From the NCBI GenBank assembly GCA_001600695.1, contig BCKQ01000005.1:797820-861819 (forward strand): a stretch of DNA of 64,000 nt, in the 5' to 3' direction. Numbering within the stretch: the stretch's first letter is position 1; each line of letters begins with the position of its first letter. The notes beneath the pieces were generated by a model. It made no database searches. It was not told where the DNA came from and saw nothing but the letters and a program-made list of their open reading frames with translations. This DNA is from Ascoidea asiatica JCM 7603. Taxonomy: Eukaryota; Fungi; Ascomycota. Shown here one piece after another: positions 1-64,000 of this stretch. Both the position numbers and the translations under genes were made by a program.

Positions 1-95
<95 letters not shown>
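1..95 (+). repeat. (AAT)n microsatellite encoding poly-Asn in the Caf40 N-terminus
   Basis: Uninterrupted AAT run from 1 to 95, in frame with CAF40. Confidence 0.95.
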
Positions 96-1352
96 CCCAC
101 TACTGCTAGTACTAATACTACTAATAATAATAATTCTATTGAATCAAACAACTTGCATTCTTCTTATTTACAACAAAATCAAAATTCAAATCAAAACTCA
201 AATCAAATTCAAAATCAACAATACATTCCTGTTAGTCAACAACAATTACAAGCTACAATGAGCGCTGCTCAATTAGCTGGCCAACATCAACATCCTCATC
301 AACAACCACAACAACAACAACAACAGCAACATATTCAACGTCCTCCAGTTTCTTCTCAATCTTTAAACCAACCAATAAATCAAACTCCAGTTTCTTTAAA
401 CTCAAATATCATCACCGCCAATACTAATTCAAATAATTTAAATAATATTAATAACATCCCTAATAAATCTAACATTCAACCTCAATCTCAAATTCAATCT
501 CAAGGTCAAATTCAAGGTCAAGCTCCTATTAGAGCTTTAGATGATAAAAATGTTTATAATTGGATAATTGAATTTACATATGGTCCAAATAAAGAACAAG
601 CTTTATTAGAATTAGGTAAAACAAGAGAAAGATATGAAGATTTAGCTTTAGTTTTATGGTATTCATATGGTGTAATGGCTTCTTTATTAGATGAAATTAT
701 ATCTGTTTATCCTTTATTAGATCCTCCAACTTTATCTCCTTCAAGTTCAAATAGAGTTTGTAATGCTTTAGCTTTATTACAATGTGTTGCTTCTCATCCA
801 GAAACAAGAAATTTATTTTTAGATGCTGATTTACCTTTATTTTTATATCCTTTTTTAAATACTCAATCAAAATCAAGATCTTTTGAATATTTAAGATTAA
901 CTTCTTTAGGTGTAATTGGTGCTTTAGTTAAAAATGATTCTCCAAAAGTTATTTCATTTTTATTAAATACTGAAATCATTCCATTATGTTTAAAAATCAT
1001 GGAATATTCAACTGAATTATCAAAAACTGTTGCAATTTTTATTGTTCAAAAAATTTTGTTAGATGATAATGGTTTAGAATATGTTTGCCAAACAATGGAA
1101 AGATTTACTGCTGTTAGTGCTGTTTTAAAAATTATGGTTGAACAATTAGTTAAACATCAAACTGTTAGATTATTAAAACATGTTGTTAGATGTTATCTAA
1201 GATTATCTGATAATCCAAGTGCAAGAAAAGCTCTTTCAAAATGTTTACCAGAACCTTTACGTGATGCAACTTTTAGTATGATTTTAAGAGATGATACAAA
1301 TACAAAAAGATGTTTAAGTCAATTACTTTTGAATATAAATGATAATCGTTAA
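3..1352 (+). CDS. CAF40: CCR4-NOT subunit Caf40/Rcd1/CNOT9, 5'-partial (frame open to the window edge)
   Basis: Rcd1 ARM-domain motifs: [64 protein letters not shown]. The frame is stop-free from position 3 (31 AAT codons, then PTTAS...), so the track's TTG at 153 is not the real start. Confidence 0.95.
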
Positions 1353-2270
1353 CATTTATTCTACTGTTTGATTTAGTTTTTTTTCTAGAAAAAAAAAAAA
1401 ATTTACTTTATTTACATTACATTGTTTTTTGCATGCATCATTATTTAAAGATTATGCGTCTTTATCTTACAAAATTTTTCAAACGTATTTTCAAAAAAAA
1501 TTTAAAGAATTAACTTTTTTTTTCATATCATTCTTAATTCTCCAATTTTATAACTTCTTGGTTGTTTTTTTTGGGTCTTTTTTATATCTTTTTCTGTCAT
1601 AATTTTATGGTCAAAAAAAAGTAAAATCCTCCAAAAATGTTGAATTCCTATCTCAAATTCAAAAAATAAAAAAAAAAAAATTCAAATAAAGTGTAATAAT
1701 TATTTTTTTTTTTTAAAAATGAAATACCAATGGGCAACAAAAAAAAAAAAAAACAATTTACTTCATATTGATTTTCCTTTTATTACTTCATATGTATCAT
1801 ATATATATTTTTTTTTTGATTTTTCTTCCTAATGGTATTAGCTTACTTTATATTCTCAAGTTCTTCATAGACATATTATTATCTCTCTTTTGTTTAATTT
1901 TTCATGAAATTATTAATTTTCAATAATTTAATACTTTTTTTTTTATTCTTTTAGTTTATTTTAATTTTAAAAATTGCTCTGATTTTATTTTACTTAAAAA
2001 TGAACTCTTTTATGATTCTTTCATTCTTTTATGTTTAACTTTAATTATTTTATATCCTCATTGGATTTTGTTTTGTAACTAGTTATCGTTTTTCAAAAAA
2101 GCTAAAAATTAATACATATTTTTTTAATATACATCTATGAATTGCATTAAACTTAAATTTAAAATTATTTGTATTTTTTTTTGTGATTAAATTTTATGAA
2201 TCAAATCTGTCAATTGAGTGTATGGTAAATAATAATAAAAGAAATATATATGAAGTAAAACTATATCAAT

Positions 2271-5099
2271 CTAAGCGATACCATTGATAATGACATCAGA
2301 TAATTTATAAGAGTCAGCTCTAATTGCAGCTTTGGCAACAACCCCATCTCTAGAATTAACAACCAACTTAATAACTGCAGCAACTTTTTCTCCATTAACG
2401 CATTTACCAAATAATTTTAAAATATGATTATGAGCATCTTTTTCTATAGATTGAGTTCCTTCCATTGCAGCCATAGAAAGATTATCAACTAATTTATTCA
2501 CAACTTCACTTAAATCGTTAGTTGGACTTGAATCACTTAAACTAAAAGTAGAAACAGATTCATTTTCACTTGGAAGTTCATCCCAAGTTTTTTGAAAATT
2601 ACTGATAAAAGATGGAACAATAAAATCGCCTGGAATAATATCCATATCTTCAATTTGATATTCATCCAAGAACCCTTCATCATCATCTTCAGGCTCTCCA
2701 GTCTTAGGATCAACATCAAGAGAAGTAAATGATAAAGTATTACTGAAAGATTCAGAAATGATATCAAATCCTTCTTCATCCACTGGTCTTTTAAAAGAAA
2801 CATATATAATTCCTTCAGATTCTGGAGATAATTTTTCAATTGGTAAAATGAATTCTTCCTCATAATATTCATTTGCTGGAATTGAAAGAACAGATACCAT
2901 TTTTAATTCTATTGATGGTAAAGTATTCTTAACATTAAATTGTAATAGTAAATGATCTTTGAATATATGTTTAACACAAGAAACAACAAATTCAGTTTCT
3001 TTTTCAGTAAGTTCAACAATAGAAGATGAATGCAATATTGGCCCATGATCTGATAATTCCTCTATTGCAGAAATTTCTTCGATATACTTCTGTTGCATCA
3101 TATTGTTTTCTGTAACTTTATTAGAACTTACAGATTCTTTATTAGAATTAGATGTTGTATTAGAAGTTGAATTTTTAGAATTACTTTCACCAGATTCAAT
3201 AGTTGAAGCTGAAGTTTTATTTTGAAATTGTTCAGCTTTGAATTCTTCTACAGTAAGTTCAGGAACTGAAGAAATATCAAAAGGATCATCAAAAGAACCA
3301 TTTGAAATATATGAAGCTAATTTTTGTTCTAAAACTGGAAATGAATATATTTTTGAGGGCCTTATAAAATCAGAAATGACAGTTATATTTGCTTCTCCAG
3401 TGTCAGCTGATTTTAATAATCTTAAAGCAATAGAAGCTCTATCTCTTACCTCATCATCAGGATCAGAAAGACATCTATTAAGTAAAATTTCAATTGATTT
3501 TCTAATAGTAATATCATCTGTTAAACCAAATTTTGATAGAGCAGTAACAGCAGTAGATCTAACAATTGAATTTTCTAAAACAACTCTATTATAAATATGT
3601 CTAATATAAAGAGTTGGATTTTTAGTTTTTGGACCTTCTTGTCCTAATAAATGTAAAATTCTTACAGCTAATTCTGTAAATTCACAATCTTCAATAAACT
3701 CACATAAATTTTCAAGAGCAGAATCTCTTGATTCCGGAATAAAATGAATCATATCAAATAAAGCTTCAACAACAGCATTTTTGAAAGTAAAACCACCATC
3801 ATCTCTTAAAATTTCGGATAAAAATGATAACATTGATTTATATTTATCAGGGAATTTTAAAGATAAATTTCTAATAGCATCAATTACAACAATTTTAAAT
3901 TCATCAGAAATATCATTCATAAAAGTTGAAATTGTTTTAATAAGTCTATCAACGGTATCAGTTGAACCAGTTTTTAATAAAGTTGTTATAGCATAGGTAG
4001 CAATTGATCTATTTGAATCAGATATTAAACCTTCCAATTCAACATTACAACTCATAATTTTTTCAGGATTTTTCATTGCAATTTTATTTAAAATTCTTAC
4101 AGCTGCAAATCTAGTTACAGTTCTTGGAATTGAAAGTAATTCCTGTAAAGTTGAAACAGCAGATTGATGTTGAACATTTGTAAAAGTTGAAATTGAAAGA
4201 ATGGATTTTGCAGCTTCTAATTCAACCATATCAGATCTATGTTTTAAGAAATTTTGTAAAATTGGAAATAAATTATTTGATAAATGATTATCATTTGAAT
4301 CTTTAATAATTTTAGTAATATATTTAATTAATTGAACAATTGCTAAAGAATTTTTTAATGGAGAATTTATACCACTTAAACTTTGAATCATTTTCATCAA
4401 AGCCATTTGATCATTATTTTTTAAGATATAAAGTAAACCTAAAGCATGATATTGAGTGAAATAAGTTGAAGATGGAGTTGAAGTATATAAATCTTGATAT
4501 GAAGAATTATTCGAATTACGAAATTGATTTGTTGGAAAGAATTTTTGAGCATAAACGGCTTCTTGAGTTTCATTTGTCCAACGTTTAACAACATCTTTTG
4601 CAGCTGGAATTAAATGATAAGAAGAAACTAAAGCAGCAGTTGAAATATTTGGATTTTTATCAACAATACAATTTTTAAATAATCTTTCAGTTGCTTGAAC
4701 GGTTGAAGCATCAAGAACTCGACTTAAAGTTCTAATTGCATTTGGTTTAAATATTAAATCACCATTTTGAATATCTTTCATTATAGAAGAAGTTACCATT
4801 AAAACATCATCAGATATTGTAGCTAATTCTTTAATTGCAAGATAAACCATTTGTCTTAAAGATGATGATTTATGCTGAAATAATTTAGAGATTGAGAAGA
4901 AAAGAGTAGTGGCTTCTTGAGTTGGAAATGTTTCACCAGAATATAATAATCTCATTAATCTTGATAATAATAATCTACATTTTCTAGCATCAACAGGGGA
5001 AGCATTGAAAGCAGATAAACAATCTTGAAAGATTGTCATTTTATCAGGTAAAGCCCCTGAATCAGTGTCTTCAAACTTCTTATAAGTAAGAGCAGACAT
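2271..5099 (-). CDS. SEC21: Coatomer gamma subunit (gamma-COP)
   Basis: 942 aa. MSALTYKK start, LRQMVYLAIKEL, LCEFIEDCEFTELAVRILHLLG, YIRHIYNRVVLEN, DPDDEVRDRA, appendage ELTEKETEFVVSCVKH. Confidence 0.97.
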   Translation of the reverse strand: MSALTYKKFEDTDSGALPDKMTIFQDCLSAFNASPVDARKCRLLLSRLMRLLYSGETFPTQEATTLFFSISKLFQHKSSSLRQMVYLAIKELATISDDVLMVTSSIMKDIQNGDLIFKPNAIRTLSRVLDASTVQATERLFKNCIVDKNPNISTAALVSSYHLIPAAKDVVKRWTNETQEAVYAQKFFPTNQFRNSNNSSYQDLYTSTPSSTYFTQYHALGLLYILKNNDQMALMKMIQSLSGINSPLKNSLAIVQLIKYITKIIKDSNDNHLSNNLFPILQNFLKHRSDMVELEAAKSILSISTFTNVQHQSAVSTLQELLSIPRTVTRFAAVRILNKIAMKNPEKIMSCNVELEGLISDSNRSIATYAITTLLKTGSTDTVDRLIKTISTFMNDISDEFKIVVIDAIRNLSLKFPDKYKSMLSFLSEILRDDGGFTFKNAVVEALFDMIHFIPESRDSALENLCEFIEDCEFTELAVRILHLLGQEGPKTKNPTLYIRHIYNRVVLENSIVRSTAVTALSKFGLTDDITIRKSIEILLNRCLSDPDDEVRDRASIALRLLKSADTGEANITVISDFIRPSKIYSFPVLEQKLASYISNGSFDDPFDISSVPELTVEEFKAEQFQNKTSASTIESGESNSKNSTSNTTSNSNKESVSSNKVTENNMMQQKYIEEISAIEELSDHGPILHSSSIVELTEKETEFVVSCVKHIFKDHLLLQFNVKNTLPSIELKMVSVLSIPANEYYEEEFILPIEKLSPESEGIIYVSFKRPVDEEGFDIISESFSNTLSFTSLDVDPKTGEPEDDDEGFLDEYQIEDMDIIPGDFIVPSFISNFQKTWDELPSENESVSTFSLSDSSPTNDLSEVVNKLVDNLSMAAMEGTQSIEKDAHNHILKLFGKCVNGEKVAAVIKLVVNSRDGVVAKAAIRADSYKLSDVIINGIA

Positions 5100-5636
5100 T
5101 TTTAATATAATTGAAATTGAAGCAAAACCAAGACAAGTCCAATTGATTATGAAATCTTTGAATTATATTAAAATTCAACTAAATATTTCAATTCTTTATA
5201 TTCTCTTTATAATTAATCATCCAAAATCAATCAATACTTTTTCCAAACAACAAACAGCTTCTTCAAATTGATAGATACACTCTCTTCATTAAGGTAACAC
5301 GGTAATTCAACTGAAACTTGTTCAATTATAATCAAAGTTACCCGGAAACAAAACCGCGCGCGTTATGGCGTGCTTAAATGTCAAACGCAGTTTCGCGTTA
5401 TTGAAAAAATGCTTTACAATACTTATGCGCTAAATCTGCGCTGAAAATTGAAAAAAAAGACGCAAAAGAGAAATTTCTCATGAAAGTTCATTTTTGGAGG
5501 GTATTTTGCTATTTTTTAAAAATAGGCGTTTTGAAGAGACCCGGTGAAGTGGACTCAACATAGATCCAGAGTTAATCAGGTGAGTAAACCTTTGTGAATT
5601 TTTATTGAATTGAAAGAAGACATTCATTCTTACTGA

Positions 5637-5648
5637 GAAAAATTTCAG
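5637..5648. promoter_or_regulatory. RRPE-like element in the SEC21/OLA1 divergent promoter
   Basis: GAAAAATTTCAG (reverse complement contains TGAAATTTTT) about 260 bp upstream of OLA1; matches the ribosome-biogenesis RRPE consensus. Confidence 0.4.
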
Positions 5649-5903
5649 CCGTTTTTTTGATGATTTTGCTAAAGTAACGTGAAGGATTTGTATGAACAAA
5701 TAGTCAAGTAATTTCAATTACACTTATAAAATTAATAAACTAAAATAATAATAAGGAAGTAATTATCTAAGTAACCATTTAGTTATTGATCGTAATTCAT
5801 TTCATATCTTAAATTAATCAATAAGTTTTGTTCATCAATTTAAACCTAATCTTTTCAATCAAATAATTTTTTAATCTCAAATTAAGTTATCAATCAATCA
5901 ATC

Positions 5904-7088
5904 ATGGCTCCAAAGAAACAAGTTGAAGAGAAAAAACTTCTTTTAGGTCGTCCAGGTAATAATTTAAAATCTGGAATTGTTGGTCTTGCAAATGTTGGTA
6001 AATCAACTTTTTTTCAAGCAATTACAAGATGTCCACTTGGTAATCCTGCAAATTATCCTTTTGCTACAATTGATCCTGAAGAAGCAAGAGTTATTGTACC
6101 ATCTCCAAGATTACATACCGTTTTTGATATTTATAAACCAAAAAAAGAAGTTCCTGCTTATATCACTGTTTATGATATTGCTGGTTTAACTAAAGGTGCA
6201 AGTGCTGGTGAAGGTTTAGGTAATGCTTTTCTTTCTCATATTAGAGCCGTTGATGCCATTTATCAAGTAGTTAGATGTTTTGATGATGCTGAAATTATTC
6301 ATATTGAAGGTGATGTGAACCCTGTAAGAGATTTAGAAATTATTTCAAATGAATTAAGATTAAAAGATATTGAATTTTCTCAAAAGTATTTAGAAGGTGT
6401 TGAAAAATTAGCAAAAAGAGGTGGACAATCTCTTGAAATCAAACAAAAAAAAGATGAAGCAATATTAGTTAAAAGAATAATTAAATTATTAGAAGATGGT
6501 CAAAGAGTTGCAAATCAAACTTGGACTTCAAAAGAAATTGAAGTTATTAATAAAATGCAATTATTAACTGCAAAAGCTTCAATATATTTAATTAATTTAT
6601 CTGAAAAAGATTATATTAGAAAGAAAAATAAGCATTTAAGACATATTAAAGAATGGGTTGATAAATATTCTCCTGGTGATGTTATAATCCCATTTTCTGT
6701 TTGTTTAGAAGAAAGATTATCTCATATGGAAACTGATGAAGAAAGAGAAGAAGAATTAAAGAGAATTGGTACTCAAAGTGCTTTACCAAAAATTATTACA
6801 GTTATGAGACAAAAATTAGATTTAATTTCATATTTTACTTGTGGTCCACAAGAAGTACGTGAATGGACAATTAGAAGAGGTACAAAAGCTCCTCAAGCTG
6901 CTGCTGTTATACATAATGATTTAATGAATACTTTTATCTTAGCTCATATTACTAAATATGCAGATATTCTTGAATATAAGGATGAAGCTGCTGTTAAAGC
7001 CGCTGGTAAAGTTCTTCAAAAAGGTAAAGATTATGTTGTTGAAGATGGTGATATTATTTATTTTAGAGCCGGTGCCGGTAAAAATTGA
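5904..7088 (+). CDS. OLA1: Obg-like ATPase (YchF family)
   Basis: GIVGLANVGKST P-loop, NYPFATIDP, DIAGL, GEGLGNAFLSHI, C-terminal GKDYVVEDGDIIYF; 394 aa. Confidence 0.97.
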   Translation: MAPKKQVEEKKLLLGRPGNNLKSGIVGLANVGKSTFFQAITRCPLGNPANYPFATIDPEEARVIVPSPRLHTVFDIYKPKKEVPAYITVYDIAGLTKGASAGEGLGNAFLSHIRAVDAIYQVVRCFDDAEIIHIEGDVNPVRDLEIISNELRLKDIEFSQKYLEGVEKLAKRGGQSLEIKQKKDEAILVKRIIKLLEDGQRVANQTWTSKEIEVINKMQLLTAKASIYLINLSEKDYIRKKNKHLRHIKEWVDKYSPGDVIIPFSVCLEERLSHMETDEEREEELKRIGTQSALPKIITVMRQKLDLISYFTCGPQEVREWTIRRGTKAPQAAAVIHNDLMNTFILAHITKYADILEYKDEAAVKAAGKVLQKGKDYVVEDGDIIYFRAGAGKN

Positions 7089-7173
7089 TTTCATTTTTTA
7101 AATTCATCTATTCAAAAGTATAAAAAATTATATAAAAATTGTATCTATGTATATATATATAATATGATAATAA

Positions 7174-8262
7174 TTATGATTTAAATAAAGAAGCCCTTAT
7201 TAAAGCTAAATATTTTTCTCTATGAGCTTTGAATTTACTTTCAATGGAATTTGAATTTTCTTTATCTAATAAAAGAAAAGAAATATTATCAAAAAATTCC
7301 AATTCTGGATTTAAATTGTCATTACTATTATGTTGAGTATCAAAAATATAATCCATTATATTTTTTAAATTCAATATAGCTTTTGAATAAACAGCAAAAT
7401 TTATATGCTCAATATCATTTTGATAATATTGGTTACTATTGTTATTACAATTATTTTCATTTTCAGTTTCATTTTCATTACTTTTGAAATAAAATGCTAG
7501 GAAAGAATAAGAACTAGACTGAGAATCTTCACGTACAAATAACTGATCAGGATTTAATAGAGAAAATTCTTTTAAAGATAAGTAAGTTTTTAACATTTTT
7601 GCAAAAAAAGTTCTTTTTTGAGAAATTGGAAAAGATTTAAAATTTAAAATTAAATTTTGAAATGGAGAAATTTCAGATATTTCGGAAATTGGAATGATTA
7701 TAATATTATAAGTTTTTCTATTCCAAATAGTTTTACTCAAATGTTCTAAATCTGAAATAACATAATCATGTTTCAAGAAATTACCTAAATTTAAATCAAA
7801 ATCATCATTTTCATTACTTTCATAAACTATTAACCAAGTTTCAAAAGAATTAAATGAATCATAAGCTTTATATAAAGAATAATCCGAGCGAAAAGTTTGA
7901 AAGAAATTAATTTTTTTTAAATTAGTGAATCTGTTAAATAGAGAATCAATTTCATTTAGAAATATATTATCATCAGTATTTTCTTTTGAAATATTTAAGT
8001 TTACTTTTTCATTATTATTGTTACTGAAAGTAATAATTTTATTCTTATTGATATTATTATCATTAAAATCAGAAGTTGAAGTAGCTTGAGTTTGATTTGA
8101 AGATTGTGTGTTCAAATCTTTTACAAAAATTGAACCGGAACCATTAGTTGAAGAAGAACCAGAAGAAAATGATCTAGAATGTGAATTTGATTCAGTATTT
8201 TTATTTTTAAAACCTTTGATTTTATTTCTTCTAATCTTGTTTGAAATTCTATTGAAAACCAT
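7174..8262 (-). CDS. Hypothetical protein, 362 aa
   Basis: Long ATG-started ORF with A-rich start context in AT-rich DNA. Basic/Ser-rich N-terminus followed by a globular-looking region; family not recognised. Confidence 0.75.
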   Translation of the reverse strand: MVFNRISNKIRRNKIKGFKNKNTESNSHSRSFSSGSSSTNGSGSIFVKDLNTQSSNQTQATSTSDFNDNNINKNKIITFSNNNNEKVNLNISKENTDDNIFLNEIDSLFNRFTNLKKINFFQTFRSDYSLYKAYDSFNSFETWLIVYESNENDDFDLNLGNFLKHDYVISDLEHLSKTIWNRKTYNIIIIPISEISEISPFQNLILNFKSFPISQKRTFFAKMLKTYLSLKEFSLLNPDQLFVREDSQSSSYSFLAFYFKSNENETENENNCNNNSNQYYQNDIEHINFAVYSKAILNLKNIMDYIFDTQHNSNDNLNPELEFFDNISFLLLDKENSNSIESKFKAHREKYLALIRASLFKS

Positions 8263-9232
8263 TTTTTTAACAAAAAAAAGTTATATATGTTTGTTTAGGA
8301 AAAATAAAAATTAGTTTGTTGATAAAGGAAAAGAAAATAATAAGCTTATATAAAAAGAGAAGAAAAAAAAACAGGAATTGAGATTATATATATGAAATAA
8401 TACTGTAATCATATTGTTAATAATTCAATTTTATTTTCTGTTTAGATTCAACTTTATATTGCTCGAGATCTTTTTTTGTTAAAGGAAAGGTTTAAATACC
8501 AAGAAAAAAAGTAAAATCTATACCAAGATGAGCTGAGTACCTCGTTCCTTTTGAAAAATTTGAGTATACTATTGGATGTTTTTTACCGAGCTAAATAGGT
8601 TTTCCTGTCATTCATTCTTATCTTTTTCTGTATTAAATGAATGTTCTTTTATTCATAAATGTTGTTCTATCTAGTATTCCTTCTATTCAGAATTTCTTCT
8701 ATTCCAGAAACCATAAATCCTAAATGATAAAGCCAAACTCTAAATCCTCCACAGTGAAATCATCAAGCGTAACCGAGGATTTCTCTCAAAGCCGACTTAC
8801 GACGTGAGCTTTTACGACCTGTTAGATTACGAGCTGGCAACTTGCGAGCTGGCCCGGATAAAGTAGCGGAAATATGCGGATATACGGATTATGTAATTAA
8901 TAAGCTAATTAAAAAAGAATGGAGACCATACATAAGGGTCTGACACAAGACCTTTTTCAAATACTTCCTGTTTCGGGTTCAGGAACAATAATGGGGTTAC
9001 CCAGAAAATAAATGCTATTCTCAATGTTTTTGTTTCTTGATTTTGAAAGAGAGATAGTAGAATAAGTTATCAAAATAAACAAACTCAGAATAGTAAACTA
9101 TGAGAAAGTGATTTGTTTCGATAATATTCATTAATTATTTATGGAGTGCTAGTAATTATAATCTATAAAAAAATCTTCCTTTGATTCAATCTTTTCCTTT
9201 TTTTTCAACAATTTTTTTCAATTTGCTAAACA

Positions 9233-10681
9233 ATGAATACTGGAGATGTTCCTGATATTCCAGGTGAAAAATTACCTGAACAAATTGAACAGATGTTGAA
9301 ATTTCAAGTTAAAAAAATATTAAATTTATCAAATTTTAATTTTCCTGGAAGTCAACCTGTTAGTTTTGAAAGAAAACATATAACTGAAAGATTAATGAAA
9401 TATAATTATTTTGTTTGTGAAAAGTCTGATGGTTTAAGATGTTTAATGTTAATTTTATTTGAAAATAATGAAGAAGGTGTATTTTTAATAACAAGAAAAA
9501 ATGAATATTTTAGAATACTTAATATTCATTTTCCCCTTGATCCAAATGATCCAAAAACTTTTCATAATGGTACTATAGTTGATGGTGAATTAGTTTTCAA
9601 TGATAATCATCAAATGGAATTTTTAATATTTGATTGTCTTACAATTAATGGTAAAAATATAACTTCAAAACCATTAGAATCAAGACTTGGGTATGCTAAT
9701 AAATGTTTAATATCACCTAATGTACCTTTTAGAAAATTAGAGAAAAAATTAGTTGAAACTTATCCATTTTCAATAAAATTAAAAAAATTTTTTTTTGGTA
9801 ATCAAATTCAAGAAGCTTTTGATTCAATGAAAAATTTATCACATAAATCTGATGGTTTAATTTTTACATGTTGTAGTTCATCATATATTCAAAATACTGA
9901 TCAAACTTTATTGAAATGGAAACCTGCTGAAGAAAATACAATTGATTTTAAAATCAAATTAAATTTTAAATTATTTATTGATAATGATATTACTGATAAA
10001 AATGATCCAAATAGACAATATTTAGATTATGATTCAAAACCAAGTATAGATTTATTAGTTTGGGTAACAAATGATAAAGAAAATTATCAACATTTTGGTA
10101 AATTATCAATTACTGATGATGAATGGAATAAATTAAAATCTTTAAATGAACCTTTAAATGGTAGAATTGTTGAAGCAAGAAAAACAAAAATTGGAGCTTG
10201 GACAATGGTAAGATTTAGAGATGATAAACCTAATGGTAATCATATTACTGTTGTTACAAAAGTATTGAAATCAATAAGTGATGGTGTAACTAAAGAAGAA
10301 TTATTATCATTTCAAGATGAAATTAGAAGAAAAAGAAAAGAAAGAGAAGAAAAACAAAAAATGTTAGCTCATCATCCAGTACGCCCTGTTTCTCAATCTC
10401 AGCCCCCAAATCAGCCTCAACATCAATTACAACATAAACCTCAACCAATTCCTCCTGCAACTCATTCAAATTTAAATCAAAAAAGGCCTGTTTCTAGTGT
10501 AACTGGAGAAAAAGATATACCAGGCTATGAAGATGAAGAAGATGATGAAGATGAAGAAGATGATAATCATGAAAATGATGATAAACATAAAGTTAAAGAA
10601 GAAGAAGAAGGACAAAATGTGGACGATAATGTGAAAATGAGTGATGAAAAACAAGACTTTAAACGACAAAAACTTTCTTGA
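9233..10681 (+). CDS. CEG1: mRNA capping enzyme alpha subunit (guanylyltransferase)
   Basis: FPGSQPVSF, motif I EKSDG, TIVDGELV, FLIFD, SDGLIF, LLKWKP-ENTIDF, RFRDDK--GN. Confidence 0.97.
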   Translation: MNTGDVPDIPGEKLPEQIEQMLKFQVKKILNLSNFNFPGSQPVSFERKHITERLMKYNYFVCEKSDGLRCLMLILFENNEEGVFLITRKNEYFRILNIHFPLDPNDPKTFHNGTIVDGELVFNDNHQMEFLIFDCLTINGKNITSKPLESRLGYANKCLISPNVPFRKLEKKLVETYPFSIKLKKFFFGNQIQEAFDSMKNLSHKSDGLIFTCCSSSYIQNTDQTLLKWKPAEENTIDFKIKLNFKLFIDNDITDKNDPNRQYLDYDSKPSIDLLVWVTNDKENYQHFGKLSITDDEWNKLKSLNEPLNGRIVEARKTKIGAWTMVRFRDDKPNGNHITVVTKVLKSISDGVTKEELLSFQDEIRRKRKEREEKQKMLAHHPVRPVSQSQPPNQPQHQLQHKPQPIPPATHSNLNQKRPVSSVTGEKDIPGYEDEEDDEDEEDDNHENDDKHKVKEEEEGQNVDDNVKMSDEKQDFKRQKLS

Positions 10682-10703
10682 AAATATTAAATATTGACTA
10701 TTT

Positions 10704-10751
10704 ACTATTGCATATTGCATGTTGCATATTGAATATTGCATATTGAATATT
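10704..10751 (+). repeat. Degenerate 7-bp tandem repeat (ATATTGC/ATATTGA) in the CEG1 3' region
   Basis: tattgc atattgc atgttgc atattga atattgc atattga atatt. Confidence 0.7.
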
Positions 10752-11063
10752 AATTATCGAACATTAAAATTTAAACTATCAAAGACCATCTCATATTATA
10801 TTATATTATATTAAATTATATTAAATTACAGAAAAAAAAAATAAAAAAGGAAAATCCCAAAAAAAAAAAATGGAAATCAAATATCAATAAGGATGGATGG
10901 GCTTATGAAAATTTAATATAAAGGTAGAGAGTTATTTACAGTTTTTTTAATTTTTTTTTATTGCTTTTCCTCTTGGTTTCTGATAAATTAAAAAAAGAAA
11001 AAAAATTTAAAGGAAATAAGAATTGATTCATTTACAGAAGGATAATAATAGAAATAGAAAAAT

Positions 11064-12137
11064 TTAATTATCAAGGGAAAGATTACTTTTAAAACTTGGT
11101 AAAGTTTTTTTATCTTTTGGTTCAAATTCTTCATAAGCTAATTTTTTTAAATTTTTTTCTTGATCTGGAGTTAATAAAGAAACAACTTCATCAGGAGAAA
11201 CAAAAAAAAATTTACCAAAACCAAATTCTCTATCAGACAATTTACTTAATACATAAATATTCATTCTAACATATTTAACCATTGCTTCTAAATGTAAATA
11301 ATCAATATCAGTTTTACCATTAAATAAATTTCTCCATAAAGCATAAGCTAAAGTTAAATCATCAGTTATAAAAGCTTCATCATAAGCTAAAACAGCACCT
11401 CTTAATTGATTATTAAATTCTTTTAAATATTGATCTCTTAATCTACCAGAATTTACATTCATTTCATCAGTTAATCTTAACTCAATATCTCTAAAAGTTC
11501 TATCAACTAATTTTTGTTGATAATTTTTACCATATTTAAATGGCATTTGTCTCATTCTAATAAATAACATCCATTCATGTAAGATTGTAATTTGAAACCA
11601 AGTTGAAAAAGTCATTGGTAATGATAAAGTTTTATAATAAAATTTTGAAATTGAATTTAAATTTTCATTTTTATAATGTAAACCTTGAATTTTACACATT
11701 GCATAATATTTTGAACCTGCAATAGGACCAGCTCTAATTTTATCCATATCTAAATTAAAAATTGAAATTACAGCTTCACCAATTGATTCTTTCCATTTTG
11801 GTAAATTATATGAAGGTTTTTCATAAATTGAATTTGAAAGTAATGGTCTTTTTTTAATTGGAATTTTTGATTCTGGATCTAAGTTTTCATTTTTTGAATT
11901 TAATTTTACTTTTGAATTTGAATTCGAATTTAAGTTTGAATCCAAATTTATTTTTGTAGATTCATGAATTGGTAAACTTGATAATGAAGCTAACTGAGAC
12001 GGAGAAAGCATTATATCTTCATTATTTTGAATACTTTTAGTTTTTATTATTTTTGAATTATGAAAATATCTTGCATTTTTAATTAAATTTTTACTTGAGA
12101 TTGAACTTGTAGTCAATCTTAGAGATTTAGGAAACAT
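11064..12137 (-). CDS. CBP3: Mitochondrial cytochrome b translation/assembly chaperone Cbp3
   Basis: LDMDKIRAGPIAGSKYY, TFSTWFQITILHEWMLFIRMR, QLRGAVLAYDE, LAYALWRNLF. First ATG at 12137 gives a basic, Ser-rich presequence (MFPKSLRLTTSS). Confidence 0.95.
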   Translation of the reverse strand: MFPKSLRLTTSSISSKNLIKNARYFHNSKIIKTKSIQNNEDIMLSPSQLASLSSLPIHESTKINLDSNLNSNSNSKVKLNSKNENLDPESKIPIKKRPLLSNSIYEKPSYNLPKWKESIGEAVISIFNLDMDKIRAGPIAGSKYYAMCKIQGLHYKNENLNSISKFYYKTLSLPMTFSTWFQITILHEWMLFIRMRQMPFKYGKNYQQKLVDRTFRDIELRLTDEMNVNSGRLRDQYLKEFNNQLRGAVLAYDEAFITDDLTLAYALWRNLFNGKTDIDYLHLEAMVKYVRMNIYVLSKLSDREFGFGKFFFVSPDEVVSLLTPDQEKNLKKLAYEEFEPKDKKTLPSFKSNLSLDN

Positions 12138-12359
12138 ATCGGATATATTATTAATTTGATTAAGGATATTTGACTTCAAATATAAATTGAGAACTATCAA
12201 ATATAAAATAAAATATTGATTTGATTCTTTTTGATTAATATCTAATTTTTTACCATTTTATTAATTCCATTTATTTTCCATTTACTTTCCATTTACCTGT
12301 AGTTTTGGTGGTGGAGAGTAACATTACTTTACTTGAAGAATAAAAGATTAAATACAACG

Positions 12360-12367
12360 CACGTGAT
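12360..12367. promoter_or_regulatory. Cbf1-type site (RTCACGTG) in the CBP3/PPCDC divergent promoter
   Basis: CACGTGAT, the reverse complement of ATCACGTG. Confidence 0.45.
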
Positions 12368-12656
12368 CAAGTAACGGATCAAGAACAACGGACCAAAAAC
12401 AGCGGTTCCATTACAAAGCAAAAAATGGTAAATCTTTGACAGAAAGAAGGAGAGTGAAGAAAAGAGAACAGAAGAGAAGAATGAATGAATGAATTGATAA
12501 ATAAATTGATCTGATTTGATTTGATAAATGGAAAGTGATATGTTTGAATACAGTCTTTATTATTTATTTATTTGAATAAGTGAATGAATAAATATATAAG
12601 AATTCAAGCTGTATAAAAGATCAGATGAATGTAAATAGATTCATATTTATTTCAAA

Positions 12657-13382
12657 ATGTTATCAACGATTTCGGATACAGTATCTGATTTACAGTTAAT
12701 AGTACCAGATGAGAATGAAAAAGAAAATAGATTTGAAAATAGATATGAAAATAGAAATGGAATAAAGAATGAAAATATGAATGAAATATTTAATTTTAAT
12801 GATGATAAATTACACCTTTTGTTATGTGCAACAGGATCAGTTGCATCTATAAAGATTCCATTAATTATTGAAAAATTATATTCATATTATAATAAAGATG
12901 GTAAAAAATTAAGTATACAATTAGTTTTAACAAAATCTTCAGAAATTTTTTTAAAAAATTTTAAAATTCCATCAGATATTAAAATTTGGAAAGAAGAAGA
13001 TAATTTGAATCAAATTAAAAATAGTAAAACAACATTATTAGAAATTCAATTAATTAAATGGGCAGATATTTGTTTAATTTCTCCAATATCTGCAAATACA
13101 TTATCAAAAATAAGTAATGGATTAAGTGATAATTTATTAACAACAGTTATAAGATCATGGAATAATAAAAAAAAATTATTTATTGCACCTGCAATGAATT
13201 CGTATATGTATACGCATCCAATTACAAAACTTCAATTAGATTTTATTAAAAATAATTTTAATTGGATCACTGTACTTTATCCAATTCAAAAGACTTTAAT
13301 TTGTGGTGATGTTGGAATAGGTGCCATGAGAGAATGGTCTGAAATAGTGGATATTATTATTGAAGAACTTAATACTTTATAG
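12657..13382 (+). CDS. HFCD flavoprotein; phosphopantothenoylcysteine decarboxylase subunit, Cab3-type
   Basis: LLCATGSVASIKIP, WAD--LISPISANTLSKISNGLSDNLLT, PAMN, LICGDVGIGAM. Catalytic Cys present; catalytic His position is Glu. Confidence 0.9.
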   Translation: MLSTISDTVSDLQLIVPDENEKENRFENRYENRNGIKNENMNEIFNFNDDKLHLLLCATGSVASIKIPLIIEKLYSYYNKDGKKLSIQLVLTKSSEIFLKNFKIPSDIKIWKEEDNLNQIKNSKTTLLEIQLIKWADICLISPISANTLSKISNGLSDNLLTTVIRSWNNKKKLFIAPAMNSYMYTHPITKLQLDFIKNNFNWITVLYPIQKTLICGDVGIGAMREWSEIVDIIIEELNTL

Positions 13383-13543
13383 TAACATTATATTTTTTTA
13401 TTTCAAACACTTCTTCTTCATCTATTGACTGATTGTAAAGACATTTGTAGTTTATTCAATTCAATTAAATCTTCTTTTTATTCGACTTCAAATTCCATAC
13501 AAAAAAAACGCGAAAATAAGAGATCAGCGGAATCAACTCTGCG

Positions 13544-13551
13544 CACGTGAC
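13544..13551. promoter_or_regulatory. Cbf1-type site GTCACGTG upstream of the small membrane protein gene
   Basis: CACGTGAC about 185 bp before the ATG at 13733; an ACGCGAAAA element lies near 13508. Confidence 0.45.
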
Positions 13552-13732
13552 TCTATCAATCAATCAATATTATTTCAGACAGAAATTGTCCATTTTCAAC
13601 TCATCTCAGAAAATTCACGAGAAGCGTCAGCAGAAGCGTCAGCAGAAGCAGCACTTTCTTCTTCTTCTTCTTCTTCTAGTTTTTCAGTGTGTGTGTGCTT
13701 ATTTTATTTTCTTCTTTTCTACTTTCTTCACA

Positions 13733-13990
13733 ATGTTCTCGTCTAATGCCTTGGATCAAAAGACTCAAGTCCAAGCTCAGGTTCATCAGACTGATGTCTA
13801 CGTCAATAGCTTAAACAATCCCAGAAACTTCAGATTGATCATCACTTTATCAAGTATATTTGCTGCTTTAATATTGGCATTAGTTATATTTACTGTGAAA
13901 GTTCAAGCTTCAATTCCAATAAATAAAAATAGAAAAGCTTGGAAGAAAATAATTAATAATTATGAAAAACCAGAAGGTGTACCTTCTTAA
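13733..13990 (+). CDS. Small single-pass membrane protein, 85 aa, unknown function
   Basis: ATG in cacaATG context after a pyrimidine-rich leader. One TM helix (LIITLSSIFAALILALVIFTV) followed by a basic tail. The track's GTG start at 13547 lies in the promoter. Confidence 0.7.
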   Translation: MFSSNALDQKTQVQAQVHQTDVYVNSLNNPRNFRLIITLSSIFAALILALVIFTVKVQASIPINKNRKAWKKIINNYEKPEGVPS

Positions 13991-14398
13991 GGAATCCATA
14001 TTAAGTATTTTTATTTTTTATCTTTTATTCTTCAATCACTATGTACTATATTCCTACTTATCAATCAATTTAGTTTTTATTCTTTTCTAATCTGCTTTTG
14101 AATGTTGACTGTAAAATTCGTATTTCAGTATTCTTCTGAATTAAAACCTGATATTAAAACCGGAATTTTTTAATAATTACTGTAAAATAATTGTAAATTT
14201 ACTAAAGTTTAAGCGCTCCAAAAAAATAAACTTAGATTTACTAACAGTTAACTACTAATCTTTTATCACCGAGTTAAAAAATTTTGACTAAATTTTTGAA
14301 TAATCTAATTGTTCGTCAAATGTATTCAATTACTCAATCAATCAATTAAATAATCAATTATTCAAATCAAGTCATTCAATAATTTTATTATTTTTATC

Positions 14399-16330
14399 AT
14401 GGTTGAAACTGATATTAATATTATTTCTAATACGATTATTGATAAAGCCATTGATATTGATACCGATACTGGTACTACTGATATTGATACAATTTCAAAA
14501 AAAAGAAAAATTGATTGTATTGAAAATACTGATACCAATGATAGTAATGATAACATCAAAAATAATGAAAAGAATGATAATAATGAAACTACTAATGATA
14601 TTGAGATTGATTCAATTGACTTAATCCCTTCAATCAATCAAAATACTCAATCTAATTTACCCAACTCAATTGCCACTCAAGAAATGAATACCACTTCTAC
14701 TACCACCACTAATAATGATGAATCAAATATACCTAATGATGATATCAATAATAAAGAAGAACATGAACATCCTGATATTCAAGAAGAAGAAAAACAAGAG
14801 GAGGAAGAAGAAGAAGATAACGATCCAGATAAAATTAGACAAATTTGTGTTCATTCTGGAAATTTTCATGCTGATGAAACACTTTCATATTTCTTATTAA
14901 AACAATTACCAAAATTTAAAAATGCAAAATTAATTAGATCAAGAGATCCAAGAATTTGGGAAGAATCTGATATTGTTGTTGATGTTAGTGGTAAATATGA
15001 TGGTAAAAAATATTTTGATCATCATCAAAGAGATTTTTATAAATCTTTTAGTAAATCTTTTAAAACAAAATTATCTTCTGCAGGTTTAATTTTTTTACAT
15101 TTTGGTAAAGATGTAATTAAAAATGTTTTAAAAGAATCAAATGAAAAAAAAATTGATTTATTATATAAAAAATTATATAGAGAATTTATTGAAGCTATTG
15201 ATGCAAATGATAATGGTATTAATGAATATGATAATCAAAATCAACTTAATCAAAGATATCATACAAAATCAATTACTTTACCTTCAATAATTTCAAATTT
15301 AAATCCAAGTTGGGATAAAAATCCAACTTATGATGATTTTTTTAATAAATTTTTAATTGCAAGTGAATTAATGGGTAATATTTTTTTAAATATTTTAAAT
15401 AATTATTATACTTTATTAAATGCAAAAGTTTTAGTTCAAAATGCTTTTGATAAAAGATTTGAAATTCATGAAAGTGGTAAAATTTTACTGTTTGATAAAT
15501 TTTGTCCATGGAAAGAACATCTTTATGAAGTTGAAAAAGAAAATAATTTAGATAGAACAAATAATATTCTTTATGTTTTATTTCCTGATGCTAATAATGA
15601 ATGGAGAGTTTCTGCTGTTCCTATTTACGGTGGTTCTTTCAAATGTAGAAAACCATTTCCTGAAGATTGGAGAGGTTTAAAAGATGATGAATTATCTGAA
15701 AAAATTAATATTAAAGGTTCTGTATTTGTTCATAACGGTGGCTTTATTGCTGGTGCTTTAACAAAAGAAGCAACTTTTGAAATGGCAAAATTAAGTCTTT
15801 CAATTGAAAGACCAAAAAGGGATCCAAATAAGATTAATTCTCAACATAATTATAATAATAATAATAAAAATTATAATAAAAATAAAAATAATTATAAAAA
15901 TGGAAAATATAAAAAAAGAAAAACTTCAAGACCAAATTCATCATCATCAAATTTTGATCATACAGAAGATCATACAGAAGATCAGGTTGATGAAAAAAAT
16001 TCTAAACAAGACACTTCTAAAAAAGAAAATAATAATTTGAAGGAGAATGAATTGAAACAAGAAAACCCCGATAATAAAACTATTGCCCCTACAGAAAACT
16101 CAGAGCCTAAAACTTCCTTATTTTCAAATTCCGATTTTTCTGTAAAAACAGAGTTGAATGGAAATAATCTCAGCCCTGAAAATTCTACAAGCAAGATATT
16201 TGAAAAAATACCTCCCGTAAAACCGAGCTTAAATGATCAGGAAAATCAAACTGATGTAAATAACAAGAAAGAAAATATAGAAAATGTTAAAAGTTTTGCT
16301 GAAGATATTGTAATGAATGAAGTGGCGTAG
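14399..16330 (+). CDS. MYG1: Myg1 family (DHH-like) 3'-5' RNA exonuclease with long low-complexity extensions
   Basis: HSGNFHADE, DIVVDVSG-YD, FDHHQR, TKLSSAGLI, IDANDNGI, PWKEHL, WRGLKD, FVHNGGFI. Confidence 0.93.
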   Translation: MVETDINIISNTIIDKAIDIDTDTGTTDIDTISKKRKIDCIENTDTNDSNDNIKNNEKNDNNETTNDIEIDSIDLIPSINQNTQSNLPNSIATQEMNTTSTTTTNNDESNIPNDDINNKEEHEHPDIQEEEKQEEEEEEDNDPDKIRQICVHSGNFHADETLSYFLLKQLPKFKNAKLIRSRDPRIWEESDIVVDVSGKYDGKKYFDHHQRDFYKSFSKSFKTKLSSAGLIFLHFGKDVIKNVLKESNEKKIDLLYKKLYREFIEAIDANDNGINEYDNQNQLNQRYHTKSITLPSIISNLNPSWDKNPTYDDFFNKFLIASELMGNIFLNILNNYYTLLNAKVLVQNAFDKRFEIHESGKILLFDKFCPWKEHLYEVEKENNLDRTNNILYVLFPDANNEWRVSAVPIYGGSFKCRKPFPEDWRGLKDDELSEKINIKGSVFVHNGGFIAGALTKEATFEMAKLSLSIERPKRDPNKINSQHNYNNNNKNYNKNKNNYKNGKYKKRKTSRPNSSSSNFDHTEDHTEDQVDEKNSKQDTSKKENNNLKENELKQENPDNKTIAPTENSEPKTSLFSNSDFSVKTELNGNNLSPENSTSKIFEKIPPVKPSLNDQENQTDVNNKKENIENVKSFAEDIVMNEVA

Positions 16331-16706
16331 ATTTTTTTTTTTTTACTTTAATTTTATATTCATTCAAAATATTATCTTCTAATTTGTTTATGTATACTCT
16401 TTCTAAAGGAAATTCTTATGAAATTATTGAAGAATTAAGAGCGAAAAAAAAAAAAGAAAAAATAATATATGTATTTTGGCATTATGAGGTTGACAAAATG
16501 ATAAAAAAAAAATCACATAAATGGAAAGTTATAAAGACTTAATTAAATGATTAAAAAATGACGATGTAAAAGATTTTAATTTAAAAACACAAGTAAACAT
16601 GGAAAACCAAAAAAAAGAGAAAAAAATTAAATAATAGAGCACAGGAAATTGAAACGAAGATAAAGTTAAAAAAAAACAATATAATAAAAGTTTCAAGTCG
16701 TAAAAA

Positions 16707-17378
16707 TCATGAAGCAGCCCAAAGAACAAGAGGCCTGGTGACTAGCTTTTTCTTATTTATTGTGAGTTTATTCAAAATACGTTTTCTTTGTGTAGGTGAA
16801 TTTATACCTTTTGCAATATCTTCAGCTGGAGGAGTTCCTTTAGCATCAGCCATTTTTTCTGTTTCATCTTTTTTTTCATCTTTTTTCTCTTTATCTTTCG
16901 GAGCAGGTTTTGGAGCTTGACTCTTTAAACATATTTTCATACCACCAGAAGCAACTTTTTCCCAATGTTGAGGAACAATAAATGCACCTGTATCTTCAAC
17001 ATATAACACTACTTTTCCAGCATCTAAATCTTTTTTAAATTCAGGATATGCCTCTTTGATCGATTGAGATAATCCGGGCCATGTTTTAACAGATGAAAAG
17101 GGAAATTGAAATATTGGTTTAGTAAGATCATCATAAATTCCAACTTTAATTGGTTTTGGAGGTGGTGGAGGAGGAGGTGGTGGTGCTGGCTTTTCTTCTT
17201 TTGAAGGTTCTGGTTTTGGTTCTGGTTTTGGTGGTTCTGGTTCTTCTTTTTTCTCTTCAGGCTTCTCTTCTTTTTTCTCCTCTTCTTCAGCAGCAGCAAC
17301 AACTGGAGGAGGCACTTCCCATGGAACCCATCCATTAGGATATCGTGAATAAGGAGGATAGAAATAAGGATTAAACAT
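16707..17378 (-). CDS. Pro/Glu/Lys-rich protein with a fungal ubiquitin-like domain
   Basis: ATG at 17378. KPIKVGIYD...FQFPFSSVKTWPGLSQSIKEAY...GAFIVPQHWEKVASGGMKICL resembles the recalled fungal ULD pattern PIKFKDA-GRKFSFPF-LC-TW-GME-LI-QAF...G-IILPQVWE-VI-PGW-ITM. Confidence 0.8.
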   Translation of the reverse strand: MFNPYFYPPYSRYPNGWVPWEVPPPVVAAAEEEEKKEEKPEEKKEEPEPPKPEPKPEPSKEEKPAPPPPPPPPPKPIKVGIYDDLTKPIFQFPFSSVKTWPGLSQSIKEAYPEFKKDLDAGKVVLYVEDTGAFIVPQHWEKVASGGMKICLKSQAPKPAPKDKEKKDEKKDETEKMADAKGTPPAEDIAKGINSPTQRKRILNKLTINKKKLVTRPLVLWAAS

Positions 17379-18597
17379 CAATTAAGGTGAGAATTTAAAT
17401 TCTTTAGTAGTAAATTTTTAATAAATATTGTAAACTGAGTGTATAGTTTTTGGTTAAAAAAAATATGCAAAAAAGAAGAAAAGAAAAGAAAAGAAAAGAG
17501 AAGAAAAAAAAAAAAAAATATTTATCTCATATTGCTCTTAGGTATTTATATTTTTTATTCTTTTGTAATATCCATTGAAGACTCTGATTCTAAGGTCTAA
17601 TGATCTCAAATTTTTCTTTAAACTTCTAATCTTCTAAACTTTCTCTGAAATTATTTTATAGAATTTAGATAAGGTGAATAAACGAATTGTTAAAGGCTTA
17701 ATAAAAGATGTGAATTGATTATTAAATTTCATTTTACTGTTAATTTCCATTGATTTCCTTTGATTTCTTTTATTTTCCTTTGATATTGTTGTGGTTATTA
17801 TCAGCTCTTTATTCAGTTTCAGCTGAGTCAATGTTTATAAACCCGGGTTTATTTTACGGCAAGCTTCACGCTTCAAGCTGCTGAATAATTATTTATCCTT
17901 ACCATTTTGCTTATGAGACAATAAAAAAAAGGTTCTTTTCGTTAATTTTTACTCTTCTTGATTTAAATGCTTTACAAAATAAAAATTTTTTTGATTCCAC
18001 TTAAATTTTCTTAAATGTATAAAGAAATGAAACAATCTGAAGAATGGAATCATCTGAACAGGTTATGGTTTTTTTACAGTACTATAGAAAACTTTAAAAA
18101 CTGCTCAAAATAATTTCATAGGAGGATCATAATTTTAATTATATAATTATAACATAAATATGAGATTCATGATACGAGTTTTGAGTCTGAAAATAGCATA
18201 ACAATCAAATTTAATAGTTTTTTTAGTACCCCCCTTAAAATATAGGTGACCTACTATGTAACCTTTGTGGTTCTGAAAGTTTAAAGCTAACTTTGTCTTT
18301 GAGTCAATTTATTTTATTCAGATAATTTATTTACAATTTTCACATTGATGATATTTAAGATATTATAAATTTATATATGTATTGGTATTTAGAATATTCC
18401 TCAGATTGAGAAAAAAAGGTAAGTTAAATAAATATATGCAGTATCTAGATTTAAAGGAAGAAAAGAAAGAAAAAAGGGCATAAATAAGTTAAGAAAGTAT
18501 AAAACAGAATCCATAAAACATGAAGCATAAAAAAAAAACAAGAGCAAAAAAAAAAAAGATTTTTCACAACAAAATAAGTAAAAAGGGTAAATTGAAT

Positions 18598-20931
18598 CTA
18601 ATATTCAGCTAATTTTATGAATTTATGAGTATTTGAGTCAACAGCAAATTGTTTTTTATTACTTAAATCAAGATTTTCAATATTTTCAACATCATGAGTT
18701 TTACTTTTGATTGAATCATCATTTTCAGCAGCTCCATCAAAATAACCATAACCTCCAAGAAGATAATTTTTTGCCATTTCTAATTCCTTATTATCAGTTG
18801 GAACTTCTTTTCCAATAAGTTTACCAACAGTTTCAAGACTATTACTTCTTGAACAAGAAACTCCCATTGCAACAGAATCTTGAAGATTCATATTTTCAAT
18901 TTTTAATGAATTTAAACTATTTAAAATACTTTCTTCTTCTTTACATTCTTTCCAAAGTCTTTCAACTTCAATAAAATATGAATTTAAGGTATCTAAAAAT
19001 CTTTGAGTTTGTCTATGTTTTGAACAACAACAAACTGTTAAAGAATCATCTTTAATAATATAAGCTAAACCAAAACCATTTGAAGATGTTGGACCAAAAC
19101 CAAATAATCTTAAAGATGGATTACCACAATTTGAAGTTGAAATTATTGAATCATTTAATTTTTCCCAACCTGCATCTGCAAAAATTTCTGGTAATTCTTT
19201 TGAAAAATTATTAATATTTGAAATATTATCATTTGCAGCAGTTTTTTCAGAATCTAAACTATCATTTCTTTCCATATTTTCACCACCTTCCACAATATAT
19301 CTTTTCCAAATACAATATAAAGCATATAAATGTCTATCTTGTCCTAAACCTTTTGAACTTTCTCTTGTTCTTGAACTATGTTTTTTACAAGCATCTTTTA
19401 ATTTATTAATTTTTTCAGTTGCAGTTGATTTTGATTGAAAAAAAGTTTTAACAAATAAATTTGATTCCATTGAAACTGTTCTTATAGCTTCAGTTCTACC
19501 ATGTAAAAACATTTTTGTCATTGCAGGTTCATAAGTACATTCAACTTTACCATATAAAGCATAATAAGTTGCTTGAAAACTCATTTGTAAAAAAGCATCT
19601 GGTGATATACCCATTTTTTTAATTATATTACTACCATAATGTTTAAATTCTAAAACACCAAATTCATTTTGTTGAATTAAATCTGCTAATCTTGTTTCTG
19701 CAAATCTTAAAGCTAAAGATAATTCAGAATCTAAATTCCAATCTAATTTTCTTGGAGTTATAGTATAATTTTGTAAAATATCTAATTTATTTTTTTTTTT
19801 TAAAACTGAAGGATTTGAATCATCTGGCCATAAAGATGGTGAATTTTTATTAATTGCTTTTGCAAAACCTAAGATTGAATCAGTATAAATATCAGAAACA
19901 AATCTTAAGACAGTATGACCATCAACACCAGTATGTTCAAAATTTATACCAGCTTTTGCATTTTTTGTTACAATAATTTGAATTTTATCATACCATCTAT
20001 TTGTACAAGTACCAACTTGTACACCATTTTGTAAATTTGATAAACCACATAACATATTTTTTGAAATTTCAGGTAATGAATTTAATTCAACATCATCAAG
20101 ACAAACAATAAATAAAGCAGAATCAATAATTTTTAAAATATTATGATTAATATCATTAAAATTACCTTTATCATCATAATCTTGAGATAATTTATTCCTA
20201 ATATTAGCCCAAATTTTTCTATTTTCAGTTGTTAAAACACCAAAACTTGATTTTGCAACATCAATAATTGAAGTTTTTAAACTATCATCAATAATTGCTT
20301 TAAAATTTAAATTAATTTCATTTTCAGATAATAATAAATCATTATTATTATCTAAAACATCAAACCAATAAAATTGAGATTTTGATAAAATTACAATATG
20401 ATTTGAAAAATTATCAGTTTGCATTATACAAGCATTTTTTGTTGGAATTCTCGCAGTACCAAATAATTTATTATATTGAAACATACAAAGTGGAACATTA
20501 TTTTTTAATTTATCAATTGGTAAAGTATTATTTCTAATTTGTTTAATAAATTTTAATGAAGAAGTTGTTAAAGAAGCAGCTCTTTTAATTTGATTTTTAT
20601 TATTTAAAGGAGTTGGATCATCTTCTAAAAGAAAAAAAGGATTTAAATTTAAAACTACTGGAGAATCATAATTTAAATAAGAATCATACCAAAATTGTTC
20701 AATATATGAAGGTCTATCCTTTGAATATTCTTTTAATTGAAACTGTAAATAATTTGATAATTTTGATTGAAAAAAATTATTTACAGCAATTACTGTTGAT
20801 TGATGTTCTTCTTTTGTTTGTAAAGGTTTCAAAACTTCAAGATAATTATCAAGAGTTTTTTTTAAATCTGGAATTGGTAATTTTTTCAAAGAATCTTGAT
20901 ATTGAAAAGTATTTTCAGTTACAACAGACAT
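18598..20931 (-). CDS. YAT1: Carnitine O-acetyltransferase, Yat1 type
   Basis: LKKLPIPDL, YLNYDSPVVLNLNPFFLLEDDPTP, CTNRWYDK, catalytic NFEHTGVDGH, TYEPAMTKMFLHGRTE, STSNCGNPSLRLFGFGP; no PTS1. Confidence 0.93.
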   Translation of the reverse strand: MSVVTENTFQYQDSLKKLPIPDLKKTLDNYLEVLKPLQTKEEHQSTVIAVNNFFQSKLSNYLQFQLKEYSKDRPSYIEQFWYDSYLNYDSPVVLNLNPFFLLEDDPTPLNNKNQIKRAASLTTSSLKFIKQIRNNTLPIDKLKNNVPLCMFQYNKLFGTARIPTKNACIMQTDNFSNHIVILSKSQFYWFDVLDNNNDLLLSENEINLNFKAIIDDSLKTSIIDVAKSSFGVLTTENRKIWANIRNKLSQDYDDKGNFNDINHNILKIIDSALFIVCLDDVELNSLPEISKNMLCGLSNLQNGVQVGTCTNRWYDKIQIIVTKNAKAGINFEHTGVDGHTVLRFVSDIYTDSILGFAKAINKNSPSLWPDDSNPSVLKKKNKLDILQNYTITPRKLDWNLDSELSLALRFAETRLADLIQQNEFGVLEFKHYGSNIIKKMGISPDAFLQMSFQATYYALYGKVECTYEPAMTKMFLHGRTEAIRTVSMESNLFVKTFFQSKSTATEKINKLKDACKKHSSRTRESSKGLGQDRHLYALYCIWKRYIVEGGENMERNDSLDSEKTAANDNISNINNFSKELPEIFADAGWEKLNDSIISTSNCGNPSLRLFGFGPTSSNGFGLAYIIKDDSLTVCCCSKHRQTQRFLDTLNSYFIEVERLWKECKEEESILNSLNSLKIENMNLQDSVAMGVSCSRSNSLETVGKLIGKEVPTDNKELEMAKNYLLGGYGYFDGAAENDDSIKSKTHDVENIENLDLSNKKQFAVDSNTHKFIKLAEY

Positions 20932-21419
20932 TTTTATTATTATTTAGGTTTAAATTGGATTTGAATAAGTTGATATAATTTGGATTAATAAATTTTATTT
21001 GAAACTTGAAATTATTTGATTGATTTGATTGTAACTATTATTAAATAATAAAAAAAGGATGAAAAAAGTAAAATAAAATAAGTAAATTAAGAAGATATTC
21101 ACAAATATTTATACATTTATTAGATCGAAATGAAATTTAACAAATTGAAATGAAATTGAATAAAAAGAAATTAAGAAAGTGAGGAAGTATATTACATTTA
21201 ATTTTACAGGTGAAAAACAAAACAAAAAAGAACTAAGTGAAAAATAAAAAAAAAACTAAGGAATATTGATAAGGAATAGAAATCTAAATTAAAAAAAAAA
21301 TATTTAAAAGAAAATATAAATTTAGTGCAAAATACAATGAAGATAAAAAAAATGACATTGATTAAAGGGAATAATTGTTACCGGGAAGACATATATATAT
21401 ACTCAGCAGAAAGCAATCA

Positions 21420-22350
21420 AACGTAATTTAGAAAAAAAAGAAGCAGGGTACTGTGTTTCCAAGGAGACATTTCACGTGAAAAGTCCATATAAGAGAGGGA
21501 TAATCTGGGGAAATAAAATAATAGGAGAGCCATCGCGGGACGAGTGGCAGTAAAGTGTGTGGGGGAGCATAGTTGCTGCAGTCCTGGTACGAGAGTCAAG
21601 TGTTTCTTTTCAAAAAATACTAGGATGTGGCGAGTGTTTCCAGTGAGCCGGAGAAAGCCACAACGCTGTTGGGCTGCTGTCACGCAGCGGAAAATGCGTT
21701 GCTGCCAAAGATTGCCAGTACTTGCCACAATTCTGCCACATAACATCCACAAGATTGCTAGAACACTGCTAACGGACTGCGGGTCAATTGCTTTGCGGGT
21801 CTCGTTTTGAATTATCCATTCACTCGCCACCTTTAAATAGCCACTCGACTTCCTTCAGATCGAGGACCAAGCAATCCTTCCAGCCAGCACCGTGACACTG
21901 ATGACACAAAACACTCAGAGCACTCAGAACACGCAGAAACTGCTGCTGCTGTTGCCATTCTCTGCTCGGATGTTTTCCACTCGAATTCCTCTTCCACCAC
22001 TCCAAGTTCTTTAGCCTATTGTGTTCCAGGAGCTTATTTTCTGTTTGTTTGTTTGCTTGCTCAACTCTTTCTTGCTTTCCTCGAGGTCACCTGCAAGTCA
22101 CCTGATCGCGGATATTGCCTTCTGACTCACCATCGGTGACTCAGCCCGCTCCCATCCTAGGCCTGCACTAGACCCAGTGCTGTGGTAGCAATGGCCCTGA
22201 AGATAACGTTGTCCCTTGCAGTTAGCGGTTTCACTTTTTTCACTTTTCCGCTTTTGGTTCTTCGTCCACGTTTGTCCACGTGTCTCCGCTCGTTGCTGCG
22301 TCGCGCTTCCTCTGGAGACCACCTCCACGGCTCTTCTTCCTCGACATTTC
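21420..22350. promoter_or_regulatory. GC-enriched divergent promoter island between YAT1 and the LYC1-like gene
   Basis: Visibly GC-richer than its flanks. Contains TCACGTGA (21472-21479), CSRE-like TCCAGTGAGCCG (21639-21650) and TCCATTCACTCG (21815-21826), GTCACCTG twice (about 22086-22104) and TGACTCA twice (22123-22129, 22137-22143). Confidence 0.6.
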
Positions 22351-23065
22351 CATATATTCACATCAACACAAAATATACAAAACATACAAAAACTGTATAA
22401 ATATAGCCAATTTTCACAATCTACGCTATCACATAACGTTAGTGGATTTTAATTCTTCTTTTTCTTCAAATTTCTTCAAATTTGTCAATTTCACTTCATG
22501 TTTCTTTTCAATCTTTCAATAAAAACCACAAAATAAATTGGTTGAAAACAATGTTCAATGTTCAATTTCATCATTATTACATAAATTTTATAAGGCTCTC
22601 ATATCTTATCATTTAATTCTTCTTCTTTTGCTTCAATTTTTATGTTTTTTTTGTCGGATTTTACTTCTTTTGGTGATTCTTCGTTTATAAATTAATAAAT
22701 TAATATTAAAAGTACTTTATATTCATATTAAATTTTCATTCTCTTATCATATTATATTTTTATAACCATTATTATTATTATTATAGTATATCACCTTATA
22801 TTATATTCAATTACATTATATCGCTTTATATTCTCCAATATTTTCGAGAAAAATATTATATTATATTATATTATATTATTATTTAATATTTCAATTAAAT
22901 GTAAAATTATCGAGAAAAAATTATTCATATATTCATTTATTCTTTTATTCATTTTTTCCATTCTTATAAATATATCCAATTTCCTCAAACTTTTCAATTC
23001 ACTCTTTTCATTTCTTTTCATTTCATCAAATAATTATATCATATATATCAAACTAAAATATTAAT

Positions 23066-23067
<2 letters not shown>

Positions 23068-23103
<36 letters not shown>
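23068..23103 (+). repeat. (TAA)12 microsatellite in the 5' leader of the LYC1-like gene
   Basis: Uninterrupted TAA run ending 18 bp before the ATG at 23122. Confidence 0.9.
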
Positions 23104-23108
<5 letters not shown>

Positions 23109-23121
23109 CTTTTAAACAAAA

Positions 23122-24354
23122 ATGACAATCTCTGATCGATACATTCTTAAAAGAACAAATGATCCAAAAATTATTAAATTTTGTCATGAAAATAATGGTC
23201 AAATTTGGAAAAATAAACTATCAATTCAACAATATGTTAATAGAGAAAAATTCTTAGGTTCTTTAAAAATTTGTTCTCCAAATAAAATTAAATTAAATTC
23301 TTTTTATAATGATAATATTTCAGATAATTTAGGTATTCATTATTATATTTTATTAGATACTTTAAATAATAATAAAATTGTTGGTTCTTGTGAAACTTTA
23401 TCTAGATTCTTTTATAAAATTGATTCTAATTCAAATTCAAATTCAAATGGAAAATTAATCAAAATCATCTCTCCAACAATTGGTGGAGTCTTTATAGCTA
23501 ATGATGAAAGATCAAAGGGTCTTGGAAAAATTATGATTAGATCTTTAGATAATTTAATTGAAAAAAAATATGGTTCTCATTCTTTTTCAACTCTTTATTC
23601 TGAAGTTAGTACTTATTATGAAAGATTTTCTTATATAACAAAAGCTATAAATTTATCAGTTATTAAACTTAATGATAACTTATTATCTAATAACTTATTA
23701 TCAAATAATTTAACTGATAATACTTTAAATATTAGTCAAAATAATTTATCTATATCTCTTATAGATTCAATTGATACAATTAAACAATTAATAATTAAAG
23801 ATAAATTAGATCTTGAAAAAAAATTAATTCATGATTTTAATAATGATGGAATTACTAGAATTTCTTGTGTTCCAGATTTTGAAATTTATGATTGGCATTT
23901 TCAAAGAGCTAATTTTATTAATCCTTTATTAGGTCTTAATCCTCCAACTGATTTTGGTTTTAAAATTATTGATAAAAATAACAATAATAATGTTTTAGGT
24001 TTTATAATTTGGAGTTATAATTATAATTCAAGTTCTCCAAATTTAAATATTTTAAAAATTTCAGTCAATGATGATATTCAAAATGATTTAAAATTTAAAA
24101 TCTTTAAAATTTTAATTATCAATTCTATTAAACATTCTTTAAGTACAAAAAATTTAAAATCTATAAAAATTTGGCAAAGTGATATACCAGTTTCAATTTA
24201 TGAAAATTCTTTATCTTGGTTTAAATCAGACTTTAATAATAATATTCAAATTGATGTTGAAAATGATTCAATTTCAGCTGTGAAATTTTATGATGATGAA
24301 TTAAATTCAAAAGATTTTATTTGGGAACACAATACAAAATATTGTTGGTTTTAG
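23122..24354 (+). CDS. GNAT-fold N-acetyltransferase, LYC1/YGR111W-like (putative lysine acetyltransferase)
   Basis: N---W---LS-QQYVNRE, IVGSCETL-R, IGGVFI---RSKGLG--MI (acetyl-CoA motif A), TLYSEV--YYERF, YDWH--R, C-terminal W--NTKYCWF. Confidence 0.85.
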   Translation: MTISDRYILKRTNDPKIIKFCHENNGQIWKNKLSIQQYVNREKFLGSLKICSPNKIKLNSFYNDNISDNLGIHYYILLDTLNNNKIVGSCETLSRFFYKIDSNSNSNSNGKLIKIISPTIGGVFIANDERSKGLGKIMIRSLDNLIEKKYGSHSFSTLYSEVSTYYERFSYITKAINLSVIKLNDNLLSNNLLSNNLTDNTLNISQNNLSISLIDSIDTIKQLIIKDKLDLEKKLIHDFNNDGITRISCVPDFEIYDWHFQRANFINPLLGLNPPTDFGFKIIDKNNNNNVLGFIIWSYNYNSSSPNLNILKISVNDDIQNDLKFKIFKILIINSIKHSLSTKNLKSIKIWQSDIPVSIYENSLSWFKSDFNNNIQIDVENDSISAVKFYDDELNSKDFIWEHNTKYCWF

Positions 24355-24491
24355 AAAAATCAATATAACTTTTTATAGCTTTTTATAACTTTTAATAATT
24401 TTTTATGATCTTTTAAAATTTTATCATATATAATATATAATATATATATACTCTACTTTTTTATTTTTTAACTTTATATTCTTTAATAATA

Positions 24492-25279
24492 TTAATTTTT
24501 TTTAACATTTTCATCAAGATTTAAACCAGTAATCTCAATTATACTTTCTCTTGTTTTATTCAATTTATTTTCAAGTGATTTTTCAGTACTTTCATATGTA
24601 TTTTCAATAGTATTATACGAATTTTTAATTCCACCTTTAACATCATCTTGTACAGAAGCAACAATTGGTAAATATTTTTTTTCAAGATAATATGAATAAT
24701 TTTTTGAATTAAAATATGTTTCTGGTAAACAAAATTTAAATGCAATTAATCCAAAAATTATTGGAATTGTTGATTTTATTATAATAGGTTTTCTTCTACT
24801 AATTATTGATCCTGTTGCAGTCGCAATTCCAATATAAATTAAATTTGGTAATAAATCTTCATTTTTGGATCTTAAATTTGAAATATTTCCTACAACCATT
24901 TTTTCTTTTGAATAATACATTCTTGTTAATGATGTTAAACTATTTTCAATTGTTTTTTTACTATTAATTAATTTAACTCTTGAAAAATTGAAAAATTTTT
25001 CAAATATTGTTGGTGATCTGATTGAAATTCCATCTACAATTTTATTAGGTCCAAGAATTTTTAGTTCTGAAGCTGAAGCTGCAACTATTGTTCCAGGTAT
25101 TGGTACAATAGCTTCATCATCACTATAAAAGTCTCTTTTCTATGAATCATTTCAAAACAATATAACGTTAGTTAAAATTATGAAATTATTAATGAATTTA
25201 TTAATGAAATTATTAACGAAATTATTTCAAAAATGAAGTTATGAAACCACCAAAAGCAATCGATACATACTCCAGTCAT
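24492..25279 (-). CDS. MIC26: MICOS subunit Mic26 (ApoO family), 218 aa; exons 25279-25271 and 25139-24492
   Basis: Spliced product MTG|KRDFYSDDEAIVPIPG...GPNKIVDGISIRSP...EDLLPNLIYIGIATATGSIISRRK...FKFCLPETY matches Mic26 features. The join is in frame. Confidence 0.9.
25140..25270 (-). other. Spliceosomal intron of MIC26 (131 nt, phase 0)
   Basis: 5' GTATGT at 25270, branch AACTAAC (25173-25167), 3' TAG ending at 25140. Confidence 0.9.
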
Positions 25280-25633
25280 TATTATACACTTGGGATAATT
25301 AATATCAAAGTTTCCTTTAAATTTTTTTCCAATTGATATATTTGTTTCTTGACTATTTTCTTCTGATTCTATTTGCTCATGATAAACCTTTATTGGAATT
25401 ACTCTATTTATTTATTATTATATTGTGATCAATTAACTCGCGATTGGCCCAGCTTGGAGTCCACCCATCTGATCCACCGCACTGGTTCTGTGCTTTCGGA
25501 CAGATACGCCAACGGTAAAGATTTGAACACTTGCAAAATATTTGGAATATTTCCAGCAAATCAACCTAGAAATAATAATAAAACTATTGAAATCCAATTA
25601 CAGATAATATAAAACAAATAATAATTTAACAAG

Positions 25634-26277
25634 ATGGTATGTAATTCAATTATAAAAGAAAAGAAAACCAAATATAATTCAAGTTCAACTGTTGAAAAAG
25701 AAATACTAATCAATTCTAGAATTCAAATTTGCAACCAGATAATGCTCCTCCTCAAACAGAAAGTCGTTATTCTCATCCTGTGGCAACTTTTTGCTATATA
25801 GGTTTCAGAGTAGCTTGTTTATTTTTTTATTTATTTGGTGGAATAGTCACTCGTGGAAATTATATATTTCAATTTATTTTAATAATCCTTTTTTCCGCAA
25901 TGGATTTTTGGAATACAAAAAATGTTTCTGGAAGATTAATGGTTGGATTAAGATGGTGGAATGAAACATCAATGGAAGGAGAAACTAAATTAGTATTCCA
26001 AAGGGCTCCAGAAAATGTTAAAGTAAATCCTGTTGATTCTAATGTTTTTTGGGTAGTTTTGTTTGCAACACCTGTTTTATGGTTTTTATTTGGAATAGTT
26101 GCATTAATGAAATTAGAACTTTTGAATTTAATTATTATATTGATAACACTTTCATTAACATTTATTAATGCTTATGCTTATACAAAATGTGGGGATATTT
26201 TAAAATCTTCTTTATTTAGTTCTTTCCCTGGAACTTCATTACTTACGAGAATTCCTTTTGTTTCAAGATTATTTTAA
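25634..26277 (+). CDS. TVP23: Golgi membrane protein Tvp23, 186 aa; exons 25634-25636 and 25720-26277
   Basis: SHPV, MDFWNTKNVSGRLMVGLRWWNE, VNPVDSNVFW. An ATG-only first exon joins in frame (M|NSNLQPD). Confidence 0.93.
25637..25719 (+). other. Spliceosomal intron of TVP23 (83 nt, immediately after ATG)
   Basis: ATG|GTATGT, branch TACTAAT (25704-25710), 3' TAG at 25717-25719. Confidence 0.9.
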
Positions 26278-26441
26278 TAATTCAACAATTACATTCATCA
26301 ATCTTAAAAATGTTCTACTTTACTTCTTAAGAGAAAAAAAAAAATATTTCACTTGAATCTAAATTCATGATTTATTAATGAACTTCAAAACGGTAGAAAC
26401 TGTAATGTTGATAAAGAAAGCCCAAATTTATTCATTTTCAA

Positions 26442-27760
26442 CTAATAATCAAGGTGTCTTTGTTTAACCCACCCATTTTTAATTCTATTGTCCACATCTA
26501 ACTGTATCATTAAGTCATTATCAGTTTCATTTTCATTTTCATTTTCAATTTCATTAGAGTTGGAATTATAATTTTCTAGCATTCCAGTGTTAGTATTACT
26601 CATAACATTTATATAATTATTTGAATAAATGTCAATTGCATTAGAAGAATAAGGATTAGAGGGTGAAATTTCTTCAGTTTGCTTCAAAGTTTTTGCAGAG
26701 TGATCTTTAGTCTTTGAACTTCTATAAGAAGATGCACTAGAAAGAAAATTTGTTGCTCTTTCTCTTAATGAATGTACTTTAGAAATATTAATTGAATTAC
26801 TAAAACTTCTATGTCTACTCAAAGTTCTATAGAGTTTATTACCTGTTTCGGAAGGACCTAACTTTTGCTTCAAACGATCACAAATATAACCAAAAGAAAG
26901 CTTTGAAGAAGATCTATTTCTTAATCCTTTATTATAATAATTGTAATTACCATTTTCATTCTCTTGATCACTATTCTCTCTATTTTCTTTATTTTCATCA
27001 TTATAAATTTCAGGTTGAGCAGTTGTAGCTGTATTAAACCAAGAAAAAGCACTACGATCATCTGCTTCTGGACGAAGTTTTGCACTTTTTAAAGGACTTA
27101 AAACCTCAAATCTATCTAGAATATAATTTTTTAATGTTTCACTTTTATCATACCGTAATGATTGACCTTTAAATGAATATAATAATTTATAGGTCAGTAT
27201 ATTTTTTTTTTTTTATTTTACAAATGTTAAGAAAAGTAAAAGAAAAGGTTAAAATTACCATCACCAAATACTTTTGAGAAATAGGAACTTGAAGGAGACT
27301 CATTATTTTGCTTTGCTAAATTTTCAAGATATTCTTTACGTATTTGAGAAGATTGAGGCCATTTATTAAAATCCGATCTATTGTTATCATTATTTGGCCA
27401 AAAGTTTCCTTGATATGATTTTGAATTATTTAAAAATGGAGTTTTTTCTAAAAAAGGATTTTGACCACATTCTGGAGAAGATGTATCCAAGCTATTTTCA
27501 GGATGATTTGAAGGTACAGTAGCACTCTGATAAAGATCATAAATATCATCACAAGTTAAAGTATAATCATATATGGGTTTTAATAATTTAATTGAATTTG
27601 ATTTTTTAATTGTTATTCCATTATTGCAGTAACTTGAGGAAGGTAAAAATATTGAATTTGAGGAGCCGATATTTAATTTATTGAGAGTATGAGAATCAGG
27701 AACAGTAAAAGGTCTTAACTGTGATTCACTGAAAGATTTTGAAAAATCTACTAAAGACAT
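26442..27760 (-). CDS. Hypothetical spliced protein, 408 aa; exons 27760-27259 and 27166-26442
   Basis: Joins two track ORFs. Exon 2 is stop-free for 241 codons and has no ATG near its 5' end. Removing a 92-nt GT..AG intron gives in-frame ...KVFGDG|QSLRYDKSETLKNY... Confidence 0.75.
27167..27258 (-). other. Putative spliceosomal intron (92 nt, phase 1) with non-consensus signals
   Basis: 5' GTAATT at 27258, branch TACTGAC (27199-27193), 3' AAG ending at 27167. Confidence 0.7.
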
Positions 27761-28575
27761 TCTATTAATTATACAACTTATTAGTAAATATGAATAATAT
27801 AACTTTGAAATGACTAGAGGCAAAAGCAGAAGCAAAATTACAAATGTTTTTTCTTTTTTTTTAAAAAAAAAAAATATGTAGCAAACTTTAAAAAGATTTA
27901 TATGTTTTTATAATGATATATTTATTTTATTATATTTAATTGAATGATTTTTATAATAATTGAAAAATAGTAAAAGATTTTTTCAGAATATATTTGAAAT
28001 AAGTTTCATGATATTAAATTCCTGATAATCTTTTATTCATCTCAACTACTTTTCCTCCATTTTACATTTATTATTCTATCTTTGCAAAAGGATTCTTTGG
28101 AAGCGATAAGCTCCTAAAAAAGGTGTGGTTTTGTGTTTTTGGTGAAGGAAACGAATTCAAAAAATCGAAGTTTTGGTATTTGCAGTCTGAAAACGGAAAA
28201 TTAGCTAAAAAATAGAGTGCATGCACAAACAGACCGGAGATGCCTCTGTACGCCTCAGGAAGCAGAAACAGCTAAAACAGAAATATTGAAAAAAAAAAAT
28301 TGGTTCTTTAAAGCTCAAAGAGAATAGTCACTACAAAAATATAAATGCTTAAGTATAGTACAGTCTAATTAATGTTATTTACCAATTCAATAAAATAAAA
28401 ATAATAAAAGGTATCGTGAGAGAAAGTATAAAAAAAAAAGGTATAAATCCTAAACAAAAATTACTCTAAATGTAAGCACCAAAATTATTCAATGACTTAA
28501 ACTTAAAATAAGAGTTTTAAGTCAGTTAAATAAAAATAAGAAACAAAAAAATGCAGTTATGTTCACATTGAAAAT

Positions 28576-29568
28576 TTACATTTTTGGTTTGGGCCAAAAT
28601 TCTTTATTTCTTAATATCCAAGGATGCGTTTTAACTTCTGATAATTGAATTCTTCTCGACGGATCATGTCTTAATAATCTTTTTATAAGATCTGCAGCAT
28701 CTGGAGATATATTTGAAGGTATTCTTAAATCAACAGTTGCAATTCTTTTAAATGTTAAATTTCTAAGATCTTCTTCAAAAGGTGGTTTACCTACTAAAAA
28801 TTCATACATTAGTATTCCTAAAGCCCATATATCAACTTTTTCATTATGATCTTTTGCCTCAACCATTTCTGGAGGTAAATAATCAAGAGTCCCACACATT
28901 GTTGATCTTCTTAGAGATGGTGCATGAACACTCCATCCAAAATCTGAAAGTTTTATTATATTATCAAAACCTAATAATATGTTTTCTGGCTTTATATCTC
29001 TATGAATTACATGTTTTTTATGAAGATAAAATAAAGCATCTGCCATTTGATAAATGTAATGAGAAGCATAAACATCATTGAATCTTCCCTTCTTCTTCAA
29101 AAATCCATATAATTCACCATGAATTACATATTCTAAAATTAAATAAACTCTTTTTTCATCATGGAAATAACCAAATAATCTCACAATATTTGGATGTCTT
29201 AAATGTGATTGAATTTCGACTTCTCTTCTGAACTGAATCTCAACTTTACATTCTGTTAATTCTTTTTTTTCCATGACTTTTAAAGCACAAACATAGCCAC
29301 TAACTTTATCTCGAACACAATATACTTTACCAAACTTTCCTCTTCCCAATTTCCTACCAATTTCAAAATCATGAATTGAATAGTTTCTTAATGGAATCTG
29401 GTTTGCTTTCATTACATTACTTATACGTTGAAATCCAATATTTGGATTATTAGAAGTTGAGCTATTACCTCCAAGTCCAAATTTTATATCTGAATTCTGC
29501 TTCCATATATTATGATTAGTTTTGGTCAATGTAGAACCAGTTGCAGAGTTTGGATTATATGTCAGCAT
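28576..29568 (-). CDS. IPL1: Aurora kinase
   Basis: [71 protein letters not shown]. Confidence 0.97.
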
Positions 29569-30437
29569 TTTTTATTTCTTAAAAGAAAATCTATTAATAT
29601 ACTTTGGTGAACTATCTGGGCTGAAAATTGGACTAGAATTTTGGAGCTTTTTGAACTTCAATTTCCTTTAAAATAAACAAAAAAGACTAGAAAAAAAAAG
29701 AAACTAATAATAAAGAAAGAAAATTTAAAAGAAAACAATTTCTTGATATCTTCGTTCTCAAATATTTCTAACTTTTTATGGTTTCAACTACTTCTCTAAA
29801 GTTTCTTCTCTGTTTGAGAATAATTTTGAATTTTGAAATCGATGGATGAATGAGTTTATTGTTACAAATGTGTAGGAAACTGTCAATATTTACTTTTTAC
29901 CACAAACGGACAATCAAAACATGTTCTTGATGTGGGAGCATGTAAACACACACGCTTACATACAGAATTATGCATCTCTGCCAATTCAAAAATATTTGGA
30001 TATTTTAATTATTAATTCTGAAATAAAAAAAGAATTATTGATGTTTTATTGCTACGTTTTCATTGAATTGATGTTCGAAAATAAAATTAAATAATTTTTA
30101 TTCTATAAGTCATATCGTAAAAATATCACGAGTAAAAAAAATCATAAATACAATAATAAATACAGTAGTAAATAGAAAATAAATAACTAAACATCATCTC
30201 ACAAAACATAGCAAAAAATTAACAAAAAGAAGAAAGATAGAAAGAAAAAACAGAAGCTGAAAAAATGAAAAAATAGAAAACACAACAGCAGCTAACTGAA
30301 AAAATTATTGATTGATATATGAGAATTCAATGAAAAGAGAAAAGTTTAAAAAAATTTGAATACCCTGACTAAAGAAAGCTTTGATTTATAAAAATAAAAA
30401 TAATGAATTTGAAACTTTATACAAAAAACAGCTACCA

Positions 30438-33400
30438 TTAAAAATTTTGATTGTTGGTACTGCTTTCAATAAAGTTAATAGGATTACTCGTGTTTGTTCC
30501 CGTTTGAGTTGTATTACTATCTTGTTCTTCTTGCTTGGCTTTTTTCATAAATATTATCAATTGAGATCGTAGTTCATTATAACATGAATCACTGAATTGA
30601 AATTCTCCATTTAAAGCTGCACTCACAACAGCATTAAGTAAAGCAGCCTTCTTTCTAGAAGTTAGATTAACTAATTGAGAATTCATATTTCCGGAACGAT
30701 TACCACTTGAATTCAATTGATTTGAATTTGATAATCCACCCTTAGAACCTGATCTAGACATATGAGCTTGAGGATTTAAAGTGGTGGCACTATTTGATAC
30801 GATTGAGTTAATAGTATGCATGGATGCTGGAGAAAGAATAGAAGGAGAAGATAAACTAGAATCTGGAATTGATGTATTAGTACGAGTAGAAGGAGGTGGT
30901 TGACCAACAAATTGATCATTTGTATTTGAACCATTGACTACTTGATTAATTGACATTATAGGTGTTTTTTCAACAGAATTACTATTAAGTCCAGTATTAT
31001 CACTTGAATATCCAAAACTTGAGTACAAATTTCTATTTGAATTATTGCTATTCAAAGTTGGATTTAATGTATTACCAAACAGACTAATATTCATATTTTG
31101 TGAATTTGAATTATTTCCTTGACCGGAATCAAACATATGATATGATTTCATAAGACTTGATGTATTAAGAGATCCAATTCCATTATTATTATTATTGTTA
31201 TTATTATTATTACTGTTCATATTATTAGAATTATCATTATTTGAGATAGAATTATTATTGTTATATGAATTTGTGAAAGAGGAAACATTATTATCAGTTC
31301 CATCTGGATTCATATTAGAATTCATTGTAGGATAATTAATGTCAAATGGTTGAGAATTAGAGCCATTATTAGACAAAGCATTTGTGTTATTTCCTATGTT
31401 ATCATTACCACTAGTTAAAGCAGAATTTTGGCCTGCGTTAACACCAAGAGAAGACTCAATTAAATCATAAGCAGTGGTATCAAATAAAGATGATTGATTT
31501 GAGTTAATCAGTGGTCTTGATACAGAAGGCAAGAGATTATTTGTTGTTGGTGAATTATAGTAACTATTATTTTGTTTATTGTTATTATTATTATTATTAT
31601 TATTAATGCTATTATTGTTTATATTATTGATATTATTGTTATTATTATTGTTATTGTTATTTGAACCTTGGAAATAAGGTACTTGATTTTGATAAAAGTT
31701 GGTACCAAAAAGATTATTTTTGGGTATATATTGATTTGAAGTTGAAGAATTTATTGGATAATTAGATAAATTATTTGAGTTTGGTAAATAAGTATTCATT
31801 AAACCGGGATCATTATTAGATATTTGAGATTCGTTTGAGTCTACTATTGTGTTATTCATTGAGGAAATTGGGTTTCCTAATTCATTAGAAGCATATGCAT
31901 TTGTAGTAGGTTCCCATTCTTCAATAATGCAAGAATCTATCATATCAACAGGGGAGTTAAATAATAAAATTTTTAATTCTTCTGGTAAATCTAATAATTC
32001 ATCAACGTTCCATTTTTCAGAAACAATTAATTGTTGTATAACTTGAGTTAATTTAATTTCATTATTTTGAAATGAAGGATTTTGATAATTAGAATCTGAA
32101 TTGATTGAATTATTATTCCATAAACTTGAATTTTGATTTGAAGATATATTATTATTCATTAATGAAGCTTCTTCTTCTTCAACTTTAGATTCAGGTACAT
32201 TAGTATCAGGATCTAATAAACCAGAATTTGCCCAAGAATTTTTAATTAAATCATTACTTATACTATCCCAAGCATTTTTTATCATTGTCATTACATCAAT
32301 TAAAGAAAGTGTATAAGAACTTGAAGGTAAAGGTTGATTAATTCCAGATTTAATTTGAGAATGTATAACAGAAATATATTGTTGTAATCTGTATAAGCAT
32401 TTAAATTCTCTTATAATACCTAATTGCATTGGTAATAATTCATTAGAAAAATTTTGATTTTGATTTTGATTTTGGTTTTGATTCTGAGTTTGATTTTGAT
32501 TTTGATTTGGAGAACCATTTTTTGAATTAGAAGAAGATATAAATATAAGTTGAACAAAATCTAATTTTATATTAACAACTCTATGAGAAGCAGCATCATC
32601 TATTATTACAATTATATGTCTATTATTTATTGAAAGTCTTTTATCTAAAACAGCTAACCAATCATAAAACATTGTTGAAGTTAACCAAGCTCTTTTATTA
32701 CTTTTATAAGTTACACCATATTTATTTGTTATTTTTACAGCAGGTTTACCATCAAAACAAGTCATATTTTCAAAATGACCAATAATTAAAGGTTCCAATT
32801 TTTCAGAACCATCAGAATTTGTTGCAAGCATAATACTTAAACCATTTTTATTTGTATAAGTATTATCTTTATAAATTAATTTTTTATCTAAAGGTAATTG
32901 AAAAAAAATAAAAAATTCATCAAGAGTAAAAATATCAGTTTTTTTATATTGTTTTAAAAAATTTTTTAATAAATCTTTTTCATTAAAAGACCAAATTTTT
33001 AATGGTTTAATTAATTCATTTTCAATATTATTTAAATTAACATTCATTTTACTTAAGAAATGATTACACCATTTATGACTAAATTCACCAGTACCTTCTC
33101 TTGAATTTACAGGTAAAATTTTCCATAAACTTGTTGCAGAATTTTGAATTATTGGTATAGTTATTGGAATATTATCCCAAACAGATTGAAAAATCCATTC
33201 TTGTAAAATTTTTCTTAATAAAACATTTGAAGGTTTTCTTCTTCTAATTAATCTAAATTCATGTTCTTTTAAAGCAATTAATTCATCTTTTTTTGATAAA
33301 ATTCTTGAAATTGTTGTTTGTGAAGGAGGTTTTGAAGTACCATATTTTTTTTTTGCCCAATTTGCTAAATCAGCTTGTGTCATATCTGGATTTGATTCCG

Positions 33401-33467
33401 ACATTAAACAAATATCTATTTTTTGTTTAATTGTATAGCCCATTTTTGTTACGTGAGGATTTAGCAT
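30438..33467 (-). CDS. PDC2: Pdc2 transcription factor (CENP-B/pogo-derived HTH plus DDE_1-like domain; thiamine/PDC regulon)
   Basis: MGYTIKQKIDICL--E-NP-MTQADLANWA---Y---KPPSQTTISRIL, GEFSHKWCNHFL, NSDGSEKLEPLIIG, Y-SNKRAWLTSTMFYDWL, DDAASH. The second ATG (33443) may be the true start. Confidence 0.88.
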   Translation of the reverse strand: MLNPHVTKMGYTIKQKIDICLMSESNPDMTQADLANWAKKKYGTSKPPSQTTISRILSKKDELIALKEHEFRLIRRRKPSNVLLRKILQEWIFQSVWDNIPITIPIIQNSATSLWKILPVNSREGTGEFSHKWCNHFLSKMNVNLNNIENELIKPLKIWSFNEKDLLKNFLKQYKKTDIFTLDEFFIFFQLPLDKKLIYKDNTYTNKNGLSIMLATNSDGSEKLEPLIIGHFENMTCFDGKPAVKITNKYGVTYKSNKRAWLTSTMFYDWLAVLDKRLSINNRHIIVIIDDAASHRVVNIKLDFVQLIFISSSNSKNGSPNQNQNQTQNQNQNQNQNQNFSNELLPMQLGIIREFKCLYRLQQYISVIHSQIKSGINQPLPSSSYTLSLIDVMTMIKNAWDSISNDLIKNSWANSGLLDPDTNVPESKVEEEEASLMNNNISSNQNSSLWNNNSINSDSNYQNPSFQNNEIKLTQVIQQLIVSEKWNVDELLDLPEELKILLFNSPVDMIDSCIIEEWEPTTNAYASNELGNPISSMNNTIVDSNESQISNNDPGLMNTYLPNSNNLSNYPINSSTSNQYIPKNNLFGTNFYQNQVPYFQGSNNNNNNNNNNINNINNNSINNNNNNNNNKQNNSYYNSPTTNNLLPSVSRPLINSNQSSLFDTTAYDLIESSLGVNAGQNSALTSGNDNIGNNTNALSNNGSNSQPFDINYPTMNSNMNPDGTDNNVSSFTNSYNNNNSISNNDNSNNMNSNNNNNNNNNNGIGSLNTSSLMKSYHMFDSGQGNNSNSQNMNISLFGNTLNPTLNSNNSNRNLYSSFGYSSDNTGLNSNSVEKTPIMSINQVVNGSNTNDQFVGQPPPSTRTNTSIPDSSLSSPSILSPASMHTINSIVSNSATTLNPQAHMSRSGSKGGLSNSNQLNSSGNRSGNMNSQLVNLTSRKKAALLNAVVSAALNGEFQFSDSCYNELRSQLIIFMKKAKQEEQDSNTTQTGTNTSNPINFIESSTNNQNF

Positions 33468-34540
33468 TTAATATTTTTTTTTATTTATTTTAGTTGAATA
33501 GATTTTAAATGAATAAGTTTTAAATATTATAATTGAATAACTAGTAGTAATATTAGTAGTTAATTGTTAAATTGATTGAAATTGTTATTTGTTGAATTAG
33601 TTTAAATTGAAATTATTTTAATTTTTTTGTTTAATTAATTAATTAATAAAATCGATATATAGGCATTATATTGTATAATAATTGAATAAATGATTTATTG
33701 ATAAGTAGATAAATAAATATTGAATTATATAATGGAATTAGTTTAAGCAATAAATATTTGATTAATTGAAACTGGATAAGGAAATATGAATAAATAAGTA
33801 AGTAAGTAAGTAAGTAAAGAATAAAGAATAAAGAATAAATAAAGAATGAAAAGAGAATAATAAATTAGATGAAAATGTCAGGTATAAAAAGGTTTATTAG
33901 TACCTATAATAATTTAATTTTCTTAAAAAATTAATTAAATTATTATTATTTTAAATATTCTTATTATTCTTATTCTAGTTATTATTTTTGTTATTATTTT
34001 TGTTATTATTTTTAATATTCTTAAAATTCTTATTGTTTTTTTAATATATTTTCTTTTAGTACTAAATTAGTACTTATTAAATTGTATTCTTATAAGATTT
34101 TATGACTTTTTTAAAATTATACATTTAAAGGGACCAGGAAAACAACAAAAAAAGAGATAGAAATTCAAAATTTTTGATGATTTGACGTTAGAGAATATAT
34201 TTGATATATTTGATATATTTGGATATAATTGAAATATGTAATGATGAAATATATATATTTAATATATATCTAATATATATCTATTTTATAAATATATTGT
34301 ATCTGAAAATAATATTTGTATATCTTATTTACTTGGAGTAAAGTATTTATACTTAATTTATAGATATTTACAATAGATTGTAATATTGTAATATATTGCA
34401 CTAGTATTTGGAAGAAGGGATTTTGGTGGTGGATTGCCAGAAGCGAGTCGTTGGTAGTGGTAGTAGTAGTAGTTCTGGTAGTTCTGGTAGTTCTTTGGCG
34501 CTGCTGGTGTTAATCAAACATCTTGTGATGCTGGCAGTGG

Positions 34541-34602
34541 TACTTAGTTGTAGTGGTACTTAGTACTTAGTACTTAGTACTTACTTAGCACTTAGTACTT
34601 AG
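34541..34602. repeat. TACTTAG heptamer array upstream of PDC2
   Basis: About seven TACTTAG/CACTTAG units, mostly tandem. Confidence 0.8.
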
Positions 34603-37030
34603 TTATGGTTAGATTTAGTGTTTTACTTCTAGTTTACTTTTACTTTTACCTTTGGGTGAAGTGATTAAGAAATCATTCCACTTTTTACAAAAAAGGGCCA
34701 TTATCGAAGTTGGGAAATTCAAATTTTCAAATTTTGTAAAATTGCTAGCGGTAACAGCTAGTAACAAGCTAGTAATAAGCACTGCTTAACTCTCCAAACG
34801 TTGGCAAAAAACGTTAAAAAAAGTTTAAGAAAACGTTATGGCTTGCTGTGGTGTTTACTGTAGTAGTTACTAAGTACTTAGTGTAATATGATCTGGTGAA
34901 ATAGAAACAAGCGTCACTTTCATCTTTTGCTTTCACTTTTTGTTTTGGTTCTGGTTTTGTTTGTACCTTTTTCGTCTTCTTCAACAGAAATAATGAATTC
35001 ATTTCAAAGTGTTGGGCAGTTAGAATAATTACACTCATTAAATTACATTTTTTGCACCCTTTAAATTTCAACTTCAGTTGTCTTTAAAAATTTACAAATC
35101 TTTAATAAATGAACCAAACAATTGAATGAATATTCTTAATTCTTTTTTTTTGCTCAATTTCAAACTCACTCAAAACTGGCTGAAAAAAAGATTCAAAACC
35201 CGGAAAAACACCTTGAGAAATGAAATATTTCATTAAATATTAGGCAAAGAAACAATACCGGAAGAATAATAATATACCTTTATAAACGAGACTGGAAGTA
35301 TTATTTTAAAATTTAATAATAACCTCTTAAAGATTAACTTACCAAATAATTAATTTACAACCCTGAACTGATAATAAATAAATAAATTATTTAAAAAATA
35401 AATTAAAATATATTAAAGGCAATAATCTTGTTGGTTTTGGTTTTAATATCGGATATCAAATATTAAAACAAAATATAAAACATGGTCTAATTATTTAAAA
35501 ATGGAAATAAAAAAGAAATTATATTATGATACAACGTATTAAATTGTTAAATTATTAGATTGTTGCATTTAATTTATTCGAATAATTTATACAAATAATT
35601 CAAATGTACAGTATGTATGTTTTAATATTACTCAATTACATATTTCATTTTTAATATTATTACAATACATGGAATACGTTAAGATTATAAAACGTATAAA
35701 ACGTATTTATGGTTATATTTTTGACAGATAAAAATCATAAAAATCATAAAAATCATAAAATTTCATTCACTTATTCATTAATTCTTTAATTGATTGATCT
35801 AATTTTTATTAGTATATTATATTACATTACATTATTATATTATATTATTGTATTATAGATATAATTTTATTATATTATCTGGGGTATATAATACAAAAAA
35901 AATCATCTACTTATTTATTCAAATATTACTCAAGTCTTGTACTTTTTTCAAATTTATCAATTCGTTCCCTTTTTCTTCACTTCTCTCATTCATTTCACAA
36001 TTCAAATCATTTATTTTTAATTTAATAAATGCTACGTAAGTGAAATTAATCATTAATCATTACTAATTACTCATTACTAATAAATCATTAGCAATAATAA
36101 TAACGATTCGGGGTTTGAATTCACAATTGCCATTAAAATAATATTAAAATTAAAATTATTACAGCACTGTAATAATGAAGCCTTAAGAAATACAATAAAT
36201 GTTCATGAAAATAATCCTTTTTTGGAAACTTCATACCTTTTTGTAATAAATACAATACAATAAATACAATTAAAAAAAAATCACCCAATGTTTTTGTATA
36301 TGAATTAATTAATAAGTTGTTAATTGAATTTCAAACTTTGAATGATAAAAGTTACCCCTAAACAGGCGCCTCGTGACCAGCTCCAGCAACAACACACAAA
36401 ATGCTGATTCAACCCGGAACTTGGGGTCACCCTGCTGCTTCCGGTCTCGTGATCTTGGAAGCTGCCGAATTTAAAACCAGCAATAAGGATGCACACCAGC
36501 CACACCCACGTGTTATTTCCCTGTCCCCAGCTTAAGCCTCCTGCAAAACGTTTTCACTTTCCAAAACAAGCAACGGAGCAATCTTCAAACCGGCTCAATT
36601 CCCCAAACTGGATATTCACCCTCGACAGTTCTCTTGTGGCCATTTGTGCCCACTTGTGTCCCTGTTTATTTTATCCTCTCATGTCTAGTTCATCATACTT
36701 TTCTAGCTTGTGGTGTCTATAAACGAGGGTGCCACCCTTTGAACATCTCAACTCAGACAGAATCGAAAAAAAAAAAAAAAAATTCATTTCCGGCTGTCTT
36801 ATTTCTTACGTAATCCACTTTTTGTTTTTTTTTCAACGCTGCTGTTACCATTAACTTTCTTTTATGCCAAATTATTGAGTGTTGTTATTACAAGTAAGCT
36901 AAATGTAATTAATATTCATACTAGTTTTATTTTATTTCAATTTAATCAATTAATCCATTTTATTGATTCTTATCTCATTATTCTTTTCCTTTCTTTTCAT
37001 ATTCAAATGGTGTTTTAATGGTTATCGAAT

Positions 37031-37031
37031 A

Positions 37032-37066
<35 letters not shown>
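37031..37066 (+). repeat. (AAAG)9 microsatellite upstream of the BMT gene
   Basis: Direct read. Confidence 0.9.
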
Positions 37067-37067
<1 letters not shown>

Positions 37068-37296
37068 AAAAAATAACTAAATATATTCATATATTTCAAT
37101 CTTTGTATAATATAAAAATGAATCTTATTTAAAACAAATTCAAATTTAATTCTCAATTTAATATAACTAACTAACTAACTAACTCAATTCAATTCATTTC
37201 AATTCATTTCATTTCAATTTAATTCAATCCAATTCATTTTATTTTATTTCAATTCATCATCAAAATAATATTCCCTTTAAATAAATAAATAAAAAA

Positions 37297-39288
37297 ATGG
37301 TTAAAAAATTGGAATTTAAAAAATTATTAAATTATCATTCCATATTATTTTATATAGATAAATTATTAAAAAAAAAAATATATTTAATTATTTTAGGTTT
37401 ATCCATATTTCTACTAGCTATAAATTTAAAATCTTTTATAAATTATTCAATTGATGATGATATTGTTGATATTAATGATTTTATAATTAATAATAATAAT
37501 AACAATAATCAAAATAACAATCAAAATAATAATCAAAATTCAAATTTCAATTTAAAACCATTATCTCCAATAGTTGATTCAATAACTTCTTTAAATTATA
37601 TTAATACTCCAATTTTAAGTTTTCAAAGTTCAATTTTAGATTCTTCTCCATTAAATTCTTTTGCAATTATACCGTCTTGTTCTTCAGTTTCTTATAATAA
37701 TTCAATTTTAATTTCAAATCCAAAAATTTTATTAAATAATTTTAAAAATTTAAAAATTTTTAGAAAAATTATTAATAATTCAAATTATAAAGAAATTTTT
37801 AATGATAAATATTTAAATTTAAAAAATGAAAATCAAATAATTTTATCAAATTGGTATCAATATAGTGGTTCTTCAGTTTTTTTAAAAAATTATAATATTC
37901 ATTTTTTTGTAAGTAGAATTTCATATTCTATACTTGGTATAAAAAATAAACCAAAAGCAAGTTTTATTGCTGTACAATTATTTGATTTAAATTGGAATGA
38001 ATTAAATAATTTTCCAAATAATATAATTACTGGTAATTTTCCTTTAATTTTAAATATTCCATTTTATTATAATTTAGATGCAACAAGTAAATTCTTTGGT
38101 CCTGAAGATCCAAGACTTTTATTAAAACCAATAATAATCACAAATACAAATAAAGATACAAATAAAAGTAAAAATAAAAATAAAAATAAAAATACAAATA
38201 ATTATTATTCAGAAGAACCTGTAATAATATTTAATAAAGATTTAGGTCCTTCTTTTGATCAAAGAGCAATGCATGCTTATTTACCTTTTCAAAAAAAATT
38301 AATAATTTTTAGAATTATAAATCAAACTCCAAAAAGAAAAGAAAAAAATTGGAAACCGTTTATTGATTATAATGATTATAATAATAATCCTGAAAATGAT
38401 TCAAATTTTATTAAAAAATTAAAATCAAAAATTGGTAAAAATTCAAAACATGGTTATATAAATTTTATTTATAATATTCAACCTTTAGTTATAATAAAAT
38501 GTAATTTAGATAATGGTTATTGTGATTATAGTTATATTGAAGAATCTTTATTTTTACCTTCTTTTATAAATAAAGTTTCTGATAAAAAAGATAATAGTGA
38601 ACATATAAGTTGGATGAGAGGTGGAACTGATTTATTTCCAATATCTAATCAAATTAAAGAAAAAATTTTTAATTCTGCCTTATCAATTTATAATAATAAA
38701 GATGACAAAAATAATAAAGATAATAAAGATATCAAAAATAGTTACGTAAGCTCAAAAGAGTTTTGGATTGCATTTTCAAGAACTCATTTAAAAGATTGTG
38801 GATGTGGAGAAAGAATGTATAGACCACATCTATTTCTTTTAAGTAAAGATAATAATAATTTACAATTTAATATTGAATTAATTAGTGATAGTGTTGACTT
38901 CAATCTAGAAGTTTTGTCATGGGATGAAGATTTACCTCCAGGTTCTGCATGTTTCTCAGAACAAAATGTTTTAATACCAAATAGTATAGCATACTGGGAA
39001 TTACAAGAAAAAACTAAAGAAAAAGATAACAATAAAGATAACAATAAAGATAAAGAATATGAAGATTATATGGGTATAACGTTATCAGAAACAGATAATA
39101 ATATGATTTTATTTCATATCAAAGGCTTATTAAAATATCTTCAAGGAATTGATATTTTCAATCAAAAAAAAAAAGATGATTTTACAACTATTGAATCCAA
39201 TGAAGTAGTAAGTTGTGCAGTTGAAGCTGCTAAAGCTTATTGTAAAAGATATGGAAGAAGTCATAGACAATATGATTTTGGTATATAA
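37297..39288 (+). CDS. Beta-1,2-mannosyltransferase (Bmt family, GT91), type II membrane protein
   Basis: N-terminal signal anchor; W-QYSGSSVFL, GPEDPRLLL, EEPVIIFN, EKNW-PF, RGGT, RTHL-DCGCG--MYRPHL, NVLIPNSIAYW, DYMGITLSE-D. Paralogue number cannot be assigned. Confidence 0.92.
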   Translation: MVKKLEFKKLLNYHSILFYIDKLLKKKIYLIILGLSIFLLAINLKSFINYSIDDDIVDINDFIINNNNNNNQNNNQNNNQNSNFNLKPLSPIVDSITSLNYINTPILSFQSSILDSSPLNSFAIIPSCSSVSYNNSILISNPKILLNNFKNLKIFRKIINNSNYKEIFNDKYLNLKNENQIILSNWYQYSGSSVFLKNYNIHFFVSRISYSILGIKNKPKASFIAVQLFDLNWNELNNFPNNIITGNFPLILNIPFYYNLDATSKFFGPEDPRLLLKPIIITNTNKDTNKSKNKNKNKNTNNYYSEEPVIIFNKDLGPSFDQRAMHAYLPFQKKLIIFRIINQTPKRKEKNWKPFIDYNDYNNNPENDSNFIKKLKSKIGKNSKHGYINFIYNIQPLVIIKCNLDNGYCDYSYIEESLFLPSFINKVSDKKDNSEHISWMRGGTDLFPISNQIKEKIFNSALSIYNNKDDKNNKDNKDIKNSYVSSKEFWIAFSRTHLKDCGCGERMYRPHLFLLSKDNNNLQFNIELISDSVDFNLEVLSWDEDLPPGSACFSEQNVLIPNSIAYWELQEKTKEKDNNKDNNKDKEYEDYMGITLSETDNNMILFHIKGLLKYLQGIDIFNQKKKDDFTTIESNEVVSCAVEAAKAYCKRYGRSHRQYDFGI

Positions 39289-39377
39289 TTACGAGTTGAA
39301 AAAAAAAAAAATTCATTTATTGAATTTATAAAGTTTTAAATTAAAGTATATATGCTATAGAATATATATAATTTTAA

Positions 39378-39932
39378 CTATTTAATTTTAATATTTTGAT
39401 TTAAAAGATCAAATTTTGGATGAGAACCATAATCACAATTTTTACCAAAAGGACAAAACCCAGTTATAAAAAATTGACAAATTTTTCTTCTAATATGACG
39501 TTTTTCACATTTTGGACCTTTTTTACAAAAACCAGCATTGTAATCAGAACATTCTTGAATTTTAGTTTGTGGATCAATATGAAGATATAAACATTCAGGA
39601 GATTGTGTACAAAATCCATTTTTTGTAAAAAAAAGACATTCAGGCATTTTTCTTAAATTATATTCATGAAGAAATTCACATCTATCACCTTTTTTACATA
39701 AACCTCTTAACCAATGTTTACAAACAATTTTATTATTAAACATTGGACTTACATGTTTATTATAACAATTTGAACCATTTGGACATCTACCAGATCCATT
39801 TTTATAATATTTACAAATAGGTCTATCTGGATCCATAGAAAGATTATATTCTCTTCTTAAAAATGGTTCAAATTTAAAAGTTATATTTTGGAGATTTGGT
39901 GTCAATATAGGATTGGGATTAACTGTAGCCAT
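39378..39932 (-). CDS. YTH1: Cleavage/polyadenylation factor zinc-finger subunit (CPSF30)
   Basis: Five CCCH fingers; KIVCKHWLRGLCKKGDRCEFLHEYNLRKMPEC, CTQSPECLYLHIDP. Confidence 0.97.
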   Translation of the reverse strand: MATVNPNPILTPNLQNITFKFEPFLRREYNLSMDPDRPICKYYKNGSGRCPNGSNCYNKHVSPMFNNKIVCKHWLRGLCKKGDRCEFLHEYNLRKMPECLFFTKNGFCTQSPECLYLHIDPQTKIQECSDYNAGFCKKGPKCEKRHIRRKICQFFITGFCPFGKNCDYGSHPKFDLLNQNIKIK

Positions 39933-40420
39933 TTTTAATCAAATATGAAAAAAAAAATAATAAAAACCAACAATAAGAATCTTCAATTGAGTTATTCAAA
40001 TGATATATAAGATATAATACAATAGTCTTATCTGCAATTATCAAGTAAATGTTTTAAATTGAAATTCGTTGGTAAAGAAATAATTAAAAAGTTGAAATTG
40101 ACATTTTAAAAAAATAGGTTAATAGATAACCTTTATTTTATTTGCATTATTAATAATCGATCAAAATAAAATTAAAGCATAGGCTGACTAAGCTCTTTGT
40201 AATTCAACCAAGAACTTGGATTTAAATAGCAGCCCCGATTTAAAGACCCCCAAATATGGCTTTCGTTTTATAAACTTGAAAAGGAGAAGCGAAAAAAAGG
40301 AAGAAAGAAGTGAGTTTACTTGAGAGCTGGAACCGAATTCTCAGGCAGCAGACTTTGCTTCTCGTGCTTCTCGTGTATATTCTGAATCCCTTGCAGTTTC
40401 TGACTTTGGAGCCTTGTTAT

Positions 40421-40429
40421 TTTTGTGTC
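40421..40429 (-). promoter_or_regulatory. Middle sporulation element (Ndt80 site)
   Basis: TTTTGTGTC, i.e. GACACAAAA on the minus strand; full match to GNCRCAAAW, about 325 bp upstream of the ATG at 40752. Confidence 0.6.
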
Positions 40430-40751
40430 TCTGTCCTTTTCACCTCATTACGAAATTGTCTTCTGTGAATGGCTGTTTATTTGAAGAGAAGCTTAGGAAT
40501 AAACGATTATGCAATTTGACTACTAGCAAAATTCTCAGATAATAAGAGATGGCTTCTAAATTGCCATCATTATTGAAATTGCTATAAATCATTCATATAA
40601 TCAGAGTTCAATTATTGGTGTTTATTTGTTTTATCATCTATGAAGGAAATAAACTTTATGGATCAATTTCAATAGTCAAAAATATAAAAAATATAATTTT
40701 TCAGCTTTTGTGGGTTTTTTAGCTTAACTTGTATTAAGTTTGGTTTCAATC

Positions 40752-42230
40752 ATGTCTGGAAATACGGATAATAGTTCAAGTGCAATAAGTAATCGTCAAT
40801 TACAACTTTTGTCATTGACAACTCCAACTCCAACGTCAACAAATTCATATATTTATAATCCTTTAAATAAAGCAATTCATAGACTAGGTGGAATGACTCA
40901 ATCCTCAGCATATTCTTTACATAATAGATTAAAAAAAATTATAAAATTTGAGAAAAAATCTGTTAAACAACAATTAGAATTTATTAAAGAAATGAATTCA
41001 TGGTCTGCAATTATACCAAATGATGATAGTAAAAAATTATTAAATGAATTTACAAAATGTTTAGAAATTCAAAGAGAAATGAATGAGGAATTGATTCAAA
41101 AACAAGAAAATTTGAAATTACAATTGATTAGTGTTCAAAAAAGAGAACAGAAAAGTAATAATTTGAAAACAAAAAGGAATAAAATTTTATCTAAACTAAG
41201 ATCTGAAGAAAGTAAAGTAGGTTCTTCTCAAAAAATTTCCTTACAAAAAGAAGCGTTAGAAGAAATAGAATGTGCAATGGAAGTTGTAGATGATCAATAT
41301 ATAAGATCTATAAATACAGGTTTAAAAGGTTCTTTTATTGATTATTCTTTATCATTCAAAAATTTTTCATATAAATATTTAAAATCTGCTGAATCCTTTA
41401 TGGCTTTTAATTTATCCGAAAATTCTTCAACTGGTATACTTTCTTTATCAGCTTCAAGTAAAAAATATTTAGTTACCAATGGTATAGGCTCAAGTCCAGT
41501 ACTAAATTCAAGGTATAGTGCAAGTAATGATGCAAGATCAATTAAATCAACTCAAAACTTAAATACTCCTTTATCAAATATAAATACTTCAAATAATATT
41601 CGACCTAATAATCAATCTGAAAATACTTTCTATAATGTAATCTCAGGTGCAAATAATTCAAGAAATAGTTTCTCAAGTAATTTCAATAATAATAATATCA
41701 ATAATAACATTAATAATAATTTGAGTAATTTGAATAATATGAATAATATGAATAATAATATGAATAATAATAATCAATTTTCAAAACCTTTTATATATCC
41801 AAACTCTATTCTACCTGACTCAAAATCTTATAATTCATCAAATAATCATTTTTCAATACCTCAAAATCCCTCAAATCCAACAGTTATAGATATGTCTTCA
41901 ACTTATTGTTCAAGTTGTGGTCATGCATCTGGTGATTGCACTCATATAAAAAATTTAAATAAATCAACTCTCAATGAAGTTAATAGTAATTTAACTAAAC
42001 CTTTGAATATTCCAAAAGTTAATCATTCTAATAATCAAAGTCATTCAGAAATAAGAAAATTCTCTTTTAAAAATAATAATAATTCAACAAACAATATTTC
42101 TAATAATTCCGAGGAAAAACCTACAACGAGAGGTGATAATTCTAATGGCACTCAGGGACACTTTACAACTCCTGGAAGTATAGGATTTTTCAAAACTCAA
42201 AATCAAAATATCTCTCATGAGTGGAGCTGA
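40752..42230 (+). CDS. Pil1/Lsp1-like BAR-domain protein with Asn-rich tail; possible Ssp1/Meu14-type prospore-membrane protein
   Basis: RLKKIIKFEK and LKLQLISVQKREQK...KRNKILSKL...SQKISLQKEALEEIE...LKGSF parallel Pil1 KLSQLVKIEK and YRLTLKSIRDIE...RKDKITDKI...SPKIEVLEQELVRAE...LRAAF. First ATG is at 40752. Confidence 0.7.
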   Translation: MSGNTDNSSSAISNRQLQLLSLTTPTPTSTNSYIYNPLNKAIHRLGGMTQSSAYSLHNRLKKIIKFEKKSVKQQLEFIKEMNSWSAIIPNDDSKKLLNEFTKCLEIQREMNEELIQKQENLKLQLISVQKREQKSNNLKTKRNKILSKLRSEESKVGSSQKISLQKEALEEIECAMEVVDDQYIRSINTGLKGSFIDYSLSFKNFSYKYLKSAESFMAFNLSENSSTGILSLSASSKKYLVTNGIGSSPVLNSRYSASNDARSIKSTQNLNTPLSNINTSNNIRPNNQSENTFYNVISGANNSRNSFSSNFNNNNINNNINNNLSNLNNMNNMNNNMNNNNQFSKPFIYPNSILPDSKSYNSSNNHFSIPQNPSNPTVIDMSSTYCSSCGHASGDCTHIKNLNKSTLNEVNSNLTKPLNIPKVNHSNNQSHSEIRKFSFKNNNNSTNNISNNSEEKPTTRGDNSNGTQGHFTTPGSIGFFKTQNQNISHEWS

Positions 42231-42401
42231 CTAATTTTTATTTTTTTGTTACTTTAAATTTATTTTATTTCAATATTTTTTATTTTATTTCTCCTTTTGT
42301 AATTCAAATTTATAGAAAATTTTTTTTGTATATTATCTTTTAATGGATTGAAAGATTTTTGATCAATGATCCTTATTTATTATTTCAAGTTTGTTTAGGA
42401 T

Positions 42402-44276
42402 TTACTTTTTTTTTTCCATATTCCACGACATATCCCTATAGTTAAAAACCCAGTGAAGTCTTACCAATTCTATTTTTTTTTTTAAGTCAAAATTTTCCCA
42501 ATCTATATCTGTATCTTTAACAGAATATATGAATTCATTCAAAATTAAAATTTCATCTTCACAAAAAAACTCTTTTCTTGAAATAATCCAATTACATAAC
42601 TTTTCTAGAATATAAATATTAATATTAATTTTAAGTTTTAAATCATCATTCAAGTAAATAACAAAATCTTTCAATACAAAACTTCTGATATTTGAATTAA
42701 TTGTGAAAAAAGTTGACAATAAGGGCATATCTGAAATGATTTTTGTTATAGGTATTCTACCTTTGGAATCAAATAATAATTTTCGTAACTTTTTAATATG
42801 TAGATTATAGTTTTCTCTCATCACCTGTTTTAAGCATAATAAAAGTTTTTCATAAATCAATGTCAAAATTTCAAAATTCACCTTAGAACTATTTTTTTCT
42901 GTATTCCTAGATCCTAAGTAATGACATTTTATCAATCCATATTTCGTTATTTGATCTAAAAATTTATAAAACATTTCAATTTTCATATCCAAAAAAATCT
43001 TAGATTCAAAAATATAAACTCCTTTAATTAGATCATTTTTTTCACTTTTAAATTCAGAGATCCCATCTTTTAATACCAAAAGATCCAAAAGATTAGAAAG
43101 AATATCATTAAAAAATATGTCTTTCACCAAAGCAAATAAACAGCTGGTTTTTTTTTCATATTTCGATAAAAAAAATTTTAAAATTTCGAAAAAATATTGT
43201 AAATCATCGACAATAGAACCATTATCAATAAAAATTAACTTGAAAAACATTGAATTTGTAACCAATAATTCTCTTAAATCAGATGAAGAACTTTTTAAAA
43301 TATAATCAACATCAGCTTCAGAAATTATAGTTCCTGAACATTTAGTTATTAAGTTACACAATTTATAATCAATTTTTTTTTCTGTTAAAAAGGTTATATC
43401 ATCACTTGAAGAATCATAATCAGATACAGAATTCTCTAAACACGATGGAGAGGATGCTTCTGGATAGTTTTTTGTATGACTTTCCTCAATTTTATTCTTT
43501 AAATCAGGCACTTCTCGATACATGTTATAAGTTTGATAAGGATCCCAAGGTTCAACTAAAAAGTTCTCTCTATAGTACATCGCCTCTTTCCAATAAAAAA
43601 GTTCATCTGATAAGGAATGATCTGCACTGCTTCCCTTGGGTTGAATTTTTGGAACAGAAAAAGATATCACAGATATTTCTAATTCTATATTCCTTCTTCT
43701 ATTATTTACCATACCATTTATGACAATAAATTTCCCAATCAAAAAAAGGCAAGAATCTGGTTGTAAGGGATTTATGAAATCAATCAAATTGGAACCTGAA
43801 ATTGAATCAATATATAATTCCTCTTTTACAGCACAGCAAGAAGCTTCACACCAACCACTCGAATCATCGATTCTTATGAAGTAAAAATTTTGAGCATTGC
43901 TCCCATATTTGGATTTCAAATCTTTAAATTCAATATTTGAAATTGTTCCAAATACTGTGAATTCTTTAATTGGATAATTATTGACTAAAATAAAATTCTC
44001 TTGATGCCATCTCAAAGCAGAGCTACTATAAATATCCAAAATGGATGTGGAAGTTTGAATATCAATTAAAAATATAGGAATACTTTTCAAAAGAAAAGGA
44101 GAGTTATGAAATAATTCTGGACGATAGTAAATAATCTTGTCTTTTATTAAAGTAGCATGATCATTTCCTGGTGCAAAATTCGAAGATGAATTCAGAATTT
44201 TTTCTTTCAGAGTTTTCCTTTGTTTTGATTTCTTTGAATTTCCTTTTACTTTTGATACTCCATTGGAAAATTTCAT
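42402..44276 (-). CDS. STN1: Telomere CST complex subunit Stn1
   Basis: N-terminal OB fold pattern F-LVNNYPI--FTVFG-I...FIRIDDSSG, followed by ELFYW-----R---L--PW; helical C-terminal region. Proximity to PDC2 and TVP23 mirrors S. cerevisiae gene order. Confidence 0.75.
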   Translation of the reverse strand: MKFSNGVSKVKGNSKKSKQRKTLKEKILNSSSNFAPGNDHATLIKDKIIYYRPELFHNSPFLLKSIPIFLIDIQTSTSILDIYSSSALRWHQENFILVNNYPIKEFTVFGTISNIEFKDLKSKYGSNAQNFYFIRIDDSSGWCEASCCAVKEELYIDSISGSNLIDFINPLQPDSCLFLIGKFIVINGMVNNRRRNIELEISVISFSVPKIQPKGSSADHSLSDELFYWKEAMYYRENFLVEPWDPYQTYNMYREVPDLKNKIEESHTKNYPEASSPSCLENSVSDYDSSSDDITFLTEKKIDYKLCNLITKCSGTIISEADVDYILKSSSSDLRELLVTNSMFFKLIFIDNGSIVDDLQYFFEILKFFLSKYEKKTSCLFALVKDIFFNDILSNLLDLLVLKDGISEFKSEKNDLIKGVYIFESKIFLDMKIEMFYKFLDQITKYGLIKCHYLGSRNTEKNSSKVNFEILTLIYEKLLLCLKQVMRENYNLHIKKLRKLLFDSKGRIPITKIISDMPLLSTFFTINSNIRSFVLKDFVIYLNDDLKLKININIYILEKLCNWIISRKEFFCEDEILILNEFIYSVKDTDIDWENFDLKKKIELVRLHWVFNYRDMSWNMEKKK

Positions 44277-44747
44277 TTATAGACAAAAATTAATAACAAT
44301 AAATTCTCTTCAAATCCATTGAGGTCCGAACAACTATGTATTCTTCAAATTGCCACTTTCTTTTCAAAACTTTGCTAGAAATATTAATTTGATATGCTTT
44401 GAAGTTTGATATCAAATCGCAAAAAATGAAAACAAATGTTTGGCTCATACTATGATCATTTTATCCCGCGTCAACAAATGAAAATTATTCAACTGAGATT
44501 AAAAAAAGAGCGAACAAATTCTTTACTTAAGTCAAGAAAAAAGATAAAAATTCAAAGAGGAAAAACTCTAATATTTATTTTAATAAAAACTACAACAGAA
44601 AAATGTATTTACTCGTTAATCCCCATTACATAGCTTGGTGGGTATTAAACTTACAATAAACTTTACAGTAATTTTACAAAAAAATTTTGATTTGAAATTC
44701 ATAAGTTCTTATATTTAATAGATACAGAATGAAACAGAATAAACTAC

Positions 44748-45683
44748 TTATTGAACAGCAGCAGAATTAATAGCACCTGTTAATATACTGACAATGTTCT
44801 CTTCTATTCTTTTTTCAGCAGTTTCACCCAAATGCTTTTTAGGATCTTCTTTTCCAACATATCTCGTTTTAAGTTGATCCTCAGATAATTCTTTTTCTTC
44901 TTCAATTCTTTGGTTGTACTGTTTGGCTATACTCACCATTTTTTCAGTATCTTTAGAATTTTTTTCTTCTTTTTCAGCATAATCTTTCAAAATTAATCCA
45001 GATGACCATTCTTTTTTATGTAGATTTAAGAGCATATTTACTTCCAAAGGAGTTTTCTTATAATCAATATTTAGTGAGTAATAACTTCTATTTAATCCGT
45101 GAATTAAAGCTTGAATAGATAATTCTTTCAAATGACCAACATTAGAGGTTGTCTGTCTAGGTTCTTGGCCCATCATCAAAGTAGAAGGACTAATTAATCT
45201 GAAAGCATCAATGACAACTTTACCTTTTACAGATTGGATTGGGTCTATAACAACAGCGACAGCTCTTTTATTTAATTGTTCAAAACTCTGTTGAGTATTA
45301 ACATCAACATTTGATAACCAACAACCAAAACCAGGATGTGAATGGTACCAGCCAACTACCATCTGATCTCTGCCGGTTTGTTTTAACATATCCATCATTT
45401 TAGTTTGAAATACATCATCAACAGCTTCAACTGAAACACCAGTACCTGATTGAGGCATAGCAAATACATCTATAACATGAACGGTAAAATCATCAATGAA
45501 AGCACCCAACATTAAACCCATTACTTCCATAGGCACACCAGCTCTTCCATGCTTCAACATTTTCAATAAAGCTAAAGAAGATATATAAACAGTTTCTGCA
45601 TTATCCACTACAGGTCCATCCATGGGGGTTGAATTCATACCCCCAATTCCAGTAGAAGCAAACATTTGTTGAAGTCTATCCAT
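44748..45683 (-). CDS. RPN11: Proteasome lid JAMM deubiquitinase
   Basis: [31 protein letters not shown]; JAMM motif [17 protein letters not shown]. Confidence 0.98.
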
Positions 45684-45775
45684 TTTGATTATTGAACACT
45701 AGTAATTTATTGATTTTAAAGAATCTGATAAACTTAATCTTTTTCACTTCTTTGAATTCGGTGATGTTTTTTAAT

Positions 45776-45784
45776 GGTGGCAAG
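45776..45784. promoter_or_regulatory. PACE-like Rpn4 binding site
   Basis: GGTGGCAAG, 8/9 match to GGTGGCAAA, about 95 bp upstream of the RPN11 ATG. Confidence 0.65.
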
Positions 45785-46351
45785 TTTAACTGATAAATCA
45801 ATAAATCTTGCGAAAGCTATCTAAAGTTCAAACGTGACTTGCATTATCTCTTTGTAATATATTCTACGGTTTTTTAAAATTCCAATATCATAATAATTTT
45901 TCCACTAACGGATTTTGGAATATTTATTCCCAAGTCACTGGTTTTTTGATTCAATATTAAGCTGCACTTTCAAGTTTCGTTCTGCATACCATGCTTTCTA
46001 TTTCCTGAGTTTCAATTTACGCGAAAATCAAAATAAAAAGTAATTCCCAAAATCTGACACTATACACATGATATAATATACCTGATACTCAACGTCTTTG
46101 CAAAAAGTTAACATTAATTCTGTTTGTATTGGTCTTGCTGTGGATATAAAACACGTAAAATTTATGATTTCATTTTATTTTTTTTAAAAGGTATATTTTT
46201 AGTGTTGAAATTTCAAAGTGCCAAAAAAGACGGTATGTAATGATCAATATTCAAATTTATTATTTCTTAATTTTAGATTTTAATTTTTTTTCCAAAATTA
46301 CGAAATAGTTTATTCATCTTCCATTTCTTTCAAAACTCCTTTAATCAACTA

Positions 46352-49300
46352 ATGAGCTCTCCATTTTTTTCAAATAAGAGATCTCGTTCCGAAGTTTCTG
46401 ATGAGGAATTTAATAATGATTTAGATTCTTTAAAAAACAAGAGGCCTTTTGTTCAAGTGCCGGATTCTAGTCCAGCTCCAAAAGCTCTCGAATCATCTCC
46501 AATGAAACCTGAAGATTTAATTCCTCCTTCGTTAAATACGAAGACAAGCTTATATCAAAGATTTGCTCATAATGGCTCTCCATCTGCTAATAGATCAACA
46601 TCAAAAATTTCAAATATCAGTCTAGGTTCTCCACTCAGTTCTAAAAGTGCAAATTCTAATCCATATAAGAAAGTCTTGTTGCAGCAAAATGATAAATTCA
46701 ACAAAAAAATATTGAAACCCAATAATATCTCAACTTTTACAAATGGAAGTCCTGCTATTAATGGCAATGGTGGCCGTAGTATTAAATCAAATTCTGACAT
46801 GACAATTTTGAAAAATAAATTTCCTTTAGTAAAGGAAAGAATTATTTTCTCTTTACTTAATAAACATAATGGAAATTTAAGAGAGACAAGCGCTGCTTTA
46901 TCTAAGTTTGTCCAAAATAACCCAAAACTATTAAAAAGTGATCCAAAATTAATGATAACGAATAGCAATTTAAAGGCTTCTTCATTGTCTTTCAATAAAG
47001 CAAATTTGCATCTCAACGATGAAAACTCAAAGGGGTCCTCAGATCTTCCTCGCAAAGTCTCTCCAGTAATAGATCTTGAAAAATTCAAATATAAGTCGAA
47101 TAGTAATATAAAAAAACCTACAATGACTATTACTCAGAAATATAGTTTGATGTCGGCTCCAAAAAAGAAAAGAAAAAAATTGGTCAGGGGCTCAAAAAAT
47201 GTTGAAGATGAGGAACCTAACTCCGATGATATAGCGTTCATTAATGATGATGCTGAAGAGCAAATATCTGATAAGAAGTTAGCTCCTTCATCTTTTTATT
47301 CAAAAAGTAAAAAACTTTCAAATAGTAAGAAAAAGAGGGTTGTAGTAAATTTAAGTGATGAAGAATTTGAAAAACCTTTTGAAAAAGATGAAACTCCTTC
47401 CGAAATCGATGATGATGTTGATGAGGAGGATCAATATGTAAATACTGAAACAAAGCAATCCAAGTATGAAACTCGTATTTTAGAATTCTTAAATACTGCT
47501 GCCCTTTTGGATGTAACAGATATATCGAATTGTTCTCCTGAAATTGCACAATTATTAATTGATTCACGACCTTATAAGTCATTATACGAAATTGAAAATA
47601 AAGACTTTGGAAAACTGTCAAGTAAAGATTCTTCTATTTTAAATTCTAAAAAGAGAGGCGGGAAACGAAAGGCCATGGGACTCAAAATTGTTGAAAAAAC
47701 TGAAGAAACATTAAATGGGTATGATGCAATTGATACATTGATTGAAAAATGTTCGGCATTAGGAGATAAAATTTCTGCCAGTATATCTACTTGGGGTGTA
47801 GATGTTAACGGTGAAGTTATAAATAAAACTGCATTTCAAAATTCCTTGATTACACTAGATAAGCCTAATTCTGAAATGGATGGTTTAAGTGTTATGAAAG
47901 AGGTTATAGCTGTGGATGAAAATGCTACTGAAGTCGATGGGGATGATACTTCGAAAATAACTAAAGAAACAGCTGAAGAAGATAAGTCTTTGGAAATTAT
48001 AAAACAAACATCAGATATAGATGATTCCTTGCAAGTTATTAAGGAGGAAATCAAAATCAATAATGGTGAAACTGTAGAAAATTCTATAAATGTTGAAAAT
48101 GAAGTCAATACTACCATTCAAGAGGAACCAATAAATAACGATGATATCTCGGATGATGAGAACGATGATGATTATAGTGATGATGAAAGTGACGATTTGA
48201 ATAAACAAAAAGTGGTGAAAATAGCAAAAGCTAATAAAGAAAAATTGAATGGTTATATTTCAGAAAAACCTCAACTATTGGCTGAAAATTTGGAATTAAA
48301 AATATATCAACAATTTGGATTTAATTGGATGAACTTACTTTATAATAGTGATTTATCATGCATTTTAGCAGATGAAATGGGTCTTGGTAAAACAGTACAG
48401 GTTATTACCTTATTAACCTATTTAAAACAAATTGATCCTGATAATTCTGGGCCTAATTTAATTGTTGTTCCCTCATCAACATTGGAGAATTGGTTGAGAG
48501 AGTTTCAAAAATTTTCTCCAGAGTTAGTTGTATCCCCCTATTATGGTACTCAAGCAGAAAGATTACAGTTGCGTTATGAATTATCACAAGTTGATTTTGA
48601 TATTTTAATAACTACTTATAATTTAGCCACTGGATCAAAGGATGACCATAAATTTTTAGCCAAACAAGGTTTCAATTGTATCGTATATGATGAAGGCCAT
48701 ATGTTAAAAAATTCTTCTAGTGAAAGATATACAAAATTAATGAGATTAAGAGGAGATTTTCGTATTTTATTAACAGGAACTCCTTTACAAAATAATTTAA
48801 AAGAATTAGTTTCTCTATTAAGTTTTATATTACCTGATGTTTTTAAAGAACATAAAAATGATTTACAAGCACTTTTTAATCAAAAAGTTACTACAAAAAG
48901 TGAAGGAAAAAGAGGAGAATCAGAAGAAATCGAGAGTAGTGATGATTCTAAATCTGATAAGGATTATAATCCATTATTATCAGAAAAGGCTATTTCTAGA
49001 GCTAAAAAAATAATGCAACCCTTTGTATTAAGAAGGAAAAAAGATCAAGTATTAAAGAATTTACCTAAAAAAGTTAGAAAAATTGAATATTGTGATATAT
49101 TACCAAGTCAAAAAGAAATTTATGAAGGAGAAATTGCAGATGCGCAATTACAAAAATCTTTAGCGAAGGGTAAAGCTAAAAATTTAATAATGCAATTAAG
49201 AAAAGCGGCTATTCATCCCTTATTATTTAGAACGATTTATACAGATAAAAAACTTCGAAGTATGGCAAAAGCAATTATGAAAGAACCTGTTTATGTTAGT

Positions 49301-49918
49301 GCAAATGAGCATTATATATTTGAGGATATGCAAGTAATGTCTGACTTTGAATTAAATGGATTATGTGAGAAATTTCCTTCAACACTTAATAGATTTAAAC
49401 TAAAAAAACAAGATTTTTTTAATTCTAGTAAAGTTGAAAAATTAGTTGAATTATTATCTTATCATATTAAGAATGGATCAAAAATTGTTGTATTTTCATT
49501 ATTCACTCAAGTTCTTGATATAATTGAAAAAGTTCTAGAATATGAAGCATTAAAATTTCTAAGATTAGATGGATCAACATCAGTTGAGATTAGACAAGAT
49601 TTAATTGATAAATTTTATAAAGAGGATGATATTAAAATTTTCTTACTATCAACAAAAAGTGGAGGATTTGGTATAAATTTAGTTTGTGCAAATATTGTTA
49701 TAATTTTCGACCAAAGTTTTAATCCTCATGATGATAGACAAGCAGAAGATAGATGCCATAGATTAGGTCAAAAAAAGGATGTAGAAGTTATTAGATTAAT
49801 TACTAAAAAGACTATAGAAGAAAATATTATGTTATTAGGAGATAAAAAAATTGAATTAGATCATGAATTAGAGGATCCAAATTTCGCCCAGACATTTTTA
49901 AAAGACCTTTCTATATAA
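46352..49918 (+). CDS. FUN30: Snf2-family chromatin remodeller Fun30/SMARCAD1
   Basis: VQVPDSSP N-terminal motif, CUE-like segment, ILADEMGLGKT, VVPSSTLENWLREF, YDEGHMLKN, LLTGTPLQNNLKEL, SFNPHDDRQAEDRCHRLGQ. Confidence 0.95.
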   Translation: MSSPFFSNKRSRSEVSDEEFNNDLDSLKNKRPFVQVPDSSPAPKALESSPMKPEDLIPPSLNTKTSLYQRFAHNGSPSANRSTSKISNISLGSPLSSKSANSNPYKKVLLQQNDKFNKKILKPNNISTFTNGSPAINGNGGRSIKSNSDMTILKNKFPLVKERIIFSLLNKHNGNLRETSAALSKFVQNNPKLLKSDPKLMITNSNLKASSLSFNKANLHLNDENSKGSSDLPRKVSPVIDLEKFKYKSNSNIKKPTMTITQKYSLMSAPKKKRKKLVRGSKNVEDEEPNSDDIAFINDDAEEQISDKKLAPSSFYSKSKKLSNSKKKRVVVNLSDEEFEKPFEKDETPSEIDDDVDEEDQYVNTETKQSKYETRILEFLNTAALLDVTDISNCSPEIAQLLIDSRPYKSLYEIENKDFGKLSSKDSSILNSKKRGGKRKAMGLKIVEKTEETLNGYDAIDTLIEKCSALGDKISASISTWGVDVNGEVINKTAFQNSLITLDKPNSEMDGLSVMKEVIAVDENATEVDGDDTSKITKETAEEDKSLEIIKQTSDIDDSLQVIKEEIKINNGETVENSINVENEVNTTIQEEPINNDDISDDENDDDYSDDESDDLNKQKVVKIAKANKEKLNGYISEKPQLLAENLELKIYQQFGFNWMNLLYNSDLSCILADEMGLGKTVQVITLLTYLKQIDPDNSGPNLIVVPSSTLENWLREFQKFSPELVVSPYYGTQAERLQLRYELSQVDFDILITTYNLATGSKDDHKFLAKQGFNCIVYDEGHMLKNSSSERYTKLMRLRGDFRILLTGTPLQNNLKELVSLLSFILPDVFKEHKNDLQALFNQKVTTKSEGKRGESEEIESSDDSKSDKDYNPLLSEKAISRAKKIMQPFVLRRKKDQVLKNLPKKVRKIEYCDILPSQKEIYEGEIADAQLQKSLAKGKAKNLIMQLRKAAIHPLLFRTIYTDKKLRSMAKAIMKEPVYVSANEHYIFEDMQVMSDFELNGLCEKFPSTLNRFKLKKQDFFNSSKVEKLVELLSYHIKNGSKIVVFSLFTQVLDIIEKVLEYEALKFLRLDGSTSVEIRQDLIDKFYKEDDIKIFLLSTKSGGFGINLVCANIVIIFDQSFNPHDDRQAEDRCHRLGQKKDVEVIRLITKKTIEENIMLLGDKKIELDHELEDPNFAQTFLKDLSI

Positions 49919-52900
49919 ATTAGTGTAATATATGCATAATGTATAATATTTTTAAAATTAAATGCAGAAATTTTCATTAGCCACATTCGATTTTGAGAAT
50001 TATGTAAGTTTTAAAGAGAATTTGAGTAAATCTATTAACTAAGACGAATTGATTACTCATAAGGGGATTTGTCAAACCATATCCCTCTGCCATAAAATGC
50101 AATATTATTATCAGACTAGCAAATTTAGTGAGTAATTTGCCTGATATTCTTTGTTTAGTCTCAATATTCAGAGAAATTTCATTCGAGAATAGTATTTACA
50201 AACTGGAAAAAAAATAATAGTGATTAATTTATTCAAATCCTGCCGTAGCACATTTTTAGTGATATAATGTTACGAGTAGCTACAGATTAAATTCTTTTCG
50301 ATTATTGGAATTATAAATTATATAAGGGAATAGGAGAGAATGAGATTGTGATAGATAATTTTTTAATACAAAATCAAATGTGTTCTTAATTGTTGAAAAA
50401 AGACAAAGCTAATATTATAGCAATGGTATAAACTGCACTCAATACTACAAACAATTATCAGCAAACATCGTGAAATACTTTACTTCCGTGTATTTTTTGA
50501 TTATGCTATAACTGTGAAAAGTGAGTAGAATTTTGAAGGTCAGTGTCCGAGCTCTTTTGAAGTCCAAGTATATTTTTTTATGAGCAAACCAAGGGTTGAA
50601 AAATAAGTAAAGACTTTTTTGCCTCCACTGAGTGAAAGAAAGCCTGTATACAAATGAGTGAATATTCTTGAGTACATAAGCAGCCTTGTGAATATTCAAC
50701 AGTGCTAAAGAAGTAAGGGAGCGTGCAATGAAGTGCAGAAACATCAAATTTAAATTTTTGATTTACTGACAGCCTAAGTCATCATGTAACACTTGCCATG
50801 CACAACTACTTAGTTACAAATATAGAGTTTAGCCTGGGACCTGGAGTATGGATTTTGTACTGTGTACAGTATACAGTAATGTGGTATATTCTTGGTCATT
50901 CGATTCCACTGAAATAATAATGCTCTTAATAATTTTTCATTATGCTTTGTATAATAATCCTACTCACAGTAAATTTTCGTTCTGTCTATATGTAGTTAAG
51001 CTTGTGTATAGAATATACTGTTGAAATATGATAGAGTATTTTAGAATCCCTATAGTAAATTAAGCAATCAAAGTAGTTCAATACACCATTTTTTTGTTTG
51101 TGTTATCAACTTACGCGCTTACTTCAGTTCAAAACAAAATGTTGAATTTTATGGTCTTATTTTTTACTGTGGCTGATGAAATGCTTTTGTGTTGAAAATT
51201 GTATCTAAATTATTTCAATTAACTAATAGCTAATTACAACTCACAATAGGTTTTTTTAAACCTTCCAAATACGAGTGGTAAAATTTGGGCAAATTTAGAA
51301 ATTTGAATTTTTTAGGTACATTAAGGAGTATACGCTTGAGTAAAAATCGAAATGTGTAAGTAAATAAACATTTCAAGGTATGTCATAGCCTAGTATTTCT
51401 TATGTTTTTTTAAACTCCAAAAGGTTCCAGACTCTTTTTTTGCCGATTGTTGATATATGAAAAAAATTAAGTTAAAGTGGATTATGTAATATTTTAAGGG
51501 TGGAAGTTGTTTTTCAAATAGTTTACGAGCTTTACTAGATAATTTAATAAAGGTAAATATTTCGTCAACAAGAAATTTCCAATTTTTAGAATATTGAATG
51601 ATAATTTGATTTCAAAAATTGAGAATTGAAAATGAAGAAGTATAAGGAGTAATACATTATATAGAAAATATTTAAAAGTTTATATTAATATTAAATTATT
51701 ATTCTTTCAAATTTTAGTGAATCATTGAAGTTCTTTTTCGAAATATTTTTTCCGAAATGGAAGGTTTTGAAATAAGGTACCCCCTCTTTAAAGAATATCT
51801 GTTAGTTCATAAAAAGAAATTGGAACTTAAGCTGTAAGTATTATGATTTCATTTTATGGTACAGAATATTGTTGTTTTGATTGTATAAAATTACTACAGT
51901 AAAATATTCCTACAAATTTTTATTTCACTTTTTGACCTCAAGTTATTATCATTTATCAAATATTTCAAAAGTTGTTTTAACTCAATAAAAAAGTTTCGGA
52001 AATCCTCGGAAAAAACTACTAAAAAAAAGAAAGCTGGATTTTGTTTTTTGTTCTTATCTTCTATTTCACGATTCTTTTAATTAAAAAACAGTTTCAAATA
52101 CTTCAAATACACTTTTGAAATTGTTTGAAAATTGCACATGGTAAATTCCAAATTTTTAAAAAATTAATTATAATTAAAAATAAAGAATATTCAAAAATTA
52201 AATTAAAATAATTTAAAAAAGAGATATTCCGATGTAGAACTGTAGAAAATGATTCAACGAAAGCTCAATTAAATAATTATAACTACTACTAGTAGGAATA
52301 GCATTCTTTCCTAGACCAGAATATTTTTTATATGTCCCACGTCACATCATCATCTCGGTAAAGCAGGAAGAAAAGATTTTGAAATAATGTAAAACGAGTT
52401 GTCACGTAATTGGGATTAGTGTAAAGTAGCTGAATTTAGCTTTATTTGGAGCCAGAAACGTAGTTTGTCTGGCACCTCGGTATTCGATATCAGGTTTGAA
52501 GGTAAATACAAAAATCCAATCTGCGAAAAAAAAAAACACCTTGCGTCTTTGGAGGATCATTAGTTTATAGGTGAAGTAGTCAGATGACTGAAGAGTGTTT
52601 ATGAACATTTAGTACTGTGATAATGTATGACGATATCTATTGCTGTGGTGATATCACAGGTGGTCTTTAGCAGTCTAGTGGCAGTGTAGTAGAGATGGCC
52701 TTGCGTCTGGAAACAGGAGTACTATCTTGTCAAATTATCTTTTCCGCATCATCTTTTATAACCATCCATTTGTAATATTGTAACATCATTTCATGCCGTA
52801 CCATATCGTAATAAAATAATCTAAATCAGCCTTCAGTTTACTAGCTTAATGTTCTTGTTTCATTTGCTCAGTTTCCAAATAAAAAAGTGCTGCAGAAATA

Positions 52901-54062
52901 AAAAAACTATCTTTTTAGAACTATCTTCTAATAAACTATCTTTTTAACGAGCATAATAACAGGTATCAAGAGGCTAATAAATAACGCCCAGTGTTTATAA
53001 ATTACCTAGCTAAGATTACCAATGTATCATACTTCAAATCACAATTCATGTTTAACAAATTTCAAATCAAAGAAAATTAACTCGTAAAAGTATTGATTTT
53101 TCAAAAAGGTGGAGAAATAATTATATTTTCAGCTCGGAAGAAAATTTATAGGTATGAAATTATGTATAAACAGTATTTCAAATATCCTCTATTCTATCTT
53201 TTTTACTATCTCTCTTGGAACAAAACATTTCAACTCAATTGAGGTTGTTTAAACTTCAGTTGAACTTTATGAAAACTTATGATTTTCCTTTTTGAATTCT
53301 TGTATCCTATAAAAATTTTGTACTCGTATTATGATATACTGTACACTGTAAATTTTATTCTGTAATTAATTGAATAATACATTCTATAATATGTTATGTA
53401 ATTTATTGTGTAAATAATTGTGTAATATAACATTATCAATCAATATATAATTTGTATACAAGCTTCCGCGGCACACAATTTTCTGTGTCTTGTCGAATAA
53501 AGTCTGGAACGCGGACAGCTCTGGTTCTAATTGAAAAGAGCTACAGAATGTAGACTTACGTTCAGTTCGGAGTAAACTCAAAATAAGTTGGATATGAAGT
53601 GAGCAGAGTTGAGTACATTAAACTCAAGAGTATGCCAGTAAAACACAAGTGCATAATGTATGTAGGCGAAGTGCGCGGAGTGCTTTCTAATTAAGGAGCG
53701 TAAGTTGACACAGACACAAGACTAGGTCTGGGCACTGTGCTCAGAAGTTTGCTGGGAGTTGGTCCTGCAAACCTTCACTCAAACCATATATTTAGGTTGA
53801 ATTGAAAGAATCAATTCACATAGAATAAGAAAGAAGAAAGAATTTTATCTCTTTTGATACGGTGAACTTTAGTCACACAAAGAAGTTAAAGAACTTTTCG
53901 ACAATTATATAACAAAATAATAAATAGTGTAACATCATTTCTTTACTTTTTTTACTTCAACCTTATTTAAGTCTATGCTCTACACTTTTTATCCAAATGA
54001 AAATGATTTAGTTTATTTCCCCAATTTTTCTCAATTTTATTCTAATCAACTTTTCATAAGGT

Positions 54063-54100
54063 TTCAACTGAATTGTAATTTAAATTACAATTCAGTTGAA
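54063..54100. repeat. Perfect 38-bp spacerless palindrome
   Basis: TTCAACTGAATTGTAATTT|AAATTACAATTCAGTTGAA is its own reverse complement. Confidence 0.95.
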
Positions 54101-54754
54101 TCAAAAGAATTCGAGTTTTATTATAATTTTATTGTAATTTTATTGTAAATTTATTGTAACATTGAAAAGCTCCATTTTGAAAAGTATATAAACAATTGAT
54201 ACTCTCTTATTTTATTCTTTTATTTTTCAGAATTATTTATTTATTTCCTTTCCAAATTTTAATTTTCCTATACTTATTTACTTATTTAATCTTTTTCTTT
54301 ATTAGCTAACTTAATTATCTTATCTACTACTTCAAATATTTAGTTGTAATAATACAAATTTTATAATTATTATTAGTTCTATTTTCTTTTGGGTTTTTGT
54401 CTCATATCAACTCTATTTCTAGTTACTATAAGACAATTAATTAGCCTCTAACCAGAATATTATACTGTTAATTATACTCCTACTATACTACTCCTACTCT
54501 TATTTTTACCTTTGTAATTTTATAACGTCGATCACTTTAACTTCTTGTTCTAGTATTTAGCTATACAATTTTACTTACTTTTCTCTCACACTCACTCTCT
54601 CATTCTATAACTCTTATTCTCCATTTTAATAATCCCTTATTTAATTTTAAATATCAATCAATTATTAATAGCTGAATATAACTTTTCATTGATAACTTAA
54701 TAACTACTATCATTTTTTATTTTCAAAAACTAATTTGTTAGAGAATATTATAAC

Positions 54755-54814
54755 TAAATATAAATATAAATATAAATATAAATATAAATATAAATATAAA
54801 TATAAATATAAATA
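54755..54814 (+). repeat. (TAAATA)10 tandem array upstream of the Ada-domain gene
   Basis: Direct read; forms overlapping TATAAATA boxes. Confidence 0.9.
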
Positions 54815-54951
54815 TATATAAAATTATAATTGCAATTATAACTATAATTCAATATCATTTATCATTGAAATACAATTACTTCAACTAATTATTATAATCT
54901 CTTGTTACTTCTATCAAAACATCTTTCTTTGAATCAATTAAAATCAATAAA

Positions 54952-57642
54952 ATGTCTTTAGGCGCCGAAGTATTTGGTGCTATTTTTAACCCTGCTAAGA
55001 ATTTTGATAGTTCTGAATCTGCTCCTTTTACTTCAAAAGAATATCCTACTGAAGAATCAAGATGGAGAGCTTTTTTATTTAGTGATCCATTAGCGGTTGG
55101 TGAATTTTTTGTTGGTAATAGAAATAAAAAAATTGTTTGTCGTCCAGATTGTGATGTTTATCAACCAATTAAAACAACAGATAGTTTTGAAGAATTTCCT
55201 AATTTAGATGAAGCTTTAAGAGCAGATTATTCTTCTTGTATTTCTTGTAAACCATGGGACTCGAATGCAATGAAAGTTCAAAGAAAATTAGCTCAACTTT
55301 GTGTGGATTATGTAAATCCACAAATCAATTTTTCTTTTGATTCTCCTCAAGATAAATCAAATTCTAATACTAGTAGTAATTCAAAAAAAAATTCAAATAA
55401 TTTAAATCTCAAATATAGTAGATTTTATAAAAAAGGTAAAGATAATTTAACTATTCAAAATAATAGATATATTCAAGATACCAAAGATATTCTGAGTATT
55501 GAAGATACTAAAGATATCAAAACCTTGAAAGGTGGTAAAGGTAAAGGTAAAGCTAAAGCAAAAAATAAAGGTGCTAAAGATACTAAAGAATCAAAAGAAT
55601 TCAAAGATGCTAGAGATGCTAAAGATGCTGAAGATGCTGAAGATGCTGAAGATGAAAAAGATATAAAAGACATTAAAAATGAAAAAGATGCCAAAGTTAT
55701 ACCATCTGAACTTATACTTATAGCACCTATCACTAATCGTAGACTGGTTGAATTAGCTTGTCTTCATATTGCTTCCGCTTCAGTTGCTTCAATGCAAAAG
55801 AAAAAATATGTTCGTTCTTCTTCTAGTTCCCCTTTATCCTTTTTAGGCTCGAATATTTTTAGTTTAAACTCGAATATTTTAACTTCCAGAGAAAAAATCG
55901 TTGTTAGTAATATTGCTGACGAAAATGAACATGGCAAAAAAATTCAATCAAAAAAACCAAAAAATGAAAGAAAAAAAAGAAGAGGTGGTATATTAGGTTT
56001 TAAAGATTTGGCAACAAAAGCAAAATTATCTGCTTGGCATTTTCATAGAGTCTTTAAAAATGTCTCAGGTATAACTCCAAAACTTTATGGTGATAGATGC
56101 TTAGCTTTTCTGAAAGATTATCCTGATGGTCAGTATGATAAAAATCAAGTAAAAAAATCCTCCTTACCCAATACTTCTACTTCTGTCAGTGACTTTAGCA
56201 ACAGCTCAAATGTTTCTTCTGAATATTCTTCAAGTACAAATTTAAATAATAATTCTGAAGAGATTCAAAATAATAATCATACTCAAAAAACTGAAAATTT
56301 TATTAAATCTAAAGCTTTGAAATCAATATCCCCAAAAAATAAAAAATCATCAGCTAAACCTTCACCTAAAAAAAACATCCATAATAATGATAATAATAAT
56401 AATAATGATACAACAAAGAACAGCATCAACAAAATTACAAAGCCATCATCCAATAAAAGACATTCTTCAAATACAAATAGAAAACACTCAACCACTAGAC
56501 AAAATAGTATCAAAAGCAATAATTCTAACAATTCTCAAAAGTTTCAAACTTTCAATAATTTCAATAATGATCAAAATAATAATCAAAATAGTTCATATAC
56601 TCAAAATTCACAAGAAAGTATTTCAATAAACAACAACTTCCAATATACTGTTCCCAACAATGACACATCTAATTTATCTTCTTCAATGCTTGCCCAAGAA
56701 GATAGTGTTTTTACTTCAACTGATACTAAAACTTACACTAATACAAATACTAATGGCTCAAATAGTCCTGCAAATGGGTTTGGGCCAGCTTTTTTTCATC
56801 AACAACAATTTTCTCATGGCAGATCCGTTTCAAATCCTGAATATAGTAGTAATATGCTAACTGATTTTTCTCTTGATTTTGATGATAATGATATAAATAG
56901 TATTACTCAATTTCCAACTGGTCAGGTGAACATTGGTCTTGCTAATAATGGCTTTAATGAGTTCGAGGTTCCAGTAGCAGCAGTAAGAGCAGATAGTTTA
57001 GATAATAACATGAATCTGTACTTACACCATACTAACACTCAAAATAACTTTGTACTTTCACCTTCAAATAATGAAATATATACTAATGAATTTTCAATGC
57101 CTATGCTTAGCTTCGAAGATATGAATGGTTCCAATGTAGCAAACATTCAACCAAATCAACAAGTTCAAAATAGCATTCAAAATCAAGATCAACTTCAAAA
57201 TCAATTCCAAAATCAAAATCAATTCCAAAATCAAAATCAATTCCAAAATCAAAATCAGTTTCAAGGCCAAGAACAAGACCTAAACCAATTTCAAAATCAA
57301 GATCAAAATTTAAGTCAATACCAAAATCAGAACCAATATCAAAATCAATTCCAAAATCAAGATCAAAATTTAAGTCACAGCCAAAATCAAAATTTTACTA
57401 CAAATCAAGATTTTTTCACAAATCCAAATTTTGCGAACCAAGATACTATTCCAAAACAAAGTCAAAGCCCAATCTTTCACCAAAATTCTTTTCAAAATCA
57501 AAAGCAGGAACCAGATATTATGAATGATGCCAATATTACCAATCAAAATCCTTATGAGCCTAGAAATTCTCAATCAACCTCAAAAAATGTTACAAGTACT
57601 TTCGAGTCAATTACTATTAATTCTTTATTAAGCCCCATGTAA
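54952..57642 (+). CDS. Ada Zn-binding domain plus AraC-type HTH transcription factor-like protein (AdaA/Mpt-like) with N/Q-rich tail
   Basis: EESRWRAFLFSDP-AVGEFFVG-----IVCRPDC...F-NLDEAL-A-YSSCISCKP (Cys63/67/96/99) matches the N-Ada pattern. GFKDLATKAKLSAWHFHRVFKNVSGITPKLYG matches the Ada/AraC HTH. Confidence 0.88.
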   Translation: MSLGAEVFGAIFNPAKNFDSSESAPFTSKEYPTEESRWRAFLFSDPLAVGEFFVGNRNKKIVCRPDCDVYQPIKTTDSFEEFPNLDEALRADYSSCISCKPWDSNAMKVQRKLAQLCVDYVNPQINFSFDSPQDKSNSNTSSNSKKNSNNLNLKYSRFYKKGKDNLTIQNNRYIQDTKDILSIEDTKDIKTLKGGKGKGKAKAKNKGAKDTKESKEFKDARDAKDAEDAEDAEDEKDIKDIKNEKDAKVIPSELILIAPITNRRLVELACLHIASASVASMQKKKYVRSSSSSPLSFLGSNIFSLNSNILTSREKIVVSNIADENEHGKKIQSKKPKNERKKRRGGILGFKDLATKAKLSAWHFHRVFKNVSGITPKLYGDRCLAFLKDYPDGQYDKNQVKKSSLPNTSTSVSDFSNSSNVSSEYSSSTNLNNNSEEIQNNNHTQKTENFIKSKALKSISPKNKKSSAKPSPKKNIHNNDNNNNNDTTKNSINKITKPSSNKRHSSNTNRKHSTTRQNSIKSNNSNNSQKFQTFNNFNNDQNNNQNSSYTQNSQESISINNNFQYTVPNNDTSNLSSSMLAQEDSVFTSTDTKTYTNTNTNGSNSPANGFGPAFFHQQQFSHGRSVSNPEYSSNMLTDFSLDFDDNDINSITQFPTGQVNIGLANNGFNEFEVPVAAVRADSLDNNMNLYLHHTNTQNNFVLSPSNNEIYTNEFSMPMLSFEDMNGSNVANIQPNQQVQNSIQNQDQLQNQFQNQNQFQNQNQFQNQNQFQGQEQDLNQFQNQDQNLSQYQNQNQYQNQFQNQDQNLSHSQNQNFTTNQDFFTNPNFANQDTIPKQSQSPIFHQNSFQNQKQEPDIMNDANITNQNPYEPRNSQSTSKNVTSTFESITINSLLSPM

Positions 57643-58221
57643 TTTTTTTATAGATGTATGATAAATTATCTGTTATATTAATTTTTTAAAATCTTCCTTT
57701 TATTTCTCGTTATTTTTTTCAATTTTTTTTCTCAATTTTTCTATTCTTTACTTTTTACTTTTTGACTATAGTTCACTAGTTAAAATGTTTTCACCTTTTA
57801 GGTTAATCTATAATGTATAATATTTAATTTCTTTTAATATCAATTTACTTTTACCAAAAACATATTTACACTTCCAATATACAACTGAATAATCTTGATT
57901 GCTCAATTTGGTGAGCCGCTCGCTATATACTGCCAGAAACACTAAATACCACCTCAAAATCTTTTTTTTTACATAGTAAACGTCGTTTCTAAAACAGGAA
58001 CAATAACCTCAAAATAATCAAATACTTTTTTTAAACACTTTTAAACCCTTTTAAAAACGGGACTACATATTTATGTCATATGATTCAGCTTATTACTATG
58101 GTCCCGGACCACGCATTTTTGGGGTTTAGTGGGCCCCTCAATTTGGGAACAAGTTACGAGCTGCTTGCTCACTTTTGGGAATGATACAGAAATAAATCTT
58201 GATCAAAAACAATTGCAAATG

Positions 58222-58249
58222 CACGTGAAAAATTTAGTTTTACCACGTG
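58222..58249. promoter_or_regulatory. RRPE flanked by two CACGTG E-boxes in the DBP8 promoter
   Basis: CACGTG 58222-58227, TGAAAAATTT 58226-58235, CACGTG 58244-58249. Confidence 0.65.
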
Positions 58250-58476
58250 TAATATTAGAGTCCAATTGTATGGATTTTGTTAGGTTTGATCTGACGGCGA
58301 TAAAAATTATAAAAATTATTTAACTGAAATATTTTGGAACGTAATTTATTTTTTTTTAAGCGAAAATACAATATAATTCAAAATTATTTAATTGTCTTTA
58401 ATTCAATTCGGGAAAAGTTTTTCAAAAAACTTTGTAAAAGTTGAAACTAGAAAACCACTTTCACTAAACTTAAATT

Positions 58477-59844
58477 ATGTCAACTGAATTTAAAAAATTG
58501 GGTCTTTCAAAATGGCTTTGTGAAGCCTTACAATCTTTGAAAATTTCAACTCCAAGTTCTATTCAAAAGGCATGCATACCCAAAATCCTAGCAGGTAGTG
58601 ATTGTATTGGTGGTGCAAAAACTGGTTCTGGTAAAACAATTGCATTTGCAGCCCCGATGTTAACTCGATGGTCTGAAGATCCAAGTGCAATATTTGGGGT
58701 TATTTTAACTCCCACGAGAGAATTAGCTATTCAAATTGCCGAGCAATTTCTTGCTTTGGGTTCTTCAATGAATATTAGAGTCTCTGTTATAATTGGAGGA
58801 GAAGATATGATACGACAGGCCATAGATATACAAAATAAACCTCATTTCATTGTTGCGACTCCTGGAAGATTGGCTGATCATATTATGAATAGTGGTGATG
58901 ATACACTTGAGGGCTTAAGTAGGGTCAAATATTTAGTTCTTGATGAAGCAGATAGACTATTAACGGATAGTTTTGGAAATGATTTGGAAAAATGCATTGT
59001 TGCTTTACCATCTTCTGAGAAAAGGCAGACTCTTTTATTCACTGCAACACTTACCAATGCTATTAAAGAATTAGAAAATCAAAAAAGAAAATCAAACAAA
59101 GAGATATTCATTTATGAAGTAGAAACTCTTGATAAAATTGTTATTCCTGCTACATTAACCACATATTACATTTTAATTCCTCCCGATGCTTTAAAAGAAG
59201 CTTATTTATTTAGTCTATTGACTCATGAAAATTATACTGATAAGTCTGCCATAATTTTTGTGAATAGAACTGTTACTGCGGAAGTATTGAGAAGAACACT
59301 TCGTATTTTAGATGTACGAGTAACATCTTTGCATTCGGAAATGCCCCAATCAGAGAGAATAAACTCCTTGTACAGATTTAAAGCTGGTGCTGCACGAATA
59401 TTAATTGCTACTGATGTTGCTTCAAGAGGTCTTGATATTCCTATAGTAGAATTAGTTGTTAATTATGATATTCCTGCAGACCCTGATGACTTTATTCATC
59501 GAGTAGGAAGAACTGCAAGAGCTGGTAGAAAAGGAGATAGTATCAGTATGATAACACCTAATGATATTCAAAGATTATTGGCAATTGAGCAAAGAATAAA
59601 TAAGAAAATGAATAAGACTGACCTTATTGATGACGATTATGTAATAAAATCAAGTTTAAGCAAAACAACAAGAGCAAAAAGAGAATGTCTTGTAGATATG
59701 GAGTCAGAAAATTTTGGTGAAAAAAGAAGAATTAATAAGTACAAGAATGAAAAATCCAAGCAGAAAAAAATACCAAAAAGCACTCATTCACGTTTGTTTA
59801 AAAGAAAAGTTAAAGATAAAAAAGTAAAGAAAACCAAAGACTAG
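58477..59844 (+). CDS. DBP8: DEAD-box RNA helicase, 40S biogenesis
   Basis: [74 protein letters not shown]. Confidence 0.96.
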   Translation: [455 protein letters not shown]

Positions 59845-59854
59845 CCCTTTTTAT

Positions 59855-62434
59855 TTATAATCTATTTATTAAATCATCTAAAAATATTGGAGAAAAATCG
59901 TTTATATTGATTTCACTTGTAATCAGATTTTCACTTCTAACATATATAGCATCATCATAAATGTAGCATAATAACCCTTTTTTGGAAAACTCTTTTGTAA
60001 TTTGGTATACAGGATGTTCTTGAATTGAAATCGAGTGAACTGGTGAAAAGAATAAATTAAAAGTAGAACAGTAATCTTCAACGACGTCTTTGAATGAAAC
60101 ATTTAAATCCAGAGCAGGTATAGAACGAATATCTATTTGGCCAAGTAAAAGTTCATCTTCTGCATCCACTTTTTCAATAAGATTCATTAATTTTTCAACA
60201 GAGCCAGCACTATTATGTAGCTTATAAATATCAAGAGCAAATTTAGACTGTCGGCTTGGTGATTCTCTAATTTTTTGATTTACAGAATCAAAGCATACTA
60301 TAAATTTCTTTTTAATTGATAGAGGTATACCTTTGAAATAATTGTTTGTAGATGAGCCCAACTCCCCAGATAAATGGAGATAAACAAAATCAATATAATG
60401 AATCCAAAAATTAAACCATTCTAAGAAATTACTTGCCATTATTTCATGATTGGTAATTTCTCTTGAGTGAAGCCATTTAGTTGTTATAGGCAAAAAATAT
60501 TTTCCAAAAAATATTTGATTTACTATAATATTTAGTTTTTGCTGAAAGCCAAAAAGTTGCAAACAGTCCTTGAATATTAGAAGAATCTTAAAGGGTTCTG
60601 TCATAATTTCAAAAGCCAGTATGGTTTTATTATCATAATAAGAAAGCATGAAAGCTAAAAAGGATTTCAAAAAAGATTCATTGAACAATTTCCCAAACTT
60701 TTCTCTACCAAATATTTCCACCCAGAAGGGTACTCCATCAAGGTTATACTCTAACTCATTTCTTGAATATTGTTTTATTAAGTTCTTAAAATTAAGATTT
60801 TGAAAGAAGAACTCGTATTTTGAATAGACTAAGCTTTGAATATCATCAACAATATTCGAGAATCCATCTTCTTCAAGAAAAAATAACCATTCTGGTAACC
60901 ATGAACTAGGTGCTCCTATATCTTTGATTTGATTTCTTTTTAAAAGTCTAGGAGACCATAAATCAATTTCATTAATCAATTTTTCTTTGATTGTAATGTT
61001 TAATAGATAATAAAAGACATTACTACCTATCATTTCTTTTATATCCATCAAAAAAGAAATAATTATTAAACTAAAGCTTTCGTTATCCCAATTTCTTTCA
61101 ATAAAATTTTTTATTCTATTGAAACATTTTTCGGATACAAGAGACTCAAAAAAGTCAAGTTTAGTTGAATTCTTGTTCATATTATATTGGCTTTCTTCTA
61201 TTAAAGTTAAAGGCGCTAATGTTGATTTCCAAGACAATATCTGGCTCCTTATTGCTAATAGTGCTGATTCATCCTTAAGATAAAATGATAAATCATCTGT
61301 CTTCCATTGTAAATCCAACAAGGTAGAAAATAAAGGATTTAATATTGATAAAATAAGCTCTACTATCTGATCGAACTCAATTAATGTTTGGGATAGATTT
61401 GTTTGATTAGATATAATACTACTATACGATATGGATATTTTTTTCAAAAGTAAATTAGCTTCAGCAAGTCTTCTCTCAAAAATTGGCTCATTTGAAGATA
61501 AAAAGCTCTTTATACTTTCCTCTAGTTCCTTTAAAGTATTTTCAATAGTTCTTCCATCTACAATATTGTTTCCACTGACCTCTATATTAATATTATTTGT
61601 GATTTTTTTACTAAAAACTTCACTCCATTCGAAACTTATTTTTTCGATATCCTTGATCAATCTTTCAACATTTTTATCAGTCAAATTTTTTGTTTCAAAT
61701 TCAATTAAAACCTGACTTCTTAAAGCTCTAGAATTCTGTTTTTTTTGCAAAATGTCAGATAACTCATTCAAGCTTTTAGGAGCCACTAAACCCTTTTTCT
61801 TGATTTCATCTAGAATATTCCAGATATATCTTTTATTTGCTTTCTTAATAATTTTCTCGACTTTTTGGTCTTCATTATCTGAGTTCTCTCCACCGACACC
61901 TAATCCCGAAGGTCTGAGGGTAGTTTCGATTGGTTCGTATATTCCATTTCCTTCTTTTCCCAACCCTGCTCCTTCAATATAGCCCATTTTTTTCAATATT
62001 TCTGTTCCTATCCCATAGTTAGTTTGAATTTTTTTTTTCTTTGAAGAACTTTTAAAATCCATTAGTTGATCCTCACTATTGGAAGCACTTGAATTCATTT
62101 CTATATCCAAATCTATTTCTTGAATATTTTTAATTATTTTGACACTATTGGCGATTTTATTACTGCTCTTGTCATGATTAAACTTATTGCTATTTGAAAG
62201 CATTATTGGAGCTTGAAAAGCCATAAATTTATGTTCAACACCATTCTGACCATCCTTTATTTCACTATCATAGTAATCTTGATATAAAAAATCTTGCTCA
62301 GAATTCGAAAAAATCTGAGATGAATCATTTTCGGCACAATTGGATAATTCATTTTCTGCTTTCAAAGTAACAGAAGAATCATCTTGACTCTCCTCATTAT
62401 TTGCCGATTTCACAAATTGTATCGAGTTTAGCAT
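59855..62434 (-). CDS. SPP382: G-patch spliceosome disassembly factor Spp382/Ntr1 (TFIP11 family)
   Basis: G-patch YGIGTEILKKMGYIEGAGLGKEGNGIYEPIE--RP-GLGVG; GCFC-like middle with Trp spacing (KL--EIDLWSP, P-SWLPEWL); C-terminal SFKDVVEDYC...CYIYDDAIYV. Confidence 0.85.
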   Translation of the reverse strand: MLNSIQFVKSANNEESQDDSSVTLKAENELSNCAENDSSQIFSNSEQDFLYQDYYDSEIKDGQNGVEHKFMAFQAPIMLSNSNKFNHDKSSNKIANSVKIIKNIQEIDLDIEMNSSASNSEDQLMDFKSSSKKKKIQTNYGIGTEILKKMGYIEGAGLGKEGNGIYEPIETTLRPSGLGVGGENSDNEDQKVEKIIKKANKRYIWNILDEIKKKGLVAPKSLNELSDILQKKQNSRALRSQVLIEFETKNLTDKNVERLIKDIEKISFEWSEVFSKKITNNINIEVSGNNIVDGRTIENTLKELEESIKSFLSSNEPIFERRLAEANLLLKKISISYSSIISNQTNLSQTLIEFDQIVELILSILNPLFSTLLDLQWKTDDLSFYLKDESALLAIRSQILSWKSTLAPLTLIEESQYNMNKNSTKLDFFESLVSEKCFNRIKNFIERNWDNESFSLIIISFLMDIKEMIGSNVFYYLLNITIKEKLINEIDLWSPRLLKRNQIKDIGAPSSWLPEWLFFLEEDGFSNIVDDIQSLVYSKYEFFFQNLNFKNLIKQYSRNELEYNLDGVPFWVEIFGREKFGKLFNESFLKSFLAFMLSYYDNKTILAFEIMTEPFKILLIFKDCLQLFGFQQKLNIIVNQIFFGKYFLPITTKWLHSREITNHEIMASNFLEWFNFWIHYIDFVYLHLSGELGSSTNNYFKGIPLSIKKKFIVCFDSVNQKIRESPSRQSKFALDIYKLHNSAGSVEKLMNLIEKVDAEDELLLGQIDIRSIPALDLNVSFKDVVEDYCSTFNLFFSPVHSISIQEHPVYQITKEFSKKGLLCYIYDDAIYVRSENLITSEININDFSPIFLDDLINRL

Positions 62435-62751
62435 TCCACAAAAGGATGTATTCTTTTCATATGAAATTTTTTTTGATTTTAACTAAAAATCCTTCATTAT
62501 TCTATTTCTGATGAACTAACCTCTTATAGAATGTTTTTTTGATATGTAGTAAATGAATAAAATTAAAAAAAATGAAATAGCTTTAGGTAAAATTAGTTTT
62601 TCTAAATTGGACTCAACTCCGTCACCGATTTCTTTCTCAGCTTGATGCTTAATAAGAACTACAAAATTTAATAATTCAGTACCAGTGAATTTAAATTATT
62701 AACTAAGAATACAGATTATGCTTAAATTCTATTTAAAATAAAAAGGGTCAA

Positions 62752-63936
62752 ATGAAAAACTACAAAATTTACAGCTGTGGATCCAACGGTAATTTTCAGC
62801 TTGGTAATAATACCAATGAAGACTCAAATTTTTTCAAAAGCTGTCAATTCAAAGAGCAAAATGGAAACAACACCTCAATTTGGAAGATCAACCCTTTAAA
62901 AATAGTATGTGGTGGAAATCATTCACTTGTGATGCTTGATAATGGAGATTTATATTCTTGTGGGTTAAATAATTACGGCCAATGTGGCTTTAATCCTGAA
63001 ATATATGGAACATATATTGAGACCTTTCAGAAAGTTCCTAGAATAGATAATAAAAAATGGATGGCCTCTTCTTGTGGTTGGGAATTTTCAATATTAGTTA
63101 ATGAAAATATGGAAATTTTCAGTTGTGGATATGGTACTAATGGAGAACTTGGTTTAGGTGATTCTACTACAAAAAGTATAGTACCTAATTCAACTGTTGA
63201 AATAGAAATTCCAAAATCTTCTTTGAGATTGATTAACTTTAATCTAGAGAATTTGAATTTAATAGATATAAAATCTTCATTAGATCACACTGTTATGTTA
63301 CTCTCTGAAAACAAAATGGTTGGTTGGGGAAATAACAAGAAAAAACAATTAGGTGAAACATTATCTAATGCTAAATGTATATGGACTCCTGAATTTATAA
63401 ACATGAACTTGCTAGAATCTCCTATAACAACTATATCTGTGGGTAGAAATTTCACCATTATTGGTTCTAAACCATTCAAAAAAATGAGGATTTTCAGTAA
63501 TGCCAAAACTTTAACTTTTAATGTCCAGAATAATGAAATATTAGAAAACATTAGTTTTCATGATATTAAAACAATGTGGACTTCGTTCCATTTACTTGTA
63601 GATGATCAAATTCATTCTTTTGGAAATAATAGACATAAACAACGTTTCCCCTTGGAATATTTTTTGAAAAAAAAACAAGAAGAAAATATTTGTGTCAATC
63701 AATTTGAAACAGGCAGTGAGCATGGCCTAGTACTTGATGAGACTAAAAACGAAATCTTCAGTTGGGGTTGGGGAGAACATGGAAATTGTGGGATAAATGA
63801 AATTTTTATTGGGGTGAATACTTTCGATTTTTTGAATCCTTTAAAATTTCAAAAAGAATTAAAGAGTTTTGAGAAAATTGAATCCATTTTCTGTGGATGT
63901 GCGACAAGCTGGGCAGTAGTTTCTACAAATGAATAA
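62752..63936 (+). CDS. ATS1: RCC1-repeat Elongator cofactor Ats1/Kti13
   Basis: CGSNGNFQLG, CGGNHS, CGWEFS, KTMWTSFH, TGSEHG, WGWGEHGNCG, GCATSW. Confidence 0.9.
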   Translation: MKNYKIYSCGSNGNFQLGNNTNEDSNFFKSCQFKEQNGNNTSIWKINPLKIVCGGNHSLVMLDNGDLYSCGLNNYGQCGFNPEIYGTYIETFQKVPRIDNKKWMASSCGWEFSILVNENMEIFSCGYGTNGELGLGDSTTKSIVPNSTVEIEIPKSSLRLINFNLENLNLIDIKSSLDHTVMLLSENKMVGWGNNKKKQLGETLSNAKCIWTPEFINMNLLESPITTISVGRNFTIIGSKPFKKMRIFSNAKTLTFNVQNNEILENISFHDIKTMWTSFHLLVDDQIHSFGNNRHKQRFPLEYFLKKKQEENICVNQFETGSEHGLVLDETKNEIFSWGWGEHGNCGINEIFIGVNTFDFLNPLKFQKELKSFEKIESIFCGCATSWAVVSTNE

Positions 63937-64000
63937 ATATCACCAATAATTTAGAATATGATGTATAATTTTAAGTTTATATATTTATTATATACAAGGA

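What the first reader, a model, noticed from the sequence alone, without database searches (positions are those of the whole stretch)
54952..57642. Bacterial-type Ada alkylation-sensor module rebuilt as a eukaryotic-style transcription factor
Seen: all four Zn ligands of the N-Ada domain are intact (C63-RPD-C67, C96-IS-C99). An AraC-type HTH (LSAWHFHRVFK...GITPKLY) sits near residues 348-380, followed by about 500 aa of N/S/Q-rich tail with an acidic-hydrophobic patch (LTDFSLDFDDND) and QNQFQNQ repeats. No PCHR alkyltransferase or AlkA glycosylase domain is fused. Established: E. coli Ada accepts a methyl group on Cys38 and becomes an activator; Aspergillus has an adaptive response using such a protein; S. 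cerevisiae lacks one. Inference: this yeast has an uncharacterised Cys-alkylation- or thiol-switched regulator with a eukaryotic activation domain. If the host is methylotrophic, formaldehyde or methylating stress is a plausible input.
Basis: partly seen in the sequence, partly recalled or inferred. Interest (0 to 1): 0.8.

Follow-up and report, generated by a model that had tools for sequence, protein, structure and literature searches.

The report
Yeast Ada-derived transcription factor, divergent member
This yeast gene really does encode a bacterial-type Ada zinc module joined to one DNA-binding helix-turn-helix and a long activator-like tail, but it belongs to an unstudied family found across many budding yeasts, and its zinc module has lost the features needed for the classical DNA-alkylation response.

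Summary
Window 54952-57642 (+) is an 896-aa ORF with a genuine Ada_Zn_binding domain (Pfam 51.7 bits; 1.1 A fit to E. coli N-Ada), all four Zn cysteines, one AraC-type HTH and a 500-aa N/S/Q-rich tail.

It is not a one-off. It is the longest and fastest-evolving member of a monophyletic budding-yeast family of about 65 clusters at 50% identity. Named members come from Candida albicans, [C.] subhashii, [C.] boidinii, [C.] arabinofermentans, Wickerhamomyces and Saccharomycopsis, and all are labelled 'hypothetical'. O'Hanlon et al. 2012 had already counted Candida proteins as MPT (N-Ada) orthologues.

The alkylation-sensor reading is only partly supported:
- The arginines flanking the Zn site are lost (PCKRC reads SCISC here; domain charge -2 versus a canonical mean of +5.8).
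- The genome's only AGT-family gene is an alkyltransferase-like protein (PWWRV), and no AlkB is found.
- No alcohol-oxidase-type gene is found, so the methylotrophy idea has no support.

Best reading: a transcription factor whose Ada module no longer repairs DNA and is either a DNA-independent thiol switch or purely structural. The scan had noted this same stretch once before (s1-621635), not on other DNA. Novelty: new variant of a known kind; interest is moderate.

The parts
54952..57642 (+). Whole CDS, 896 aa plus stop: yeast-type Ada-HTH transcription-factor candidate
   Evidence: the only Ada_Zn_binding locus in the 20.3-Mb genome
55042..55260 (+). Ada-type Zn(Cys)4 domain, residues 31-103. 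Ligand codons: C63 55138-55140, C67 55150-55152, C96 55237-55239, C99 55246-55248
   Evidence: Pfam 51.7 bits; phmmer to 1WPK/1ZGW/1U8B; AF2 pLDDT above 90; VIA-align Z 13.6, rmsd 1.1 A over 73 residues to 1U8B_A; the four Cys are invariant in 47 family rows
55261..55332 (+). Yeast-type-specific conserved helix, residues 104-127 (N122 and F127 invariant, I125 nearly so); no counterpart in canonical Ada
   Evidence: AF2 helix 104-124 with pLDDT 85-93; conservation; left unaligned by hhalign against canonical proteins
55342..55731 (+). Insert 1, residues 131-260: disordered and K/D-rich, expanded by a 9/27-bp tandem array at 55566-55696
   Evidence: pLDDT below 55; composition K 21%, D 12%; TRF
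55735..55818 (+). Helix 1 of the AraC-type subdomain, residues 262-289 (A269-C270-L271-H272; the family has ACRH)
   Evidence: AF2 helix 262-289 with pLDDT above 90 over most of it; aligned to the canonical helix by hhalign; C270 and H272 invariant
55954..55989 (+). Poly-basic arm, residues 335-346 (K-P-K-N-E-R-K-K-R-R-G-G); yeast-type specific; inferred nuclear-localisation signal and/or DNA-contacting arm
   Evidence: R344 and G346 invariant, G345 nearly invariant; absent from canonical proteins; function is inference
55996..56118 (+). Single AraC-type helix-turn-helix, residues 349-389, with recognition helix W-H-F-H-R-V-F-K and the yeast-specific invariant C383
   Evidence: Pfam HTH_AraC 20.1 bits, HTH_18 positions 1-30 of 80; 1WPK residues 103-132 aligned; 29 of 30 family members hit HTH_AraC; hhalign; AF2 pLDDT 88-96
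56137..57639 (+). Low-complexity N/S/Q-rich tail, residues 396-896, net charge -10: candidate activation region
   Evidence: composition; not conserved in sequence across the family
56851..56892 (+). Acidic-hydrophobic patch, residues 634-647
   Evidence: such patches occur in 44 of 63 family tails against 25.1 +/- 3.8 in shuffled tails (max 36 of 200 shuffles)
57177..57393 (+). 12/18/30-bp tandem array encoding the QNQFQN repeats
   Evidence: TRF
49919..54951 (.). 5.0-kb upstream interval with no ORF above 100 aa and no Rfam match: presumed extended regulatory region
   Evidence: Orthologue loci have 5.2 kb (C. albicans), 4.7 kb (S. crataegensis), at least 3.5 kb and 1.7 kb

Best explanation
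The gene encodes a nuclear, sequence-specific transcription factor of a budding-yeast-specific branch of the fungal MPT/N-Ada family.

Shown: an intact Ada-fold Zn(Cys)4 domain; a split but conserved AraC-type first HTH subdomain; two disordered inserts; a long Q/N-rich tail with an acidic-hydrophobic patch; membership of a monophyletic yeast family.

Inferred:
- DNA is bound by helix 262-289, the K/R-R-G-G arm and the HTH at 349-389.
- The tail recruits the transcription machinery.
- The Zn domain no longer docks on the DNA backbone to take methyl groups from phosphotriesters, because the arginine clamp around the ligands has been replaced by acidic or neutral residues, and because the classical partners (AGT, AlkB) are missing from this genome.
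- The retained, invariant Zn-thiolate centre most likely acts in cis as a DNA-independent covalent switch. Direct alkylation or oxidation of a thiolate would change the charge or fold of the domain and so modulate the neighbouring basic DNA-binding module.

My odds: it is a transcription factor of this family, about 0.85; it is not coupled to DNA methylphosphotriester repair, about 0.65; the Zn site is a direct thiol switch rather than purely structural, about 0.4. The confidence given is for the whole statement.
For: - Domain identity and fold.
- Family-level homology of the Zn domain, helix 1 and the HTH to canonical Ada/MPT: hhalign 99.9%, E 6.9e-32.
- Family: 65 of the 142 best relatives that could be classified share C-x-P-x-C followed by an acidic residue (Asp in 60, Glu in 3) plus W-H-F-H-R-V-F. 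They form one side of a branch with SH-aLRT 100.
- The four Cys, P65, C270, H272, most of the HTH and C383 are invariant in 47 rows. The window protein keeps 51 of 57 positions that are at least 90% conserved.
- Loss of the DNA clamp: canonical proteins have Arg at Cys2+3 (66 of 77), Cys3-2 (71 of 77) and Cys3+2 (71 of 77), with mean domain charge +5.8. The yeast type has Asp at Cys2+1 (60 of 65) and mean charge -0.8; the window protein is -2, with D68, Y70, S94, I97 and S98 at the positions of Ada R43, R45, R67, K70 and R71.
- PMC10779285 gives CRPSC and PCKRC as the defining MPT motifs and describes the electrostatic switch.
- Partners absent: the sole PF01035 locus is an ATL (PWWRV; best PDB match S. 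pombe Atl1, 3GVA, E 8.7e-22) even when searched at E <= 10. No AlkB-type PF13532 match.
- Activator-like tail: acidic-hydrophobic patches are enriched across family tails.
- Long gene-free upstream regions in 4 of 5 loci fit a heavily regulated regulator gene.
- Precedent for fungal Ada-like proteins acting as regulators: A. fumigatus MPT (PMC3439912) and S. hirsutum SaraC (PMC9769804).
Against: - No experiment and no RNA data exist for this organism, so expression, DNA binding, activation and any Cys modification are all untested.
- The HTH assignment for this single protein is below Pfam's threshold, and the structural match of the HTH module is only Z of about 5.
- Invariant cysteines are equally expected for a purely structural zinc site.
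- In many family members a basic residue survives at Cys2+3 (R in 20, H in 12, K in 3 of 65), so some backbone contact cannot be excluded for the family.
- Absence of AGT and AlkB comes from a six-frame first-look search of a 71-contig assembly, which is not proof of absence.
- No shared promoter word was found that would point to targets or autoregulation.
- The window protein has the longest terminal branch in the family (1.24 against a median of 0.26), so it may have diverged in function from its relatives.
Confidence: 0.4

Rival explanations
1. Classical Ada/AfMPT mechanism. The Zn domain removes methyl groups from DNA methylphosphotriesters onto Cys63, and the methylated protein then activates alkylation-repair genes, giving an adaptive response.
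For: The homologous Cys38-equivalent and the first motif (CRPDC against CRPSC) are retained. The domain superposes on methylated N-Ada at 1.1 A. The A. fumigatus MPT orthologue is required for MNNG adaptation, and Candida species were predicted to have the same response (PMC3439912).
Against: The second defining motif PCKRC reads SCISC, and the flanking Arg residues that are near-invariant in canonical proteins are gone; domain charge is -2 against +5.8. The genome has no AGT (only an ATL) and no AlkB, so it fails the MPT-plus-AGT criterion of PMC3439912. The Pfam score is half that of canonical proteins: 51.7 against about 105 bits.
Confidence: 0.15
2. The Ada fold is now only a structural zinc module, or a protein-protein or auxiliary DNA-binding module, of an ordinary transcription factor. 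Control is exerted on the gene's own transcription through its long upstream region and on the protein by conventional means, not by covalent modification of the Zn site.
For: All conserved features (four Cys, Pro65, fold) are what a structural Zn site needs. The chemistry-related flanking residues changed at the base of the family and then stayed fixed. Upstream gene-free regions are 3.5-5.2 kb in 4 of 5 loci. SaraC shows an Ada-like fungal protein acting as a broad regulator when overexpressed.
Against: It does not explain why the exposed Cys38-equivalent context (C-x-P-x-C) and the whole Ada fold are kept so precisely over a family this old (1.1 A rmsd). It also does not explain the fixed Asp directly after Cys2 (60 of 65), which looks like tuning of the site.
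Confidence: 0.35
3. A decaying or functionally drifting gene: a fast-evolving, repeat-inflated relic with no selected function in this lineage.
For: It has the longest terminal branch in the family (1.24 against a median of 0.26) and the lowest retention of constrained positions (89%), including R271L and F81E. In-frame tandem arrays inflate it to 896 aa, against 331-662 aa for the other yeast-type members.
Against: A 2.7-kb frame stays open in a genome of about 29% G+C. It keeps 51 of 57 constrained positions, including every Zn ligand and the recognition helix, close to other basal members at 90-91%. The folded modules are predicted with pLDDT above 90.
Confidence: 0.05

Closest known systems
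Aspergillus fumigatus MPT (AFUA_5G06350) and the canonical filamentous-fungal MPT type (e.g. Hypoxylon rubiginosum KAI6081180.1, P0132)
   Same: A eukaryotic stand-alone N-Ada homologue: Ada Zn(Cys)4 domain followed by only the first AraC-type HTH, with the same W-H-F-H-R-V-F recognition helix and no fused AGT. AfMPT is required for the MNNG adaptive response (PMC3439912).
   Different: The canonical type is short (about 200-300 aa), scores about 105 bits on Ada_Zn_binding, keeps C-K-[AS]-R and C-K-R-C with basic flanks, and has only 43-55 aa between the Zn domain and the recognition helix. The window protein scores 51.7 bits, has acidic or neutral flanks, a 262-aa gap with two disordered inserts, a yeast-specific helix, a K/R-R-G-G arm, an extra invariant Cys383 and a 500-aa tail. 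Its genome lacks the AGT partner.
Escherichia coli Ada N-terminal domain (N-Ada; PDB 1ADN, 1U8B, 1ZGW, 1WPK)
   Same: Same Zn-domain fold (Z 13.6, 1.1 A over 73 residues), same four ligands including the methyl-acceptor Cys38 equivalent, and a collinear first HTH.
   Different: E. coli Ada has a bipartite AraC domain (two HTHs) and a fused C-terminal AGT domain. Its residues R43, R45, R67, K70 and R71 correspond to D68, Y70, S94, I97 and S98 here. The electrostatic switch that lets methylated Ada bind DNA (PMC10779285) presupposes a basic surface that this protein lacks.
Uncharacterised yeast-type Ada-HTH proteins: C. albicans KGU28437.1 (547 aa), [C.] subhashii XP_049262935.1, S. crataegensis XP_064854387.1, W. 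pijperi KAH3687140.1, [C.] boidinii GME66720.1, [C.] arabinofermentans ODV84333.1
   Same: True family membership: same signature around the Zn site, the ACRH helix, the basic arm, a near-identical HTH, C383, disordered inserts and low-complexity tails. All are annotated only as hypothetical or 'Ada DNA repair metal-binding domain-containing'.
   Different: The window protein is the longest (896 aa against 331-662) and the most divergent. The best Zn-domain identity to any relative is 39%. It has R271L and F81E substitutions, tandem-repeat-expanded inserts and no conserved synteny.
SaraC of Stereum hirsutum (XP_007299133.1)
   Same: A fungal Ada_Zn_binding plus HTH_AraC protein reported to act as a broad transcriptional regulator rather than only in repair (PMC9769804).
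   Different: SaraC is a basidiomycete protein described as a hypothetical bifunctional regulator/O6-methylguanine methyltransferase, from a separate clade. Its sequence was not compared here.

Membership tests
N-Ada / MPT methyltransferase (Pfam PF02805 Ada_Zn_binding) | Match to the Ada_Zn_binding profile, and the Ada Zn-domain fold | tested here: met
   51.7 bits against a cut-off of 23, profile positions 1-64 of 65; Z 13.6, rmsd 1.1 A over 73 residues to 1U8B_A
N-Ada / MPT methyltransferase (Pfam PF02805 Ada_Zn_binding) | Four Zn-ligand cysteines, including the methyl-acceptor Cys38 equivalent | tested here: met
   C63, C67, C96 and C99 align to C38, C42, C69 and C72; invariant in 47 family rows
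N-Ada / MPT methyltransferase (Pfam PF02805 Ada_Zn_binding) | Consensus motifs CRPSC and PCKRC (PMC10779285) with flanking basic residues | tested here: not met
   The first motif is close (CRPDC) but is followed by Asp. The second reads SCISC. Arg at three near-invariant canonical positions (66-71 of 77) is absent. Domain charge is -2 against a mean of +5.8
N-Ada / MPT methyltransferase (Pfam PF02805 Ada_Zn_binding) | Irreversible methyl transfer from DNA methylphosphotriester to the Cys | not testable with these tools
   Needs a biochemical assay; the sequence features argue against it
Ada-type adaptive response (criterion of PMC3439912: MPT plus AGT in the genome) | An O6-alkylguanine alkyltransferase (PCHR motif) encoded in the same genome | tested here: not met
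   Only one PF01035 locus even at E <= 10. It is a 120-aa ATL with PWWRV, and its best PDB match is S. pombe Atl1 3GVA at E 8.7e-22. Caveat: six-frame first-look search of a 71-contig assembly
Ada-type adaptive response (criterion of PMC3439912: MPT plus AGT in the genome) | Regulon members AlkB or AlkA present | tested here: inconclusive
   No PF13532 (AlkB-type) match. One HhH-GPD locus was found but not resolved as MAG1/AlkA-like versus NTG/OGG
AraC/XylS transcription factors (PF12833 HTH_18 / PF00165 HTH_AraC) | Bipartite DNA-binding domain with two HTH subdomains | tested here: not met
   Only HTH_18 positions 1-30 of 80 are matched, and HTH_AraC scores 20.1 bits, below the 26.6 cut-off. 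Nothing is conserved after residue 389. The same holds for canonical fungal MPT-type proteins
AraC/XylS transcription factors (PF12833 HTH_18 / PF00165 HTH_AraC) | Homology of the single HTH to Ada's first HTH subdomain | tested here: met
   Collinear phmmer match to 1WPK residues 103-132. 29 of 30 family members hit HTH_AraC. hhalign of yeast-type against canonical alignments gives 99.9% and includes helix 1 and the HTH
Yeast-type Ada-HTH family (unnamed; defined here) | C-x-P-x-C-D signature, ACRH-type helix, R-R-G-G arm, W-H-F-H-R-V-F-K helix, T-P-K-x-Y-G-x-x-C, and placement inside the yeast clade | tested here: met
   51 of 57 constrained positions kept; inside the SH-aLRT 100 clade. One deviation: ACLH instead of ACRH
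Wor3 family of C. albicans (considered from memory) | The C. albicans family member is WOR3 (orf19.467) | tested here: not met
   Four published WOR3 oligos (PMC12333994 supplement) are absent from the 17.6-kb C. albicans locus at up to 2 mismatches. Whether Wor3 is a distant paralogue was not tested; Lohse et al. 2013 is not held

The most novel reading that the evidence does not exclude
Early in budding-yeast evolution the Ada methyl-acceptor Zn(Cys)4 module was uncoupled from DNA repair. It was converted into an acidic, DNA-independent sensor or autoinhibitory domain that gates a neighbouring basic single-HTH DNA-binding module. The result would be a lineage-specific class of electrophile- or redox-switched transcription factors present in C. 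albicans and many other yeasts. In the present lineage it persists with no AGT or AlkB at all, so it would control something other than alkylation repair. The long regulatory upstream regions hint at a developmental or stress programme.
Probability: 0.25. Interest if true: 0.65.

Novelty: new variant of a known kind. Interest (0 to 1): 0.45.

Why it matters
Ada is the textbook case of a protein that turns a covalent DNA-repair event into gene activation, and in eukaryotes only the Aspergillus MPT has been studied. This work shows that many budding yeasts, including the pathogen C. albicans and the industrial methanol-utilising yeast [C.] boidinii, carry a strongly remodelled, unstudied version. 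It keeps the zinc-thiolate centre and one recognition helix, but it has lost the DNA-backbone clamp and gained disordered inserts and activator-like tails. The published assumption that 'MPT orthologue present means adaptive response present' in Candida is therefore questionable. The family also offers a tractable case of how a bacterial one-component sensor is re-engineered into a eukaryotic transcription factor. For this window specifically the gene is one divergent member, so the value lies in the family-level insight rather than in this locus.

Tried and rejected
1. Word-index protein searches with the Ada region, in two length frames, found nothing. Relatives appeared only in the exhaustive phmmer search.
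2. Lead from memory that the C. albicans orthologue might be WOR3: rejected, because four published WOR3 oligos are absent from the locus. The original Wor3 paper is not held, and reviews give no domain class.
3. I could not determine the systematic or gene name of the C. albicans orthologue, or find any phenotype. Ten literature searches found no paper naming a yeast-type member. That is absence within the held library only.
4. Methylotrophy: no GMC oxidoreductase in the genome, so this was rejected as a rationale.
5. Shared promoter words among five orthologue promoters, and between this promoter and the genome's ATL promoter, were no more frequent than in shuffles. The TTGCAA-core palindrome and the ATTGTAA repeats are absent from the ATL promoter.
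6. Rfam scan of 49900-58500: no match.
7. Expression: no RNA run holds the locus, only DNA runs that may be the source assembly.
8. Structural match of the HTH module to AraC-type domains is only Z of about 5, which is not decisive, so I replaced it with the profile-profile test.
Full report
OBSERVATION. Window 54952-57642 (+) is an 896-aa ATG-initiated ORF. It lies in DNA of about 29% G+C, where an open frame of this length cannot be chance. Pfam finds Ada_Zn_binding at residues 36-101 (51.7 bits, cut-off 23, profile positions 1-64 of 65). It also finds HTH_AraC (20.1 bits, cut-off 26.6) and HTH_18 (positions 1-30 of 80) at 351-382, both below threshold. NCBIfam sees only the N-terminal part of the Ada equivalog. 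phmmer against PDB aligns E. coli N-Ada (1WPK, 1ZGW, 1U8B) collinearly: Zn domain 33-109 to Ada 8-82, and residues 351-380 to Ada 103-132. That alignment places C63, C67, C96 and C99 on Ada C38, C42, C69 and C72. The tail (396-896) is N 21%, S 14%, Q 13%, with an acidic-hydrophobic patch at 634-647. The Q-N-Q-F repeats and a K-D-A repeat in the first insert are DNA-level tandem arrays. No AGT, AlkA or other domain is fused.

ANATOMY. An AlphaFold2 model of residues 1-400, built with 46 family rows, is confident (pLDDT about 90 or more) for residues 31-130, 262-289 and 350-395. It is disordered in 131-260 and 290-349. The Zn domain superposes on the methylated N-Ada/DNA crystal structure 1U8B at Z 13.6 and 1.1 A over 73 residues. 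The helical module (262-289 plus 350-389) matches AraC-type domains only at Z of about 5. A profile-profile comparison of the yeast-type alignment with an alignment of canonical Ada/MPT proteins gives 99.9% probability (E 6.9e-32, 139 columns). It aligns three blocks in order: the Zn domain, helix 1 (residues 263-276) and the HTH (345-384). It leaves two inserts unaligned, including a conserved yeast-specific helix at 104-127. The protein is therefore an N-Ada homologue whose first AraC subdomain has been split by disordered inserts. The second insert ends in a K-K-R-R-G-G arm directly before the HTH.

RELATIVES. Word-index searches were blank. The exhaustive phmmer search of the Zn domain found 214 proteins at E <= 1e-3, the best only 39% identical. 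Of the 142 among the best 150 that could be classified, 65 share a distinctive signature. They have C-x-P-x-C followed by an acidic residue (Asp in 60, Glu in 3), and W-H-F-H-R-V-F lies 125-250 residues downstream. None has a PCHR motif, and lengths run from 331 to 662 aa. Named members are:
- C. albicans KGU28437.1
- [C.] subhashii
- Saccharomycopsis crataegensis
- Wickerhamomyces pijperi
- [C.] boidinii
- [C.] arabinofermentans

All are 'hypothetical' or carry the automatic name 'Ada DNA repair metal-binding domain-containing protein'. In 30 members Pfam finds Ada_Zn_binding (30 of 30), HTH_AraC (29 of 30) and nothing else recurrent. A tree of the two conserved modules puts the yeast type on one side of a branch with SH-aLRT 100. 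The window protein sits inside that clade near P0001 and S. crataegensis, with the longest terminal branch (1.24 against a median of 0.26). It still keeps 51 of 57 positions that are at least 90% conserved in the family, close to other basal members. The genome has a single copy. Synteny is not conserved.

WHAT IS ALREADY KNOWN. O'Hanlon et al. 2012 (PMC3439912) showed that A. fumigatus MPT, a stand-alone N-Ada orthologue, is needed for adaptation to MNNG. They reported MPT orthologues only in Ascomycetes, explicitly predicted the response in Candida, and proposed a bacterial origin by horizontal transfer. Canonical filamentous-fungal proteins such as the Hypoxylon one also have only the first HTH (HTH_18 positions 1-33 of 80). 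The single HTH is therefore ancestral in fungi. SaraC of Stereum hirsutum is an Ada-like protein reported as a global regulator of secondary metabolism (PMC9769804). I found no paper on any yeast-type member. A recollection that the C. albicans member might be WOR3 was tested with published WOR3 oligos and rejected.

WHY THE CLASSICAL MECHANISM IS DOUBTFUL HERE.
First, the review PMC10779285 gives CRPSC and PCKRC as the MPT motifs and describes the methylation-dependent electrostatic switch. Here the motifs read CRPDC-D and SCISC. Across the relatives, canonical domains have Arg at Cys2+3 (66 of 77), Cys3-2 (71 of 77) and Cys3+2 (71 of 77), and a mean net charge of +5.8. The yeast type has lost these, has Asp after Cys2 in 60 of 65, and averages -0.8. 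The window protein is -2. The substrate of MPT repair is the DNA backbone, so loss of the basic surface argues against that chemistry.

Second, the genome's only PF01035 locus, even at E <= 10, encodes a 120-aa protein with PWWRV in place of PCHRV. Its best solved relative is S. pombe Atl1 (3GVA, E 8.7e-22), so it is an alkyltransferase-like protein, not an AGT. No AlkB-type match was found. The organism thus fails the MPT-plus-AGT criterion of PMC3439912.

Third, no GMC oxidoreductase (the alcohol-oxidase family) is found. The family also occurs in species such as C. albicans, Saccharomycopsis and Wickerhamomyces as well as in [C.] boidinii and [C.] arabinofermentans; which of these grow on methanol is my own knowledge. 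The formaldehyde/methanol idea therefore has no support.

MOST LIKELY FUNCTION. The near-invariant HTH and basic arm, the disordered inserts and the Q/N-rich tails point to a nuclear sequence-specific activator. So does the enrichment of acidic-hydrophobic patches in the tails: 44 of 63, against 25.1 +/- 3.8 in shuffled tails. The 3.5-5.2 kb gene-free upstream regions in four of five loci suggest that the gene itself is under complex control. The invariant Zn ligands, the fixed Asp beside Cys2 and the precisely kept fold suggest that the zinc-thiolate centre is still used. I favour, at about 0.4, a DNA-independent covalent switch (direct alkylation or oxidation) acting in cis on the basic DNA-binding module. 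A purely structural role is nearly as likely (0.35). The classical repair-coupled mechanism is less likely (0.15), and decay is unlikely (0.05). DNA binding, activation, localisation and modification are all inferences. No RNA data exist for this organism, and no target motif could be inferred.

GENETIC CODE. Two of the four CTG codons fall in alignable positions. Residue 265 is Leu in 41 of 46 relatives, and residue 387 is I/L/F/V/M in all 46. This agrees with standard CUG = Leu decoding for this gene.

VERDICT. The locus is a divergent, repeat-expanded member of an unstudied budding-yeast variant of the known fungal MPT/N-Ada family. The new points from this analysis are the family-wide loss of the arginine clamp, the yeast-specific additions, and the absence of AGT and AlkB in this genome. 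Together these make a classical adaptive response unlikely. The same stretch had been noted once before by the scan (s1-621635), with a reading that my tests bear out.

Noticed in passing
G000:C5:448063-448425 (locus L002:1471-1833, + strand): The genome's only AGT-family (PF01035) gene is a 120-aa alkyltransferase-like (ATL) protein with PWWRV instead of PCHRV. Its closest solved relative is S. pombe Atl1. No MGT1-type suicide methyltransferase and no AlkB-type dioxygenase were detected in the 20.3-Mb assembly.
   Followed up: yes
window 54063-54100 and 54125-54160: A perfect 38-bp palindrome (two 19-nt arms, no spacer) about 850 bp upstream of the ATG, followed directly by three direct copies of an ATTTTATTGTAA-like unit. 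Its half-site words are absent from the ATL promoter. Function unknown.
   Followed up: partly
window 54755-54841: An (ATAAAT)n microsatellite of about 55 bp followed by the 18-bp palindrome TTATAATTGCAATTATAA (54824-54841), 110 bp before the ATG. In DNA this A+T-rich the significance is uncertain.
   Followed up: partly
window 49919-54951; L004 2791-8000 and 9645-17644; L005 3265-8000: Family genes sit behind unusually long gene-free intervals: 5.0 kb here, 5.2 kb upstream plus about 8 kb downstream in C. albicans, and 4.7 kb in S. crataegensis. No ORF above 100 aa and no Rfam match here. This suggests complex regulation or unannotated non-coding transcripts.
   Followed up: partly
window 55261-55332 (residues 104-127): A confidently predicted helix with invariant N122 and F127 that is conserved in all yeast-type members and has no counterpart in canonical Ada/MPT proteins. 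Role unknown; possibly packing against the split HTH module or an interaction surface.
   Followed up: partly
window 55566-55696 and 57177-57393: In-frame tandem arrays (9/27-bp K-D-A units; 12/18/30-bp Q-N-Q-F units) account for much of the excess length of this member: 896 aa against 331-662 aa in relatives. They are likely to be length-polymorphic.
   Followed up: partly
window 55744-55746 and 56110-56112 (CTG codons for residues 265 and 387): CTG codons fall at positions that are Leu or another hydrophobic residue in all aligned relatives, consistent with standard CUG = Leu decoding. This holds even though the closest named relative (Saccharomycopsis) belongs, to my knowledge, to a CUG-reassigned clade.
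   Followed up: partly
window 58477-59844: The downstream neighbour is a 455-aa DEAD-box helicase ORF, called DBP8 by another first-stage note. It starts 835 bp after the stop of the Ada-family gene, on the same strand.
   Followed up: no
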